Positions 1-64,000 of a stretch of DNA of 64,000 bases are shown piece after piece. The translations under genes and the position numbers were made by a program. The DNA lies in contig CAYLJJ010000002.1 of assembly GCA_964384025.1 (NCBI GenBank), positions 130,189 through 194,188 of the forward strand, read 5' to 3'. Origin of the DNA: an uncultured Nannocystaceae bacterium (GTDB taxonomy: Bacteria; Myxococcota_A; Bradymonadia; UBA7976; UBA1532). Position 1 is the stretch's first letter. Every line of letters starts with the position of its first letter. The notes under the pieces were generated by a model that worked only from the letters and a program-made list of their open reading frames with translations, was not told the origin of the DNA and did not search any database.

Positions 1-2
1 TC

Positions 3-3000
3 CAGCGCGAGGTTAAGGCTTACGCGAACTCAGATCGAGATGGTTGGCGAATACATCCCAGACATCTTACCTGGATCATCCCTCATGTAGCTGTGGGACA
101 ACATCACTTCAAAATCCAAGTGCAGAAGATGTCCACAGGGGTGAGTCAATGCCTCTCTGGCTGGCCCAACGGAGCGACAGCCAATAGCCTCTCGGTGCAA
201 GAGATAGAGCCTGCCTCTTTAGGAATCATCCGTGAGATGGCTTACACCAACAGCACCCCTAATGTTTGGACCGCTCTCCCTGGTCGAGATCTGACTCATA
301 TCAAGGAGGAGGCTGCTACCCAGATCCGCATCAGCTATCTGGATACTTTGGGCACCAACATGCTTACGCGGGGTTGGGGTTGTCGTTGGCGCCTCACTGT
401 CGATGGAGAGGCCCACGGTCGTCCCTTCAACACCTATAACAGCGACGCTACTGGCTGGAGGATGGATCCCAGTCACCTTCAGTGGATCATCAGCGATCTC
501 CCAGCCGGTTCCCACCGTTATCGCATCGAAAATTTGCGCCCTGATAACGGCAGCACCGAATATTGCCGCGCAGGCTGGTCCAGCCCTCAGAATCATCTCT
601 TGGCGGAGGAGATTCACCCTGTTCCGGCAGCTGGAGATGGCGGTGACCCCATCCCCGCGCGCACCCCCAGCCCCGATGTCAGTGGCTATTTTGCAGACAA
701 CCGTCACTCTCCTCTTGATTGGGAGGATCTGCCTGGACGCAGCTTTAGTTTTGAGAAGCAGGCAGAGGATACAACCCTCCGAGTGAACTACGAAGATGTC
801 TTGGGCTATGACATGATCAGCGAAAACCCAGCCTGCGCTTGGCGTCTTCAGGTTGATAACATCAATTATGAACCCTTCGCGGGCTTCTCCAGCTCGGCGC
901 TGGGTTTGCGGCTCTGGCCCAGCAGTCTGGAGTGGTATCTGGAGGGCCTGCGAGCTGGAGTGCATAACTTCCAGATTCAGGTACGTCAACTTCCAGGCGC
1001 AGGACAGTGCCTCGCGGGCTGGATCGAGGGAGAGACGGAGAACTTTATTGAGGTAGAGGAGCTGGACTCTGCTCGCCTCGCGATCACTCAAGGGATGAGC
1101 GAGGAGGTCACCGCATCGACCTCTTGGGTTGATGTCCCTGGCCGCAGCGTGACCTACCAGAAGCAGGATGAGGAGACACACCTTAAGGTCTCCTATATGG
1201 ACAACTTGGGCTACAACATGAAGTCCTCAGGCGTTGGCTGTCACTGGCGCTTGACCATGGATGGGGCGGTGATGCAGCAAGAGGTTAAGACCTATAGCAA
1301 CACCAGCCATGATGGTTGGCGGATCCACCCCAGGCACCTGGTCTGGGTCCTTCCCCATATTGCGATGGGACAACACACCTTCAAACTCCAGATCATCAAG
1401 GCATCGACAGGGGTCAGTCAGTGCCTCACAGGTTGGCCCAGCGGGGGGGTAGGGAACAGCTTTGTGGTCCAAGAGCTTGATGTCGATGAGGCCAGCATCA
1501 TTCGGAATCTCAGTTATCAGCAATCCGCGCCTGATGTATGGACCAACATCACCAGTCGAGATCTAGTTCATGAGAAGCGGGGCGCTCACACTCAGGTGAG
1601 GATCACCTATACGGACACCTTGGGGATTACGATGACGACTCGAGGCTGGGGTTGTCGTTGGCGTCTCACCGTAGATGGAGCGGTGAGGGGGCGCCCCTTC
1701 AACACCTATAACAGCGACGCGACCGGTTGGCGTACAGATCCCAGCTATCTTCAGTGGGTGGTCAATGATCTGGAACCAGGAGAGCACCGCTATAGGATAC
1801 AGCTGCTGCGCCCAGATGCGCAGACAAGCAGCGCCTGTAGAGCAGGGCACGGCTCACCTCACAACTTCCTTTTTGTTGAGGAGGTCAACCCAGAGGTGAT
1901 CGACGACAGCCTCCCCACCGCAGGGCGAGAAGCCAGCACCGAGGTCAGCGACTACGCTCCAGACAGTCGCCTCAGTCCAGGGGCCTGGACTGATCTACCT
2001 GGGCGCCTCTTCCTGTTTAATAAGGCGACAGCTGAGAGCACGCTGCGGGTGAACTATGCAGATGTCCTGGGCTATGACATGCAAGCTGAGGGTCCCGCTT
2101 GTTCCTGGCGTTTGAGCGTCAATGGAGCTGCGACGCGCAGCTTTGGAGGGAACAGTAGTCAAGCCCATGGCCTGCGACTCTGGCCTACAAACCTGGAATG
2201 GTTCCTCAAAGATCTGCCCGCTGGTCCCCTGGAATTCAAGATCCAAGTTCTTAAAGGGGCTGGAGCTACTCAGTGCTTAGCGGGTTGGCAACAAGGTGAT
2301 GCTGAGAACTTTATCGAGGTGGAGGAGTTGGACTCCTACTATGTTGGGGTCACCGAAGAGATGGGGGAGAGCGCAACGGCATCTACAAGCTGGGTAGATG
2401 TACCTGGTAGAGTGCTGGTGTATGAAAAAAAGGAAGATGATAGCGCCATGAAGGTTCATTATATGGATAACCTTGGCTATAATATGTCATCAAGCGGCTG
2501 GGCCTGCAACTGGCGTTTACTTATGGATGATAAAGTCATCCAACAAGAGGCAAAGGCTTATAGTAACACAAGTAAGGATGGATGGCGTACACATCCTAAT
2601 AACCTCTCTTGGTTGATCTTAGACGCGGCCTTGGGAGAGCACACCTTCAAGATCCAAGTCATCAAGGCTTCTACAGGAGTCAGTCAGTGTGTCTCCGGCT
2701 GGCCCAACGCAGAGGTCGCCAACAGCCTCAGCGTTCAGGAGTTCAATGGGGGAGAGATGGCCCTCAAGCGAGAGATGGCTTACACCAACAGTACTCCTAA
2801 CAGCTGGAGCAATCTGCCCTCACGTGACATTGTTCATGATAAACAGGAGGTGGAGAGTCAGATCCGAGTGACCTATACAGATACCCTAGGGACCAGCATG
2901 CTCACTCGGGGTTGGGGCTGCCGTTGGCAGCTCACCGTAGACAATGAGGTCAAGGGTCGTCCCTACAGCAGCTATAACAGCAACGCTACGGGTTGGAGGA

Positions 3001-5684
3001 TGGATCCCAGCCGCCTTCAGTGGATCGTCAACGGTCTGAGCACCGGGGCTCATCAGTATCGTATTCAGCTCGTTCGTCCAGATACACTCACCACCGAATA
3101 CTGTCGTGCAGGCTGGTCCAGCCCTCAAAACTCTCTATTGATCGAGGAGATTGGTCGCGAGGTCCCAGAGCCACCTCCAGGGCTGCCTCCTCGGGTGGCC
3201 AGCGCCGAGGTGAGCGATTACCTCGCCTATACAGAGTTGAGCCCTCAGGACTGGACAGATCTGCCTGGACGAGAGTTTGGCTTTAACAAGAGCTCAGCGG
3301 AGAGCGTCCTGCGCCTTAACTACAGCGACATGTTGGGCTACAACATGAACAGCGAAGGCCCCGCCTGCTCCTGGCGTCTCTTGGTGGACAACACGCCCAC
3401 TCGAACCTTTGGAGGCTTCAGCAGTGAGGCTCGAGGGGTACGGCTCTGGCCCAGCAGCTTAGAATGGCACCTAGAGGGCCTCAGCCAGGGGGCTCATCAG
3501 TTCAAGATCCAGGTCAAGCGAGGTGCAGGGGTCTCTCAGTGCTATGCAGGCTGGTCTGATGGAGAGGCAGAGAACTTCATTGAGGTAGAGGAGCTGGAGG
3601 CCAGCCGTACAGGGATCACGCTGCATATGGGCGAGAACGCAACTAACTCCACAAGCTGGGTGGATCTCCCTGGTCGTACATTAATTCACCATAAACAAGA
3701 GGATCCAACCATTATCAAGGTCTCTTATATGGACAATTTGGGCTATAACATGTCTGCGGCAGGCTGGGCTTGTCACTGGCGTTTGCTCATGGATAATGCC
3801 GTGGTTCAGAAGGAGGCCATGGCCTATGCCAACTCCAGCCATGATGGCTGGAGAACACACCCGCATAATCTATCCTGGGTCATTCCCCATGTTTCTATGG
3901 GACAACATACATTCAAGATTCAAGTTAAGAAGCTCTCTACTGGAGTCAGCCAATGTATATCAGGTTGGCCCGATGGACAGGTGGCCAACGCTCTGGTAGT
4001 TCAAGAGTTTGATGGCAGTGATATCGCCATTCGACAAGATCTTTCCTATGTATCCAGTGCTCCTAACAGTTGGACAAATATCACTAATCGAGACCTAAAC
4101 CATGAGAAGAAGGCTGAAGCAAGCCAGATCCGCGTCACTTATGTAGACAGTCTAGGCGTAGAGATGCTCCTGCGAGGTCAGGGCTGTCGTTGGCAGCTCA
4201 CGGTCGATGATCAGCCCCAGGGTCGCCCCTACAACACCTACAACAGCGAGGCTACAGGTTGGCGCCTGGGCTACGGTAAGATGCAGTGGATCATCAACGG
4301 CTTGAGCGCAGCATCTCACAACTACAAAGTCCGGATGGTTCGCCCCGATGCGAGCCGAACGAACGCGTGTAGGCAGGGCTGGAACACACCCCAGAACTAC
4401 CTTATGGTCGAGGAGATTGGTCATCAACCTCAGGCCCCTGTCCCTCTGCCCGATCGAGGCGCCAGCGCCCAGAACAGCGGAAACTTTCCTGAGAATCAGC
4501 AAAGCTCAAACGCCTGGGAAGATCTCCCAGGGCGTAGCTTTGACTTCAATAAAGCTGGAGCGGCGAGCAATCTGCGGGTGAGCTACTCCGATGTCTTGGG
4601 CTATGACATGATCGGGGAGGCTTCCGCCTGTGCTTGGCGCCTGCTCTTGGATGGTGTTGCTCAAAAGAGCTTTGGGGGCTACTCCAGCAAAGCGAACGGC
4701 CCTCGGCTCTGGCCTACGAAGATGGAGTGGTACTTTGAGGGCTTGGCGGCGGGCGCTCACAACCTGAAGATCCAGCAGCGACGTGATGCTGGAGCGGGGC
4801 GCTGCTTGGCGGGCTGGCCTGATGGAGAAGCGGAGAACTTCATTCAGGTGGAAGAGCTGGCTCCCGACCGCTCGGAGATTGTCCAGGATATGGGAGAGAG
4901 CGCTACAGCCTCCACAAGCTGGGTGGATGTCCCAGGGCGCAGCCTCAGCTATAATAAAGCGGAGGAGCTGAGCCTATTGAAGGTCTCCTACATGGACGAC
5001 CTGGGTTACAATATGAACGCCGCCGGTTGGGCTTGTCACTGGCGTCTGCTTATGGATGGTACTGCCGTGCAGCAGGAGGCCAAAGCCTATGCCAATGCAC
5101 GCAAGGGCTGGCGTACGCATCCCCGAGATCTCAATTGGGTGATCTCCGATGTTCCCTCAGGCCCGCATGACTTTAAGATCCAGGTAAAAAAGATGTCCAC
5201 AGGGGTGAGTCAATGCATCTCGGGATGGCCCAATGGTGGCGTAGCCAACAGCTTCGTGGTTGAGGAGGTCCCAGAGGATTCGCTTACGATCATCCGGGGG
5301 ATGGCCTACACCAACAGCACCCCTAACTCCTGGACCGCTCTCCCCAGCCGCGATCTGAGCCACACCAAGGCGGAAGCCGGCACTCGAATCCGGGTCAGCT
5401 ATATGGACACCATCGGCACCAGCATGCTCAAGCGAGGCTGGGGTTGTCGTTGGCGTCTCAACGTGGATACCCTGCCTCAGGGTCGCATCTACAGCAGCTA
5501 TAACAGTGATGCTACAGGCTGGCGAATGGACCCGACAGAGATGGAGTGGATCATCCCAGGATTGCCTGCCGGAGAGCATCGCTATCGCATCGAATTGCTG
5601 CGTCCAGACAACACCACCACCGAATACTGCCGCGCCGGTTGGTCCAGTCCTCAGAACTTCCTTCTCATCGAAGAGCTGCCCTGA
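3..5684 (+). CDS. 5'-truncated giant secreted or surface repeat protein, built from about 4.4 tandem copies of a 422-aa (A-B-C) supermodule; each roughly 140-aa module carries conserved Trp residues and two Cys; family not recognised
   Basis: The frame-3 reading frame is open from the first bases of the window (QREVKAYANSDRDGWRIHPRHLTWIIPHVAVGQHHFKIQV precedes the track's Met at 93), so the gene starts upstream of the window. The motif G(Q/E)H.FKIQV.K.STGVSQC..GWP recurs at about nt 100, 1370, 2637, 3903 and 5163, giving a period of about 1267 bp. Other repeated motifs are LGYNM..G..C.WRL and GWR.HP..L.W. Confidence 0.75.
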   Translation, partial: QREVKAYANSDRDGWRIHPRHLTWIIPHVAVGQHHFKIQVQKMSTGVSQCLSGWPNGATANSLSVQEIEPASLGIIREMAYTNSTPNVWTALPGRDLTHIKEEAATQIRISYLDTLGTNMLTRGWGCRWRLTVDGEAHGRPFNTYNSDATGWRMDPSHLQWIISDLPAGSHRYRIENLRPDNGSTEYCRAGWSSPQNHLLAEEIHPVPAAGDGGDPIPARTPSPDVSGYFADNRHSPLDWEDLPGRSFSFEKQAEDTTLRVNYEDVLGYDMISENPACAWRLQVDNINYEPFAGFSSSALGLRLWPSSLEWYLEGLRAGVHNFQIQVRQLPGAGQCLAGWIEGETENFIEVEELDSARLAITQGMSEEVTASTSWVDVPGRSVTYQKQDEETHLKVSYMDNLGYNMKSSGVGCHWRLTMDGAVMQQEVKTYSNTSHDGWRIHPRHLVWVLPHIAMGQHTFKLQIIKASTGVSQCLTGWPSGGVGNSFVVQELDVDEASIIRNLSYQQSAPDVWTNITSRDLVHEKRGAHTQVRITYTDTLGITMTTRGWGCRWRLTVDGAVRGRPFNTYNSDATGWRTDPSYLQWVVNDLEPGEHRYRIQLLRPDAQTSSACRAGHGSPHNFLFVEEVNPEVIDDSLPTAGREASTEVSDYAPDSRLSPGAWTDLPGRLFLFNKATAESTLRVNYADVLGYDMQAEGPACSWRLSVNGAATRSFGGNSSQAHGLRLWPTNLEWFLKDLPAGPLEFKIQVLKGAGATQCLAGWQQGDAENFIEVEELDSYYVGVTEEMGESATASTSWVDVPGRVLVYEKKEDDSAMKVHYMDNLGYNMSSSGWACNWRLLMDDKVIQQEAKAYSNTSKDGWRTHPNNLSWLILDAALGEHTFKIQVIKASTGVSQCVSGWPNAEVANSLSVQEFNGGEMALKREMAYTNSTPNSWSNLPSRDIVHDKQEVESQIRVTYTDTLGTSMLTRGWGCRWQLTVDNEVKGRPYSSYNSNATGWRMDPSRLQWIVNGLSTGAHQYRIQLVRPDTLTTEYCRAGWSSPQNSLLIEEIGREVPEPPPGLPPRVASAEVSDYLAYTELSPQDWTDLPGREFGFNKSSAESVLRLNYSDMLGYNMNSEGPACSWRLLVDNTPTRTFGGFSSEARGVRLWPSSLEWHLEGLSQGAHQFKIQVKRGAGVSQCYAGWSDGEAENFIEVEELEASRTGITLHMGENATNSTSWVDLPGRTLIHHKQEDPTIIKVSYMDNLGYNMSAAGWACHWRLLMDNAVVQKEAMAYANSSHDGWRTHPHNLSWVIPHVSMGQHTFKIQVKKLSTGVSQCISGWPDGQVANALVVQEFDGSDIAIRQDLSYVSSAPNSWTNITNRDLNHEKKAEASQIRVTYVDSLGVEMLLRGQGCRWQLTVDDQPQGRPYNTYNSEATGWRLGYGKMQWIINGLSAASHNYKVRMVRPDASRTNACRQGWNTPQNYLMVEEIGHQPQAPVPLPDRGASAQNSGNFPENQQSSNAWEDLPGRSFDFNKAGAASNLRVSYSDVLGYDMIGEASACAWRLLLDGVAQKSFGGYSSKANGPRLWPTKMEWYFEGLAAGAHNLKIQQRRDAGAGRCLAGWPDGEAENFIQVEELAPDRSEIVQDMGESATASTSWVDVPGRSLSYNKAEELSLLKVSYMDDLGYNMNAAGWACHWRLLMDGTAVQQEAKAYANARKGWRTHPRDLNWVISDVPSGPHDFKIQVKKMSTGVSQCISGWPNGGVANSFVVEEVPEDSLTIIRGMAYTNSTPNSWTALPSRDLSHTKAEAGTRIRVSYMDTIGTSMLKRGWGCRWRLNVDTLPQGRIYSSYNSDATGWRMDPTEMEWIIPGLPAGEHRYRIELLRPDNTTTEYCRAGWSSPQNFLLIEELP
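3..5684 (+). repeat. Intragenic tandem DNA repeat, period about 1.27 kb, about 4.4 copies; the first and last copies are nearly identical over about 30 nt
   Basis: 'aagatgtccacaggggtgagtcaatgc' is present at about nt 125 and again at about nt 5190; intermediate copies are diverged. Confidence 0.7.
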
Positions 5685-5735
5685 GATAAAGCAGGGCGCT
5701 CCGAGATAGATCGGTCGCCCTCAAATCAGGAGAAT

Positions 5736-6362
5736 ATGCAGGACCCCATCATCCTTGGCCCGAGAGCCATCCAAGCGATCAGCGGCGCAGTTGATGAGCT
5801 GCTGCCCTGGTTGGCGCGCTCCAAATATCGAATCAGGGAGGATGGCGCCCTGGAGTTTCAGGAGCCTGAGCCCGCTGAAGCCCTGCTCAACCTCCAACGG
5901 TATGTAGAGGGCGCGCTGCCGGGAGAGATCTTAGAGCAGATTGGGAGCCGCAGCGGCTTGGGCTGGCCTAAGTTCTTTGGACAGGTGGTCAGCTTCTGGT
6001 TGCCCCAACGCCGCTACCTGGGTTTTCTACGTGCCCTCACAGATCGAGCTGCGCTCCATCAGATCCAGCTCAAGCTGCACTGGAATCTAGGTCGCCAAGT
6101 TCCGGTGCAGTATCGTAAACCAGGGCAGGATGCTCTGCTCTGGGGAGGCGGCGCGGGCCTCGTGGGCGCTTTCCTGGTCACCCGAATTTGGCGGGGAGAG
6201 CCGATAGCCGCGCTCCTGGCTCTGGCCGCTGGCTTGGTGGCCGGGCGCATCTATCAGCGGGCAGCACGCCTGCGAATCTGTGGAGACTCTCTCTGTCGAG
6301 CGCCCGCAGGTCGCGCCAATAGCTGCCCATCTTGTGGGGCTGATCTTCGGAAACCTGGATGA
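5736..6362 (+). CDS. Hypothetical protein with one predicted TM segment and a C-terminal CxxC...CPSC zinc-ribbon-like motif; first gene of a translationally coupled operon
   Basis: The ORF has an RBS (GGAGAATATG). A hydrophobic stretch LVGAFLV...ALLALAAGLVAG is present, and the protein ends ICGDSLCRAPAGRANSCPSCGADL. Its stop overlaps the mutY start (ATGA). Confidence 0.5.
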   Translation: MQDPIILGPRAIQAISGAVDELLPWLARSKYRIREDGALEFQEPEPAEALLNLQRYVEGALPGEILEQIGSRSGLGWPKFFGQVVSFWLPQRRYLGFLRALTDRAALHQIQLKLHWNLGRQVPVQYRKPGQDALLWGGGAGLVGAFLVTRIWRGEPIAALLALAAGLVAGRIYQRAARLRICGDSLCRAPAGRANSCPSCGADLRKPG

Positions 6363-7411
6363 GCTCCCTACGCGCCGCGCTCCTAACCTGGTATGAGCGT
6401 CACCGCCGCGCGTTGCCCTGGCGAGAGCGACCCAGCCCTTGGCGAGTCTGGGTCTCTGAGATCATGCTTCAACAGACCCGCAGCGCCTCAGTGATCCCCT
6501 ATTTTGAGCGTTTTCTGGCGCGCTTCCCCGATCCTGAGAGCCTCGCCCTGGCCCCGCAAGATGAGCTGTTGGGGCTCTGGGCTGGCCTGGGCTACTACGC
6601 CCGCGCTCGCAACCTCCAGAAGGCGGCGAGACAGGTGATAGCGCGACATGGAGGGGTGGTTCCTAACGATCCTGAAGCTTTTAGAGCCTTAGCTGGAGTA
6701 GGGGAGTACAGCTGTGGAGCGGTGATGTCCATCGCCTTTGGCCTAGAGACCCCCATCCTGGACGGGAACGTCGTCCGGCTCCTCTGCCGCCTCCATCGTA
6801 TCGCTGAAGATCCCCGTAAGGCGGCGACGCGCAAGCGGCTCTGGGGGCTCTCAGCGGCTCTGGTGAAGGGTGAGCGGCCAGGAGATCTCAACCAAGCTTT
6901 GATGGAGATGGGCGCTCAGATCTGTACTCCTCGGGCACCGCGCTGCTTACTCTGCCCTATTCGTGAGCATTGCCAAGCCCTCGCTGCGGGAGAGACAGAT
7001 GTTCTCCCCCTTAAAGCAACCCCTAAGCCTCGCCTGCTGATCAAGCGGGTGGCCGCGCTCCTTCAGACGAGGGTGGGTCTCTGCTTGGGCCGTCGCCCTG
7101 AAGAGGGGATGTTGGGGGGGCTTTGGGAACTGCCCGCTCTAGAGGCTGAGAGCGCCGAGGCCTTGAAGCGCCTAGGATTAGAACCTGGAGCCCTGCTCGC
7201 TCAGGTGGAGCATCGCTTCACACATCGAATCTGGAAGACTCAGATCTTTCGTGCTCAGGGAGAGATCCAAGCTCAGGCGCTGAGCTACACTCGCCTTGAG
7301 TTTCTCCCTGAGGAGCGGCTGCCCAGCTTGGGGCTCAGCGGTCCCAGCCTTAAGGCCCTAAGAGCCTGTGGCTTTAAAATCCCCCATCGAAGAGGGGCAG
7401 GGCCTCGATGA
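6359..7411 (+). CDS. mutY: A/G-specific adenine DNA glycosylase MutY: HhH-GPD domain with a 4Fe-4S cluster loop, plus a C-terminal NUDIX-like domain
   Basis: WYERHRRALPWRE...PW.VW.SEIMLQQT, LGYYARARNL, VGEYSCGAV, and the Cys cluster CTPRAPRCLLCPIREHC. Confidence 0.9.
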   Translation: MSSLRAALLTWYERHRRALPWRERPSPWRVWVSEIMLQQTRSASVIPYFERFLARFPDPESLALAPQDELLGLWAGLGYYARARNLQKAARQVIARHGGVVPNDPEAFRALAGVGEYSCGAVMSIAFGLETPILDGNVVRLLCRLHRIAEDPRKAATRKRLWGLSAALVKGERPGDLNQALMEMGAQICTPRAPRCLLCPIREHCQALAAGETDVLPLKATPKPRLLIKRVAALLQTRVGLCLGRRPEEGMLGGLWELPALEAESAEALKRLGLEPGALLAQVEHRFTHRIWKTQIFRAQGEIQAQALSYTRLEFLPEERLPSLGLSGPSLKALRACGFKIPHRRGAGPR

Positions 7412-8823
7412 ACTCCTCTGCACAGCGCCACCCCATCAGCGTCAGCGAGCTGAGCCGCCGTATCCGCCTGCTCCTAGAGCAGCAAGGCCCTGTCTGGGTC
7501 GAGGGGGAGTTGGGGCAGATCAGCCCTCAACAGAGCGGGCATGTTTATCTGAGCCTTAAAGATCAAGAAGCGCGCATCAGCGCTGTGGTCTGGCGCAATG
7601 TCCGTTCCAAATTGCGCTATGAGCCGGGAGAGGGCAGCCGGGTCCTCATCTATGGCCGCCTGAGCGTTTATGCTCCTAAGGGGGGCTATCAGCTGGTGGT
7701 GGAGCATATCGAGCCTGCCGGTCAGGGGGCGATGCAGCAAGCTTTTGAAGCGCTCAAAGCGCGCCTAGCGGCTGAAGGTTTCTTTGCTCAGGAGCGTAAG
7801 CGCCGCCTCCCGCTCCTGCCTCGCCGGGTAGGAGTGATCACCAGCCCTACCAGCGCTGCACGGCGAGATATTGAGGCGGTCCTCCACCGCCGCTCTCCTC
7901 AGATCCCAATTTTGCTCTACCCCGCCTTGGTGCAGGGGGAACAGGCTGCCGCTGATCTCGTCGCAGGGCTCTGGGCTTTGAGTCAGGCTCCTGGGATCGA
8001 CTTGATCATCCTGGCGCGTGGCGGAGGCAGCGCAGAGTCGCTCTGGGCTTTCAATGATGAGCGCTTGGCTCGCAGTATCGCTGCCTGCCCGCTCCCAGTA
8101 ATCACGGGGGTGGGTCATGAGACCGACATCACCATCGCAGATCTCGTCGCAGATCTGCGGGCTGCGACCCCCTCTGAGGCGGCGGAGAAGGCGGTCCCAG
8201 TGCGCCAGAAGCTGTTTCAGGATCTCGACCTGCTCTGGCAGCGTATGGAGCAGGCTCTCTTTACGCGGATGCAGCGAGCCCGACAGCTCTTGCTGCTCCT
8301 ACAGCGCCGCGCCAGCCTGGATCTGGGCCTGGATCATCGCCGCCTGCATCTCAGCCGCCTCTCTCGGCGCTTGGAGGGAGAGAGCTTCGCTCAAATCCGC
8401 CGTCGACGGCTGCAGCTTGAGGCCCTGGCTCAGCGCTTGAGGGAGCGAGATCCTGCCCGCGCCCTGGGTCAGGCGAGGCTGCGCCTGGAGAGCGCACGGG
8501 CACGCCTGCTTCTCCTGGGCCCAGGGCTCTGTCTCTTGGGGCGTCGTCGCCTTGAGCACTACAGCGAGCGCTTGGAGCGAGCGACTCAGACACTCTTGAA
8601 CCGACGACGAAGCGCCTTGGCTCAGCTCCTGGGACCTCTCCGAGCGCTCTCCCCTCTGGCCAGCTTAGAGCGCGGCTACAGCATCACCTTGGGTCCAAAG
8701 GGTGCTGTGACTGAGGCTGAGAGCTTGAGCGCGGGTGACACCGTCCAGATTCGCCTCTATCATGGGCAACTTGAGGCGGTGGTGACCGCCATCCGTCCCC
8801 CTGAGCATCAGGAGAAAGCTTGA
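7408..8823 (+). CDS. xseA: Exodeoxyribonuclease VII large subunit
   Basis: N-terminal OB fold (VWVEGELGQIS...SGHVYLSLKD), then the catalytic region GVITSPTSAARRDI, ILARGGGS and ITGVGHETD. There is a 4-nt overlap with both mutY and xseB. Confidence 0.9.
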   Translation: MNSSAQRHPISVSELSRRIRLLLEQQGPVWVEGELGQISPQQSGHVYLSLKDQEARISAVVWRNVRSKLRYEPGEGSRVLIYGRLSVYAPKGGYQLVVEHIEPAGQGAMQQAFEALKARLAAEGFFAQERKRRLPLLPRRVGVITSPTSAARRDIEAVLHRRSPQIPILLYPALVQGEQAAADLVAGLWALSQAPGIDLIILARGGGSAESLWAFNDERLARSIAACPLPVITGVGHETDITIADLVADLRAATPSEAAEKAVPVRQKLFQDLDLLWQRMEQALFTRMQRARQLLLLLQRRASLDLGLDHRRLHLSRLSRRLEGESFAQIRRRRLQLEALAQRLRERDPARALGQARLRLESARARLLLLGPGLCLLGRRRLEHYSERLERATQTLLNRRRSALAQLLGPLRALSPLASLERGYSITLGPKGAVTEAESLSAGDTVQIRLYHGQLEAVVTAIRPPEHQEKA

Positions 8824-9032
8824 GCGAGACGCAGAGAGCCCGAGAGCCTCAATTTGAGGAGGTCGTAGAGGAGCTACAAGCCCTTGTAGAGCAGCTTGAG
8901 GCGGGTCAACTGCCGCTGGACCGTGCTTTGGAGCTTTATGAGCGTGGAGTCCGCTTGGCCCGCACAGGCAACAGCCTTTTGGAGGGAGCTGAGCGCCGCG
9001 TAGAAGAGCTGCGGCGGAGCGGGGGGCGTTGA
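8820..9032 (+). CDS. xseB: Exodeoxyribonuclease VII small subunit
   Basis: A 70-aa helical protein with FEE..EELQALVEQLEAGQLPLDRALELYERGVRL, immediately downstream of and overlapping xseA. Confidence 0.8.
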   Translation: MSETQRAREPQFEEVVEELQALVEQLEAGQLPLDRALELYERGVRLARTGNSLLEGAERRVEELRRSGGR

Positions 9033-9766
9033 GACCCAAGCTGCGAGCTGATGCCCTACTCTTAGAGCGGGGTCTGGCCTCAGATCTACATAACGCCCGC
9101 GCCCTGATCATGGCTGGCCAAGTCCTGAGTGGAGATCGCCGCATAGAGAAGGCGGGCGAGCCCCTGTTACGCTCCACTCCTCTGCGCCTCAAGCGCCGTA
9201 AGCGGCGGGGCTATGTCAGCCGAGGGGGAGAGAAGCTGGAGGGAGGCTTAGAGCACTTTAAGATCGACCCTCAAGGACGCTGCTGCCTTGATCTGGGAGC
9301 CAGCACGGGAGGCTTTAGCGACTGCCTCCTTCAACGAGGGGCTCAGCGCGTCTACGCTGTTGATGTGGGCTATGGCCTCTTAGATTGGAAGCTGCGCGGA
9401 GATGAGCGCCTCATCGCTCTGGAGCGAACCCACGCCCGCGATCTCAGCCCAGAGCTGATCTCTGAACCCATCGATCTCCTGGTGGCCGACATCTCTTTTA
9501 ACGCTTTAGCCCGCATCCTGGAGCCTGCCCTTGAGCTCTTGAGCCGAGGCGCAGATCTGCTGCTCCTGGTCAAACCTCAGTTTGAGCTGCCCAGAGAACA
9601 GGTGCCCAGGGGAGGGGTGATCTATGAAGAGGCTCTTCAACAGCGCGCCTGTGAACGGGTCGCCGCCTCCTTGCAGGGATTGGGCTTGGCGGTTCAAGGT
9701 TGGACCCCTTCTCAACTTAGAGGGACTCGAGGAAATCAGGAGTATCTGCTCTATGCTCAGAGTTGA
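9029..9766 (+). CDS. tlyA: TlyA-family rRNA 2'-O-methyltransferase (hemolysin A-like): S4 domain plus FtsJ-like methyltransferase domain
   Basis: RADALLLERGLASDLHNARALIMAGQV (S4 domain), VSRGGEKL, and CLDLGASTGGFSDCLLQRGAQRVYAVDVGYGLL (SAM-binding). Confidence 0.85.
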   Translation: MRPKLRADALLLERGLASDLHNARALIMAGQVLSGDRRIEKAGEPLLRSTPLRLKRRKRRGYVSRGGEKLEGGLEHFKIDPQGRCCLDLGASTGGFSDCLLQRGAQRVYAVDVGYGLLDWKLRGDERLIALERTHARDLSPELISEPIDLLVADISFNALARILEPALELLSRGADLLLLVKPQFELPREQVPRGGVIYEEALQQRACERVAASLQGLGLAVQGWTPSQLRGTRGNQEYLLYAQS

Positions 9767-10135
9767 GCCTCTCTCTGTTTGAGCTTTCGATTCCAAACAG
9801 CTATCGAACCAATATCTCCTCGAGTATTTTCAACACTTGGGACCAAAATAACGACTGTCCTCAAAGGACTGCTGCATCTCGGGGAGGTGGCCTCAGGTGA
9901 GATTCGACATGCGCTGGCTGTCAGCATCGATCAGATTCGCAACCCGATCGAAGAAACATCCCTGTGAACCGCCTCCGAGTCATTGAGCAGGGTGAGGAGA
10001 GGCAGCGCTGGTATCCTTGAACCACATAAAGGTAGAGTTCCGCGGTATCGTTTTTACCCAAGGCTGGCTCTTTGAACGGGAAGCCAGAGTAAGCGAGGCG
10101 GGTGATTCTATCGTCGGCTCCACCAGGGATAAACC

Positions 10136-11044
10136 ATGAGGCTCAAAACCATATCTCCTCTTCTGCCTCTGCTCCTCCTGGGCTCTCTAAGCTGCCAGGG
10201 AGAGGATGAGCCCAATCCTTTCGAAGACAGCGGCCCTCTGGATATCATCTGTCAGCCCAACTGTGAGGAGCTGGAATGTGGCCCAGACCTCAGCTGCGGA
10301 GCCAACTGCGGTCTCTGCTCTACCGGCCTCCTCTGTCGAGAGGGGCGCTGTATTGAGGAGAGCTGCGAATCTGATTGTGAGGAGCTGGAGTGCGGTTTTG
10401 ATCCGATCTGTGGGCTCTCTTGTGGTGAATGCAGTGAAGAGGAGGGCTGCAACAACGGTCGTTGTGTTTCCATGGCTTGTGAGCCAGAATGTGGTATGCG
10501 CGAGTGTGGTTCAGAACCACACTGTGGACAATCCTGCGGAAGCTGTAGTGACACCGAACGTTGTAACAACGGGCAGTGTGTTTCTGCTGTCTGCCAGCCT
10601 GATTGCGAGCATCGAGAGTGTGGTGTCGATGCTATTTGCGGACAGAGCTGCGGGAGCTGTGATGGTACCGAACGTTGTGATACAGGGCACTGCGTCTCAG
10701 CTGTGTGCGTGCCCGAGTGTGAGGGTTTGGAGTGTGGCGTTGATCCCCTCTGCGGGCAGAGCTGCGGGAGCTGTGATGATACTGAGCGCTGTGATACAGG
10801 GCGCTGCGTTCCCGCAGGATGTCAGCCCAACTGCGAGGAGCGGATCTGCGGTCCGGATCCCATCTGTGGTCAATCCTGCGGGAGCTGCGCTCTTACAGAT
10901 CGCTGTGAGGAGGGCCGCTGTCTCCCTGCAGGCTGTCAGCCCAATTGTACCGGCTTAGAGTGTGGGGTGGATCCGGTCTGTAGCTATTCCTGTGGGACCT
11001 GTGAGGGTGTGGAGCGCTGTATAGATGGGCGCTGTGTCCGTTGA
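10136..11044 (+). CDS. Secreted lipoprotein with nine tandem roughly 31-aa Cys-rich repeats (C.P.CE..ECG.D..CG.SCG.C.....C..G.CV), Myxococcus-type cysteine-rich repeat
   Basis: Signal peptide with lipobox (LLLLGSLSC) and a regular 6-Cys repeat unit. Confidence 0.75.
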   Translation: MRLKTISPLLPLLLLGSLSCQGEDEPNPFEDSGPLDIICQPNCEELECGPDLSCGANCGLCSTGLLCREGRCIEESCESDCEELECGFDPICGLSCGECSEEEGCNNGRCVSMACEPECGMRECGSEPHCGQSCGSCSDTERCNNGQCVSAVCQPDCEHRECGVDAICGQSCGSCDGTERCDTGHCVSAVCVPECEGLECGVDPLCGQSCGSCDDTERCDTGRCVPAGCQPNCEERICGPDPICGQSCGSCALTDRCEEGRCLPAGCQPNCTGLECGVDPVCSYSCGTCEGVERCIDGRCVR

Positions 11045-11164
11045 GAGCTTTTTTAAGGCAGGGCTGCTTCAGAGTTCGCCAAGCCCTGAAGCTTAATAAG
11101 ATGAGAGCTTGTTGAGCCTTTGGCGCTCCCATTGCTAACCTAGCTTCGACAAGAAAGGCGGCAC

Positions 11165-11914
11165 ATGCGCTCTATCCCTCTTATCTGCATCGCCAACGCG
11201 CTGCTTCTATCGCTACTCCCTCTTAGGGCTCAGGCAGCCTCTTTTGAAGAGAGCCGTGATCAAGGCACCCTCTATTTCAAGAAGGGGCACTTCAAGCTGG
11301 CTAAGCTCAAGTTAGACGGTGCGTATCGAACCCCTCAGGGAAAGCAGGACTTTCGCACGCTCTATTATCGAGGGCGCAGCGCTCAAAAACTGCTCCTCTT
11401 GGAGACCGCCTTTGAGATGGCCAAAGCGGCGGGTAAGCTCCCTGAGCTGAGCAAAAAAATGAAGTCTAAACTCTTAGAATTTCAAGGTGAACTCGACGAT
11501 TTCTATGGCCCTGTCTATATCAAGCCAGCCAAGGGAGAGACCAACAGTAAAGGGCGCATCTTTCTAGAGTCTAAGACGGGGATCATCAACCGCCAGAAGA
11601 AACGGGTCTTTCTCTCTATTCGAGAGCGCTTTCGCGCTCTGGAGGTCAGCCTGCCTCTGCGTATCTATCTGCCCTATGGGGACTATCTGGCCAACAACAT
11701 TCCCTTCACCATCGCTCGTGGTGAAAAGGAGCCTGTGGTCAATGCCTTCCTACAGATCATTGTTGTCCCCAAGGAGAGCAAGCTCTGGTGGTATGTGGGG
11801 ATCGGCGGCGCCACCGCTGTTGCCGCTGGCTTGGGCGCTTTTCTACTCCTCAATCAAGATGATGCAAAAGTTGAAGATCGACTTATACCCAGGCTCCCGC
11901 AGGAGGAAAGATGA
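11165..11914 (+). CDS. Hypothetical secreted protein with an N-terminal signal peptide and a C-terminal TM anchor
   Basis: MRSIPLICIANALLLSLLPLRAQA signal; C-terminal WWYVGIGGATAVAAGLGAFLLL; stop overlaps the next gene's start. Confidence 0.5.
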   Translation: MRSIPLICIANALLLSLLPLRAQAASFEESRDQGTLYFKKGHFKLAKLKLDGAYRTPQGKQDFRTLYYRGRSAQKLLLLETAFEMAKAAGKLPELSKKMKSKLLEFQGELDDFYGPVYIKPAKGETNSKGRIFLESKTGIINRQKKRVFLSIRERFRALEVSLPLRIYLPYGDYLANNIPFTIARGEKEPVVNAFLQIIVVPKESKLWWYVGIGGATAVAAGLGAFLLLNQDDAKVEDRLIPRLPQEER

Positions 11915-14900
11915 TGATAAAGAGATCTCCAAAGTTCCTCTTGCTGCTCTCAGGTCTGCTCCCCTTAAGCGCCTGTGATGAGAGCGTTAAGTATGAAGAT
12001 CGAACACTGAACATCAGTCTGAACGCTTGTTTGGGAGATAGAGAAGCCTCTGAAGAGGGCCTCGCCAGCACCTGCCGAACACGCTTGGATCAGCGCGTGG
12101 CCGCCTCTGAGAGCAACGCCTGTTTGCTGATCAGAAGGACAGAGGAGGGCAGCGAAGTGCACCCTCTACCGCTGCGCTGGCAAGAGGGTCGGATGTCCTT
12201 CTTGGAGCAGGGTGAGCTGCCCCTGGCTGTAGGCCAGGAGATCGAGGCGGAGCTTTACCTCTTCAGCGCTGAGGAGGAGGCGGGGAGTTGCACCAGGGGC
12301 TTGGCCTTTGGAAGCGCTTGTGAGACCACGACAGGCTGCCTACTCAAGCTGATCCAAACGCCCAGTTCCATCGGAGAGAAGGGCCTTGAGTTTGACTTTG
12401 GAGGCGATAGTGGAGCTTGCCGTACCGAAGGCCCTCTGGACTCTGAGGAGGAGGCGGAGATCTGCGATGGCGCTGACAATGACTGTGATGGAGAGATCGA
12501 TGAGGGTGAGCCAGGTGCCGGTGAAGCTTGTGACAGCGGCGCCTTGGGCATCTGTCAACCTGGGATTCAGACCTGCGTAGAGGGCACGATCCGCTGTGAC
12601 AGCCTGAGCGGACCTGAGCAGGAGATCTGTGGAGATGGCTTGGATAATGATTGTGATGGAGAGCTGGATGAGGAGATCGGCTGGCGACCCAACCCTGAGG
12701 CGGAGACCATCTTCATCGGCCAGCCCTGTGAGCAGGGGCAGGGGCTTTGCCGAGCCTCTGGAACGGTGGTCTGCAACCCAGAAAATCCAAGAGAGGGGCT
12801 CTGTGATGCTCAGCCAGGAGAGGCTGATGTGGAGATCTGTGACGCCCTAGACAATGACTGTGATGGAGAGACTGATGAGGGCTTTGAGTTGGGGATGCCC
12901 TGTACCGTGGGGCAGGGAGAGTGTCGTCGAGAGGGGCTGAGCATCTGTGAAAACGGGGGGATGGGTTGTAATGCTCAGAGCGGAGAGATGAGCCCAGAGA
13001 TCTGCGATGGGAAGGACAATGATTGTGATGGTCTAGAAGATGAAGATTTCCCAGAGCTTTCTCAAAGCTGTTCGCTGGGTGTAGGTGCCTGTCTTCGTGA
13101 GGGGACCTTTGCCTGCAGAGCCGACAATCTGGGGAGTGAATGTAACGCCCGGACTGGATCTCCTGCCCAGGAGATCTGCGGAGATGAGCTGGACAATGAC
13201 TGTGATGGGGAGACTGACGAGGACTTCCGGGAGTTGGGGCAAGCTTGTGAAGTGGGTATCGGTGAGTGTAAGCGCCATGGGGTACGGATCTGTGACCCCA
13301 ACCTCCTCACCCGGATGCGTTGTAGCGTTGACGCTGCAGAACCGGGCGTGGATGACAACTGTGATGGCTTAGATGATGACTGTGATGAGGAGCTTGATGA
13401 GCACTATGAGTCCAGCACAGTTGAGTGTGGCGAGGGAGCTTGTGGCGCTGTCGGTCAGCTGATCTGTCGAGGGGGAGAGGAGCAGAGCACCTGTCGAAGT
13501 GGAGAACCCGCAGAAGATGACGCCAACTGTGATGATATCGATGATGATTGTGATGGAGAGCTGAACGAAGATTGGATCATCCTACCTACCGCCTGTGGTG
13601 TGGGCGCCTGTGCTGCTGCTGGGCGCTTGGTCTGTGTTCGAGGAGAGACTCGGGACACCTGCCAGGAGGGAGAGCCTGCTGTTGACGATTCAAACTGTGA
13701 TGGCCGAGATGATGACTGTAATGGTGAAGTGGACGAGGAGTTCCAGGGCCAGGCGACAGAGTGTGGGGTGGGGGCCTGCTGGGCCACAGGGCATACACGC
13801 TGTGAAGAAGCTCAGATTTTAGACAGCTGCCAACCTGAGGAGCCCGCCGTTGATGACGCCACTTGCGACCTCATCGATGACGACTGCGATGGAGATATGA
13901 ATGAGGATTGGGAGATTTTACCAACGCAGTGCGGCATCCAGGCCTGCGCTTCTACGGGAAGCTTGATCTGCGTTCAGGGCGAAGTTCAAGACACATGTCA
14001 TCCTCGAGAGCCTGCCGCTGATGACGCCAACTGCGATGGTGTTGATGATGATTGCGACGAGATATTTGATGAAGATTTCCTGAGCCAGGCGACGAGCTGT
14101 GGTGTGGGCGCCTGCGCCGCCACCGGCCGTACAGAGTGCTGCCATACAGAAGAGTGTGGTGGTGCGCAGATCATAGACACCTGCACAGCTGAAGAGCCCA
14201 TCAGCGCTGATGATGCTACCTGTGACGCCATCGACGATAACTGTAATGGCAACTTTGATGAGGACTTCTCCAGTCAGGAGACAGAGTGTGGGCGGGGAGA
14301 GTGTCATGCTCAGGGCCTCACCTTCTGTGTACAGGGGGTGGTACAGGACAGCTGTGTACCTGAGCACCCCGCTGCTGATGACGCCAGCTGTGATGGTCGC
14401 GATGATGACTGCGATGGGGAGTTTGACGAAGACTTCTTAAGCCAAGAGACCCGCTGTGGTGTGGGCGCCTGTGCTGCGACAGGCCAAACCGAGTGTATCG
14501 ACGCGCAGATCATAGACAGCTGCGTTCCGGGAGAGCCTGCTCTTGACGATGTGACCTGTGATGCCATCGACGATAACTGCAATGGCAGCTTTGATGAGGG
14601 CTTCTCGAGCCAGGAGACGGAGTGTGGGCGGGGAGAGTGTCATGCTCTGGGCCGCACCTTCTGTGTCCAGGGTGAGGTGCAAGACAGCTGCGCACCCAGG
14701 CTCCCTGCCGAGGGGGACGCCAGCTGCGACGGTCGAGATGATGATTGTGATGGCAGCTTTGATGAAGACTTTCTTGGCAACGCCACCGAGTGTGGCGTGG
14801 GCGCTTGTGCAGCGGGGGGGCAGATCCTCTGTGTTGAAGGGAGACTCCAAGACAGCTGCACACCGAGGCCGCCTGCCGCCGATGATGTCAGCTGTGATGG

Positions 14901-17796
14901 CGTCGATGATGATTGTGATGCATTGATCGACGAGGATTTTCAGCGGGTGGTTGTCCAATGTGGTGAGGGATCCTGTGGAGACTCAGGAGAGACCATCTGT
15001 ATCAACGGCCAGGAGGAGGACACTTGCGCGCCAGGGACTCCTGCGCTCAATGACGCCAGCTGCGACGGTGTTGACGATGACTGTGATGGAGTGACGGATG
15101 AGGATTACCTCCCACAGGAGACTCAATGCGGCGTTGGTGCTTGCGCCTCTACAGGCTTGCTGAGCTGCGTCAATGGCGCTGAGCAGGACAGCTGTATCGC
15201 TGGAGATCCTGCTCCAGACGACGCCAGTTGTGATGGTGTAGATGATGATTGTGATGGCCGCTTCGATGAGAACTACCGCTCTTTGGAGACCCAGTGCGGC
15301 CAGGGAGAATGTCTGTCTCAAGGTCGTACCTTCTGTATCCAGGGGGTGGTGGAGGACAGCTGTGAAGAGGGGCAGGTGGCCCCCAACGATCCTACTTGCG
15401 ATGGTCGGGATGATGACTGTGATGGCCGCTTCGATGAGGACTATATCAGACAGGAGCCTCAGTGTGGGATTGGCGCCTGCGTCAGCACAGGGCGTACACG
15501 TTGCCAAGGTGGCCGTATCCTAGACTCCTGCCGACCTCTTCATCCTGCGGACGATGACGCCACCTGCGACAACATCGATGATGACTGTGACGGGATCCGC
15601 GACGAGAACTTCCTCTTTCAGGAGACAGAATGTGGTCGAGGAGAGTGTCTCGCCCAGGGCCGCACCTTCTGCGTCCAGGGGGTCTTGACCGACAGCTGTG
15701 TGCCTGGAGAGCCCGCCGGTGATGATCCCAGCTGTGATGGTCGAGATGATGACTGCGATGGAGAGGATGATGAAGATTATCTGAGCCAGGGCACCGAGTG
15801 TGGTGTGGGTGACTGCTTCGCTGAGGGGGTCACTCTCTGTGTCGCTGGAGAGATCCAAGACAGCTGTACGCCTGGGGATCCCGCCAATGATGATGCCACC
15901 TGTGATGGTATCGATGATGACTGCGATGCGCTCACAGATGAGGATTTTGTTCGTGAGCCGGTGGTCTGCGGTGAGGGCTCCTGTGGAGACTCGGGAGAGA
16001 CCATCTGCATTAACGGTGGGGAAGAGAACACCTGCGCACCGGGAGAAGCCGCTGGGGATGATGCCACCTGCGATGGTGTCGATGATGATTGTGATGGGGT
16101 GACCGATGAGGACTATACCCCACAACGAACTCAGTGTGGTGTAGGGATCTGCGTCTCTACCGGATGGCTGAGCTGTGTTGGTGGCGTAGAGCAGGACAGC
16201 TGCGTTACTGGAGATCCCGCGATTAATGATGCCAATTGCAACACTGTAGATGATGATTGTAATGGTGAAGTTGATGAAGACTATCCAGTTGAAGCAACCA
16301 GCTGTGGTGTTGGCCCTTGTGCGGCTGTTGGATTATTGACCTGTGATAATGGTGCAATCACCGATTCCTGCACTCCAGGAGTTCCTGCTAATAGTGATGC
16401 CAGCTGTAATGGAAACGATGACAATTGCAATGGGGCTGTAGATGAGGAGTACCTTGGCGAAGAGACCGTTTGTGGTATTGGTGAGTGTATAAGAACGGGC
16501 CGGATTTTTTGTGTTAATGGGAGCGAACAAGATTCTTGTGTAGAAGGAATTCCAGGGAACGATAATAATTGCGATGGACGCGATAATGATTGTGATGGAG
16601 AGATTGATGAACATTATCTCGTCCAGCAAACAGAGTGCGGTATAGGCCCCTGTATTTCTCAAGGACATACGCGCTGTGTAAATGGAACAGTTGAAGATGA
16701 TTGTATCCCTGGAGTGCCGCCAGGAGAAGACACGAACTGTGATAATATAGACAATGACTGCGATGGTACTGTTGATGATGATTATGTTCGAGTCGTCATC
16801 GAATGTGGTGAAGGATCTTGTGGAGAGGCTGGAGAAATAATATGTGTCAATGGACAGGAATACAACACATGTCAGCCAGGAGAGCCTGCTGCCGATGACA
16901 GCACATGTGATGGGATTGACGATGACTGTGACGGGGAGACAGACGAAGACTATGTAAGACAGAACACATCATGTGGAATTGGTCTATGTGTCTCTCAAGG
17001 GACTCTGAAATGCGTAAATGGCGCAGAGCATGACAGCTGTGTTCCTGGTAATGGGGCTGTAGATGATTCAACCTGCGATGATATTGATGATGACTGTGAT
17101 GGGCAAAGCGATGAAGAGTACTCCCCTCCAGTGACAAACTGTGGTGTAGGAGCCTGCGCCGCACAGGGCCTCCTCAATTGTCAGAATGGAGTTGAAGTAG
17201 ATACTTGCAGTCCGGGCGTGGCGGGAGACGAACTCTGTGGAAACCTATCGGATGATGATTGTGATGGAGAGGTAGATGAGGGTTTCCCCAATCTGGAGCA
17301 GGACTGCATTGTGGGTCAGGGAGAGTGTGAAGAGGCAGGGATCTTGGTCTGTACCGCAGATGGTCTCAACACCACCTGTAGCGTGAGCCCTACCGAGCCC
17401 CAAAATGAGATCTGCGATGGTTTGGACAATGACTGTGATGGGGATGTGGATGAAGAAAACCCAGGCGGTGGCGCACCCTGTAGCATGGGGGAGCAAGGGG
17501 TCTGCGACACTGGGCTGATTGAGTGTATTGGCGGAGCTCCCGCCTGTGTTCAAATCCAGGGAGCTGAAGCGGAGATCTGCGATGGTTTGGACAATGATTG
17601 CGATGGGGATACGGATGAAGAGCTGGGGCAGAGCACCTGTGGTCTGGGGATCTGTGAGAACACTGTAGATAATTGTCTATTGGGAGAGGAGCAGCTCTGT
17701 GAGCCCTTAGATCTCGCTGTCGCTGAGATCTGTGATGATGGATTGGATAATAACTGTGACGGTGATGTAGACGCAGCGGACGCTGGCTGCCCCTAA
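11911..17796 (+). CDS. Giant (1961 aa) lipoprotein composed of about 40 tandem MopE-like putative metal-binding repeats (C.G.G.C...G...C..G...D.C.PGEPA.DD..CDG.DDDCDG..DED)
   Basis: RBS GAGGAGG; lipoprotein signal LLSGLLPLSAC; (E/A)ICDG.DNDCDGE.DE or CDG.DDDCDG..DED motifs recur about every 45-50 aa through the whole protein. Confidence 0.8.
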   Translation: MMIKRSPKFLLLLSGLLPLSACDESVKYEDRTLNISLNACLGDREASEEGLASTCRTRLDQRVAASESNACLLIRRTEEGSEVHPLPLRWQEGRMSFLEQGELPLAVGQEIEAELYLFSAEEEAGSCTRGLAFGSACETTTGCLLKLIQTPSSIGEKGLEFDFGGDSGACRTEGPLDSEEEAEICDGADNDCDGEIDEGEPGAGEACDSGALGICQPGIQTCVEGTIRCDSLSGPEQEICGDGLDNDCDGELDEEIGWRPNPEAETIFIGQPCEQGQGLCRASGTVVCNPENPREGLCDAQPGEADVEICDALDNDCDGETDEGFELGMPCTVGQGECRREGLSICENGGMGCNAQSGEMSPEICDGKDNDCDGLEDEDFPELSQSCSLGVGACLREGTFACRADNLGSECNARTGSPAQEICGDELDNDCDGETDEDFRELGQACEVGIGECKRHGVRICDPNLLTRMRCSVDAAEPGVDDNCDGLDDDCDEELDEHYESSTVECGEGACGAVGQLICRGGEEQSTCRSGEPAEDDANCDDIDDDCDGELNEDWIILPTACGVGACAAAGRLVCVRGETRDTCQEGEPAVDDSNCDGRDDDCNGEVDEEFQGQATECGVGACWATGHTRCEEAQILDSCQPEEPAVDDATCDLIDDDCDGDMNEDWEILPTQCGIQACASTGSLICVQGEVQDTCHPREPAADDANCDGVDDDCDEIFDEDFLSQATSCGVGACAATGRTECCHTEECGGAQIIDTCTAEEPISADDATCDAIDDNCNGNFDEDFSSQETECGRGECHAQGLTFCVQGVVQDSCVPEHPAADDASCDGRDDDCDGEFDEDFLSQETRCGVGACAATGQTECIDAQIIDSCVPGEPALDDVTCDAIDDNCNGSFDEGFSSQETECGRGECHALGRTFCVQGEVQDSCAPRLPAEGDASCDGRDDDCDGSFDEDFLGNATECGVGACAAGGQILCVEGRLQDSCTPRPPAADDVSCDGVDDDCDALIDEDFQRVVVQCGEGSCGDSGETICINGQEEDTCAPGTPALNDASCDGVDDDCDGVTDEDYLPQETQCGVGACASTGLLSCVNGAEQDSCIAGDPAPDDASCDGVDDDCDGRFDENYRSLETQCGQGECLSQGRTFCIQGVVEDSCEEGQVAPNDPTCDGRDDDCDGRFDEDYIRQEPQCGIGACVSTGRTRCQGGRILDSCRPLHPADDDATCDNIDDDCDGIRDENFLFQETECGRGECLAQGRTFCVQGVLTDSCVPGEPAGDDPSCDGRDDDCDGEDDEDYLSQGTECGVGDCFAEGVTLCVAGEIQDSCTPGDPANDDATCDGIDDDCDALTDEDFVREPVVCGEGSCGDSGETICINGGEENTCAPGEAAGDDATCDGVDDDCDGVTDEDYTPQRTQCGVGICVSTGWLSCVGGVEQDSCVTGDPAINDANCNTVDDDCNGEVDEDYPVEATSCGVGPCAAVGLLTCDNGAITDSCTPGVPANSDASCNGNDDNCNGAVDEEYLGEETVCGIGECIRTGRIFCVNGSEQDSCVEGIPGNDNNCDGRDNDCDGEIDEHYLVQQTECGIGPCISQGHTRCVNGTVEDDCIPGVPPGEDTNCDNIDNDCDGTVDDDYVRVVIECGEGSCGEAGEIICVNGQEYNTCQPGEPAADDSTCDGIDDDCDGETDEDYVRQNTSCGIGLCVSQGTLKCVNGAEHDSCVPGNGAVDDSTCDDIDDDCDGQSDEEYSPPVTNCGVGACAAQGLLNCQNGVEVDTCSPGVAGDELCGNLSDDDCDGEVDEGFPNLEQDCIVGQGECEEAGILVCTADGLNTTCSVSPTEPQNEICDGLDNDCDGDVDEENPGGGAPCSMGEQGVCDTGLIECIGGAPACVQIQGAEAEICDGLDNDCDGDTDEELGQSTCGLGICENTVDNCLLGEEQLCEPLDLAVAEICDDGLDNNCDGDVDAADAGCP
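12420..17760 (+). repeat. Intragenic tandem repeat array (about 135-150 bp units, about 40 copies) encoding the MopE-like repeats
   Basis: Periodic gatgatgactgtgatgg / gacaatgactgtgatgg DNA motifs. Confidence 0.7.
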
Positions 17797-17844
17797 GGTC
17801 CCGTTGGCCTATCCTACTAACGACGATCAGCCAGCAACCCCGAG

Positions 17845-20244
17845 TCAGAGATCACTCAACCAGGGCAGGCGAGCGAGAGCCTCACCAGAGGGATGCAGGA
17901 GGAAGGGGTGCTGAACCAACTCCCCCAGGAGCCGACCCAGAGCAGGCAGCTCAGGGATAACTCGCAAGCTGATCTTCTCAGGAGGCAGCAGTAGACGATA
18001 GTCCCCCTCTCCCAAACCGGCTGCCAAGACCGCCAGATCGATCGCTGTTAGAAAGCCTGCCTCCCGATCAACGAGACCACAGGCCAGGGCATGATCCCCC
18101 ATCCAGACTCGCCCAGAAGCCAGGGCCTCCACCTCAGGGAGACCAAGACCCTCTCGGCTCTCAGCCACCCGTTGATGAAAGAGATCATCCAGCGCCTCGA
18201 TCAGCGAGCGATAGGCGATCCGCTCCTCAGGGCTCCAGGGCTTTGAGTGGCTTAGGATGGCGGCGTTGCGCCCTCGAGAGAAGAGCAGATGCTTGACGCC
18301 CAGCTTCTTATAGAGCCCCGAGAGGTTGAACTTGCCACCGAAAACCCCGATGCTCCCTGTGATGGTCTGTGGAGAGACCAGGATCTCTTGAGCTGGGACG
18401 GCGGCGTAGTAGCCCCCAGAGGCGGCTACATCTCCCATACTGACGATCAGGGGCTTCTCCTGAGCTAGGCGGCTCAGCTCCCGCCACATCGTATCTGAGG
18501 CGGAGGCGGAGCCCCCAGGGCTGTCGATCCTCAGGACCACAGCTTTGACTCGGGGATCCTCCCGTAGGCTGCGCAAGGCTTGGAGGAAGCTGTGGGCCCC
18601 TGTGGTGCGATGCCCCAGGGTGGGCTGAGTGAGTGACTCTCCTCCGGTGATCTCGCCCACGATAAAGAGCAAGCCGATCGCGGGCTGGCTGCCCCAGCGT
18701 TGATCTCGGGGGCGCTCCAGCTTGCTCAGCTCCAGGAAGCGCACCGAAGCACCAAAGCGCTCCCGAAAGATCCGGTCAAACTCATCATAGTGGATCAGCT
18801 CATCCAGGAGCTGAGCCTTCTCAGCAGCTTGAACACTATAAGGCCCCCCATCGATGATCGCCTTAACCGTCTCCTCCTTAAGCCCACGCTCGCTCATGAT
18901 CTCCTGGATGACCATCTCATAGAGGTTGTCCAGGATCTGTTCCTCCATACGCGCCGCGTTTTGAGAGGGACCGCTGCGCGTAAACATCTCTGGCGCCGTC
19001 TTAAAGCCCCCACTGGCGACAAACTCCGCCTGGATCCCCAATGAATCTAGAAGGTCTCGGAGGTACCAAAACTGCCCCTTAACTCCAGTGAGCAGGAGGG
19101 CTCCAGCGGGAGGAGCGTAGATGCGCTCAGCGCGTACCGCGATGCTGTAGTTGCGGGTGTCTCCAAAGGGCAGCCAAGCATAGACCACCTTTCCAGCGTC
19201 TCGCAGCGCCTGGATCGAGCGCCGCAGCTCATGGGCCTGAGCCCAACCCAGATCACCCTCCCCAAAAGTCAGGAGAACCCCATCCACATCCTCTCGTCGG
19301 CTCAGATGTCGAAGATCTTGGAGCAGGGTCAAGAAGGGGGTTGAGGGGGCGCCTCCCAGAAGGGGGGCTGGACCCAACTCCTGACTGGCTCCGATAGAGA
19401 CCTCCACCACCAAGGGCGCGCTGCGATAGGGGTCTAAGCTTCCTTCAGAACGATACTCAGCATGGACAGCGAAGCCGTCGCGACCCTCAGGTTTGCTCAG
19501 ATCAGCGCTGTAACCAAAGAAGCCCAGACCCAAGGCGCTGTCCAAAAGTCCCAAGAAGAGACGCTGGACGCCATCATGGTGCTCATAGCGAGCGCTGAGA
19601 CTCAAGGCGCCCCAGAGCTGTAGCTTAAAGCCCCCTCCATACCAGGGGGTCTCCATTCCTCCCTCCTCGCTCCGCAAAGAGGCAGAGAGGCTTAGGGCCT
19701 CGGTCCCTGGGCGCAGCGCCAGGGCGAAGTCATAGCCCCGCTGAATCAACCGCCCTTGGTGAAGCGGGCTGCTCAAATCTCGGATGTTGAGCCCCACCGC
19801 CAACCAACGGCTGGGGCGCAGTTGAAAGCCCAAATCCCAGCTCTCCAGGCCATCTAGGAGTGGGTCTTCATCAGCAAAGAAATAGCTCCAATTGAACCCC
19901 AGAGAGAGGCTTGAGCCCAGACGGAGCGCGTGGCCCCAGCCGAACTTAAGGGGGGCGTGCTCCTGAGCACCAGGAGGGTTGAGGAGTTGGAATCCCAGAC
20001 CCATATGGTAAGGATCCAAGAGCCCAAAAGCGCCAAAGAAAGCTTGCCCCTGCCCCAAGCGCTGCCGTTTGGCTTCGACGAGGGTAAAGCTCAGCTCCAG
20101 CGGATCGGAGAAGGCCAGCCCAGCGGGGTTGCTCTCCAAGGCCGCCGCGCGCTCCTCTGTGGCGACGTCCCCCTGGGGTTGTAGAACCCCCTGGGTAGGG
20201 CGCCAAGCCAGGAGGAGGGGGAGGAGCATCAGGAGTGAGCGCAT
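17845..20244 (-). CDS. sppA: Signal peptide peptidase SppA, 67K type (two S49 domains), with an extra roughly 250-aa N-terminal domain
   Basis: Two S49 cores: IVSMGDVAASGGYYAA and EFVASGGFKTAPEMF. The signal peptide MRSLLMLLPLLLAWRP begins at the internal Met, so the start is moved from the track's 20382 to 20244. Confidence 0.65.
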   Translation of the reverse strand: MRSLLMLLPLLLAWRPTQGVLQPQGDVATEERAAALESNPAGLAFSDPLELSFTLVEAKRQRLGQGQAFFGAFGLLDPYHMGLGFQLLNPPGAQEHAPLKFGWGHALRLGSSLSLGFNWSYFFADEDPLLDGLESWDLGFQLRPSRWLAVGLNIRDLSSPLHQGRLIQRGYDFALALRPGTEALSLSASLRSEEGGMETPWYGGGFKLQLWGALSLSARYEHHDGVQRLFLGLLDSALGLGFFGYSADLSKPEGRDGFAVHAEYRSEGSLDPYRSAPLVVEVSIGASQELGPAPLLGGAPSTPFLTLLQDLRHLSRREDVDGVLLTFGEGDLGWAQAHELRRSIQALRDAGKVVYAWLPFGDTRNYSIAVRAERIYAPPAGALLLTGVKGQFWYLRDLLDSLGIQAEFVASGGFKTAPEMFTRSGPSQNAARMEEQILDNLYEMVIQEIMSERGLKEETVKAIIDGGPYSVQAAEKAQLLDELIHYDEFDRIFRERFGASVRFLELSKLERPRDQRWGSQPAIGLLFIVGEITGGESLTQPTLGHRTTGAHSFLQALRSLREDPRVKAVVLRIDSPGGSASASDTMWRELSRLAQEKPLIVSMGDVAASGGYYAAVPAQEILVSPQTITGSIGVFGGKFNLSGLYKKLGVKHLLFSRGRNAAILSHSKPWSPEERIAYRSLIEALDDLFHQRVAESREGLGLPEVEALASGRVWMGDHALACGLVDREAGFLTAIDLAVLAAGLGEGDYRLLLPPEKISLRVIPELPALGRLLGELVQHPFLLHPSGEALARLPWLSDL

Positions 20245-20666
20245 AGAGACCTCAGAGAGCATGAAGTCGCTCATCTTGGCGATTTTTTCTGAGCTTGGAA
20301 AGCGAGCTGGTTTGAGCATCTCAGGCAGCGCGGTGGAGACACAGGAGCAAAGATCACAGCGTATAGCAGCGATTGACTTCAAAGCCCTTGAGTCCTCGTG
20401 TGATCGTCGCCGCTTGGGGCTCGATCTTCAGCCAGGGCTTTGAGTCGATCTGCTCCAGAACAAACCCGTTACCTCAACCGCAGAGAGGCATATCGGCGCC
20501 TTGAGGTTTTGGCTCTCATCGATAAAGCAGAGCGCTGATCTCAGATCCTCGATCTTGCTCAGGATCGCGTAGTGGTGGAGATCTCTAGGCTCGGCGCTGA
20601 GAGGAGAGAACACGCAACGTTTGGCGCAGCTTAAGCAGGCGTAGAGTGCTGATAAAGACAGCGAAT

Positions 20667-22865
20667 TTAGCCAGGATCAGCGTCGATAAACTGATCGAGG
20701 CGCTTGAGCAGCTCAGCGCCAGCCTCAGGGTTTTTCTCTAAGAGGTTCCTCTTCTCAGCGGGATCCTCTTTGACGTTAAACACCTCGGTGACATTGGCGC
20801 TGAGCTGTCGGATCACCTTGTAATCTCCTGAGAGGAGCCCAACGGTGTGCTTCTCCCAGTGAGGATAGGGCAGGTTCTCCATAAAGATCAGACGATCTTC
20901 AGCAGGAGGAGTTCCCATGCCATGGAGGAGCGCATCAAAGCTCTGCCCCATCGCCTGAGGAGCCTTGAGTCCGGTCAACGCGGTGAGGGTGGGCAAGAGG
21001 TCGATGAGGGCGATGGGCTGCTTGATGCGCTTGGGCTCAGCTCCCGGCATACGGATCAGCAGAGGGACACGGATCTCTTCATCGTAGAGGTTGCGACCGT
21101 GAAAATGGACCCGATGCTCTTTAAAAGCCTCGCCATGATCGGAGAAGAGCATAACGATGGTGTTTTCATAGAGCTTTTGCTCCTCTAGAGCATCAAAGAC
21201 CTTCTGAAGGTGGTGATCTACATAAGCAATCTCACTGTCATATTTGTCCATCAGCTTCTTGCCAAAGAGCTTCACCCGTCTGTGGTTCATATAGCGGCTA
21301 TGTGGGTCAAAGAAATGGACAAAGAGCAGGAAGGGGGCCTCCTCTTTCCCAAGAGCCTCAAGGCGCTTGACTGCTCGAGGGGCCAGGAGTTGAGCTGTTG
21401 TCTGGGTGTTGCTCTCCTTGATGGAGAGGAAGCCCCGGTTGTCCCAATGATCGACCCCCTGCTTGATGCCTCGAGCCTTCTCCCAATACCAATGAGCGCT
21501 CACCACCTCGGTGCGCCACCCCCCCGCTTGGAAGATCTCAAAGAGCGTCTCATTCTCCGGTCGGATACCGCCAAAGCGAGCAAAGCGCTTCCTCCACTTG
21601 ACACGCGAGGGGTAGCGTCCTGTGAATATCGAGGGGAAGGAGCGAGGGGTGTTGGGGGCCTGGGCATAGACTCGCTCAAAAACCAGGGCATCTTGAGCCC
21701 AGCGGGCGATGTTGGGGCTGGTCTCACGCTCATAGCCATAGAGCCCCATATGATCTGGGCGCACCGTGTCGATCACGAGCATCAAGATGTTGAAACGCTT
21801 GGGCTCCCAGCGCGGTGGGGCAATCGCAGCGGCCTCTGGCGCTGGTGCCTTCAGCGCTGGCGTTGGGGGGGGTGGCTCCTTGGGAGCATCACCTCCTCGG
21901 CAGTTGTCATCTATACCGTTGCCAGGGATCTCCCGTGCCTGGGGGTGGATCTCAGGGTTCTCATCGTCACAATCTCCCCCTGAGAGCCGCGTGGAGAAGC
22001 CATCACCATCGCCATCCAGAAGCTTGCGCCCCATCTCCAGGGCCAAACGCCCCAAGTGAGCTTTGAGAGGCATGATCTGCATCGCCACCGGTGAGCTTTC
22101 AAAGCGCAGCACTGCCCAAGTAGCGCTCCCAAGGGTGATGATGAGCAGCAGCAGGGTTACAGGCCAGCGCCCAAAGAAGCCCCGCGCTACGAGCAGGAGC
22201 AACAGGCTCAACGAGAGCCCCATCAAGGCAGCAAAGTAGGGCTCTAGACGGTAGGCGCCCAGATCCAGGGCGAAGATCTTAAGAGCTACGAACACGCCCA
22301 AGGAGAGCAGCGCCAGGAGGGGGTAAGCGGGGAGAGGCAGGAGCAGGCGCCCTGAGGGAGCCAAGCGCTTGAGCAGCCCTCGGCTCCCCAGATAGAGCGC
22401 GGGGTAGAAGATCAGCCCTAAGCTCAGACCCGCCAGAGTTCCCAGGGCTACAAAGGGGCCGGTGAAGCTGGAGTTGGCGAAGCCATGCGCGATCTTGCCC
22501 GCCACAAAGGCTCCAGCCAGCACTGGGAGCAAACTCAAAGGTCCCGCGATCCAGATCGCCGCGCGCCGCTGCAAGGTAGCGGCGGAGATCTGAGCCTTGG
22601 GCCAGAGGGCGCTCTTGAGGCTCTGTCCTGGGCGAAAAAGCTTCACAAAGGGGGGCAGAAGCAGCGCGATGAGTAGAGCCAAGGGCAGGCTCAAGAGCCC
22701 GACCAACCCCAGCTGATGGATCAGGGCATGGAGGCCAGCGCTCAGGCTGGCTCCCTCCATTGCGCCCTGCGTCATCAACAGGAGCAGTTCAAGAGCTGCG
22801 ATCAACAGAAAGGCGGCCAGGGTGGCGGCCAGAGCGGCGAGGGGCGTTGGGGATGTCTCTTTCAC
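20667..22865 (-). CDS. Polytopic membrane protein with a C-terminal alkaline-phosphatase-superfamily (sulfatase or phosphotransferase-like) domain; one isolated MopE-like metal-binding motif lies in the linker
   Basis: About 9 N-terminal TM helices; NILMLVIDTVRPDHMG...APNTPRSFPSIFTGRYPS (Thr or Ser nucleophile type); linker GDGDGFSTRLSGGDCDDENPEIHPQAREIPGNGIDDNCRGGD. Confidence 0.6.
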   Translation of the reverse strand: MKETSPTPLAALAATLAAFLLIAALELLLLMTQGAMEGASLSAGLHALIHQLGLVGLLSLPLALLIALLLPPFVKLFRPGQSLKSALWPKAQISAATLQRRAAIWIAGPLSLLPVLAGAFVAGKIAHGFANSSFTGPFVALGTLAGLSLGLIFYPALYLGSRGLLKRLAPSGRLLLPLPAYPLLALLSLGVFVALKIFALDLGAYRLEPYFAALMGLSLSLLLLLVARGFFGRWPVTLLLLIITLGSATWAVLRFESSPVAMQIMPLKAHLGRLALEMGRKLLDGDGDGFSTRLSGGDCDDENPEIHPQAREIPGNGIDDNCRGGDAPKEPPPPTPALKAPAPEAAAIAPPRWEPKRFNILMLVIDTVRPDHMGLYGYERETSPNIARWAQDALVFERVYAQAPNTPRSFPSIFTGRYPSRVKWRKRFARFGGIRPENETLFEIFQAGGWRTEVVSAHWYWEKARGIKQGVDHWDNRGFLSIKESNTQTTAQLLAPRAVKRLEALGKEEAPFLLFVHFFDPHSRYMNHRRVKLFGKKLMDKYDSEIAYVDHHLQKVFDALEEQKLYENTIVMLFSDHGEAFKEHRVHFHGRNLYDEEIRVPLLIRMPGAEPKRIKQPIALIDLLPTLTALTGLKAPQAMGQSFDALLHGMGTPPAEDRLIFMENLPYPHWEKHTVGLLSGDYKVIRQLSANVTEVFNVKEDPAEKRNLLEKNPEAGAELLKRLDQFIDADPG

Positions 22866-22938
22866 GGGGCCGGGTTACATCGCCCAAGGGGAGCTGTCAA
22901 TCCTTGATCCTGGCAGATTCTGAGGAGAGTATCACTCG

Positions 22939-24993
22939 ATGAATCTCCTGCTCCTCTCGCCGCTCCTGCTTCTCTCTCTCTGTTCCTGCAACACCAGAGC
23001 ACCTGGAACGATCATCGGTGGGGCAACGGACGCAGCCCCAAAATCTCAACTTAAGCTCTCTCCTGTGTCTGAGGTCTTCTTTGATCTGGTACAGAACAGC
23101 CAACGGGCCCATGTGAGCCGCGAAGGGCCGATCTTGGCACCCCAAGCCCCTGGCTGGGAGCTGATCAGCCAGCTCTCAGAGCGTAGCCCCTGGGGGGATG
23201 CTCAAGAGATCAGCGGGCGTAGGGCGGTTTGGTTAAACAGCATCGGAGGCAGCCTTCACTTTCCGATCAGGCCTCAAGATGAAGGGCCCAGTTGGCTGGA
23301 GATGTGGCTGCGTCCCATCGCTAAGGGTCAGAGGGTCAGCCTCTTCCTAGATGAGGAGCCGCTGCGCACCATCAATGTTAAGCCCGGTTGGAACCGTTAC
23401 CGCTTCCCGCTCAGCGCTCTGAGCATTGGAGAGCACAGCCTGCGCTTCTGGTTTCGATTCACCCGGTTTCGAGGAAAGCGGCGCAGCCCTGCAGCTCTCT
23501 CGGGGCTGCGTCTCCTCTCTGAAGAGAAGGTCCTTTCACTGCCTGAGACCTGGAGCGGTGAGCTGGAGTTGGGAGGAGAGCAGGCTTCGGCGCTCTTTGC
23601 AGGACCCCCTATGAGCTGGAGCTACTTCTTTATGCTCCCTGAACAGGCCCGGTTCCTCACTCGGGCTGGAGTCCTAGAGGGCAACGCTGTGCAATTTCGC
23701 CTGCGTATCGAGCGCGATGGAGAGCCCTCGGTGATTCAGGAGTTGAGCCTTGGAGGAGGGAGCAGCTCAGAGATCGAGGTGGATCTCTCTCTCTACGGAG
23801 GGCAGCCTCTACGTCTCTCTTTGGAGACTGAGGGGGCGCCCGGATCGATCAAGCGCGCCGCCTGGTTTGAGCCCCGGATCTTGATGCCAGGAGCGCCTCA
23901 CTCGCTCCTGCCTCCGGCGCGCAACCTGCTCATCTGGGTTGTTGAGGGTCTGCGCGCAGATCGAGTGGGTTTGGGGCGGGGAGGAGATCGAGCAGCGACT
24001 CCCAACCTGGATCTTATCGTCGCTGAAGGAGCTGCTGCGGTGGATGTCTGGAGCGGTGGAGCGGGGGCCGCTGATGGGCATCAACGTCTGCTGCGTTCGG
24101 GGAGCCTCTCTCTGGCCAAGCTGCTGAGCACAGCTGGGCGAACTACAGGTCTGCTCAACGCCGGTAAGGTCCCCACGGAGCTGGCTGAGGAGTTCACCAG
24201 CCATGTTGAGCTGGGTCGCGAGCCTCCCGACACCGCAGTGCTCCTTAAGGAGCTGGATGGATGGTTGGATGTCAGAAAGCGTCAACCCTTCTTCCTCTAT
24301 ATCGCCAGCGCCGATGTCAGCCCCTCCCGAGAGGCGCCCAAGGGCTATCAACGCCTCTATGAGCGGAGCCGACCAGAGCGGCTCCAGATGAGCCCCGAGG
24401 AGAAGCGACGACGAGAATCCTTGGTGGCTTACGATGCCAAGGTGAGCGCTGCAGATTATTGGATCGCTCAGATGTTGGCGCTCTTACAGAAACATGAAGT
24501 GTTGGACAAAACCGCCATCCTGATCACCAGCGCTGTGGGTCAGAAGCTGCTGGAGCCTGGGGGAGGTAGAGAGGGACACTCTCTCCTGGCCCCCTTGCTC
24601 TTGGTGCCTCTTGTGATCTGGCACCCTCAACTTAAGCAGGGACCTCGAGCTTTAGGCCGGGGAGGAGACTTAGCCGATGTGGCCGCCACCGCGCTCTCGC
24701 TCTTGGGGGTGGAGCGCCCTGAAGCTTGGGATGGGCGAGAGATGGCGACCGCTCTCTTTAACAGCCTGCCCCTCAAACCTCGGCCCAGCCACGCTCGCTT
24801 GGGCAACCATGTGGTCGCGCGCTTTGGGCACTGGCTCCTCCAGGGCCGGGGGAGCCGTGGGCCAAAGCTCTGGAACCTTGATGAAGATCCCAACGGAAAG
24901 CGGGAGCTGAGCGCCGATCATCCCATCGGTCTAAGGACCTTAAAAGACAGCATGAAAAATTATAGAGATCAGCCCTCAAGAGCTGCTTTTTAA
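22939..24993 (+). CDS. Lipoprotein, possibly a sulfatase or alkaline-phosphatase-superfamily domain protein, divergent from the previous gene
   Basis: RBS GAGGAG; lipobox LLLSLCSC; NLLIWVVEGLRADRVG resembles the N-terminal metal-binding strand of sulfatase-family enzymes. The assignment is weak. Confidence 0.4.
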   Translation: MNLLLLSPLLLLSLCSCNTRAPGTIIGGATDAAPKSQLKLSPVSEVFFDLVQNSQRAHVSREGPILAPQAPGWELISQLSERSPWGDAQEISGRRAVWLNSIGGSLHFPIRPQDEGPSWLEMWLRPIAKGQRVSLFLDEEPLRTINVKPGWNRYRFPLSALSIGEHSLRFWFRFTRFRGKRRSPAALSGLRLLSEEKVLSLPETWSGELELGGEQASALFAGPPMSWSYFFMLPEQARFLTRAGVLEGNAVQFRLRIERDGEPSVIQELSLGGGSSSEIEVDLSLYGGQPLRLSLETEGAPGSIKRAAWFEPRILMPGAPHSLLPPARNLLIWVVEGLRADRVGLGRGGDRAATPNLDLIVAEGAAAVDVWSGGAGAADGHQRLLRSGSLSLAKLLSTAGRTTGLLNAGKVPTELAEEFTSHVELGREPPDTAVLLKELDGWLDVRKRQPFFLYIASADVSPSREAPKGYQRLYERSRPERLQMSPEEKRRRESLVAYDAKVSAADYWIAQMLALLQKHEVLDKTAILITSAVGQKLLEPGGGREGHSLLAPLLLVPLVIWHPQLKQGPRALGRGGDLADVAATALSLLGVERPEAWDGREMATALFNSLPLKPRPSHARLGNHVVARFGHWLLQGRGSRGPKLWNLDEDPNGKRELSADHPIGLRTLKDSMKNYRDQPSRAAF

Positions 24994-25033
24994 AAATACC
25001 AGCTTTTGGATGGAGTTTTGCTAAATTGCCTTT

Positions 25034-26644
25034 ATGAAACATCAGCCTCTTAAGCTTCTTCCACTGCTGCTTCTTTTTGCATGTCAAGAGTCAGAGAAAG
25101 CACCTCTTATGGAACGCAGCCAACTTCCTCTAGAAGCCTACTGCCAGGTTAGGGTTGAGGGTCAGGGAGAGCTGGAGATGGAAGAGGATTACATCCCTCA
25201 TGTAATCACCTGTGAAAATGGGAACGCAGACTTTGAGGCCCTCAAGGCTCAGGCTGTCGCTGCTCGAAGCTATGCCTACTACAAACTCCGACATGGAGAT
25301 GTCATCGCAGATGGACAGTCTGATCAGGTCTATTCCTGTAGGCGAGATCCTGGAGAGGAGCATTTTCGCGCGGTTCGAGAGACTGCTGGGCAGGTGCTCA
25401 TGTATCAGGATGTGGTCATCGCTGCCTTCTACGTGGCAGGGGCGATCCCTTCGACAGCGGACTGCGTTGCTCTTGATGGTGATCGAGATCCAACCGGAAC
25501 AGAGCATTATGTTACTTATAACAGTGGGCTCAGAGGAGATGACTTAGTTCAAACTACGCTCGGTTGGGTCAATTCAGGAAACCTCGAAAACAGAGGCTGT
25601 CAGTCTCAAAATGGGGCCCATTGTCTTGCACAGCATGGTTCAAGTTATGAAGAGATCCTGCGCTTCTATTATGGAGAAGATATCATTCTGGAACAGAGCG
25701 TGGGTGATTGCCTGGAGCCTATTGAGCCTCCGCCCAATTGCCAAGCGCTCCTCCAAGGTGAGCTGCTGATCGATGATGATGATCCCTGCTTCTCGCGCCA
25801 TTGCAGCAGCGGGGACTGGTGGGATCCGGCGGAGGGCCTTGGCGGTCAGGCTTGGACCACAGGAGCGATCATCCGCGCAGAGCCGGTCTGTTATGGAGAA
25901 TGGCGCTTTGAGGTAGAGCAAGCGGGACACTATCAGCTTGAGGTTTACCTTGAGGATCAACCCCGCCCCTTGAGTCATCAAGCTCCCTACACCATCCGAC
26001 ATGCAGGGCAGGAGGAGCTTCAACGCATCGATCAAGAGAGGGCCAGCGGCTGGACCTCGCTGGGCAGTTACCACTTTCAAGCGGGGGGAGGGCAGTGGGT
26101 TCGCCTGGGAGACAACAGCGGTGAGGAGGATCTGCGCATCCTCTTTGACGCTCTACGGCTCCGCCCTGATGAGCCTGAGCGCCCTGACGCGGCGCGCCCC
26201 CCCCTCGATGCACAGCTCCGCGATATGGGGCCACGCGATCTCCCTCCCCTCCCTCGCGATCAAAGGCCGCCTCGCTTTGATCAGGCTCCTCCACCCAGAG
26301 ATCTTGGGTTAAGACCCCCTCAAGATCAAGGCCCTCAAAGAGATCTTAGACTCCAAGAGAGAGGCTTTAGAGATCTCCTCAGCTCCCATCCAGATCCCTG
26401 GCAACCCCCTGCCTCCTTAGATACAGGTTTATCTGCACGTCCAGATTTAAAAAATTCCGACCCCCAGGACTTTTCAGCGTTTGGAGAGCGTGGACTTCCT
26501 GGGCAGCGACCTCAGGAGCAGGTGCGACAGCGAGGAGAGGGCTGTCAGCAGGGAGGAAGCTTAAAGCTGCCTTTGGGGCCTTTCCTTATGCTTGGTGGGC
26601 TTCTACTGAGCATGAGGAGAAGGCTCTCCTCTCAAAACCTTTGA
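25034..26644 (+). CDS. SpoIID/LytB-domain lipoprotein with a Pro-rich low-complexity C-terminal half and a MYXO-CTERM-like sorting tail
   Basis: Lipobox LLLFAC; EALKAQAVAARSYAYYKL matches the SpoIID/LytB signature; the tail GCQQGGSLKLPLGPFLMLGGLLLSMRRRL has a Cys, a hydrophobic stretch and RRR. Confidence 0.65.
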   Translation: MKHQPLKLLPLLLLFACQESEKAPLMERSQLPLEAYCQVRVEGQGELEMEEDYIPHVITCENGNADFEALKAQAVAARSYAYYKLRHGDVIADGQSDQVYSCRRDPGEEHFRAVRETAGQVLMYQDVVIAAFYVAGAIPSTADCVALDGDRDPTGTEHYVTYNSGLRGDDLVQTTLGWVNSGNLENRGCQSQNGAHCLAQHGSSYEEILRFYYGEDIILEQSVGDCLEPIEPPPNCQALLQGELLIDDDDPCFSRHCSSGDWWDPAEGLGGQAWTTGAIIRAEPVCYGEWRFEVEQAGHYQLEVYLEDQPRPLSHQAPYTIRHAGQEELQRIDQERASGWTSLGSYHFQAGGGQWVRLGDNSGEEDLRILFDALRLRPDEPERPDAARPPLDAQLRDMGPRDLPPLPRDQRPPRFDQAPPPRDLGLRPPQDQGPQRDLRLQERGFRDLLSSHPDPWQPPASLDTGLSARPDLKNSDPQDFSAFGERGLPGQRPQEQVRQRGEGCQQGGSLKLPLGPFLMLGGLLLSMRRRLSSQNL

Positions 26645-26726
26645 ACTGTTCCTGTATGTGTGCTTTTATATTTGAACGTCGAGAGCCTAAAAAGTCTACT
26701 AATCTATCAAAATAAGGACACTCTTC

Positions 26727-27269
26727 ATGTCCATTGAACTTGAGATCTCACTTGATCGTCTGCGTGATCCTCAGACAGCAGAGGCGATGGCTCAGTTGGT
26801 ACTCGCCCTGGGCGCCCAAGCACGAGCGGGGGTGACAAAGCCCAGCCCCAAGCCTCCTGTTTCAGCTCCTCAACGACTCCAAGATCAAGAACCCAACCCC
26901 ACAGTATCAGCCGCAGCCCCCGCTCCAGTTCCCCGAAGATATCGAGTCAGTAAGCCTCGGAGAGAACGCACCGGTCCTTCACCCAAAGAGATCATGGCTT
27001 TGCCAAATGAGGAACGTTGGGCCGCCTATTTCACCACTCTCCCTGAACCCTCCCGGCGCTTCTTAGAGTTGTTGAAGGAGCAGGGCCGCCTCACGGTGGG
27101 AGAGGCGGTCGAAGCTCTTGAACTGAGCAGTCGTAAGGCGATGGGAGGGCTCACCGGGGCGATGGTACGTTGGGCACCTCGCTGTGGCGTGGTTCTACCC
27201 TTCCAACCCAGTGAAACAGAGTATGGGGAGCGTTGTTGGGTCTGGACTGGCAAACCTAAAGAAGCTTAA
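26727..27269 (+). CDS. Hypothetical protein
   Basis: ORF in an appropriate intergenic context; no recognisable motifs. Confidence 0.35.
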   Translation: MSIELEISLDRLRDPQTAEAMAQLVLALGAQARAGVTKPSPKPPVSAPQRLQDQEPNPTVSAAAPAPVPRRYRVSKPRRERTGPSPKEIMALPNEERWAAYFTTLPEPSRRFLELLKEQGRLTVGEAVEALELSSRKAMGGLTGAMVRWAPRCGVVLPFQPSETEYGERCWVWTGKPKEA

Positions 27270-28068
27270 TCTCTCCTGGCCCTAAGGTTTGTAGATGCGT
27301 GTAGAGTTCATCTCGTTTATCTGCCAGAAAAGAGAAGCGCTCACGAACCCTCTCCACCTCTCTACGCTCCAAGACCCCGCTGACGATCCCCTCCTGGGCT
27401 GAGACTGAGCTGCGCAGTTCTCCCAGAGGATCGATGAGCGCCGAGTCTCCGCTGTATTCGAGCCTGTCATCGCGGCCCACCCGGTTGACACCCAAGAGAA
27501 AAGCCTGATTTTCAATCGCTCGAGCTTGGAGCAGGGTAGACCAATGCCGCCTTCGAACCTTGGGCCAACTGGCGATAAGGATAAAGAGATCGGTTTGGGG
27601 AGCCATAAGCCGAAAAGGCTCAGGAAAGCGCAGGTCGTAACAGATGAGAGGGCAGATCCGCAGGCCCTTAAGCTCAAAGCGATTAAGCTGTGATCCCGAC
27701 TGAAAGTGAAGCTGCTCCTTAGCCAGGGAAAAGGGGTGCATCTTGTTATAACGCAGCTGTACCTCTCCCCGAGGATCTAAGAGGATGAGTTGGTTTTCAG
27801 GGCGGCCCTCACCGGGCCAAGCCAAGCCCGCCAGGATCCAACGCTCTAGGCATTGAGCTTGAGTTGAGAGCCAAGCCTGTACATGGGGACCATAAGCCGC
27901 CATCGCCTCTGCGCGCATAGAGAAACCGGTAGCAAACATCTCAGGGAGGACCAACAGCTCTGCGCCCTGAGCCGCTGCCTGTTTGAGCAGCTCTCCACAG
28001 CGCAGCAAATTCTCCTCAGGCTTCTCCCACTCGATGTTCAGCTGAATCCCTGCGATCTTTAACATCAA
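27256..28068 (-). CDS. Carbon-nitrogen hydrolase family protein (nitrilase or amidase superfamily)
   Basis: IAGIQLNIEWEKPEENL...AELLVLPEMFATGF (catalytic Glu), LICYDLRFPE (catalytic Cys region). Confidence 0.8.
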   Translation of the reverse strand: MMLKIAGIQLNIEWEKPEENLLRCGELLKQAAAQGAELLVLPEMFATGFSMRAEAMAAYGPHVQAWLSTQAQCLERWILAGLAWPGEGRPENQLILLDPRGEVQLRYNKMHPFSLAKEQLHFQSGSQLNRFELKGLRICPLICYDLRFPEPFRLMAPQTDLFILIASWPKVRRRHWSTLLQARAIENQAFLLGVNRVGRDDRLEYSGDSALIDPLGELRSSVSAQEGIVSGVLERREVERVRERFSFLADKRDELYTHLQTLGPGEIKLL

Positions 28069-28149
28069 CTCTCAACTTTAGACTCTCTTGGTGTTGCAAT
28101 CTCTCAGCACGCTACAGGAAGATCAAGCAGGAAGAGTTTAGGAGAGCAG

Positions 28150-29430
28150 ATGAACAGAGAGCCTCAAACCCTGGCCGAGGAGCTACAGCGCTTCTTGGAC
28201 AACAGTCCCAGCCCCTACCACCTCGTGGATGGCGCGATTCAGCGCCTGAAGGCCCTGGGATTTCAAGCCCTGAGTGAGGGAGATGCTTGGTCTACAGAGC
28301 CGGGAGGTGCCTACTACATCAATCGAGGAGGCAGCGCCCTGTTGGCTTTTCGCGCAGGAGAACAACCGGCAGCTGAGACAGGCTTTCGCCTCATCGGAGC
28401 GCATACAGACTCTCCCAGTCTGCGCCTCAAGCCCAAGTTGGCCAAGAGTGCGCATGGTTGTTTGCTCTTTGATGTGGAGCCTTATGGGGGTCTGCTCCTG
28501 GCCACCTGGGCAGATCGGGATCTTGGGCTCGCGGGGCGAGTCTTTCTCAGGGGAGAGGAGAGGCCAAGGCTCCTTCAGCTCGCCCGCCCTCTCTGTCGCA
28601 TCCCCAATCTAGCGATTCACCTGAACCGTGGGGTCAATGATAAGGGCCTGATCCTCAACAAACACTCTCAGATGGCCCCTGTGTTGGGGATCGATCCGGG
28701 TGGAGAGCCCACCGAGCTGGTCCTGGAGCTGCTCGCTGAGCAGTTAAAGGTTGCCTCGGAGGAGATCATCGGCCATGAACTCAACCTGATCGATGTTCAA
28801 GGCGCTTCTTTGGGCGGGCTCAAGGGGGAGTTTCTTCAGGCAGCCAACCTGGATGATCAGGCGATGTGTTTCGCGGCGCTTGAGGCTCTGCGCTCCTCTA
28901 ACCCCTGCCCCTGGTGGCGTGGAATCGCCCTCTTTGATCATGAGGAGTGTGGCAGTCGCAGCGTTCAGGGGGCTGAGGGGACTCTCCTAAAGAGCGCCCT
29001 TAAGCGCCTCAGCGGGGGAGAGGAGCTTTACTACCGAGCCGCAGCCAAGAGCTTTCAAATCAGCGCTGATATGGCTCATGGGCTCCACCCCAACTACGGG
29101 GATATGCATGATGGCCGTCACCTGCCCCGGATGAACGAAGGTCCGGTGATCAAGAGCAACTGCAACCAGCGCTATGCTACCAGCGGCGCTACCGCTGCGC
29201 GCTTTCGAAGGATCTGTGAAGCTGCTGAGATCCCCTATCAGGAGTTTGTCAACCGCGCCGATCTCCCTTGTGGCTCCACCATCGGCGCCATCGCCTCTGC
29301 TGGCCTGGGTATCGACACTGTAGATGTGGGCAACGCGATGTGGGCGATGCACTCCCTCAGGGAGACTGTAGGGGTTCAAGATCTCAGCTTGATGCAGGCC
29401 GCGATGGATCACTTTTTCTTGGAGCGATGA
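28150..29430 (+). CDS. apeB: M18 family aspartyl aminopeptidase
   Basis: RBS AGGAGAG; LQRFLDNSPSPYHLVD, GAHTDSPSLRLKPK, and an HEECGS-type metal-ligand region, typical of M18 (DAP/ApeB). Confidence 0.8.
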   Translation: MNREPQTLAEELQRFLDNSPSPYHLVDGAIQRLKALGFQALSEGDAWSTEPGGAYYINRGGSALLAFRAGEQPAAETGFRLIGAHTDSPSLRLKPKLAKSAHGCLLFDVEPYGGLLLATWADRDLGLAGRVFLRGEERPRLLQLARPLCRIPNLAIHLNRGVNDKGLILNKHSQMAPVLGIDPGGEPTELVLELLAEQLKVASEEIIGHELNLIDVQGASLGGLKGEFLQAANLDDQAMCFAALEALRSSNPCPWWRGIALFDHEECGSRSVQGAEGTLLKSALKRLSGGEELYYRAAAKSFQISADMAHGLHPNYGDMHDGRHLPRMNEGPVIKSNCNQRYATSGATAARFRRICEAAEIPYQEFVNRADLPCGSTIGAIASAGLGIDTVDVGNAMWAMHSLRETVGVQDLSLMQAAMDHFFLER

Positions 29431-30779
29431 TGAAGATCTTTAAATCCAGCCTCTGCTTGTTTTTGCTCTTGGCCTGCGCTGAAGAGGAGAGCAGTTTCAA
29501 TGAGAGCCGTGATGCTCAGGGAGATCTCGCTGTCCAGGAGAGGACAGAGATCGGGAGCGTACAGCCAGGGACAGATGGGGGGCAGCTCAAGGATCTGGGT
29601 CGCTTAGACTCAAGCCCCCGTCTAGATCTTGGCTTGCTTCAGGACAGCGAGTCTCCCCAGAGAGATCGCTCGCGGCCTCCTGTTGAAGATCAGGGCCTGC
29701 GACAAGATCGTGGAGATCCACCACCCCAGGACGCCACCCCCCTGGACAGAGCGCCTCCACCAGCAGATGCAGTACCACCAGCAGATGCAGTACCACCAGC
29801 AGATGCAGCTCCTCCTGTAGATGAGGGGCTCCCTCCCGATCCAGGCATCAACGCGGGTTGGATCGGGGGACCCTGTGAGGAGCATGAGGATTGTGACTAT
29901 CCTGAAGCTTTCTGCTTTATGGATGATTACCCCAGAGGGATGTGCAGCTTAGGCTGTGATCGCTTCTGTGATGATCGGGAGGGGATGCCGATGACCTTCT
30001 GCGTGGGTGATCTCTTGGCTGGAGAGGGTGCCTGTGTTCAGCGCTGTGACTATGGAGCCTTCGCCTCGGGCTGTCGTCCAGGCTATGGCTGTCAGCGGCA
30101 GGCGCGCTATAATGAGCCGGATCGTCAGGAGTCTGTCTGTCTGCCTGGGGAGGGAGAGGAACCTCCCCCCGTAGAGGGCTGCCCTGCTGAGGCGCGGGAG
30201 CTGGGCCTACACTTTGATCCCCTCGGAGAGTGGAGCGAGAGCCCTGAAGGACACCCAGAGCTGACTTGCCGGATCCCCTCCCCTATTCGCCTCAGCAGCC
30301 CCATCAATGGGGTGAGTTACCGCTATATCACCATGGATCACTCTACACCGATGACGATTGGCTGCCCCCTGGCGCTGGCACTTCAGCACGCCTCAGAGAT
30401 CCTCAGCCAGTATGACATCGTGGAGGTGGGACATATGGGGACCTATAACTGTCGAGTCATCGCAGGGACCGCTAGCCTCAGTCAGCATGGGAGCGGCCTC
30501 GCCATCGACTATGCTTGGTTCCGTACAGCGGGTGGTCAGATCTACGATGTGGAAGATCACTGGGAGCACGACACCCAGGAGTTTCAGACTGAGGCGGGGC
30601 GAATACTCTATGAGATCGCCCAGGCTTTTTATCACGAAGATGTTTTTAACATCGTCCTCACCCCGAACTACAACGCCGCCCATGACGATCACCTCCATGT
30701 GGATCTCAGCGATGGAGGAGATCTCATCGGCAAGAGCAGACCAGGGCGCTATATCGGACCCAATCCAAACGGGGATTGA
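29427..30779 (+). CDS. Lipoprotein with a Pro/Ala/Asp repeat linker (PPADAV x3) and a C-terminal extensin-like / LAS (M15-like) zinc-peptidase fold domain
   Basis: The ATGATG start overlaps the apeB stop; lipobox FLLLAC; SQHGSGLAIDYAW ... HDDHLHVD fits the H-x-D / HxH zinc-ligand pattern of LAS peptidases. An 18-bp DNA tandem repeat 'ccaccagcagatgcagta' occurs three times at about 29760-29815. Confidence 0.55.
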   Translation: MMKIFKSSLCLFLLLACAEEESSFNESRDAQGDLAVQERTEIGSVQPGTDGGQLKDLGRLDSSPRLDLGLLQDSESPQRDRSRPPVEDQGLRQDRGDPPPQDATPLDRAPPPADAVPPADAVPPADAAPPVDEGLPPDPGINAGWIGGPCEEHEDCDYPEAFCFMDDYPRGMCSLGCDRFCDDREGMPMTFCVGDLLAGEGACVQRCDYGAFASGCRPGYGCQRQARYNEPDRQESVCLPGEGEEPPPVEGCPAEARELGLHFDPLGEWSESPEGHPELTCRIPSPIRLSSPINGVSYRYITMDHSTPMTIGCPLALALQHASEILSQYDIVEVGHMGTYNCRVIAGTASLSQHGSGLAIDYAWFRTAGGQIYDVEDHWEHDTQEFQTEAGRILYEIAQAFYHEDVFNIVLTPNYNAAHDDHLHVDLSDGGDLIGKSRPGRYIGPNPNGD

Positions 30780-30798
30780 TATCGAGGGGTGGGAGAGA

Positions 30799-33700
30799 TC
30801 AGCGGCGACGGCGACGCATCGTAAAGATACTGAAGCCAAAGAGCAGGGCCATATGCCAGGGGACAGAAGATGGGATGCCTGGTACGTTCATGCAGAAACT
30901 TGAGCCTCCACCTCCAAAATTCGTACTCAGATCGGGTTCGAGCGGATCGGTCCCTGCTTCAATCTCTGCACCATCATCGATACCATCCCCGTCCGTATCC
31001 GATTGGATTGGGTCGGTCCCCTGTTCCAACTCAAAATCGTCGGAGAGACCATCGCCATCAGAGTCAGTATTCATCGGATCCATACCCCGATCTTTTTCCT
31101 CCTCGTTACTGATGCCATCGCCATCAGAGTCATCATCACAGAGGTCGCCCAGGTTGTCGTTGTCCAGATCCCCCTGATCGCTGTTGTTGTCGAGGTGACA
31201 GTTATCTTGATCATCACTGACACCGTCATTGTCTGAGTCATCATCGAAGGCATCGCTGTTGCCGTCACCGTCAGAGTCCAGCGTCCCCTCTGTACCATCA
31301 GGGATGCCGTCACCATCACTATCTGTATCAGTATAGTTAGGGTTACCATCGTTGTCGGTGTCCTCGTTACCTTCATCAATATCGAGAATACCGTCACCGT
31401 CGGAGTCTTCATCTAATGCATCAGAGATGCCGTCACCGTCGGTATCCTCACCACCTTCATCAAGATCAAGGATGCCGTCATCATCGGAGTCTTCATCGAG
31501 GTAGTTGGGGATATCATCATCATCGGGGTCTTCTCTACCTTCATCAGAATCGAGGATACCATCACCATCAGCATCAGTATCGATATAGTTTGAGGCGCCA
31601 TCATCGTCAGTATCCTCATCGCCTTCGACCACATCTCTGATGCCATCACCATCAGCATCAGTATCAAGGTAGTTGGGGATACCATCATCATCGACGTCGC
31701 TATCGCCCTCATCTATATCCAAGATATCATCGTTGTCTGAATCTGGATCGAGGTAGTTGGGGGTGCCATCGTTGTCAACATCATCGCGGCCCTCATCTGT
31801 GTCTAAGATCCCATCCCCATCCACATCATCATCGAGATAATTAGGGATGTTGTCACCGTCGAGATCCTGATTGCCATCTACAGCATCGCTGACACCGTCA
31901 TTATCTGAATCATCATCAAGATAATCAGGTAAATCATCGCCGTCGCTGTCGCCATCACCCTCATAATTGTCTGTCAGACCATCATTATCCGAGTCTTCGT
32001 CAAGATAATCAGGGATTCTATCACCATCGGCGTCACCGTTGCCCTCAACTTCATCGCTGATATTATCGTTGTCGGAGTCAGTATCGAGGAAATTGGGAAT
32101 GCCATCTTCATCTGCATCCTCATTACCTTCATCCTCATCCATGACACCATCACCGTCAGCATCTTCATCGAGATAGTTGGCAAGACCATCGCCATCTGGA
32201 TCGTCAAAGCCTTCATCTATATCGGAAACGCCATCGCCGTCCGTATCGGTGTCGAGATAATCGGGGATTCCGTCTTCATCATAGTCACCAAAGCCCTCAT
32301 CAGCATCAGGAATGCCATCATTATCTGAGTCTGTATCGAGATAAGCAGGTATTCCATCCTCATCATCGTCATTCATGCCCTCAATGGCATCACTAACGCC
32401 ATCATTGTCTGAGTCAGTATCGAGGCGATTGGGTATACCATCTTCATCGTTATCACCAAGGCCCTCATCACCATCATTTACGCCATCGTTATCAGAGTCT
32501 GTATCCCTGCGATCTGGGATACCATCCCCATCGCTGTCGTCGAGACCCTCATCCCCATCGTTGATACCATCATTATCTGAGTCTGTATCCTGACGATCCG
32601 GGGTTCCATCCTCATCTGCATCGCCGAGGCCCTCTTCACTGTCTGGGATGCTGTCATCATCAGAGTCATCATCGAGACGATCAGGGATGCCATCCTCATC
32701 GGCATCGCCGAGGCCCTCATCGCCGTCATTGAGGCCATCATTGTCAGAGTCTTCATCGAGGCGATCAGGGGTACCATCCTCATCGGTATCGCCGAGACCT
32801 TCGTCCCCATCGTCGATGCCATCATTATCAGAGTCACGATCAAGGTAGTCAGCTCGACCATCGTCATCAGAGTCTGGTGGCTCTGTTCCAATTTCCCCCT
32901 CACCGCGCTCATCGCTGTCAGAGAGACCATCATTATCGGAGTCCTCATCGAGGTAATCTGGAATTCCGTCCCTGTCTGCATCCGCGTCACCCTCATCGCT
33001 GTCGAGGATGCCATCATCGTCGGAATCATCGTCGAGGTAATCTGGAGTACCATCCTCGTCGGTGTCGCCATAACCCTCGTCGGCGTCGGGGATATCATCG
33101 TTATCAGAGTCATCGTCGAGGAAGTTACGCACGCCATCCTCATCCGTGTCCTCTCCCCCCTCGTTGAGGTCTGGAATGCCATCACCATCTGAATCATCAT
33201 CGAGATAGTTGGGCACACCGTCGCCGTCATCATCGCCGTTACCTTCAACTGTATCGCCGATGCCGTCGTCATCTGTATCGTTGTCGAGGTAGTCAGGCAC
33301 ACCATCGCCGTCGCTGTCGCCGAGGCCCTCATCCTCATCGTTCACGCCATCACCGTCTGCATCCTCGTCAAGGTAGTTGGGGGTGCCATCGCCGTCGTAA
33401 TCGCCGCCACCCTCATCAGCATCAGGGATGCCATCACCATCCGAGTCTTCGTCGAGGTAGTTGGGGACATCATCGCCATCGGGGTCTTCGTTGCCCTCCT
33501 CTCCGTCGGCTACGCCATCGCCATCTGAGTCCTCATCAAGGTAATCAGGTATGCCATCTTCGTCAGAGTCGCCTGCGCCCTCCTCCTCATCAGAGATACC
33601 ATCATCATCTGAATCCTCATCGCGATAATCGGAGGTACCATCTCCATCTGTATCTTCATCCCCCTCATCAGCGTCTGGGATGCCATCACCATCTGAGTCT

Positions 33701-36700
33701 TCATCTTGAGCGTTAAACACGCCATCACCATCATCATCATCGTCACCCTCAACGCTATCTGGGATGCCATCACCATCGGAGTCCTCATCAAGGTAATCAG
33801 GCACAGCGTCACCATCCGTATCTCCATCACCCTCATCAGCGTCGAGGATCTCATCACCATCCGAATCATCGTCGAGGTAATCGGACACGCCGTCACTGTC
33901 TGTATCTCCGTCGCCTTCGTCGGCGTCGAGGATGCCATCACCGTCAGAATCGTCGTCGAGGAAATCACGCACACCATCTTCATCGCTGTCTTCAGCACCC
34001 TCGGTGATGTCTAGGATGCCGTCGCCATCGCTGTCATCATCAAGGGCGTTGGGGATCTCATCGCCATCAAAGTCATCCAAGCCCTCAATGGTGTCGTTGA
34101 TGCCATCGCCGTCGGTGTCATTGTCGAGGTAGTCAGGGATGCCGTCGTCATCGCTGTCACCACGGCCCTCGTTCTGATCCTCAATACCGTCGCCGTCTGA
34201 ATCATCATCAAGATAATTGGGGGTGCCATCGCCATCGTGATCATCGCCCCCTTCTTCGATATCGGGGATGCCATCGTTATCAGCATCAGGATCAAGATAG
34301 TCGGGGATCTCATCGTTGTCGGAGTCGCCACCACCCTCGATAACATCGGGGATTCCATCATTGTCGGAGTCTGAATCGGTGTAATCAGGATCGCCATCCT
34401 GATCGTTGTCACCAAGACCCTCTTCAGCGTCATTGATGCCATCATTATCGCTGTCCTCTTCGAGGTAGTTGGGGATGCCATCCCCATCTGAATCGGCGTC
34501 TCCCTCGTCTGCGTCGTTGAGGCCGTCATTGTCGCTGTCGCTGTCGAGATAATCAGGGATCTCGTCTAGATCACTGTCCCCTCCACCCTCATCTAGGTCG
34601 CTGAGACCATCACCATCGCTGTCATCGTCGAGGTAGTTGGGGATCTCATCACCATCGCGATCGCCCTCGCCTTCATCCTCATCAAGGATCCCATCACCAT
34701 CGCTGTCATCGTCGAGGTAGTTGGGGATCTCATCCTCGTCGTCATCTTCACCACCCTCGCGGGCATCAGGGACTCCATCACCATCAGAATCCTCATCGAG
34801 ATAGTCAGGTGTCTCATCTTCGTCAGAGTCGCCATCGCCCTCATCCGCGTCGGAGAGGCCATCATCGTCAGAATCCTCGTCGAGGTAGTCGAGGATGCCA
34901 TCCCCATCGCTGTCAACGTCACCCTCTATGATGTCTGGGATATTATCGCCATCAGCATCCTCGTCGAGGAAGTCTGGCGTACCATCACCGTCGCTATCAC
35001 CACCGCCCTCCAGCTCATCATCAAGGCCATCACCGTCGCTGTCAGTGTCGAAACGGTTAGGCACACCATCCCCATCATGGTCGCCGTCTCCCTCTTGCTC
35101 ATCACTCACGCCGTCGTTGTCATCATCCAGGTCACCCAGGTCACAGAGACCATCCGCGTCGAAGTCGTCACCGTCATTGGCAGGATCGGTCCTCCCACTC
35201 ACGCAGTCATCGCAGGTATCACCATCGCTGTCCGCGCAGGCATTGGGGTTGAGCGGCATCTCATCAGCATGATCGAGGATGCCGTCATTGTCGTCATCGC
35301 GATCACCAGCATCACAGAGGCCATCACCATCAAAGTCATCACCGTCATTGGCAGGATCTGTGACTCCGCTTAAACAGTCATCGCAGGTATCCATATCTGC
35401 ATCAGCACAGCCGCCTGCGTTGTGGGGATCTGCATCATTTTCATCAATGATGCCATCGTTGTCATCATCAGGATCACCCGCATTGCAGAGACCATCGTGC
35501 TCGTAATCGTCGCCGTCGTTGTTTATATCATCAATACCACTGCTGCAATCGTCACAGCTGTCGTTATCTACATCACGACAAACATCAGGATTTTGGGGGG
35601 CGCTGTCTTCTTCATCGGGTACGTTGTCATTATCATCATCGGGATCACCTGTGTCGCAGATACCATCCGCGTCGAAATCATCACCGTCTTCAGCGGGATT
35701 GGTTACACCAGAGAGGCAATCATCACAGTTGTCATTGTCGCTATCGCCACAGACGTTGGGGTTCTGCGGGGCGCTGTCTTCATCATCAGGGATATTGTCG
35801 TTGTCGTCGTCGGGATCGCCCGCATCGCAGAGGCCATCTCCTTCAAAATCTACACCGTCGGCAGCGGGGTTGGCTACACCAGAGAGGCAATCATCGCAGG
35901 TGTCGCGATCACTGTCACCACAGATGTTGGGGTTCTGCGACGCTGAGTCCTCAAGATCAGGGATGTTATCGTTGTCATCATCAGGATCACCCAGGTCGCA
36001 GAGGCCATCGTTCTCAAAGTCAACGCCGTCATTGGCAGGGTCAAACGAGCCGCTGGTGCAGTCATCACAAGTATCATTGTCGCTGTCTGTACAGACGTTG
36101 ATGTTGTGAGGTGCGCTGTCGCCGTTGTCGTTTACACCATCGTTGTCATCGTCGGGATCACCAGCATCGCAGAGACCATCATCATCAAAATCGGCGCCAT
36201 CATTCGCGGGATTGGTAACACCAGAGAGACAATCATCACAGCTGTCATTGTCAGTATCGCCGCAGAGATTGGGGTTTTGAGGTGTCTCATCTTGAGCGTC
36301 AGGGACGTTGTCGTTGTCATCATCAGGATCGCCCGCGTCACAGAGACCATCGTCGTCAAAATCAGCGCCATCGTTGGCAGGGGCGAATAGACCGCTCACA
36401 CAATCATCACAGGTATCAGCGTCGTTATCTGTGCAAATGTTGGGATTTCGTGGCGCGCTGTCGTCGCCATCAAGCACATTGTCATTATCATCATCTGCGT
36501 CGCCTGCATCACAGACACCATCACCGTCGGAGTCTAAACCGTCATCTCCGGGAGCAAAGCTGCCATTGACACAATCATCGCAGGTGTCGTTGTCGCTGTC
36601 GGCGCAGAGGTTGGGGTTCTTCGGAGCAACATCAGCGTTATCGTTGATACCATCATTGTCGTCATCATCATCACCGACATCACAAGCGCCATCAGCGTCG

Positions 36701-39700
36701 AAGTCCGCGCCATCGTTGTTCGGATCTACTGTGCCGCTTACACAGTCATCACAGAAATCGCCGTCAGAGTCCGCGCAAACATGTGGGTTAAAGGGCGCGT
36801 TGTCATCGTCATCATTTATACCGTCGTTGTCATCATCTCGATCACCCGCATTGCAAGCTCCATCGCCGTCTGTATCCACACCATCATTGGCAGGATCTAG
36901 GCTACCGCCGCTGCAGTCATCACAAGTATCACCGTCACTGTCAGCGCAGATGTTGGGATTGAGAGGAGCAGAGTCTTGGTCGTCATCGGCGCCATCGTTA
37001 TCATCATCAGCGTCGCCCAGATCACATGCACCATCGGCGTCACTATCTAGACCGTCGTCGTTGGGATTGGAGGCGCCGTTGACGCAGTCATCACAGGAAT
37101 CACCGTCGCTGTCAGCGCACACGTTGGGGTTGAGTGGATTGCCGTCGTCAGCGTCGTTGATCCCATCATTATCGTCATCCACATCACCTGCGTTACAGAG
37201 CCCATCAGCGTCCGTGTCGAGGCCATCATTGGTGAAGTCAAACGTGCCGCTCACACAATCGTCACAGGTATCGTTATCGAGATCGATGCAGACGTTGGGG
37301 TTGAGAGGTGCGCTGTCCTCAGCATCATCTACATCATCATTGTCGTCATCAGTGTCACAGGCATCGCCGCTGAGATCACCATCTGTATCAGTTTGATCAG
37401 GGTTGGGAGTGTCGATACAGTTGTCATCTACATTGGGAACACTGTCGTTGTCGTCATCGTAAAGCGTAGCGGGACAACTAAAGTTGACAGCTGTTTCAGC
37501 ACCATCATCATCGGTAACACTCAGTCTAAAATTGGCGGATCCCGCACGAGCTTCAGCTACTGTAACCTGCCAGAGCAGGGTACAATCCTCAATAATCGCT
37601 TGCTCAGGCAGCGCCACGGCGTTGCAGGTGATTATATCGGTGATGTCGGGATCGGTGATCTCCAAATCGATCTCAACCAGATCGCCATCACCAACCCCCG
37701 CTGGACAGCTTGACACCACAGCAGGCGCCACATTGTTCACGGTCACGTCGATAGTGGCCTGAGCTGAGAGCCCAGCCAGATCGGTGACGCTCACGCGGAT
37801 TTGATCAACGCGAGGACCGTCAGTGTTGGGTGTATAGGTGATCAGTGGCCCTTGATTGTCGGGATTATTCGCAAACTCTGGTGCAGGGATAATGGTGCCA
37901 GAGCCTGAGATGAGTTCATAAGAGTAGGTCATCCCGAGAACACCCTCGGGATCTTCAGCATCGATCGTGATCTGTACAGGCGCGGGTAGCGCATTGTAGG
38001 GCCCACCGACGCTATTGATCACCGGAGGCAGCTCATTCACCAGGAGTTGAATCGAGGCGGAACCATAGGAGCACTCGGTGCAGTCAGGCTGGGTCACGCC
38101 GTCATAACACTCACCGTTCCACTGAGCATCGTCACAGATCCGCACAGGCAGCGCGATGAAGTCGCCCTCAGCCATCCCGTCCAGGATCGTAAAGGTCACC
38201 GGCCCATCGGTGGCGTTCTCACCCACATCATCATAATCGCCATCGAGGTTGAGATCGATATGCATGCTGGTGATGTGTTCAGGGATGCCTGGATCCCGGT
38301 TGCCGTCGCCAGGGAACACATCATAAGCCTCATCAGGATCGTAGCTGGCGCTCAAATCGATGGTGACATCATGACCAACATAGCCACGATAGCGCGCGTT
38401 GGGGTCCGTCGGGTGCGTGATGATGATCGGTTTATGGTTATCCAAAGAGAGTTGAATCTGAACAGAGTCGTAATCATAATAGGTTCGACCACTATTGTCT
38501 GTCACGCCGAGAGTAACATTGTGGTTTTCAACATCTCCCCAACCTATATCAGAGTCATATTGGTAAACAGGTCTTTCATATGGATTATCGGTTGTAAACT
38601 CCCAGACAATCTCATCACCTGTGACATTGCCATCTCCGTTCGTGTCATCCCCAGGTTCGTCAACCACATTCCAACGAAAACTTACAATTTCGACAGCTGG
38701 ATCTAGGACATAAGACCAGGAATGATCAAAAACGATATCCATACCTGGGCCAGCAAGCTGTGGTGTTGCACGTCCATAAGGGCTAACTTCAAGCCAGCTC
38801 TGAATAATTTGAACCGACAACGCAGTTCGTTCATGGACGTTAATATATCCACCCCAACTCCAATTCCCTGACCAGTTCCAACTTCCATCAGCTCGTTGAA
38901 CCGGAAGCAAAAAGTCGGTGTAATAAGCGCTCCAGTCTTGATTGGCTCCAGCATTTGGCAAGTAACGAATCTCGGGATCGAAAGAACGCAATCCCTTTGT
39001 ATTTGCATATATGTAGTACAATCCCCAAAAACCATGTGAGGTATTCGAGATAGTTTGAATACTATTTAGATGTGAAACATGCTGCGCGTTGTTATAGTCG
39101 AATATTTCATTATCGACCCATCCATAACCAACAAGTGCGTTTCCAGAAAGTTTTGGTCCTCCATGGTGATAAGAACATGAGCCATTATTACAATAGCTCT
39201 GAAGCCATGATCTCTGGCGATCTTTAGCAAATTGGTAGGTATCCGTTCCAAACTTTCTTTCAAGAAGCCTTAATGCTTCAGGAGCCCAACCATTTGTTGA
39301 TGCATCGCTTGTACCCCCTGACATGCTACCACATGAGTAGTACCATCCACCATCTCCTCTTGCGCAATAAACTAAACCATCAGCCATATCTTGACCGAGA
39401 TCTCTAAGAGTACGATTAATAATTCCAGCATTTCCAGCTGGTGAAACATAATCAGGGTTACCAAATCCAACCATTGGTTCTACCCATGCTGTGCTTACAT
39501 AGCTCGACCAATGGCCACTTTGATCCATCAGTCCACTATTGGTCATCGAAATACCTTGGCCATTGACACCCACATTGTTATTGTCGTCGAAGCCAACATT
39601 TGTCATTGTCATCATTGTCATTAAACTGTGGATACCGCACTGAGTCATATGGCGATAATAAGGATCCGTTTCTAATCCTTCGCCATGGCCATGACCACGT

Positions 39701-40350
39701 CGAAGAAAAGCATTAAGAGCATGGCCTGTTCCATAGATATCAACCTTTGCTGCTTGATACCAGCATGTATGGACGTTGTGACCTTGGCCATCATTAGTTC
39801 GGTGGGTGAAATTACGGAACATATACCAAAGGCCACGATCTACTGCGCGGTTGGACATGACCTTGCGAGTCATGCTGATGCTCTCTTCACCTTGACAGTC
39901 ACCCGCGACGACACCGTCAGAGAGGTTTCCGCTGCAGATGCGATCCACGCGGATGAGCACTGGCATCACCGCGCTGGCCACCTCGTTGCCGCAGGTAACC
40001 TCTACCTTGGGGTAATAGAGGCGATCTCCAAGCGCATTGGCAAAGGTGACCTCAAGGTGCAGAGGCGCAAAGTAGCCCGCATAGTTTGAATTGTTAGCTG
40101 CCTGAGAGCCCTCGTTGGCGTCGTTGAAATCACCATCACCATTCCAATCCCAACGATAGGTATAGCTCCCGCCACAGTTGCCACCTTCGGCGATAGCCTG
40201 CAACATCGTGGGCATGTTGTTTAAGGCGGGGTGTGGAATATCTGGGTTGCTCTGTACCCAAGGTATCGCGGTGACCTCTAACTGCGCCAGAGCTTGACTT
40301 CCGAAGAAGCTTGCCGTGAGCGCGAGGACTACGGATAAGGATCTTTTCAT
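30799..40350 (-). CDS. Giant (about 3180 aa) secreted protein: signal peptide, an about 850-aa N-terminal globular region of unknown fold, then over 100 thrombospondin type 3-like Ca-binding repeats (D.D.DG..D..D) in two sub-arrays, ending in a MYXO-CTERM-like tail
   Basis: Signal MKRSLSVVLALTASFFGSQALA (start moved to the internal Met); repeats CADSDGD.CDDC..G...P..DG.D.D.DG.CD.GD.DDDNDG..D, then D.DSDGDGIPD..EG.GD.D.D..PDYLD; C-terminal ...GGGGSSFCMNVPG...ALLFGFSIFTMRRRRR. Confidence 0.8.
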   Translation of the reverse strand: MKRSLSVVLALTASFFGSQALAQLEVTAIPWVQSNPDIPHPALNNMPTMLQAIAEGGNCGGSYTYRWDWNGDGDFNDANEGSQAANNSNYAGYFAPLHLEVTFANALGDRLYYPKVEVTCGNEVASAVMPVLIRVDRICSGNLSDGVVAGDCQGEESISMTRKVMSNRAVDRGLWYMFRNFTHRTNDGQGHNVHTCWYQAAKVDIYGTGHALNAFLRRGHGHGEGLETDPYYRHMTQCGIHSLMTMMTMTNVGFDDNNNVGVNGQGISMTNSGLMDQSGHWSSYVSTAWVEPMVGFGNPDYVSPAGNAGIINRTLRDLGQDMADGLVYCARGDGGWYYSCGSMSGGTSDASTNGWAPEALRLLERKFGTDTYQFAKDRQRSWLQSYCNNGSCSYHHGGPKLSGNALVGYGWVDNEIFDYNNAQHVSHLNSIQTISNTSHGFWGLYYIYANTKGLRSFDPEIRYLPNAGANQDWSAYYTDFLLPVQRADGSWNWSGNWSWGGYINVHERTALSVQIIQSWLEVSPYGRATPQLAGPGMDIVFDHSWSYVLDPAVEIVSFRWNVVDEPGDDTNGDGNVTGDEIVWEFTTDNPYERPVYQYDSDIGWGDVENHNVTLGVTDNSGRTYYDYDSVQIQLSLDNHKPIIITHPTDPNARYRGYVGHDVTIDLSASYDPDEAYDVFPGDGNRDPGIPEHITSMHIDLNLDGDYDDVGENATDGPVTFTILDGMAEGDFIALPVRICDDAQWNGECYDGVTQPDCTECSYGSASIQLLVNELPPVINSVGGPYNALPAPVQITIDAEDPEGVLGMTYSYELISGSGTIIPAPEFANNPDNQGPLITYTPNTDGPRVDQIRVSVTDLAGLSAQATIDVTVNNVAPAVVSSCPAGVGDGDLVEIDLEITDPDITDIITCNAVALPEQAIIEDCTLLWQVTVAEARAGSANFRLSVTDDDGAETAVNFSCPATLYDDDNDSVPNVDDNCIDTPNPDQTDTDGDLSGDACDTDDDNDDVDDAEDSAPLNPNVCIDLDNDTCDDCVSGTFDFTNDGLDTDADGLCNAGDVDDDNDGINDADDGNPLNPNVCADSDGDSCDDCVNGASNPNDDGLDSDADGACDLGDADDDNDGADDDQDSAPLNPNICADSDGDTCDDCSGGSLDPANDGVDTDGDGACNAGDRDDDNDGINDDDDNAPFNPHVCADSDGDFCDDCVSGTVDPNNDGADFDADGACDVGDDDDDNDGINDNADVAPKNPNLCADSDNDTCDDCVNGSFAPGDDGLDSDGDGVCDAGDADDDNDNVLDGDDSAPRNPNICTDNDADTCDDCVSGLFAPANDGADFDDDGLCDAGDPDDDNDNVPDAQDETPQNPNLCGDTDNDSCDDCLSGVTNPANDGADFDDDGLCDAGDPDDDNDGVNDNGDSAPHNINVCTDSDNDTCDDCTSGSFDPANDGVDFENDGLCDLGDPDDDNDNIPDLEDSASQNPNICGDSDRDTCDDCLSGVANPAADGVDFEGDGLCDAGDPDDDNDNIPDDEDSAPQNPNVCGDSDNDNCDDCLSGVTNPAEDGDDFDADGICDTGDPDDDNDNVPDEEDSAPQNPDVCRDVDNDSCDDCSSGIDDINNDGDDYEHDGLCNAGDPDDDNDGIIDENDADPHNAGGCADADMDTCDDCLSGVTDPANDGDDFDGDGLCDAGDRDDDNDGILDHADEMPLNPNACADSDGDTCDDCVSGRTDPANDGDDFDADGLCDLGDLDDDNDGVSDEQEGDGDHDGDGVPNRFDTDSDGDGLDDELEGGGDSDGDGTPDFLDEDADGDNIPDIIEGDVDSDGDGILDYLDEDSDDDGLSDADEGDGDSDEDETPDYLDEDSDGDGVPDAREGGEDDDEDEIPNYLDDDSDGDGILDEDEGEGDRDGDEIPNYLDDDSDGDGLSDLDEGGGDSDLDEIPDYLDSDSDNDGLNDADEGDADSDGDGIPNYLEEDSDNDGINDAEEGLGDNDQDGDPDYTDSDSDNDGIPDVIEGGGDSDNDEIPDYLDPDADNDGIPDIEEGGDDHDGDGTPNYLDDDSDGDGIEDQNEGRGDSDDDGIPDYLDNDTDGDGINDTIEGLDDFDGDEIPNALDDDSDGDGILDITEGAEDSDEDGVRDFLDDDSDGDGILDADEGDGDTDSDGVSDYLDDDSDGDEILDADEGDGDTDGDAVPDYLDEDSDGDGIPDSVEGDDDDDGDGVFNAQDEDSDGDGIPDADEGDEDTDGDGTSDYRDEDSDDDGISDEEEGAGDSDEDGIPDYLDEDSDGDGVADGEEGNEDPDGDDVPNYLDEDSDGDGIPDADEGGGDYDGDGTPNYLDEDADGDGVNDEDEGLGDSDGDGVPDYLDNDTDDDGIGDTVEGNGDDDGDGVPNYLDDDSDGDGIPDLNEGGEDTDEDGVRNFLDDDSDNDDIPDADEGYGDTDEDGTPDYLDDDSDDDGILDSDEGDADADRDGIPDYLDEDSDNDGLSDSDERGEGEIGTEPPDSDDDGRADYLDRDSDNDGIDDGDEGLGDTDEDGTPDRLDEDSDNDGLNDGDEGLGDADEDGIPDRLDDDSDDDSIPDSEEGLGDADEDGTPDRQDTDSDNDGINDGDEGLDDSDGDGIPDRRDTDSDNDGVNDGDEGLGDNDEDGIPNRLDTDSDNDGVSDAIEGMNDDDEDGIPAYLDTDSDNDGIPDADEGFGDYDEDGIPDYLDTDTDGDGVSDIDEGFDDPDGDGLANYLDEDADGDGVMDEDEGNEDADEDGIPNFLDTDSDNDNISDEVEGNGDADGDRIPDYLDEDSDNDGLTDNYEGDGDSDGDDLPDYLDDDSDNDGVSDAVDGNQDLDGDNIPNYLDDDVDGDGILDTDEGRDDVDNDGTPNYLDPDSDNDDILDIDEGDSDVDDDGIPNYLDTDADGDGIRDVVEGDEDTDDDGASNYIDTDADGDGILDSDEGREDPDDDDIPNYLDEDSDDDGILDLDEGGEDTDGDGISDALDEDSDGDGILDIDEGNEDTDNDGNPNYTDTDSDGDGIPDGTEGTLDSDGDGNSDAFDDDSDNDGVSDDQDNCHLDNNSDQGDLDNDNLGDLCDDDSDGDGISNEEEKDRGMDPMNTDSDGDGLSDDFELEQGTDPIQSDTDGDGIDDGAEIEAGTDPLEPDLSTNFGGGGSSFCMNVPGIPSSVPWHMALLFGFSIFTMRRRRR
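30957..37770 (-). repeat. Intragenic TSP3-like repeat arrays (about 165-bp units, then about 70-bp units)
   Basis: A dense periodic GA(T/C) Asp-codon pattern. Confidence 0.7.
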
Positions 40351-40619
40351 CTTTACCTCCCCAGCGGTGCTCATCTCACCGCTTAAGTTTGGGCGAACCT
40401 AAACTCCGACTATACGGGGTAAACAGATCTCTGCAACAGTGGAGTTGGCCGGTCGGAGGCTACCGAATTTGATGATTGAATCATTTTCAAGGTTTACGCC
40501 CGCTCACCGCTCCGGCAATAACGTGAGTCTCATGACTGATTTTCATGACATTAGAAACCGCTAAGGTCTTGGAAGGAAGGTCTCAATTAGATTCTCCTTG
40601 GCGGCTATGTGACGAGTAG

Positions 40620-40900
40620 GGATGGAAATTTAATATCAATGCTCATCTGCACTATTTACCAGATGAACATCTTCCAAACAGCAGTAATTATATAAAAAAC
40701 AACTAGTTTTTTCTTGAAAAGACGTTTAATTAAGAGCTCTACGGTATATTAGTAGTACCAATGGGCCATAATTAGATATGGATATTGTGAAGAGAATTAC
40801 TGCATTGAATATACTATATATTAAGGGTTGGAAGCTGGGAATATAGTTCCTTTTAATAATACCAGCTGGACACTACTGAAGAGTAGAGTGATTAACAAGC
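40620..40900. promoter_or_regulatory. Anomalously AT-rich (about 30% GC) roughly 280-bp block in the 640-bp upstream region of the giant TSP3 gene; candidate promoter / UP / nucleoid-protein binding region, or a mobile remnant
   Basis: 'tttaatatcaatgctcatctgcactatttacc...atataaaaaacaactagttttttcttgaaaagacgtttaattaag...atatactatatattaagg' stands out against roughly 58% GC flanks. Confidence 0.3.
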
Positions 40901-41018
40901 TTCATCCGTGCCCATACGCTCGTCAGCGCTCCTTGCAACTCATGGCGCTCTAACATCCTATCATTGAGGAAAGATAGCCAGCACTGAGGCAAACTTTAGG
41001 AGAAGCTCAGGGGGGTGT

Positions 41019-44000
41019 TTAGCCTTCAGCGACAGGGAGGCAGATCCCAACACCAGCTGGGAGGAAGCCCTCGTAGGGAGCGCACTCCTGCTCCGCTTGG
41101 CAGTCATTTTCAACGCTCATATCACAGTAGTAGAGGCAGGCATAGATATACTCCTCCCCTTCAGGGATAGGAGTGCAGACCATACCCCAACCACATCGGT
41201 TGGTAGAGCAGTCCTCATATTCCTGAGTCTCTCCTGCAGAGATACAGACAAAGCGCGGCTCGGGCTCCTCTCCAACAAACCACCAGTCGCAGATCCCCTC
41301 CATGCCACACTCTATCTCAAGAGGGTCGCAGCTGTTTAAGCAGACCCCGGTCTCGGGAGCGTTCATGGGGAGCCCAATGCAAACACCGTCAGGGTTCTGC
41401 TCGTCACAGATCCCCCCATAGTTCTCACACTCTATCAGATCGCAGCCGTGAGTCTCTGGGTTGCAGTAGAAGTTCATATTGGCGTCGTTGTCGCAATCCT
41501 CATCTACTCGGCAGCCCCCAGCTTCACAGGTCCCAAACTCTGGGTTGCAAAAGGACTCTTCAGGGCAGGGGCTGGAGGGACCCCAGCTTAAGCAAAGTTC
41601 ACCCTCTACATAGATGCAGCTCTGAACACCTCCAGCCTCATCACAGCGAGAGGCTCCCTCAGCAGGGCACTCATCTTCACAGTCGGCAGAGCAGATGCCC
41701 AAGCGACCGTCGATCCCCAGATCAAGGCAGCTCATTGAGCCTTCACAGCCTTCACCCAGCTCGGCGTTACAGGCCTGCATACAGTAGGAGTCAAGCTCCG
41801 TCATCTGAACACAGATCATCCCCGCAACGCACTCCATAAAGCTCTCGCAGGGCTCGCCCTGGCCCAGCTCTCCCGGCTTGAGGCACCAGCCCTGACTCCC
41901 CACCCCCATGCAGGCTTCTCGCGGGTCGCTGCATACAGGAGCCAGCAAATCACAGCTCTCCAGGCAGATCCCAGCATCTCCTTGGCCATTGGCGACATAG
42001 CACTCTGCGGGAGCATCGCAGCCCTCACCCATCGCTGGATTGCATTCGCTGATCACCTCACAGTTGCCCTCCACACAGCGTGTTCCAACCAGAGGATGTT
42101 CGCACTCTTCATGCTCGATGCAGCTCGGGATACAGGAGCCATCGATCTCATCACAGCCCATGCCCGGACCGCAGGGCTCTGGAGAACTCCACTCTAAGCA
42201 GAGGTCGTCATCGTAGTTGCCGCAACTCTGCCGGCTGCTCCCTTCACAGCGAGCATCCTCAGCGTCGCACTCAGTCTCACACTGCTCCAAACAGGCACCG
42301 ACCCGCCCTCCTACAGAGATACATTCATATTCCCCTTCACACAGGGGCTGCTCTAGGTCACAGATCGCCCGACAGGAGCCGCCACCGACACCGTCAGAGA
42401 TACATTGGGCACCCTCTACACAATCGAGGTGGCTGTCACAGGGCTGGCCGACAGCGTTGGAACCTACAGGGAGGCAGTGGCCCTCTTCTCCAAAAGAAAC
42501 ACAGTGGCGATCCTGGGGGCAGCCTCCCTCAAAGGGATCACAGATCTGTATACAGATCCCCTCGCCCTCCCAGTTCATGCAGCTCTCGCCCTCTGCACAG
42601 CCCTCGCCTGAGAGCAGGTCACAGAGGCTGTCGCGCTCGCAGATCCCCTCTACACATTGAGCCCCCAAGGGGCTGGCGTCTTGGCAATCAACATCCTGTT
42701 CACACTCCGCGAAGTAACAGGTCCCCCCCAAAGAGCTGTTGGAAGGATAGCAGGCCTGACCCTCATCACAGCGTTCAGCGTTGCTGCAGTCCCTTAGGCA
42801 AGCGCCATTGATATCATCCTCAGGGTCCACCAAGAAGCAGCTGTTCCCCGTTGGGCACGGCCGCTCAGCGCTACAGTCCATCGTACAGTAACCTCTATCT
42901 ACCTCAAGACCCGCACAGGAGAATCCCTCGCCGCACTCCCCTTCAGCGTAGCAGTTATCTCCTACAACTGAGGGGGCCTGAGCGCGGCAAACATTGCCAC
43001 CCATCACATCACAGGTCTCACCGGGACCACAGTCGAAATCCCCGTTACAGGTCAACGCGACTACACAAGCTTCACCAAGGCAGATCTGCCCCTCTAAACA
43101 GTGCGAATCCTCCTGACAACCTTCGCTGGGATCAACGCAGGCTCCTCTAGAGCAGAGCTGCCCCTCAGAGCAGGGCGCAGAGTCGGACCATTCCCGGCAG
43201 CTGTCGCTGTCAAACTGCCCACAGGACTGAACTCCATTGCCCTGACAGCGCAGCTCAGCCTCAGCGCACTCATCCTCACAGCTCTCCGCGCAGATACCAT
43301 TAGAGCAGCTCTGAGTCTCAGGGCAGGGAACACCGCTGCCCCACTCCTGGCAGTTGTCATCATCAAAGTCTCCACAGAGCTGAACTCCATCATCACCACA
43401 GCGAGTTCCGCCTTCTTGGCATTCGTCGATACAGAAGGGGCTACAGACACCTCCCGAGCAGGTCGTTTGCTCGGGGCAAGGGACCACCAGAGACCACTCT
43501 AGACAGGCATCGTCATCAAAGAGGCCACAGTGCTGGGTGCCGTTGCCTGAGCAACGGATGGTGCCCTCAGCGCACTCATCCTCACAACCCTCTCCAGTGC
43601 AGACGCCGTTAGAGCAGCTCTCTCCCTCAGCGCAAGGAGTAATGGCAGACCATTCGGCGCAGCTGTCTCCATCATACTGGCCACACTGCTGGAAGCCGTT
43701 CTCGGCGCAACGCAGAGCACCAGGACTGCACTCATCATCACAGCCCGCCGCGCAGGCGCCATTGGAGCAGCTCTCTCCCTCAGGACAGGCGGCCACGCTC
43801 CCCCAATCTGTACATCTATCTTCATCATAGTTTCCACAGGGCTGGAGCCCGCCAGGGGCACAGCGAGAGGTGCCGCTCAAGCACTCATCTTCACAGATCA
43901 CCCCAGCTTGGCACTCACCCCGAGAGCAGCTCTCCTGCTCTCCACAGGGGGTCGCTTGGCTCCACTCAAAGCACTCATCTCCATCAAAGTTACCGCAGAT

Positions 44001-45293
44001 CTGAGTTCCATTGCCTGAGCACTGAGCGGCCCCCTCTGGGCACTCATTGACGCAGCGCTCAACACACTCTCCGCCAGAACAGCTTAGCCCCCCGGCGCAG
44101 GCGCTGATGGTACCCCATTCCAAGCAGCTGTCCTCATCATGGTTCCCGCAGGTCTGGAAGCCGTTGCCAGAGCATTGGCGCTGGTTCATGGTGCCACACT
44201 CATTGCTGCATTGAGCAGAGCAAACACCCCCAGAGCAGCTGTGGCCTTCATCGCAGGCGACGATGCCGCTCCACTCCATGCAGTCGTCATCATCAAAGTT
44301 TCCACAGTTCTGAGCGCCACCGCCCGTGCACTGTCGGCTGCCCTCTGCGCACTCATCAACACAGGCGTTGCGGCACTGGCCGCCAGAGCAGCTCTCTCCC
44401 TCGGCACAGGGGCTCATCTGCCCCCACTCCAAGCAGTCATCTCCATCGTGGTTGCCGCAGAGCTGAAAGCCATTGCCTGAGCATTGACGGCTGCCCTCAG
44501 GGCCACACTCATTGCTACAAGTCAACGCACAGCTCCCATTGGAACAGAGTTCTCCCTCAGGACAGGGGGTCACTGCGCTCCACTCTAAGCAGGGATCCTC
44601 ATCAAAATCGGCGCAGTTCTCATAGCCATCCATGTTGCAACGGCGACTGTCAATCTCACACTCATCAACGCAGCCTTGGCGGCACTCCCCAGCAGAGCAG
44701 TTCTCCCCAGCGCCGCAGGGGACCACTTCTCCCCAGCGACGACAGCCCTGAGGACCATCCTCGCAGCTCTGAACTCCATTATTGCTGCAGCGACGCGCAT
44801 CAGTCTCACACTCATCGACGCAGCTTGAGCGACACTCCCCAGCAGAGCAGCTCTCTCCCTCAGGGCAAAAGTTCTCCTCTCCCCATTCTAAGCAGGGGTC
44901 TTCATCGAAGTTGTCACAAGACTCCAAGCCCCCGTTGGGGCCACAGCGTAGATTCCCTGCGCTACAGTCGGTGGTGCAACCGACGCACTGTCCCTCTACA
45001 CAGTTCTCTCCACCAGGGCAGGCTGTGGGCTGGCTCCACTCTGGGCAGCCATCACCATCAAAGTCTTGACAGTTGCGAACCCCACCACCACGACACTCGA
45101 CCATCCCAAGGGTGCAGGTGAGAGGGCAAACCGGCGCCCCTCCATCACGACTGCCCGCTGCACCTCCATCAGTGTTGGCGCCGCCGCTGCCCCCAACACC
45201 ATCATCATCATCATCCCCCGCGCAGGCCGCGAGGCTCAGGCTGAGCAGCCCAAACAGCACCCCAGCTTTCCAAGAGTTGATCGCCTTGTACAT
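41019..45293 (-). CDS. Large (1424 aa) lipoprotein of tandem roughly 50-aa Cys-rich repeats (C..EC..G..RC..NG.Q.C..FD.D.CLEW....C..GE.CS.G.C), Myxococcus-type cysteine-rich repeat family
   Basis: Lipobox LSLSLAAC followed by a poly-D/G linker; the repeat is highly regular with 6-8 Cys per unit. Confidence 0.75.
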   Translation of the reverse strand: MYKAINSWKAGVLFGLLSLSLAACAGDDDDDGVGGSGGANTDGGAAGSRDGGAPVCPLTCTLGMVECRGGGVRNCQDFDGDGCPEWSQPTACPGGENCVEGQCVGCTTDCSAGNLRCGPNGGLESCDNFDEDPCLEWGEENFCPEGESCSAGECRSSCVDECETDARRCSNNGVQSCEDGPQGCRRWGEVVPCGAGENCSAGECRQGCVDECEIDSRRCNMDGYENCADFDEDPCLEWSAVTPCPEGELCSNGSCALTCSNECGPEGSRQCSGNGFQLCGNHDGDDCLEWGQMSPCAEGESCSGGQCRNACVDECAEGSRQCTGGGAQNCGNFDDDDCMEWSGIVACDEGHSCSGGVCSAQCSNECGTMNQRQCSGNGFQTCGNHDEDSCLEWGTISACAGGLSCSGGECVERCVNECPEGAAQCSGNGTQICGNFDGDECFEWSQATPCGEQESCSRGECQAGVICEDECLSGTSRCAPGGLQPCGNYDEDRCTDWGSVAACPEGESCSNGACAAGCDDECSPGALRCAENGFQQCGQYDGDSCAEWSAITPCAEGESCSNGVCTGEGCEDECAEGTIRCSGNGTQHCGLFDDDACLEWSLVVPCPEQTTCSGGVCSPFCIDECQEGGTRCGDDGVQLCGDFDDDNCQEWGSGVPCPETQSCSNGICAESCEDECAEAELRCQGNGVQSCGQFDSDSCREWSDSAPCSEGQLCSRGACVDPSEGCQEDSHCLEGQICLGEACVVALTCNGDFDCGPGETCDVMGGNVCRAQAPSVVGDNCYAEGECGEGFSCAGLEVDRGYCTMDCSAERPCPTGNSCFLVDPEDDINGACLRDCSNAERCDEGQACYPSNSSLGGTCYFAECEQDVDCQDASPLGAQCVEGICERDSLCDLLSGEGCAEGESCMNWEGEGICIQICDPFEGGCPQDRHCVSFGEEGHCLPVGSNAVGQPCDSHLDCVEGAQCISDGVGGGSCRAICDLEQPLCEGEYECISVGGRVGACLEQCETECDAEDARCEGSSRQSCGNYDDDLCLEWSSPEPCGPGMGCDEIDGSCIPSCIEHEECEHPLVGTRCVEGNCEVISECNPAMGEGCDAPAECYVANGQGDAGICLESCDLLAPVCSDPREACMGVGSQGWCLKPGELGQGEPCESFMECVAGMICVQMTELDSYCMQACNAELGEGCEGSMSCLDLGIDGRLGICSADCEDECPAEGASRCDEAGGVQSCIYVEGELCLSWGPSSPCPEESFCNPEFGTCEAGGCRVDEDCDNDANMNFYCNPETHGCDLIECENYGGICDEQNPDGVCIGLPMNAPETGVCLNSCDPLEIECGMEGICDWWFVGEEPEPRFVCISAGETQEYEDCSTNRCGWGMVCTPIPEGEEYIYACLYYCDMSVENDCQAEQECAPYEGFLPAGVGICLPVAEG

Positions 45294-45399
45294 TCAAGCT
45301 CCTCCACTTACTCTGAGATGCAGAAACATACGTTCCCCTTCGTTTCAGATCCACCGCTCTTGTGTTGACGGCTCCTCAGCCCCGATCCACACTGACCTC

Positions 45400-46800
45400 A
45401 TGCCAAAGAAGTTTCCAGATTTTGTCCCCCTCACCCAGATCGCCTACCAGGAGGGCGCGGGGACGACCCTTCACCTGAGGAGGTGTCGTCTAGCGGTGGA
45501 GCAGGAGGGTCTGTGGCAGGAGAAGATCTTTGATCAGGCAACAGTCACTGTAGGCACCATGGAGGAGAATGATCTGATAATCCTTGATGATACGGTGAGC
45601 CGCTTTCACTGTCGGATCTATCAAGAACGCAACTCCTATGTTATCCAAGATTTGGGGAGCACCAACGGGACCTTCATCAACCGAGTGCGCATCAAAGAGG
45701 CCTATCTAGAGCCAGGCTGTAATATCCACCTTGGGAAGACCCACCTTCAGTTTCAAAGCCTGGATGAGCAGGTCCAGATCAAGCCCATCAACGAAGATCG
45801 TTTTGGGGAGATCATCGGAGCCAATGTCAAGATGCGCGAGATCTTTGGCATTCTAGAGAAGATCTCACCCACCGACACTACTGTGGTGATTGAAGGAGAG
45901 ACCGGCACAGGCAAGGAGGTGGTGGCTCATACCATCCATGCTCGCTCCAAGCGCAGCGCTCAGCCCTTTATCATCTTTGACTGCTCCGCTGTCCCCGCGA
46001 GCCTCTTGGAGTCAGAACTCTTTGGTCATGAGAAGGGCTCCTTCACCGGCGCAGTCGTGACCCGCCCAGGGCTCTTTGAGATGGCCAATGGGGGGACCAT
46101 CTTTCTAGATGAGATGGGAGAGCTGAGCCTAGAACTCCAACCCAAGCTTCTTCGTGTCTTGGAGACCCGTGAGGTGCGTAGGGTGGGCGCAACTCGCTCA
46201 ATGCGGGTCGATGTACGCATCATCGCGGCCACCAATCGCCGTCTAGAGCAGGAGGTCCGCGCGGGACGTTTCCGAGAGGATCTCTATTACCGCCTAAGCG
46301 TGGTGCGCATCTTCCTGCCCCCACTCAAGGAGCGCCCTGAAGATATCCAACTCTTGATCCATCACTTCTTGGCGAGAGGCCGCTTTAACCAGAGGGAGGA
46401 TGGAAGCCGACGCATCAAGGGGATCGAGCGTGGCGCTCTAGAGGCGCTCCTTGGCTACCACTGGCCAGGAAACGTGCGAGAGCTGCTCAACGCCGTGGAG
46501 CGTGCGTGTAGCTTTGCAGAGAGTGAGATGATCCGAATTGAAGATCTCCCGAGCCACTTTATGAACGCTGGGACTCGGAGACCTCGACTCAGCGCTCCTC
46601 CGCCTCTCCCTTCCAGTGAGGAGTTGGGCACCTTTAAGGAGTCTAAGGAGAAGTTGGTCTCAGCCTTTGAGCGAGAATACATCAAGAGCCTCCTCCAGCT
46701 GCACAACTTCAACATCAGCCAAGCTGCTCGAGAGGCACAGATCGACCGAAAATATTTCCGAAAGTTGATGAAGAAGTACAACATCGAGGCCCAACCTTGA
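45400..46800 (+). CDS. Sigma-54-dependent transcriptional activator with an N-terminal FHA domain (FHA - AAA+ sigma54-interaction domain - Fis-type HTH)
   Basis: FHA: VSRFHCRIYQERNSYVIQDLGSTNGTFIN. AAA+: GETGTGKEVVAHTIH (Walker A), ESELFGHEKGSFTGA (GAFTGA motif), FLDEMGEL. C-terminal HTH. The start is set to the first ATG after the convergent gene, at 45400. Confidence 0.85.
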   Translation: MPKKFPDFVPLTQIAYQEGAGTTLHLRRCRLAVEQEGLWQEKIFDQATVTVGTMEENDLIILDDTVSRFHCRIYQERNSYVIQDLGSTNGTFINRVRIKEAYLEPGCNIHLGKTHLQFQSLDEQVQIKPINEDRFGEIIGANVKMREIFGILEKISPTDTTVVIEGETGTGKEVVAHTIHARSKRSAQPFIIFDCSAVPASLLESELFGHEKGSFTGAVVTRPGLFEMANGGTIFLDEMGELSLELQPKLLRVLETREVRRVGATRSMRVDVRIIAATNRRLEQEVRAGRFREDLYYRLSVVRIFLPPLKERPEDIQLLIHHFLARGRFNQREDGSRRIKGIERGALEALLGYHWPGNVRELLNAVERACSFAESEMIRIEDLPSHFMNAGTRRPRLSAPPPLPSSEELGTFKESKEKLVSAFEREYIKSLLQLHNFNISQAAREAQIDRKYFRKLMKKYNIEAQP

Positions 46801-49013
46801 GCAGTTCCAAATTTCCCTCTCTGCCCCTCTGGGCTCTAGCCTCCCTGCTCTATGCGGGGCTCTTGGCTGCGGCGATGATCATCTTTGTCCCTTGGAAGAC
46901 TCCATGGGTCAACAGCGCGGTCCTACTCTACGCAGGTCTGCACTTAGTGGCGGCTCCTGGGCTCTGGAGTGGGCGGCGCTGGGCTTGGCGGCTGAGCCTC
47001 TGGGCCAACCTCCTGGGGCTCTTAGCCTGTCTCCTGGTTTGTGCGGGCTTTATCGCCTCCTGGGCCTATCTCAAGGCGGTCTTTGGTGACTTTGGGCGGG
47101 GAGCCTCTATTGTCTCCCTCCTCTTCGCCAGCGTGGCCTTTCAACTCTTGGGACTTTTTCCAACCGTTGGGCTCTATGCTCTCCTGAGGCGAAGAGAATC
47201 CTATGGTGGAGGCCAGGGCTGGCGCAGGCTTCTCCTGGGGCTGAGCCTCTCTCCTCTCCTGGCTTTCTTTATCTATCCCGCCTTCGCCTTAAGCCCGCTC
47301 TCTCCGATCTCTCCCGAGGGTCGCGATCAAGCTACAGCCTATCTGCGAGCCGCTTTAACCAAGCGAGCGCTCCCCAGCCTCTCCGCTTTAGAGGGGGTCA
47401 CCCCTGGACTGGGCCCCCTCTATGTCAGCCTCTATAACCAGGGAAAGCCGCGTATCCGCGTAACTGGAGGTGGGAGCGATATGGCTCAAGCGATCAAGCA
47501 GGCTGCTCAAAGCCTCCTGGAGCACCCTAAGCTTCAGGGGCGGCGGGTCTTCTCTGGACGCCTAAAGCTGGATCGTCTCATCGCCGTAGGACCCGTCCCC
47601 AGCACCCCTGAGTTTCTCCAGGCCTTAGCCTTTAACTCCGGCTTGGATGGCTTGCGGGTCTGGAAGGGAGAGAGCCACACCACCCTGTTACCCGATGATC
47701 TCCTCAAAAAGGAGATCTTTGGTACAAGCCCCCTGATCCCCGGTATTCGAGAGATCCGCTTGGGGGTAAACCTGAACGCTGTCAAGCGACGCCTGGGCAA
47801 ACGAGCGGAGGGACGCTGGGAGCGTATCCGTACGGAGGGCTGGATAGAACATCAGGGTGAAAGCCTGCCTGCTTTTCGAGGCAATACAGCTCTCAAGGAG
47901 CTTGGGCCCAAGGCTTGGCGTGCTGCGGCCACCGCCGCAGGTGAATATATCCTACGTCAGATTCAGGAGGATGGGCGCTTTCACTACCAGTACTACCCTC
48001 TGCGCGATCATCACCCCCCTTTTAACCCCAGGAGATACAGCCTCCCTCGTCACGCGGGTACGGTCTACTCCTTGGCGCTGCTCTACGGACTCACAGAAGA
48101 TCAACGCTTTAAGCGTGGCGCGGAGCGGGCCATCGCTTGGCTGAGCCAACAGATCCCCGCTCATTGTGGCGGAGATCCTGAGCTGGGCTGTGTAGTCAAG
48201 GAGGGCTGGGCCAACCTGGGCAGCACCGCTCTCAGCGTGGTGGGCATGTTGGAGTACCAACGCCGGACTCAAGATTCTCGCTACCAAGAGCTTATCCAGA
48301 GGCAGATCCGCTTTATCCTCTCCCTCCAACGAGAGAGTGGGGACTTCCATCACCGTTACAATGTGAAGCGGCAGGAGGTGGATAGGGTGATCCGCAAGAT
48401 GTTCTCCTCAGAGGAAGCGGCCCTGGCCCTGGTGATGGCCCATGAGCAATCGGAAGAGGAGGCGCAGCTACAGGCCGCCGAGCGAGCCTTAGACTTCTTA
48501 AGTAGCAGAAAATATGACTACTTCTTGGGCTGGTTTATCTACGGCGCCGACCACTGGACCTGTATTGCTGCTGAAGAAGCTTGGCCTCGACTGAAGTCCA
48601 AACAGTACCTGGATTTTTGCCGTGGCTACTCCGACTTTATGGGGCGGATTCAGTATGAGGATCAGGGTTTAGAGAACTGGGACTTTGCTGGGCACTATGG
48701 CCTGGGCTTCTTTATGGTGCCTCAGGCGCCAGCGGCGGCGGGCTTCAGTGAGGCGATCATCTCTACCGCGCTCTTAGCGCGAAAGCATAAAGAGGCCCAT
48801 GAGGTCTTAGATCGGCAAGTTGCTCAAGCCCTTGACGCTCTCTCCCGAGATCAGATCCGTCCAGAGAACAGCTGGTTGATGCCACGCCCCAAGGCTGCTG
48901 CGGGCGGGATCCGCCGCTCCTTAGTGGAGCAGGAGATCCGCATCGATTTTGCCCAGCACTCCGCCGCCGCGCTCATCCGAGGCGCCGCCGCCTATGAGCA
49001 GCATTCCCTGTAA
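46797..49013 (+). CDS. Hypothetical integral membrane protein (about 6 N-terminal TM helices) with a large C-terminal soluble domain; translationally coupled to the sigma54 activator. The TTG start is uncertain
   Basis: The ORF start overlaps the upstream stop (TTGA); hydrophobic N-terminal 180 aa; the C-terminal domain has W/Y-rich helical repeats. Confidence 0.45.
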   Translation: MSSSKFPSLPLWALASLLYAGLLAAAMIIFVPWKTPWVNSAVLLYAGLHLVAAPGLWSGRRWAWRLSLWANLLGLLACLLVCAGFIASWAYLKAVFGDFGRGASIVSLLFASVAFQLLGLFPTVGLYALLRRRESYGGGQGWRRLLLGLSLSPLLAFFIYPAFALSPLSPISPEGRDQATAYLRAALTKRALPSLSALEGVTPGLGPLYVSLYNQGKPRIRVTGGGSDMAQAIKQAAQSLLEHPKLQGRRVFSGRLKLDRLIAVGPVPSTPEFLQALAFNSGLDGLRVWKGESHTTLLPDDLLKKEIFGTSPLIPGIREIRLGVNLNAVKRRLGKRAEGRWERIRTEGWIEHQGESLPAFRGNTALKELGPKAWRAAATAAGEYILRQIQEDGRFHYQYYPLRDHHPPFNPRRYSLPRHAGTVYSLALLYGLTEDQRFKRGAERAIAWLSQQIPAHCGGDPELGCVVKEGWANLGSTALSVVGMLEYQRRTQDSRYQELIQRQIRFILSLQRESGDFHHRYNVKRQEVDRVIRKMFSSEEAALALVMAHEQSEEEAQLQAAERALDFLSSRKYDYFLGWFIYGADHWTCIAAEEAWPRLKSKQYLDFCRGYSDFMGRIQYEDQGLENWDFAGHYGLGFFMVPQAPAAAGFSEAIISTALLARKHKEAHEVLDRQVAQALDALSRDQIRPENSWLMPRPKAAAGGIRRSLVEQEIRIDFAQHSAAALIRGAAAYEQHSL

Positions 49014-49090
49014 AGAGCTTAAAATGATGCTCCTGTGAGGGAACGGCTCCAAATGCGGTCGGCTGTGGATTTTGACTCATGTGCCCTCTC

Positions 49091-51592
49091 TTAAGGGCTT
49101 TTAGAAAACCTCGTTGAGCGTCGTCTGAAGAGGAGGAGGGCTGAGAAGATCAACAGCGCGGCAGGAGGAGAATCTCCTCCCAATCGACAACTACAGCCCT
49201 CACTGTCGGGTTCATCTGGAGACTCCAGAGGGAGGACACCAGAATCAACCGGCCTCCTCTCCTGGATTTGGATGCTGCTGAAATCTGAGAGCATCCCTTT
49301 CTGATATTCGATTGTGCCTGAGTTGCCCGCGTTATCGTTAAGTTGAGCCCCATCTATAAGTTGAACAGAGTCGATATCCAGATCATAGATCCGTTCCCCT
49401 TCCCCGATCTCATAAGAGAAGCGGATTTCACGACTGTGTTTGATATCTCCAATCTCCAGTTCAGCTCCTGTATTGAGCTGGATCAGCATATTCCCTGTTA
49501 GATTGATGGGCTCAGAGAACTCCAGCCCCAATTCAATACGCTCTCCCTGATGATATGTACCGTTGGGGCTGTGGCTGTTGGCGGCGATCAACCTCGGACG
49601 TATCCCGTCGATCTGGATGCCCTTCTCAGCATTATCCCCTAGATGCCCCAGCGTAGGTAACTCTAACTCCAACGCCTGAGCGTTTAGAAACAGGCCCTCT
49701 GCTTCTAAATTCAAGGTCTCTTCACCTTCGGCGACCTGATAGAAACCCAAAAAACCATCTGAGCCCTCTGTGTTGCCGTTGGGGCTTAACTCTACGAGCT
49801 GTGAAGTGTTGAGCTGAAGTTGGAGGATGATCTGAGGCTGAACCCCTTCAAACTGGAGAAATATGGGGATTCTGTCCCCAATCCCAAAAATGCCAGGCTC
49901 TACATCTCCACGAAGTATCAGAATATTACGCTCATCAATGGTGGGAGGTGGAGGTTCTGAAGTAAAGTTCGCCCCTATACAAGGAGTGACAGGGATCCCC
50001 TCTTCAGGAATCCGCCCATCTAACATGTTCCCGGCTGGATCCGAGAGCGCATAAGGGGGATTTCCATCTTGGATAAACTCAAGTAGGGTTAGGCATTCAC
50101 AGCTTTCATTTTCCTGTATTATATATGGAATATATGCGACATGAGTTTGGATCTCCTGCATTTCATGTTGCACAGAGACCGATGCACCTGTATTTAGTCT
50201 TGCAATCAGCTCTTCTCTGACTATTACAGGTTTGTCGAACATTACTTTCAACAGCAGTTGTGTATTTGTGCCATATGTCGATGGGAATTCTATTTCTTGC
50301 CCAGTACCATCTTGATCGAGCAAATCAGCTGTTATCTCGATAATTTGAGCATCTTCATCTGGATTATGGACCTCTTGACCCACAACTATATCCATAACAT
50401 CACCATTTCGATCTATCCAATATCCATCTGGAAGGTTCAGCTCTTGGAAATCTCCACGAAGAGGAGTGCCTGAAATAAGGGTAACTCTCTCACTCTGATT
50501 AAGTCCTACCCCTCCTGCTTCTACCTGAAGGGTTCCACCATTGATAAAAGCATCGCCTATTACCTCAAATCGATCTGAATGTCCAACACCATTGACATCC
50601 ATATGTATTGCAGTTCCTTCGCTTTGAGCATAGCTGCCTTCGATCAATATATGCCCTAAATCTAGATTTCCATCTACCCACACTCCGCTGGGATGTATAT
50701 CTCCGGCGACAATATGAACATCTCCAATGATTTTTCCATCTCCTTGCAGATTAACTCCGTTTTCCCAGATAAATGATGACAATTCAGATGGAGACGATGA
50801 TATTTGACAGTTCTGCTCTAGATGGAGATCTCCTCCAAAACTAAAACTGCCATCTCCATCAAGGTCAAGATTACCTCTGAAGTCGCTATGTTCGAATATG
50901 CAAGAAGAACCCGCGCTTGAGGAGAAAAAACCAGTAATTATTGCATTTTGCAATCTAAGTGTGCTGTTTCCGTCTATATTTACTGTTCCTTGAATTTCTA
51001 GCCTTTGAAACCCTTCTCCAAGGCTTCCTGTAATAGTTAACTCGCTTCTATCGTTTACACTAACAACTCCTTCATTAAACAACCTAATCATGCTGTTGAC
51101 TGCAGCAGATATGTTCAGGTTGCCAAGGTTTTTAAGATACCCTTCACCGTTAATATCACCTGTTGCCTCTATATCTAATACTCCTTGATTAATAACAACT
51201 CCTCTGTCGATTAAGAGAGTTCCTCCTAATCGGCTTTCAGAGCCCTCTTCTAAACTCATGAACTGATTGTGATCATTCATCATGATCTTGAGGCTACCCT
51301 GAACTGTCAAGCCACCAAATATTCGGATAGAGTCGAGTTCCATCAGCTCAACATCACCGATGATATGTAAATTGGAGATTTCGATATTTGGACCGGCAGA
51401 CCAAACGGTGATCACTGACGAGTTCCCAGATAAAATAGCCGTATCTTCTCTACCGGGAATCGTCATATTCCCATCACAAGCCCAAGAGCTGGCAACATCC
51501 CAGAGAGGGTGCTCTGCCCCTTCAGCAACCCAGGTACACTCTGCAGCCCAGGACGGAGCACTCAGACAAAGTAAAAAGAGCAGGATCCTCAA
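49091..51592 (-). CDS. Secreted Gly/Asn-rich beta-helix-like (adhesin or autotransporter-passenger-like) protein with a MYXO-CTERM-like tail
   Basis: Signal MRILLFLLCLSAPSWA; low-complexity beta-solenoid-like composition; C-terminal SEGCSCRLGGDSPPAALLIFSALLLFRRRS. Confidence 0.55.
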   Translation of the reverse strand: MRILLFLLCLSAPSWAAECTWVAEGAEHPLWDVASSWACDGNMTIPGREDTAILSGNSSVITVWSAGPNIEISNLHIIGDVELMELDSIRIFGGLTVQGSLKIMMNDHNQFMSLEEGSESRLGGTLLIDRGVVINQGVLDIEATGDINGEGYLKNLGNLNISAAVNSMIRLFNEGVVSVNDRSELTITGSLGEGFQRLEIQGTVNIDGNSTLRLQNAIITGFFSSSAGSSCIFEHSDFRGNLDLDGDGSFSFGGDLHLEQNCQISSSPSELSSFIWENGVNLQGDGKIIGDVHIVAGDIHPSGVWVDGNLDLGHILIEGSYAQSEGTAIHMDVNGVGHSDRFEVIGDAFINGGTLQVEAGGVGLNQSERVTLISGTPLRGDFQELNLPDGYWIDRNGDVMDIVVGQEVHNPDEDAQIIEITADLLDQDGTGQEIEFPSTYGTNTQLLLKVMFDKPVIVREELIARLNTGASVSVQHEMQEIQTHVAYIPYIIQENESCECLTLLEFIQDGNPPYALSDPAGNMLDGRIPEEGIPVTPCIGANFTSEPPPPTIDERNILILRGDVEPGIFGIGDRIPIFLQFEGVQPQIILQLQLNTSQLVELSPNGNTEGSDGFLGFYQVAEGEETLNLEAEGLFLNAQALELELPTLGHLGDNAEKGIQIDGIRPRLIAANSHSPNGTYHQGERIELGLEFSEPINLTGNMLIQLNTGAELEIGDIKHSREIRFSYEIGEGERIYDLDIDSVQLIDGAQLNDNAGNSGTIEYQKGMLSDFSSIQIQERRPVDSGVLPLESPDEPDSEGCSCRLGGDSPPAALLIFSALLLFRRRSTRFSKSP

Positions 51593-51678
51593 TCTCTTAT
51601 CCTCCGAGTCAGCAAACCGGTATCGGTATGGAATCAGAGACAGCTTAGAGAAAAAGGGGAGGAGAGATCGAGGGCGAC

Positions 51679-52455
51679 TTAGAAGGAACTGCTGACCACC
51701 TGGATGAGATCCTTGGAGGAGAGATCGGAAGTGACCGCATAGCCCACAGGGCCCTGATTGAAGAGGGCAACTCGATAAGCGCCTCGATCATACATCGCGA
51801 GGCGCCGCCCCTTGATGGCATAGACCTCTGCTCCCTGCTCCAGCTCTATATCCCGACCATCGAAGATCAGGACTGTCAGTTTATGTTCATCAACCCCATA
51901 GATCAGATAAGCGGCGGAACGATCCCGAAAGCCCTCACGGGCTAAGCGGCTGAGGCGACCTCCCAGAAGGGTCGCGCGCTGAAACCGAGGAGCTGCCATA
52001 TCAAAAGAGAGCTTATCTTTGAACCAATCATCCACCTCTCGAGCTTCATCGCTGGGGACCTCTACCGGGACCTGTTGGCAGTGTTGATCCACCGCCTCTT
52101 CAACTACTGGAGCGAAGCCTTGAAGAGGCCCCGAGAGGAGAAAGAGGAGCACCGCTGCGGCCAGAGCTGGGAGAGGCAGCAGGATATTCTTGAGGAGGCG
52201 TCGAGCCCGAGCGGGGCGCTGTGCGCTCTGAAGAGAGTCGAGGAGTCGGGCCTCTACCTCTGGAGGTATATGTTGTCGAGCTTGGAGCTGAGGCCGAATC
52301 GCTCGTTTGAACCAAGCTTGCTGTTCATAATGTTGTCGGCACTGAGGACAGATGGCGAGATGTGCATCAAACTCAGCACGCTCAGGTTCATCTAACTCTC
52401 CATCCAGATAAGGATCGAGAAACTGCTCAAATTCAGTGCAATTGACCCTACTCAT
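51679..52455 (-). CDS. Anti-sigma factor with an N-terminal zinc-finger (zf-HC2 / ChrR-like) motif
   Basis: CTEFEQFLDPYLDGELDEPERAEFDAHLAICPQCRQ matches the H-x3-C-x2-C anti-sigma motif; one TM segment; its start overlaps the ECF sigma stop. Confidence 0.7.
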   Translation of the reverse strand: MSRVNCTEFEQFLDPYLDGELDEPERAEFDAHLAICPQCRQHYEQQAWFKRAIRPQLQARQHIPPEVEARLLDSLQSAQRPARARRLLKNILLPLPALAAAVLLFLLSGPLQGFAPVVEEAVDQHCQQVPVEVPSDEAREVDDWFKDKLSFDMAAPRFQRATLLGGRLSRLAREGFRDRSAAYLIYGVDEHKLTVLIFDGRDIELEQGAEVYAIKGRRLAMYDRGAYRVALFNQGPVGYAVTSDLSSKDLIQVVSSSF

Positions 52456-53102
52456 TGAGCTGCCCTACGTCGGCGCCGAAACATCTCCATATCGGTTACA
52501 TTATCCGCCTGGGCTCCTTCAGGTGCTTCGATTACGCCGCGCTCAACAGCGTACTCAAAGAGCTGCACCTGGAGAAGCTTACGGGCTCGATGAAGACGGC
52601 TCATCACGGTCCCGACAGGGCAGTCTAAGACCTCGGCGATCTCTTTATAGGAGAGGTCATGCATATCAGCGAGGAGGACCGCCATCCGAAACTCAAAAGG
52701 GAGCCGATCTAGGGCTCGCATCACCTCGTCGCCCACCACATGCTTAAGGAAAGCTTCTCGGGTCTCGGGAGGGAGCCAGGGTCTCTCCTCTACAGGATAG
52801 CGCTCCAGCAGATCGTCTACTTGGCGCCCATCCATCACCTTCTGCTCTGTTTGGCGCCGTCTATAGCGGTTGATAAAGATGTTGGTCTGTATTCGGAAGA
52901 GCCAAGCCTTGATATTGGTCCCCTGCTCAAACTTATGCCAGAAACGATAAGCCCTCAGGAAAGTCTCTTGGAGCAGATCCTCAGCTTGGTTCGGATCACG
53001 GGTCATTCGCAGGGCGGCGCCGTAGAGGATATCTCTGTGAGGCATAGCGACCTCTTCAAATTGGGCGTGCTCTCTCTTGCGGCTAAAGAAACTTTTGATC
53101 AT
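52452..53102 (-). CDS. ECF-type RNA polymerase sigma-70 factor
   Basis: Region 2: DLLQETFLRAYRFWHKFEQGTNIKAWLFRIQTN. Region 4: LSYKEIAEVLDCPVGTVMSRLHRARKLL. Confidence 0.85.
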   Translation of the reverse strand: MIKSFFSRKREHAQFEEVAMPHRDILYGAALRMTRDPNQAEDLLQETFLRAYRFWHKFEQGTNIKAWLFRIQTNIFINRYRRRQTEQKVMDGRQVDDLLERYPVEERPWLPPETREAFLKHVVGDEVMRALDRLPFEFRMAVLLADMHDLSYKEIAEVLDCPVGTVMSRLHRARKLLQVQLFEYAVERGVIEAPEGAQADNVTDMEMFRRRRRAAQ

Positions 53103-53182
53103 GGCCCATTCCTAGGGTTTTCAGGTCCGGCTTAACTTCATCTCAGCTTAAGTTATTCCCGGAAGCACCGGGATCCTGAGGA

Positions 53183-55105
53183 TCACATAAAGGCCAAGCC
53201 GATCGCCAACTCTAACCAGTGCCCCTCAAACTGAAAGCCTGGATCGCTCCCCTTCATCAGACGAAAGGGCAGACGATAGCCCAGATCGATCTCCAAGGGG
53301 ATCTGTGTCCAACCCTCAGGGAGAAAAGAGAAGCCCAGACGTGGACCAAGCCCTGAGCTTTCTCCTGCATAGAGATAGGGGCCAGCGTTCACCAGGAAGC
53401 GGGCTGCCCAGCGCCAGTGAAAGAGAAAGGCGAACTCAAGGCCCTCACCCTGGTTGACCCCGAACTGGTAGCTGGTCATCCAGTTTGCGAAGTCGTCCAA
53501 CTCTGAGAGGAAGACCAAGCGCAGGCCACTCTGATCCTGGTCCTCCCCGATTCTGAGACGGTAACTGAAGAGGATCGACTGATAGGCGAAGGGAGGTGGA
53601 GGAGTGGGGAGGGTGCCCGCAGCGAGCGCTGGCTTGAGGGCATGAAGCTGATCAGGGGGGCGAAGAGCTTGAGTAGGCAGACGCTCACAGATAAAGCGCC
53701 CGATGCCTGGAGAGCTACAACCTGTGCTTGGATCTTCGAAGTTTGGCCCCTCCGCCCACTGAAGCAGGCTGGCGACGCTGGCTCCGACCAACAGGGCGCG
53801 CTGATGTCGCAGTAGGCACTCGGTGATCTCCTGGGGTCGTCGCGCCTGAGTACACTTGAGGGGACCTTGGAGGAGGGGAGGGGCCAGGAGATAGCGATCA
53901 CCATAGGCCATAAACTCTTGCTGAGCGATGGCGGTGGCGAAGCCGGTGATCACCCCATGCTGGTTATCCCGATTGTGAACATAGCGAGAATCGGAGAGCC
54001 CCCAAGCGCCGCGATCAGTGCGTATATGCCCCCCTGCGAAGCTGTCTTGGAGGAAGTGGAGCCCTGAGCCCTCCATGATCAGGGAGAGGAGCGCTGTGGC
54101 GCTCTGCTCCAAGATATTTAAGCTTCGTGGGCTTTTGGGCTGATCCAGGAGAGCTTGGAGGGGGACGCTCACTGCTTGGGTCAACTGAGGATCAGCTCGC
54201 TGAAACCAAACACCCAGGTGCTCCAGGATCAGCTGGCCAAGCAGAGCGCAGCCCAGGGCGCGTCCCTCTGTTGGTTTCAGCTCCTCCCAGTCCAGGGCCT
54301 CAAAGGGAGGATGATCTTCGGAGAGATCCTCCAGCTCCTCTGGATCGATGCCCATAGACTCCCGACAGCCTCTCCTTAAAATCTCCTGAGCTACGCCATG
54401 AAAGCCAAGCCAAGCACCGTAGGCTTCAGCGCCAAAGTGGTGATGGTTTCTGAGCACCAAATCCAGATAGTGGGGGTTATCAAAGCTGTGAGCTGTAGGA
54501 GGATCATGAGGCCCGAAAGGGGCAGGGGCACGGCGAGCATCTTGGAGGAGCCGTTTTGGGAGCGTCTCAAGAGGAGCAGCGAGAGCTTGGCTGAGCTGCT
54601 CGCGAAGCTGCGCCCAGGGAACAGGCTCTTCCGTCTCACAAGCGTCCTCAGCGACATCAGCCTCCACACCTCCAGCATCTCCAGGTTCGCTCATCCACTC
54701 CATAAGCCTCAAGCTGAGCCCAGGCCGCACCGCTCTGGGATGACCTCGAACAGGGCCAAAGAGAGAGAGATGATCAGGCAACGCCACGATATCCCCCAGG
54801 GTGATGGGATGATCCCCCGACTCCACTGGAGGCTCAGCTAAGAGATTGATGCTGCCCTCAAGCTGCTTATACTCATCTAGACAGTAGGGACGATCCCAGC
54901 GCTGGGGACAGAAGAGAGAGAGGGCCAGATAGCGCGCCAAGAGAGGATCGCTGGGAGCCTCTTTCAGGCGTTGAACTAAGCGCTTCTGAGCTTCAAAGCA
55001 GGCCTGATCGGAGAAGAAACTGTGCTCCAGATAGTCAAAGCTCCAGCTCTGAAGAGGGTAGAGGAGAGAGAGCAGCAGGAGGGCGCGGAGAGGGCTCCAA
55101 GTCAA
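53183..55105 (-). CDS. Hypothetical secreted protein
   Basis: Signal MTWSPLRALLLLSLLYPLQSWS; no recognisable catalytic motif; its start overlaps the upstream gene's stop. Confidence 0.4.
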   Translation of the reverse strand: MTWSPLRALLLLSLLYPLQSWSFDYLEHSFFSDQACFEAQKRLVQRLKEAPSDPLLARYLALSLFCPQRWDRPYCLDEYKQLEGSINLLAEPPVESGDHPITLGDIVALPDHLSLFGPVRGHPRAVRPGLSLRLMEWMSEPGDAGGVEADVAEDACETEEPVPWAQLREQLSQALAAPLETLPKRLLQDARRAPAPFGPHDPPTAHSFDNPHYLDLVLRNHHHFGAEAYGAWLGFHGVAQEILRRGCRESMGIDPEELEDLSEDHPPFEALDWEELKPTEGRALGCALLGQLILEHLGVWFQRADPQLTQAVSVPLQALLDQPKSPRSLNILEQSATALLSLIMEGSGLHFLQDSFAGGHIRTDRGAWGLSDSRYVHNRDNQHGVITGFATAIAQQEFMAYGDRYLLAPPLLQGPLKCTQARRPQEITECLLRHQRALLVGASVASLLQWAEGPNFEDPSTGCSSPGIGRFICERLPTQALRPPDQLHALKPALAAGTLPTPPPPFAYQSILFSYRLRIGEDQDQSGLRLVFLSELDDFANWMTSYQFGVNQGEGLEFAFLFHWRWAARFLVNAGPYLYAGESSGLGPRLGFSFLPEGWTQIPLEIDLGYRLPFRLMKGSDPGFQFEGHWLELAIGLAFM

Positions 55106-57060
55106 TTTTGATATTCCCGTGTCGCGAAGGGTTTTCCAGGGAGGAGCTTCCCTCCCAATAGGCGCTCTAAAGCCAAAGCCCCAGTCCAGGAGCGAAGGAG
55201 AGGCTGACCCACTCTATCTTGAGCGCGGAGAAGAAGCTGCTCCTCTGGAGCGACTTTAGAGAGCAGCTTACAGGGGAGCTGTTCACAGGAGAGGGCTTGG
55301 CGCGCTCCCTGTTGAGGGAGGTGCTGCTCCAACTGGATAGACTCCAGATCGATGGGCCCTCGGCTGTCCAGATAGAGCGCCCCCCCCCGCTCAAAGAGGA
55401 TCAAAGGGTTCAAAGCTCCCTTGAGGGGAGGACAAGAGATCCACTCCAGCTCCCAGGGATAGCTGCGATCTCGAGCCAAGGCTCGCACCTCTTTGGGGTT
55501 ATCCAGAGCGCAGCTTAGGGCGTTAAGCCAGTCGGCTAAGTCGATCCCCTCAACGCCGACATCCACCGAGAGCCCCTCTCCAAAATAGTCAATGAGGAGC
55601 TGAAGGCTACCCGCCGCGCCCAGCTCAATCTCATCAAAGGGCTCCTCTACCCGATAGCCATCATAGGAGTCCCAAAGGATCCCCCCCACAAGCTCCTCAC
55701 GGAGCAGACCCTCGAATGTCCCTGTCGTGGTTCCAAAGAAGACGGGCAAGCTCTCTCCCTGTTGAGTCACAGCCTCTAGATCGATATGGCGTGTGTCCTC
55801 CAAGAAGGTGTCGATGATGTGGGGATCATCGAGGACAAGCGCAGCGAAGAAATAGGCGAGCCCCTCGCCATAGGCAAGGCGAGGATCAACTTGATGATCT
55901 CGATGAGCGCCTCCTGGAGAGTCATCAGCGCTGTAATGGAGCACAAAATAGTGCCCAAATTCGTGGAGGATGATGTCATCATCAAACTCATCTGTGTCCT
56001 CCAGCTGCCCCCCCAATAGAATGGTGTCTCCTCCGCTGAAGCAGGAGCCACAGGGGAAGGGCAGGCCAGGTTGCCAGATGATCTTGAGGAAGGGGGCGGG
56101 TCCATCGATATGTGGCTGGATGAGCTGGAGAGCGTCATAGAGCGTATCGGCGATGTTAAAGGCACCCTCGGCGGTCCCTTGCGCTTGAATCAAGAGAGGC
56201 TCATCTCCCAAGACAGGCGCTCTCATGCTGTAGGTTGCGTTTCCTTGAAGCTCAGCAACTCGAAGCTCATTTTCACCCACCCGAACCCAAGCTTGAACCC
56301 TCAGCTCCAGCTCCCAGAGGCCATCAAAGCGGCTCTCCATCTGAAAACGACCCTCAGCGTCTGTCCAGCCCTGCTCTACTCTCAAACCACCCCGCAGCAG
56401 CTCCACAAAGAAGCCGCGCGCAGGACGCAGAGGACGTTCTCCGCTAAAACCGGTTTCATCAAAGGGTCGATCGGGATAGAGAACCTGACCCTCTAGCTCC
56501 AGCTGATAGATCTCATCAACCCTCAGGCTATAGGCCCCTCGCTGCTCAGGAGGGAGGCTTAAGGAGAAGCTGCGCGCTTCGCGCTGTTCAGAGATGAGCA
56601 AGCTCCCTGCGCGTCTTCGAGAGATTCCCGCGCCTTCTAACTCCAGGATGAGTTCTGGGGGCTCTATTCGAAAGTGGAGGCCCCGTCCGGCGAGAGCTTC
56701 AACCTCAAAGCGCTGCTCCAGGCCGCAGAGCAGCCCCTCCTGAGGTTGCCCCAGGTTGAGGGTGCGGGGTTCTTCAGGGAGGCAGGGGGTATCTGGCTGA
56801 TCAAGCTCAAAGAGAGGCGGAGCACGATCCAGGAGAGAAGCATCTCCGACCTCAGCCTCCACTGCGAGATCTTCAAGCGCCCCGAGATCTTCAATATCTT
56901 CAATGAGTTCAGGTAGATCCTCTTCAAGTTCTAAGGCGTCGAGGCGCTCAACCCCATACAGACGATCACAACTCCAGAGGAGCCCGATTAGAAACAGGAG
57001 TTGAAATCTTTGAGTTCTCAAGAGCATGACTCCAGCTCTCCAGAGGTTCCCTGGGAGCAC
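55102..57060 (-). CDS. Hypothetical exported protein with a single HExxH zincin motif (putative metalloprotease)
   Basis: DDDIILHEFGHYFVLHY; hydrophobic N-terminus. Confidence 0.4.
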   Translation of the reverse strand: MLPGNLWRAGVMLLRTQRFQLLFLIGLLWSCDRLYGVERLDALELEEDLPELIEDIEDLGALEDLAVEAEVGDASLLDRAPPLFELDQPDTPCLPEEPRTLNLGQPQEGLLCGLEQRFEVEALAGRGLHFRIEPPELILELEGAGISRRRAGSLLISEQREARSFSLSLPPEQRGAYSLRVDEIYQLELEGQVLYPDRPFDETGFSGERPLRPARGFFVELLRGGLRVEQGWTDAEGRFQMESRFDGLWELELRVQAWVRVGENELRVAELQGNATYSMRAPVLGDEPLLIQAQGTAEGAFNIADTLYDALQLIQPHIDGPAPFLKIIWQPGLPFPCGSCFSGGDTILLGGQLEDTDEFDDDIILHEFGHYFVLHYSADDSPGGAHRDHQVDPRLAYGEGLAYFFAALVLDDPHIIDTFLEDTRHIDLEAVTQQGESLPVFFGTTTGTFEGLLREELVGGILWDSYDGYRVEEPFDEIELGAAGSLQLLIDYFGEGLSVDVGVEGIDLADWLNALSCALDNPKEVRALARDRSYPWELEWISCPPLKGALNPLILFERGGALYLDSRGPIDLESIQLEQHLPQQGARQALSCEQLPCKLLSKVAPEEQLLLRAQDRVGQPLLRSWTGALALERLLGGKLLPGKPFATREYQN

Positions 57061-57184
57061 AATCCATCCAGGGATTTCAGAATCAAGTCCTAGATTCTCC
57101 CCTGTGGCCTTGACTTAGAGCTCGAAGCACCCTCTTTCGTTTCGCTTATGATGCTTTGTAAGAGGGGCCACCTCCCTTGGGATT

Positions 57185-59665
57185 TCAGAATGGGATACCA
57201 TCGTCCTCAGCAGCAACTCTATGCGAGCTTAGAAATTCCACAGCGTTCTGAAGGCTCTCTCCACCCAATCCGGCGAATTCCTGCATACCTTTATCGACAG
57301 ACGCGGTGATTATTCTGCTCTGAGCGATCAGCTGGGCAGGTACGAGTTCAGGGATCAGAAAGCTAAAGTCGCCTAGATGCTTGAGGATCTCATCACCGTA
57401 AATCTGAACAATCCACTCCCAGTACACCCCGATCTCAATCTGTTCTGTACCGCTGATCTCACTCCCGCGCTCGATAAAGCTTGCCAGCAAGCTTCTGATC
57501 CGCGCCGTGCGTATCGGAGCTTTGGGTCCTACACCCGAGCAGAGCGCCGAGTAATGAGCCCACCACGCCTGATCTTTCTTCTCCCAGTCTTCACCGCGCT
57601 CCATCGGCGCATCAGGGAGCGTTAGAGAGCACCGCTGGCAGTAGAATGTTGCCATCAGCATGACCGGATCACAGAGCCCCAGACCTCCAGCTGTCAGCGG
57701 CCAGTAGAGCCAAGCATCTGGCAACGCATCGGCCCACTTCTCGAAGCGCTCGAGGAGCAGCGCCCGCAAGCGCGCTGATAGTCCCTCGCCTTCCATATGC
57801 ACACGCGCCACCGCGTGACTGATCGCGTCGAAATGTGCTGCGCCCAGCCTCGCAAAAGGCGCCATACCTCGCACGAGATAGCGCATGTAGCTGTTGTAGA
57901 TGAACACCTTCGAGAGGATCGCTTGTCCAGGACGCTCAAGGCGCTTTTGCAAGCGCTCTTCAAAGCGTTTGAGCGCAGACTCGTTCACCCCCCAATCGCC
58001 GCAGGGCTGAAGCTCCAGGAACGCCCAGCGCAGGCCGCCCCTGGGCAGCTCCTCAGGTTTGTCGCCGCCGATCACGACGGCGCCCGTCTTTTTGGCGTTC
58101 AGCGCGAAGCCAGCATCAGCGCAGAAGGCTTGGATCGCCTCCCACGCTTTCACAGCAGCTTTTGCCTCTGAGGTCACCAACACCAGGTCGTCCATAAAGC
58201 GAATAAGCTGGAGACCGCTGACCTCAAACACATACCGCTCAAGCAATCGAAGGAAGCTCTCCGCGAGCAGATAGGAGAGCGTGGAGTCGAGCGGGATCCC
58301 ACGCAGGACTTCATATACCGAGCCTTGCCGCCTCACGCGCACAGCGAGCATACGCAACATCAGCGCGATCCACCGCTCGGGAAACCCCTGAGCCTCCAGA
58401 ATCTTACGAGCGAGAGCGTGCGAAAAGGAAGGGAAGAAGAGCTTGATATCAGTCCGCAACACAACGATCGGTTTTTGGGGATCTACTGCTCGCAAGAGTC
58501 CAATTTCGCCTCCGAGAAGCATGAGCACCTTCTGCATGGCGTCGGGCTCTTCATCGGCAAAGTTGTGGCCATCATAATGTTCAGTTGTGCTCTGGTTGCG
58601 CGCCTTGGTCTTGAACTCACACATCGAGTCGGGCACAGACAACATAAAAAGCTCAGCCTGTTTTTGGAGCCTCAGACTCTCGACCGAGTTCGGCCACGGC
58701 ATCTCATCGGGTGGATAGACCCTACAAGAACAAAACCCACTGCCGCGTTGTGCAAAGAGCTGCTTCAGAACAATACCCCAACGCATTCCGATCACTGAGA
58801 GCAGAAGCTGGTTGAGTAAGCCATCCGCCAAAAATGGACGCCAGCGATCACGCGCCCATAAAAGCTCTACCTCCACCCCACCCTCGGGCCACTGCCAGCG
58901 CTCTAACCCATGGAGTAGGATGGTTAACGCACCCACGCACTCATTCACCTGTATCTCATCCAGGGCTGTGCTTCGGGCCACCGCGCAAAGCTTTGGGTTG
59001 CGGTAAGGCGAACGAGCCAACTGCAAGAGATTTCCACGCACCTCATCGCGCGAGATCTGCTGCCAGGAATCCCCTTCGGCATAAGCTTGCGTACCCTTCA
59101 CCACCACGTTCTCAGCGCCCGCATGAGCAGCTACAAGCGCATCGAAGAGCTCGAATTCAGGCGTTTCTTCCTCTTCGCTGAGAGCCATCTTGAAGAACGC
59201 TTCTCGCGCGAGTTCTCTTCCGCTTGGATTTGCTCCATCACAGTCGCTGTTTTCACAGGATTCAGCTGGATGAGGGGGCTCTTGCTCTGCGTCTCTTGGC
59301 TCTGCCCAAGCTTCAAGCAACCCACCAAAGAGCGTTCCAAAGCGCGCACGGCGTTCGCCTTCATCGAGCTCTCGATAGAGCCGCTCAATCCAGCACGCGA
59401 CGGTAGCGTCCGAGGCCACTCCCAACCGTGCTTTGTAGATCAGCGCCTCAAGATTCTGGATCTCGGGATGAAGCGGGCGTCCTGCAAAGCGGAGTTCAAG
59501 TAACCCTCTAAAGAGCAGCTCAAGCCGTGCCAGTGGTGTTTTAAGCGAGACCTCTTGGTTGGCTGCCTCGCGGATCTCAGCATAGCGCATACTCAAACGC
59601 TCGCACTGACGCTTTAACTCGTCGAGTTTGGTCTGAGCGACCCTGCGTGCAAATTCAGATTTCAC
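57185..59665 (-). CDS. Large standalone reverse transcriptase (826 aa): a roughly 380-aa N-terminal extension that begins with a coiled-coil-like segment, the RT core in the middle, and a roughly 270-aa helical C-terminal extension. Candidate defense-associated (Abi/UG/DRT-like) RT or rvt-like RT
   Basis: RT motifs 1/2 VVLRTDIKLFFPSFSHA; motif B GIPLDSTLSYLLAESFL; motif C LIRFMDDLVLV (YxDD-type FMDD); motif D/E region AGFALNAKKTGAVV. GTG start with an abutting GGAAGAAGGAAG Shine-Dalgarno. Confidence 0.85.
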   Translation of the reverse strand: MKSEFARRVAQTKLDELKRQCERLSMRYAEIREAANQEVSLKTPLARLELLFRGLLELRFAGRPLHPEIQNLEALIYKARLGVASDATVACWIERLYRELDEGERRARFGTLFGGLLEAWAEPRDAEQEPPHPAESCENSDCDGANPSGRELAREAFFKMALSEEEETPEFELFDALVAAHAGAENVVVKGTQAYAEGDSWQQISRDEVRGNLLQLARSPYRNPKLCAVARSTALDEIQVNECVGALTILLHGLERWQWPEGGVEVELLWARDRWRPFLADGLLNQLLLSVIGMRWGIVLKQLFAQRGSGFCSCRVYPPDEMPWPNSVESLRLQKQAELFMLSVPDSMCEFKTKARNQSTTEHYDGHNFADEEPDAMQKVLMLLGGEIGLLRAVDPQKPIVVLRTDIKLFFPSFSHALARKILEAQGFPERWIALMLRMLAVRVRRQGSVYEVLRGIPLDSTLSYLLAESFLRLLERYVFEVSGLQLIRFMDDLVLVTSEAKAAVKAWEAIQAFCADAGFALNAKKTGAVVIGGDKPEELPRGGLRWAFLELQPCGDWGVNESALKRFEERLQKRLERPGQAILSKVFIYNSYMRYLVRGMAPFARLGAAHFDAISHAVARVHMEGEGLSARLRALLLERFEKWADALPDAWLYWPLTAGGLGLCDPVMLMATFYCQRCSLTLPDAPMERGEDWEKKDQAWWAHYSALCSGVGPKAPIRTARIRSLLASFIERGSEISGTEQIEIGVYWEWIVQIYGDEILKHLGDFSFLIPELVPAQLIAQSRIITASVDKGMQEFAGLGGESLQNAVEFLSSHRVAAEDDGIPF

Positions 59666-60267
59666 TTCCTTCTTCCGTGCTCGACAATGTTATTGTGATG
59701 AACAAAAGCTTTTGGTTGATTCCCCAAAAAGTCACAAAAAATGTTTTTGGTTTGATCTACAAAATAAGGCTCGAAATGAATCCGATTCAACTCAAGACAA
59801 TATTATGGTTGTTTTTTGTCATCTCGTAATTTTGCTATGAAACATAGAAAAAGAGATCTTTAAGATACTCAGGTTTTGTAAATATAAGCAGTTGATAAGT
59901 TTTTATCGCAAAATCTCCAACTAACATGTAATAGTAGCATTTAGCTGGCCGAGCCAAAATGACATTTAATACCATATTATGCCATAATCCTCATTGTAGA
60001 ACCACACAATCAGCTGAAGCAAACATTTGATCTGCATATAATATAAAAAATATTAAGTTAACACTGAAAACCAACTGATTAAATCCGGTGATCTCAACAT
60101 TACATATGAAAAATCGATAACAAGTGCCAGTTCTCAGGAGCCTTGATTCTCTTTGCGCTGTAGATGAAGAGTATACTTCCTTTGACTGCATCTCCGGTCG
60201 CTGTGAGTATGGCTTCGCCTGTGATTGATCATCGGCTGTAGAGTGGAGAGGCTAGAGAATATGATCC
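59666..60267 (-). promoter_or_regulatory. A roughly 600-nt non-coding, strongly AT-rich leader between the zincin gene and the RT gene; candidate promoter plus structured non-coding RNA, as seen upstream of several defense RTs
   Basis: No convincing ORF (only 60-66 codon frames); about 30-35% GC against a roughly 58% host background; local hairpins such as CCAAAAAgtcacaaaaaatgTTTTTGG and CTATGaaaCATAG. Confidence 0.3.
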
Positions 60268-60975
60268 CTATTTGAGCACCTCACCATGAGGGAGATTCTC
60301 CCACAGCTCTGTCTGTTCAAAGTAGTCACGATCGATCGCCTTTGCCTCTCCCTGACGAGAGAACATCACCTCACTCAACATATCCAATAAGCCGTTCAAG
60401 TTTGTCTTTTCTGAAAGCTCTTCGATGACACGGTGACCCAATAACCCCATAACTTTGATCGTCACAGGGAGGACGTGCTCTGTCTTATCCTTGAAGCCGG
60501 TCATAAGCTCCTCACCGAAGGTCTCCTCATCCCAGTGTGAATATCGGGTACCTGAGCCATAATCGGTCTCGACGCGCATCGTCTGCAAGGCTGCCAGCTT
60601 GGTGATCGCCGCGTCTGTGAACTTCCCCGTCTCTGGATGGAACAGGCTCATCCATGCGTCCCAACCAAACCCAAGGGTATGTCCGATCTCATGAATGACT
60701 GTCCCTGCGATCTCATGCCCTGTAAAATCGGAGAGGTATTTTGTGTTGAACTCGACGACACCATAAACAACATCATCCCTCTTAAAGGGCTTGTAGGCTC
60801 TGGCGATCGTATTGCTCATCGCTGTAAAGACACCCAAGCGGATGACTACAGAAGAGCTGGGGATGATGTAGCGGTTCCAGAAATTGCACGCAGTTCGAGC
60901 AGCTCCTTTGAGTCGCCCATCCACATCACCGATGATCTTATAGGTGACCAAGTTATCAGCATTGAGTGTATCCAT
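60268..60975 (-). CDS. Cytoplasmic zincin-like metallopeptidase (HExxH; possible aspzincin-like third ligand in ETDYGSG), upstream of the AT-rich leader and RT
   Basis: GGAGG RBS; no signal peptide; VIHEIGHTLGFGWDAW plus downstream ETDYGSGTRYSHWDEE; GC about 49%, lower than the host. Confidence 0.6.
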   Translation of the reverse strand: MDTLNADNLVTYKIIGDVDGRLKGAARTACNFWNRYIIPSSSVVIRLGVFTAMSNTIARAYKPFKRDDVVYGVVEFNTKYLSDFTGHEIAGTVIHEIGHTLGFGWDAWMSLFHPETGKFTDAAITKLAALQTMRVETDYGSGTRYSHWDEETFGEELMTGFKDKTEHVLPVTIKVMGLLGHRVIEELSEKTNLNGLLDMLSEVMFSRQGEAKAIDRDYFEQTELWENLPHGEVLK

Positions 60976-61279
60976 CTGCTTGCCTCCATCTGCTCAACTG
61001 CTCAAGTTCGACCTATGCCTGGATCGAAAACCTAGGCAGCATGTATCACACCGTCAGAATCAATAGCTCAAACCAAAATCTTAGACAATAGCTTCGATAT
61101 GAAAAAGCTTCATAGACTCAAACTCCCCAGCAAAAAAGGATCTGTTTGAGACCCAAGATCTCAATGCTCTTATGGACGCTCATCATCGATCTGTGAATGA
61201 GCTACGCTGGACTTTTGCCATCTGAGCGGTTATGGAAATCTCCCCTCGCGATTGTGGGGCAAGCAGAAGGAGTAGGAAG

Positions 61280-61585
61280 ATGGCGGAGGCTCTAGAACAG
61301 AACATTCCTATCTTTGAGATGATCCAAGCTTTAAGGCAGGAGCTGCAAGCGTGTATCGAAGAAGGCAAAGGGCACCCTCTGAGATTTGAGCTGGGCGAGA
61401 TCGACTTAGAGCTTCAGGTTCAGGTCTCTAAGAAGAAGGCAGGAGGGCTTGATTTTAGCATCATCAAGGCGGGTATAGATCGGAGCGATATCACCACACA
61501 TATCTTTAGATTAAAGCTCAATCCGATTTTGGATGGAGATGATGGACCTATCCCAGTAAGTGATGAGGTCGTAGAACTGGATTAA
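61280..61585 (+). CDS. Small (101 aa) acidic protein translationally coupled to the trypsin-like protease gene; possible Trypco-type (trypsin-co-occurring) partner
   Basis: RBS GGAGTAGGAAG before the ATG at 61280 (the track's upstream Met at 61232 lacks an RBS); its stop lies 3 nt before the next start. Confidence 0.55.
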   Translation: MAEALEQNIPIFEMIQALRQELQACIEEGKGHPLRFELGEIDLELQVQVSKKKAGGLDFSIIKAGIDRSDITTHIFRLKLNPILDGDDGPIPVSDEVVELD

Positions 61586-61588
61586 GAT

Positions 61589-63865
61589 ATGTCCTATGAA
61601 GCGGAGCGCCTAGCTCAAATCCAAGGGAAGGGCTTTGGGACCGGCTATGACCTAGGGAATGGGCTTATCCTGACCGCCTGCCATGTGATCCAAGGGGTCA
61701 AATTTGGAGAGACTCCTCAGAGGGTTCAGGCCCGATTTCTCGATGAAGAGGGGCTAACCAACTGGCTTGAAGCTGATGAGGTCTGGTTCAGTCGCTCTCA
61801 AGATCTCTGGGTAGGCCGTATTCAGACAAGCAGAAAACTCACCTCGATAGAAAAACGTCCTCAGCACGATGGAATTGGGTTCACCATCGGTTTTCCAAGG
61901 ACCATCGCCGAAGGTGCTCGAAATCAAATCCGAGACACTCAGGGCTTGGATGTCAAGATCCAGTCAAAGGGGGGACATCGCTCCCAACGCATCCAGATCG
62001 ACTATCAAGGCGCAGCTCCACCTTCAGAAAACTGGGCGGGGCTCTCTGGAGGTCCTCTTTTCCTTGGAGATGATCTGGTCGGGGTTATCGTCAGTGTTCC
62101 TCCAAAGGCCGGTGGAGGGTTTTTATGGGCCAGCCCTCTTGACGAGATGATTAAGAACCTCCCTGTTCCCTATCATCCACCTGAATCAACCGTAGAAGGC
62201 AGGGTACCGCTCAAAATTAGACTAGAAATAGAGGGTAATCGTCTTTATGCTTACCATAGCCAGCCAAAATCGGGGAGTTTTTATAAAACTTGGAGTTCAT
62301 TAAGCGAAAGCAGGTCATTATTCACACGCTATAGCGATGGAAATGAGACTGAGGCGGATAAAGATCTGGCGTTTTCAATGCTATTTGGAGATGAATGCCA
62401 ACAAAGCAAAATTTTTCGTCATGTTTTCGGGAAAAAATTTGGCCCTGCTCCATCACCAGATCGTTACCCAATCGAACTTGATCTTATCATCTGTGATCTT
62501 GAGTTTCAGTCTTTTCCATGGACATCTTTATCTTGGAGAGGAAAGTTTATCGACAATTGGTGGATTCATGCACGATCAGGAGGAGAGAGAAGAAACATCA
62601 ACTTTCATATTCCATGTTCAGCTCTTTTGATCGGCTCTGATCTAGAAGATGTAAAGGAGCTTCTCTTAAGATACTGGCCAGTGGAAGAGAGCAAACTAAT
62701 CCAAAATGTCGAGAATTGGTCTCAAGTTGATCCGAAACGAAGATATCGGTTTATCTGGGACAAAACCGGAGAGAGCCCCCATAGGCTAAGGTATGAGCCT
62801 GAAATCCTAGTTAGAGACTCTATGCCACCATTGGTCAACTCTCCTTTGGGAGCAGCCTTCCGACTCCAGGCAGGTCGGAGATGTGAACACCATAAAATCT
62901 TGATGGATTGGCTCTATGCTTGGCTTGGAGAGAGCAATGATCCGACCCAAACTCTGAATATGCTCCCAAAAGCCCGAAGAGATCTGAGCTCTATTGGCAA
63001 ATATCAAAGTTGGAAGACAAGACGAACAGCGCGGAGGCGCCCTGTCAAAGATGCTCGATTGCGCCTAGATCGTTTCGCTGCGCGGAGTCAGGGAGGAGAG
63101 CATATTCGCGAGCTTGTCCAAAGCCCTGTACGCAAGTTAGAGATCCTCATCGGCTATGGCTCGCCGGGGAACCACGTTGACTTCTTTGGAAAGCAGCTCC
63201 GTGATCATGTGGCCTCCCAAGAGCGGATCCGTATCTGTCGAGATGAGCTGAGGTTTCCTGAGGCGCGAGGAGAGACGCTGACATCTGACACCTTTATGAG
63301 GAGCCTCCAGCGTGACCTGGAGAGCATGAAGATCGGCCCTGCTCTGCAACACAGGACACCCATCCCGAGCCGTCGTAGCGCTGCTGTATTGATGTTGGAT
63401 TTTGGTCGGATCGGGGAGGAGGAGGAACTCGATACTCGAGATGTTGGAGCCTGGATGGTCTTCTGTGCAGAGAAGCTTCTTCCTTTGGTCCCTGAGCAGT
63501 GCTGCTTTCTGGCTTATGTGGGAATTGAGACCGAGGCTTCACAGGAGACGGCTAGACCGTATATCGAGGATCTCTTTCCCAAAGGAAAAGAGGGTGCTCT
63601 GCACTGTGTTCTTTTGCCTGCCATCGGTCTAGTACCTAAGAGTGAGCTTCAGGATTTTATGAGAGAGCCCGACTTCTGCTCCTGTCCTGATGATTTAGTG
63701 GATGATATCGCCGCCCAACTTCATCAAGAGACAGGCGGAAACTACGAGAGGATCCTTAAGCGCCTAGAGAGAGCTGAACGTCGCTCTTGGAGCGAGTTAT
63801 ATGAGCGTATCAAGGATCAGCCTTCTCCTTCTCCAAGTCAGCTCAAGGCTGGGTTTAAACTATGA
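61589..63865 (+). CDS. Cytoplasmic trypsin-like (chymotrypsin-fold, S1-type) serine protease domain fused to a roughly 550-aa uncharacterised C-terminal region
   Basis: Catalytic His in GLILTACHVIQG, Ser in WAGLSGGPLFLGDDLVGVI (GDSGGP-like); no signal peptide; no P-loop found in the C-terminal part; GC about 47%. Confidence 0.7.
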   Translation: MSYEAERLAQIQGKGFGTGYDLGNGLILTACHVIQGVKFGETPQRVQARFLDEEGLTNWLEADEVWFSRSQDLWVGRIQTSRKLTSIEKRPQHDGIGFTIGFPRTIAEGARNQIRDTQGLDVKIQSKGGHRSQRIQIDYQGAAPPSENWAGLSGGPLFLGDDLVGVIVSVPPKAGGGFLWASPLDEMIKNLPVPYHPPESTVEGRVPLKIRLEIEGNRLYAYHSQPKSGSFYKTWSSLSESRSLFTRYSDGNETEADKDLAFSMLFGDECQQSKIFRHVFGKKFGPAPSPDRYPIELDLIICDLEFQSFPWTSLSWRGKFIDNWWIHARSGGERRNINFHIPCSALLIGSDLEDVKELLLRYWPVEESKLIQNVENWSQVDPKRRYRFIWDKTGESPHRLRYEPEILVRDSMPPLVNSPLGAAFRLQAGRRCEHHKILMDWLYAWLGESNDPTQTLNMLPKARRDLSSIGKYQSWKTRRTARRRPVKDARLRLDRFAARSQGGEHIRELVQSPVRKLEILIGYGSPGNHVDFFGKQLRDHVASQERIRICRDELRFPEARGETLTSDTFMRSLQRDLESMKIGPALQHRTPIPSRRSAAVLMLDFGRIGEEEELDTRDVGAWMVFCAEKLLPLVPEQCCFLAYVGIETEASQETARPYIEDLFPKGKEGALHCVLLPAIGLVPKSELQDFMREPDFCSCPDDLVDDIAAQLHQETGGNYERILKRLERAERRSWSELYERIKDQPSPSPSQLKAGFKL

Positions 63866-64000
63866 CCCTTCCATTTGATCTTCTAAAACATCGCGATGGA
63901 GAAGATATCGATAGAGATCCTGGAGCGACCCAGGCTCGACGCGATCAGCTAAAAGCCCGCAAGATCCCTCAAGATCTCTCCGACCTGAGCCTCTCAGCTC
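63862..64000 (+). CDS. 5' portion of a further gene overlapping the protease stop (ATGA), truncated by the window end
   Basis: ATG at 63862 overlapping the TGA; the frame stays open (MTLPFDLLKHRDGEDIDRDPGATQARRDQLKARKIPQDL...) to the window end. Confidence 0.4.
   Translation, partial: MTLPFDLLKHRDGEDIDRDPGATQARRDQLKARKIPQDLSDLSLSA

Follow-up and report, generated by a model that had tools for sequence, protein, structure and literature searches.

The question raised by the right-hand end of the window (the whole 64,000-nucleotide stretch analysed here, from an uncultured Nannocystaceae bacterium) is what kind of system is encoded by three tightly packed genes for a small protein, a trypsin-like protease with a long C-terminal extension, and an overlapping third product. 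The original prediction had placed them in a conflict-system-like operon of unknown type. The “unknown type” did not hold, as the locus fits two groups already on record, the MoxR ternary systems of iSTAND type (Kaur et al., 2020) and the loci linked to diversity-generating retroelements (DGRs) described by Dore et al. (2023). In this sense, it belongs to the known MoxR ternary conflict systems of iSTAND type with a linked DGR, and none of its building blocks is new. We interpret the three genes, with moderate confidence, as the output arm of a MoxR-centred ternary conflict operon whose input is a DGR-hypermutated receptor. Their features are collected in Table 1.

Table 1. Features of the locus within the window.
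Feature	Position	Strand	Basis
Trypco2 (= “Pepco”) small protein, 101 aa	61280..61585	+	Pfam PF19631
Trypsin-like serine peptidase head, aa 1–205 of the 758-aa protein	61589..62203	+	homology, candidate triad
Beta/helical linker (conserved) and degenerate CHAT (caspase/separase-fold) domain, aa 206–430	62204..62878	+	
Inactive AAA+/STAND-type P-loop module and helical lid, aa 431–758, plus stop codon	62879..63865	+	
MoxR-like AAA+ ATPase, 5' end (46 codons), cut at window edge	63862..64000	+	

The Trypco2 frame opens with the ATG at 61280, preceded 8–12 nt upstream by AGGAG, and closes with TAA at 61583–61585. An alternative in-frame ATG at 61232 would yield 117 aa; the start equivalent to 61280 is used by the Azospirillum and Streptomyces homologues, and 101 aa are also predicted by the gene caller on the source contig. 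The protease ATG (61589) lies 3 nt past this stop and opens a frame of 758 aa, whose TGA (63863–63865) overlaps the MoxR ATG (63862–63864); through this ATGA, translation of the MoxR gene is coupled to that of the protease gene. All the reading frames of the locus are intact and translationally coupled, and the ORF coordinates agree with the positions, the 3-nt gap and the overlap originally reported for the three genes. The extent of the operon had been drawn too short. On the source contig (L001, scaffold_63 of ENA ERZ23498660; window coordinate = L001 + 51588), the complete MoxR gene (L001 12274–13221, 315 aa) precedes the gene of a 1066-aa protein with three TM segments and a C-terminal FGE-sulfatase/C-type-lectin domain. 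Further along the same strand lie an HTH gene, bAvd, the DGR reverse transcriptase (RT) with its template repeat (TR), and a second, short lectin target. The operon has at least four genes, with the DGR genes trailing on the same strand, and runs off the window, the key DGR-diversified sensor lying past its end. The operon had also been described as lower in GC than its host; this is true of the genes for Trypco2 (0.464) and the 758-aa protein (0.496, with a minimum of 0.428 in the middle CHAT domain) against a window mean of 0.554, but not of MoxR (0.565) or the 1066-aa gene (0.583), which are host-like. A UG37 defence-type RT adjoins the locus (PADLOC).

The head of the 758-aa protein carries a candidate triad in the canonical His-Asp-Ser order, formed by H32 (61682–61684, in TACHV), D72 (61802–61804, in SQDLW) and S153 (62045–62047, in GLSGGP). 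Its direct matches to Pfam lie below the cutoffs (Trypsin_2, E 1.4e-3, 19.8 vs. 27.6 bits; Trypsin, E 0.012, 15.8 bits, cutoff 20.6), and no match to it was found among PDB sequences. With the head, tblastn retrieved 10 plasmid genes, eight annotated as serine protease or trypsin-like peptidase and two as hypothetical; phmmer aligned aa 12–194 to the products of two of the ten (1.1e-10 and 4.4e-11), which score above the Trypsin_2 cutoff themselves (39 and 43.7 bits). At the sequence level, homology to Trypsin_2-positive proteases together with the triad order supports a trypsin-like (chymotrypsin-fold) peptidase. PADLOC matched the protease stretch to LmuA (1.8e-6, aa 26–185) and RT-Protease_XI (5.7e-3); Lamassu was rejected as a candidate, the LmuA match being confined to this stretch and no SMC-like gene (LmuB/LmuC) being present in the 22-kb locus.

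The TACHV and GLSGGP motifs and the lack of a signal peptide had been recognized from the start, and hydropathy shows no hydrophobic N-terminus, signal-like or TM segment in the 758-aa protein. The pairing of a trypsin-like peptidase with a Trypco protein was likewise well foreseen, since Trypsin_2-positive homologues of the head have a trypco2 gene in front of them as well: trypco2 lies directly upstream of the protease gene in Azospirillum lipoferum and Streptomyces ADI95-16, the two closest trypsin-head relatives examined. Judged by its generic Trypsin_2 resemblance alone, the middle gene might be taken for a housekeeping protease of the secreted HtrA/DegP type, preceded by a small ORF that has nothing to do with it. 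We rejected this candidate, and consider it scarcely credible, as neither a signal peptide, a TM segment nor a PDZ match is present (Pfam, hydropathy), CHAT and STAND-like modules follow the head in the same polypeptide, and the gene is coupled to Trypco2 and MoxR, with the same pairing in A. lipoferum and Streptomyces.

The small protein, already suspected to be of Trypco type, is a Pfam Trypco2 (PF19631, E 4.8e-15, 56 bits with a cutoff of 24.2, aa 10–82); phmmer relates it to proteins that PGAP annotates as “trypco2 family” in A. lipoferum (4.5e-12) and Streptomyces (8.2e-9). It consists of an amphipathic N-terminal helix (aa ~9–28, by helix moment) and a beta-rich core. Pepco (Trypco1/2) has been established by experiment as a pore toxin, and the 9–10-mer membrane-permeabilising beta-barrel is known only for SsPepco; for activation, a neighbouring trypsin-like protease cuts after a conserved Ile and strips a charged tail of ~2 kDa that is rich in Pro (Evans et al., 2025; bioRxiv 10.1101/2025.11.14.688446). 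Here, Ile83 (codon 61526–61528) precedes an acidic tail of 18 aa, LDGDDGPIPVSDEVVELD, in which 39% of the residues are acidic and two are Pro, and the Pfam domain stops at aa 82. Matched to I97 of SsPepco (Evans et al., 2025), Ile83 is predicted by analogy to be a candidate P1 cleavage site. A by-eye comparison places an apparent Val at this position in the Streptomyces ADI95-16 homologue, and the tail of the A. lipoferum Trypco2 fails to line up with the one found here.

The remainder of the 758-aa protein, about 550 aa, had been described as uncharacterised and as having no Walker A; the second statement was confirmed by motif search (no canonical Walker A), while the first can be replaced, as the region resolves into a dead CHAT and an inactive STAND/AAA+-like module. 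In the AlphaFold2 model of aa 201–758 (pLDDT 87.5), the first part takes a caspase-hemoglobinase (CHAT) fold and the second an AAA+/STAND-type P-loop fold. The CHAT domain is catalytically dead; the His/Cys dyad is absent, its positions reading FIWDKTG and ILVRDSM vs. YYYGHG and LNAC in TIR-less homologues, and its core is shortened, with ~40 profile positions missing. The TIR-headed relatives also lack the CHAT catalytic residues, and a dead CHAT is therefore the norm in this family. The NTPase-like module is inactive too, as its nucleotide-binding motifs are eroded: the Walker-A-like GYGSPGNH (aa 522–529; 63152–63175) has K replaced by N and S/T by H, and is accompanied by a Walker-B-like VLMLDFG (aa 600–606). 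Pfam iSTAND (PF19995) does not match the 758-aa protein at E<=1, and matches one of 62 family members (E 0.047); hhalign against one verified iSTAND gave a probability of 20.8% (P 1.1e-3) with collinear motifs, which at the level of sequence indicates remote similarity only. No Pfam match to VMAP-C or VMAP-M was found in the protein at E<=1.

The third gene is an NTPase, in agreement with the NTP-dependent conflict system originally proposed: MoxR matches Pfam AAA_5 (E 1.7e-14) and has the Walker A GEPGTGKT at aa 73. The 1066-aa protein begins with a helical CoxE-like domain; a conserved module of ~430 aa lies between its second and third TM segments, and the FGE-sulfatase/C-type-lectin domain comes after TM3. 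Neither Pfam (E<=10) nor a profile search of PDB sequences detected a vWA in it, the resemblance being at the motif level only (REVWLWxDE, LTDGRGL, FVDFGRG). The N-terminal 400 aa of the A. lipoferum membrane protein, likewise devoid of a vWA by Pfam, align with it in hhalign (96.4%, E 1.3e-9). The topology was called from a hydropathy window and charge counts alone; the positive-inside rule, together with a pair of conserved Cys residues past TM3, predicts that the lectin tips lie outside the cytoplasmic membrane.

The retroelement itself was recognized by Pfam (RVT_1 1.2e-13 for the DGR RT, 1.2e-10 for bAvd) and by the RT motifs IGTWMSQ (aa 211) and YQDD (aa 243), IGxxxSQ being a hallmark of DGR RTs. 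Both targets match FGE-sulfatase (Pfam, 9e-46 and 2e-49), the second being a short, membrane-anchored lectin; the variable repeat (VR) of the first is the final ~125 nt of the 1066-aa gene. Every core TR/VR difference falls at a TR adenine (13/13 in VR1, 16/16 in VR2) and none at other bases, and the DGR has therefore been active. Ongoing diversification was not seen, as the locus reads the same in two assemblies. Adenine-specific TR/VR pairs also occur in L017 and L021 (<=2 non-A differences), and a less clean one in L022 (11/15). The HTH gene between target and bAvd is conserved in seven loci.

Some 30 independent loci (Myxococcota, Acidobacteriota, Proteobacteria) share the arrangement scaffold, MoxR, membrane protein, with FGE fused to the membrane protein in most of them; a MoxR homologue stands at the same position in all related loci with sufficient flank. 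The trypsin head with Trypco2 is found only here among the ~30, most others bearing TIR, and Trypco2 occurs solely with the one trypsin-headed family member. The scaffold family has at least 429 representatives, mainly from Myxococcota and Acidobacteriota MAGs, and the heads on the shared scaffold include TIR, SEFIR, active CHAT, SIR2, a helical adaptor-like domain and trypsin (with Trypco2). At 90% identity among 15 billion sequences, the proteins of the locus are singletons or near-singletons, and no close relatives were found in GTDB genomes or JGI metagenomes.

With its shortened, low-GC middle domain, the scaffold could be decaying. The locus might then be a remnant, in which a trypsin/Trypco2 cassette was recently grafted onto a CHAT-core-deleted scaffold and the fusion no longer signals; the GC dip (0.43–0.50) confined to the Trypco2 and 758-aa genes, the loss of ~40 CHAT-core positions and the isolation of these proteins in the databases would fit such a history. 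We nonetheless regard it as very improbable: the ORFs are intact and coupled, the triad and every conserved scaffold motif are retained in the 758-aa protein, aa 201–758 fold at pLDDT 87.5 in AlphaFold2, the CHAT residues are also lost in TIR-headed relatives, and the adenine-only VR–TR differences attest to an active DGR.

For the output arm of a DGR-fed MoxR operon, the reading favoured here, the architecture suggests an order of events. The variable lectin tips, predicted to be extracytoplasmic, would bind an invader-derived ligand, and the membrane protein would relay the signal to MoxR, which would remodel or assemble the inactive-STAND-like scaffold; the change in the scaffold would switch on the trypsin head. 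By analogy with Pepco-Avs4, the protease would then strip the acidic tail of Trypco2 after Ile83, and a pre-assembled beta-barrel would become a membrane pore, with the cell being killed or arrested in an abortive defence.

Kaur et al. [quoted passage not shown] The conserved non-enzymatic middle and C-terminal part of the scaffold could indeed bind ligands, and the long linkers between TM3 and lectin could harbour a cleavage site. However, it is the lectin tips that the DGR diversifies, not the scaffold, which points to the lectin as the recognition surface; the predicted extracytoplasmic lectin would be out of reach of a cytoplasmic protease; Trypco2 goes with the trypsin head and not with the membrane protein; and Pepco/Trypco has proven experimentally to be both protease substrate and toxin (10.1101/2025.11.14.688446). 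Such a wiring thus appears unlikely to us.

The same lectins, predicted to be extracytoplasmic, would also suit a tunable surface receptor that is not directed against invaders but serves, for instance, kin or prey recognition, adhesion or envelope-stress signalling in a social bacterium; the protease would then process a signalling substrate, with a regulatory, non-lethal output. The origin of the family in Myxococcota and Acidobacteriota MAGs and the HTH gene conserved between target and bAvd in seven loci are compatible with this, as are earlier signal-transduction proposals for such cyanobacterial DGRs, cited by Dore et al. (10.1101/2023.09.22.558884). It is an improbable role, nevertheless, for a scaffold whose swapped heads (TIR, SEFIR, active CHAT, SIR2) are classic effectors of death or immunity, whose partner family is a demonstrated pore toxin (10.1101/2025.11.14.688446), and whose locus is adjoined by a defence-type RT.

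Within the conflict-operon interpretation, we advance more tentatively, and with considerable doubt, that the operon is an outside-in immune receptor, running from hypermutated periplasmic lectins through MoxR to a Trypco2 pore, and that its scaffold is a distinct, undescribed third-component class. The two hypermutated lectins would resemble a bacterial B-cell-receptor repertoire, detecting the invader before or during entry; the three-TM, vWA-like protein would pass the signal to the MoxR chaperone, and the dead-CHAT/dead-STAND platform would fire the trypsin domain and, through it, the pre-formed Trypco2 pore. If this were true, antibody-like anticipatory recognition would be wired to a pyroptosis-like executioner, and the scaffold family, missed by Pfam iSTAND, would stand as a third-component class of its own.

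The locus is compact, with a predicted extracytoplasmic hypervariable lectin, one ATPase, one protease (S153) and one small substrate (predicted cut after I83) in ~10 kb. Each step comes with a concrete testable prediction, and the locus therefore links the DGR sensor literature and the Pepco pore mechanism in one operon. We know of no MoxR ternary system or cellular DGR-targeted “antigen sensor” that has been worked out experimentally. Furthermore, a scaffold accepting varied heads is informative on how bacterial immune modules recombine. The locus makes a good candidate for a model system, without introducing a new principle.

Among known systems, the iSTAND vWA-MoxR ternary systems (Kaur et al., 2020; eLife, PMC7159879) share with this locus the order [Trypco2], head plus inactive-NTPase scaffold, MoxR and large protein, the latter combining TM segments with a helical CoxE-like domain at its N-terminus; FGS/FGE often forms the C-terminal domain in these systems, and their head repertoire covers TIR, caspase, trypsin and EAD. 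They differ in that an extra dead CHAT lies here between head and NTPase-like module, the C-terminal module fails Pfam iSTAND, and no vWA is detected in the partner. The closest reference system, on plasmid AZO_p2 of A. lipoferum 4B (NC_016586.1, 176.9–184.1 kb), encodes trypco2, Trypsin_2+iSTAND (PF19995, above cutoff), MoxR and a large membrane protein, in this order, with homology across the four (Trypco2 4.5e-12, trypsin head 1.1e-10, MoxR 2.4e-47, membrane N-terminal 400 aa hhalign 96.4%); its partner ends in an O-antigen-polymerase-like polytopic domain, whereas a DGR-targeted lectin is found here. VMAP ternary systems (Kaur et al., 2020) also combine MoxR, a large second protein and a trypsin-headed third component with Trypco neighbours and frequent DGR/FGS linkage; membership was ruled out by the lack of a VMAP-C/VMAP-M Pfam match, the third component having here an AAA+/STAND-type fold in place of the VMAP-C alpha+beta domain.

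In the DGR-linked MoxR loci of Dore et al. (2023/2024; bioRxiv 10.1101/2023.09.22.558884), namely Thiohalocapsa DGR9 and those of RT clade 5A, MoxR lies directly 5' of a long DGR target, and no vWA is detectable in the N-terminal extension of that target. A further, short target consisting of the lectin only, an HTH gene, and a trypsin- or caspase-like gene with Trypco1/Trypco2/TIR close by are also present, and VMAP-C is undetectable, all as here. The logic “lectin sensor, then MoxR, then third-component effector” is already proposed there. Those loci come from Chromatiales and cyanobacteria, whereas the scaffold family here is mainly from Myxococcota and Acidobacteriota MAGs, and the scaffold domains (dead CHAT plus inactive STAND-like) and the three-TM target, resolved here, apparently are not described in that paper. 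In comparison with CHAT proteases (Csx29 TPR-CHAT/Craspase; SAVED-CHAT, 8tl0), this protein has lost the dyad as well as part of the core, and proteolysis is assigned to the trypsin head. In SsPepco-SsAvs4 (10.1101/2025.11.14.688446), a Trypco-family gene likewise lies directly upstream of a trypsin-like protease fused to a sensor/scaffold, and the small proteins share the amphipathic N-terminal helix and, with Ile83 as the candidate site here, a hydrophobic P1 (Ile) ahead of an acidic tail of ~2 kDa that contains Pro. The protease of SsAvs4 sits within an active STAND ATPase that senses the phage portal directly; here, in contrast, the NTPase-like module is dead, with hydrolysis predicted to be carried out by a separate MoxR and recognition by a DGR-diversified membrane lectin.

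The three plus-strand genes at the end of the window form a compact unit, in which the 758-aa protease ORF starts 3 nt after the end of the 101-aa ORF and its TGA shares an ATGA with the third-gene ATG at 63862; both features of the translational coupling claimed in the original prediction are thus seen in the sequence. The 101-aa protein belongs to Pfam Trypco2 (56 bits vs. a cutoff of 24.2), bearing out its proposed Trypco-type nature; a 117-aa start was rejected, since homologues begin at the 101-aa position. Its Pfam domain ends at aa 82 and is followed by I83 and by the tail LDGDDGPIPVSDEVVELD, which is 39% acidic and contains 2 Pro; residues 9-28 make up a strongly amphipathic helix. The third gene, cut by the window end, encodes a MoxR-type AAA+ ATPase (AAA_5 1.7e-14, Walker A GEPGTGKT), which agrees with the anticipated NTP-dependent conflict system containing a cytoplasmic trypsin-like peptidase. 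The lower GC attributed to the operon holds only for the Trypco2 (0.464) and 758-aa (0.496) genes (window mean, 0.554); further down the operon, the genes are host-like (0.565-0.583). Within the 758-aa gene, a degenerate CHAT-like segment (62204-62878) has the operon minimum (0.428; flanking domains, 0.52-0.53), possibly reflecting relaxed constraint or a recombination scar of a head swap.

The 758-aa protein carries the expected catalytic motifs TACHV (H32) and GLSGGP (S153) together with SQDLW (D72); no hydrophobic N-terminus, TM segment or Walker A was found in it, in line with the claimed absence of a signal peptide and of a visible Walker A. Its trypsin head alone scores below the Pfam threshold (Trypsin_2, 19.8 bits vs. 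a cutoff of 27.6) and gave no match in a PDB sequence search. Relatives were retrieved by tblastn (ten plasmid genes, of which 8/10 carry a serine protease or trypsin-like peptidase annotation), and two of these, which score above the Trypsin_2 cutoff, were matched by phmmer at 1e-10 to 4e-11 over aa 12-194. A trypco2 gene precedes both of the latter (2/2), so that the small ORF, whose possible lack of conservation beside the protease had been raised as a point against the reading, is conserved in both relatives examined. An HtrA-like housekeeping protease was rejected because neither a signal peptide nor a PDZ domain is present, and Lamassu because an SMC partner is absent.

The ~550 aa behind the head, formerly described as uncharacterised, can now be assigned to a putatively dead CHAT domain and a P-loop module with 429 representative homologues, 176 of them with E<=1e-10. 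This family was detected by an exhaustive HMMER search and not by word-indexed homology search, which returned nothing useful with either the 758-aa protein or the family profile as queries; the protein used as a single query found no relatives in GTDB genomes and JGI metagenomes. AlphaFold gave a pLDDT of 87.5 for aa 201-758 with an MSA of 106 homologues, and an uninformative 35 for the whole protein as single sequence. None of the best 150 of the 429 homologues shares the trypsin head; TIR occurs in 35/62, other heads being CHAT, SIR2 or PNP-like. In the alignment of scaffold homologues, the CHAT His/Cys dyad (YYYGHG, LNAC) is kept in TIR-less relatives and lost both in TIR-headed ones and in the trypsin-headed 758-aa protein, whose CHAT core misses ~40 positions and whose P-loop (GYGSPGNH; Walker B, VLMLDFG) has Asn in place of Lys. 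From these losses both inner domains are predicted to be catalytically dead scaffolds, catalytic residues being kept only in the trypsin head. Across family alignment A4 (P0002-P0014) the dyad is retained only where an extra N-terminal head is missing, as if each scaffold had one active effector and no more. Four scaffold proteins bear a ~90-aa helical N-terminal domain (MDISxxELRRVLDxVLxTDADLxAF...) with no Pfam match, which resembles adaptor domains of the effector-associated or death-like kind.

As originally described, the operon diverges from three adjoining minus-strand genes (reverse transcriptase, 46-aa ORF and zincin); no promoter was found by scanning the intergenic region between the two units. 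The absence of these genes from all ~30 related ternary loci led us to reject a functional tie with the operon, and points to the UG37 RT/zincin unit as an independent neighbour, whose position suggests a defence island. Two adjoining ~640-650-aa proteins, 53183-57060 (-) and 51679-53102 (-), have no Pfam matches; one of them contains an HEFGHY zincin motif, and an ECF sigma factor/zf-HC2 anti-sigma pair lies upstream of them.

On the 214-kb metagenomic scaffold that contains the window (L001; window coordinate = L001 + 51588), the MoxR gene is followed by a 1066-aa membrane protein and a diversity-generating retroelement (DGR). This protein combines an N-terminal helical domain resembling CoxE-type partners, three hydrophobic segments (TM1, aa 100-118; TM2, 175-193; TM3, 630-648), of which TM2 and TM3 flank a conserved ~430-aa module, and a C-terminal FGE-sulfatase domain of C-type-lectin fold (9e-46). 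No plasmid homologue of its 641-aa N-terminal part was found by tblastn, and a word-indexed search with the module gave only 8 matches, all unannotated. Downstream follow an HTH_17 gene, bAvd, the template repeat (TR), the RT and a convergent 358-aa gene. Each of the two lectin genes has a variable repeat (VR) as its 3' end, and the conserved core of these VRs differs from the TR at 13 (VR1) and 16 (VR2) positions, all of them template adenines: this is a canonical DGR with two targets. The charge distribution flanking the TM segments and a conserved Cys pair after TM3 suggest that the lectin domains may lie outside the cytoplasmic membrane. An independent Logan contig (L002, SRR8062321) equals L001 over 16,407 nt and ends inside VR1, at position 16407; that the assembly breaks in this hypervariable stretch may be due to heterogeneity of the population.

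Coordinates of the operon, its neighbours and related features (window numbering unless stated)
Feature	Position	Strand	Remarks
Reverse transcriptase, 826 aa	57185-59665	-	PADLOC RT_UG37 9e-165
46-aa ORF	59835-59975	-	
Zincin, 235 aa	60268-60975	-	HEIGH motif; weak Peptidase_M8 match
Trypco2 small ORF, 101 aa	61280-61585	+	AGGAG 8-12 nt before ATG
758-aa protease ORF	ATG 61589, TGA 63863-63865	+	
Complete DGR with two targets	L001 13218-19945 = window 64806-71533		Past window end
1066-aa membrane protein	Downstream of MoxR, overlapping MoxR gene	+	VR1 = gene end, L001 16293-16416
TR, 124 nt	L001 ~17532-17655		
DGR RT	L001 17720-18742		Motifs IGTWMSQ, YQDD
358-aa membrane-anchored FGE-sulfatase (lectin) protein	L001 18869-19945	-	Gene end = VR2
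Scaffold proteins with ~90-aa helical head	L021 5922-8279; L023 5955-8258; L024 922-3225; L033 193-2484		
Azospirillum lipoferum 4B plasmid AZO_p2 locus (L036)	NC_016586.1 176929-184098		Cultured strain, same four-gene logic

The gene surroundings of five homologues, of either the scaffold or the membrane protein, and of 26 further GTDB loci with the membrane-protein module were all scanned with our own ORF calls and HMMs. The loci come from Myxococcota, Acidobacteriota (Holophagales, Thermoanaerobaculia) and some Proteobacteria, and the order scaffold, MoxR, membrane protein is kept in essentially all loci with sufficient flanking sequence. Most of them have a fused lectin domain, many have another short lectin gene in convergent orientation, and DGR RT homologues lie near nine; TR/VR pairs are adenine-specific in loci L017 and L021 (<=2 non-A differences), with a weaker adenine bias (11/15) in L022. 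One related locus (L008 12232-13506 (-) / L009 7057-8331 (-)) encodes a separate convergent FGE-sulfatase protein, its membrane protein having no fused lectin and no RT lying within the flank, which shows that a lectin supplied in trans can take the place of a fused one. The heads of 17 scaffold proteins of related loci were TIR/SEFIR (~9), active CHAT (3) or helical adaptor-like (4), the trypsin head being found among those scanned in the source locus only; similarly, the upstream small ORFs of ~24 loci included Trypco2 in the source locus only and Trypco1 in L005 only. Since among these loci both are confined to the source locus, trypsin and Trypco2 behave as one cassette replacing the usual head.

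Pepco proteins (Trypco1 and Trypco2) pre-assemble as a 9-10-mer beta-barrel, which becomes a lethal pore once cleavage behind a conserved Ile by the neighbouring trypsin-like protease has released a ~2 kDa charged, Pro-rich tail; an amphipathic N-terminal helix is also needed (Evans et al., 2025). Together with the I83, tail and helix of our Trypco2, and with the observed component identities, DGR and synteny, this mechanism leads to the best-supported model, whose signalling order would be the one put forward by Dore et al. (2023). A ligand would be bound by the hypervariable lectin, the membrane protein would relay the signal to MoxR, and remodelling of the dead-CHAT/dead-STAND scaffold would activate the trypsin head; by analogy with the characterised homologous Pepco module, the head would then cleave the tail off Trypco2 behind I83, and the pore so formed would kill or arrest the cell. 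As a compact, fully testable model, the locus connects the "antigen sensors" of DGRs with pore formation by Pepco.

Among described classes, the iSTAND-type vWA-MoxR ternary system comes closest (Kaur et al., 2020), a work whose supplement holds no iSTAND data. The scaffold C-domain falls outside formal Pfam iSTAND membership, its similarity being only remote and collinear (hhalign P 1.1e-3); no further iSTAND sequences were found in plasmids or in L013/L032, no vWA domain was detected in the 1066-aa protein, and VMAP membership was excluded because the VMAP-C domain is absent. The Pfam-verified iSTAND type is represented by the A. lipoferum plasmid locus, with trypco2, a 501-aa Trypsin_2+iSTAND protease, MoxR and a large membrane protein. 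It shares with the source locus homologous Trypco2, trypsin head and MoxR, as well as a membrane protein whose N-terminal 400 aa are homologous (hhalign 96.4%, E 1.3e-9), and could be a tractable experimental surrogate; in contrast, its fourth protein (1411 aa, annotated "O-antigen polymerase") has ~20 TM-like segments and neither lectin nor DGR. In its overall gene layout, the source locus fits the DGR9 and clade-5A loci, in which MoxR lies upstream of a long target with no detectable vWA, accompanied by a short lectin-only target and trypsin- or caspase-like, Trypco, TIR and HTH genes (Dore et al., 2023). Overall, the original prediction stands as an observation, and its reading of the operon finds support. 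The operon, once regarded as of unknown type, is a new member of an already described kind of system and is not a categorical novelty; its local twists are a trypsin+Trypco2 cassette on a scaffold normally bearing TIR, a predicted dead CHAT domain within that scaffold, and a DGR-diversified lectin, predicted to face outward, on a three-TM protein.
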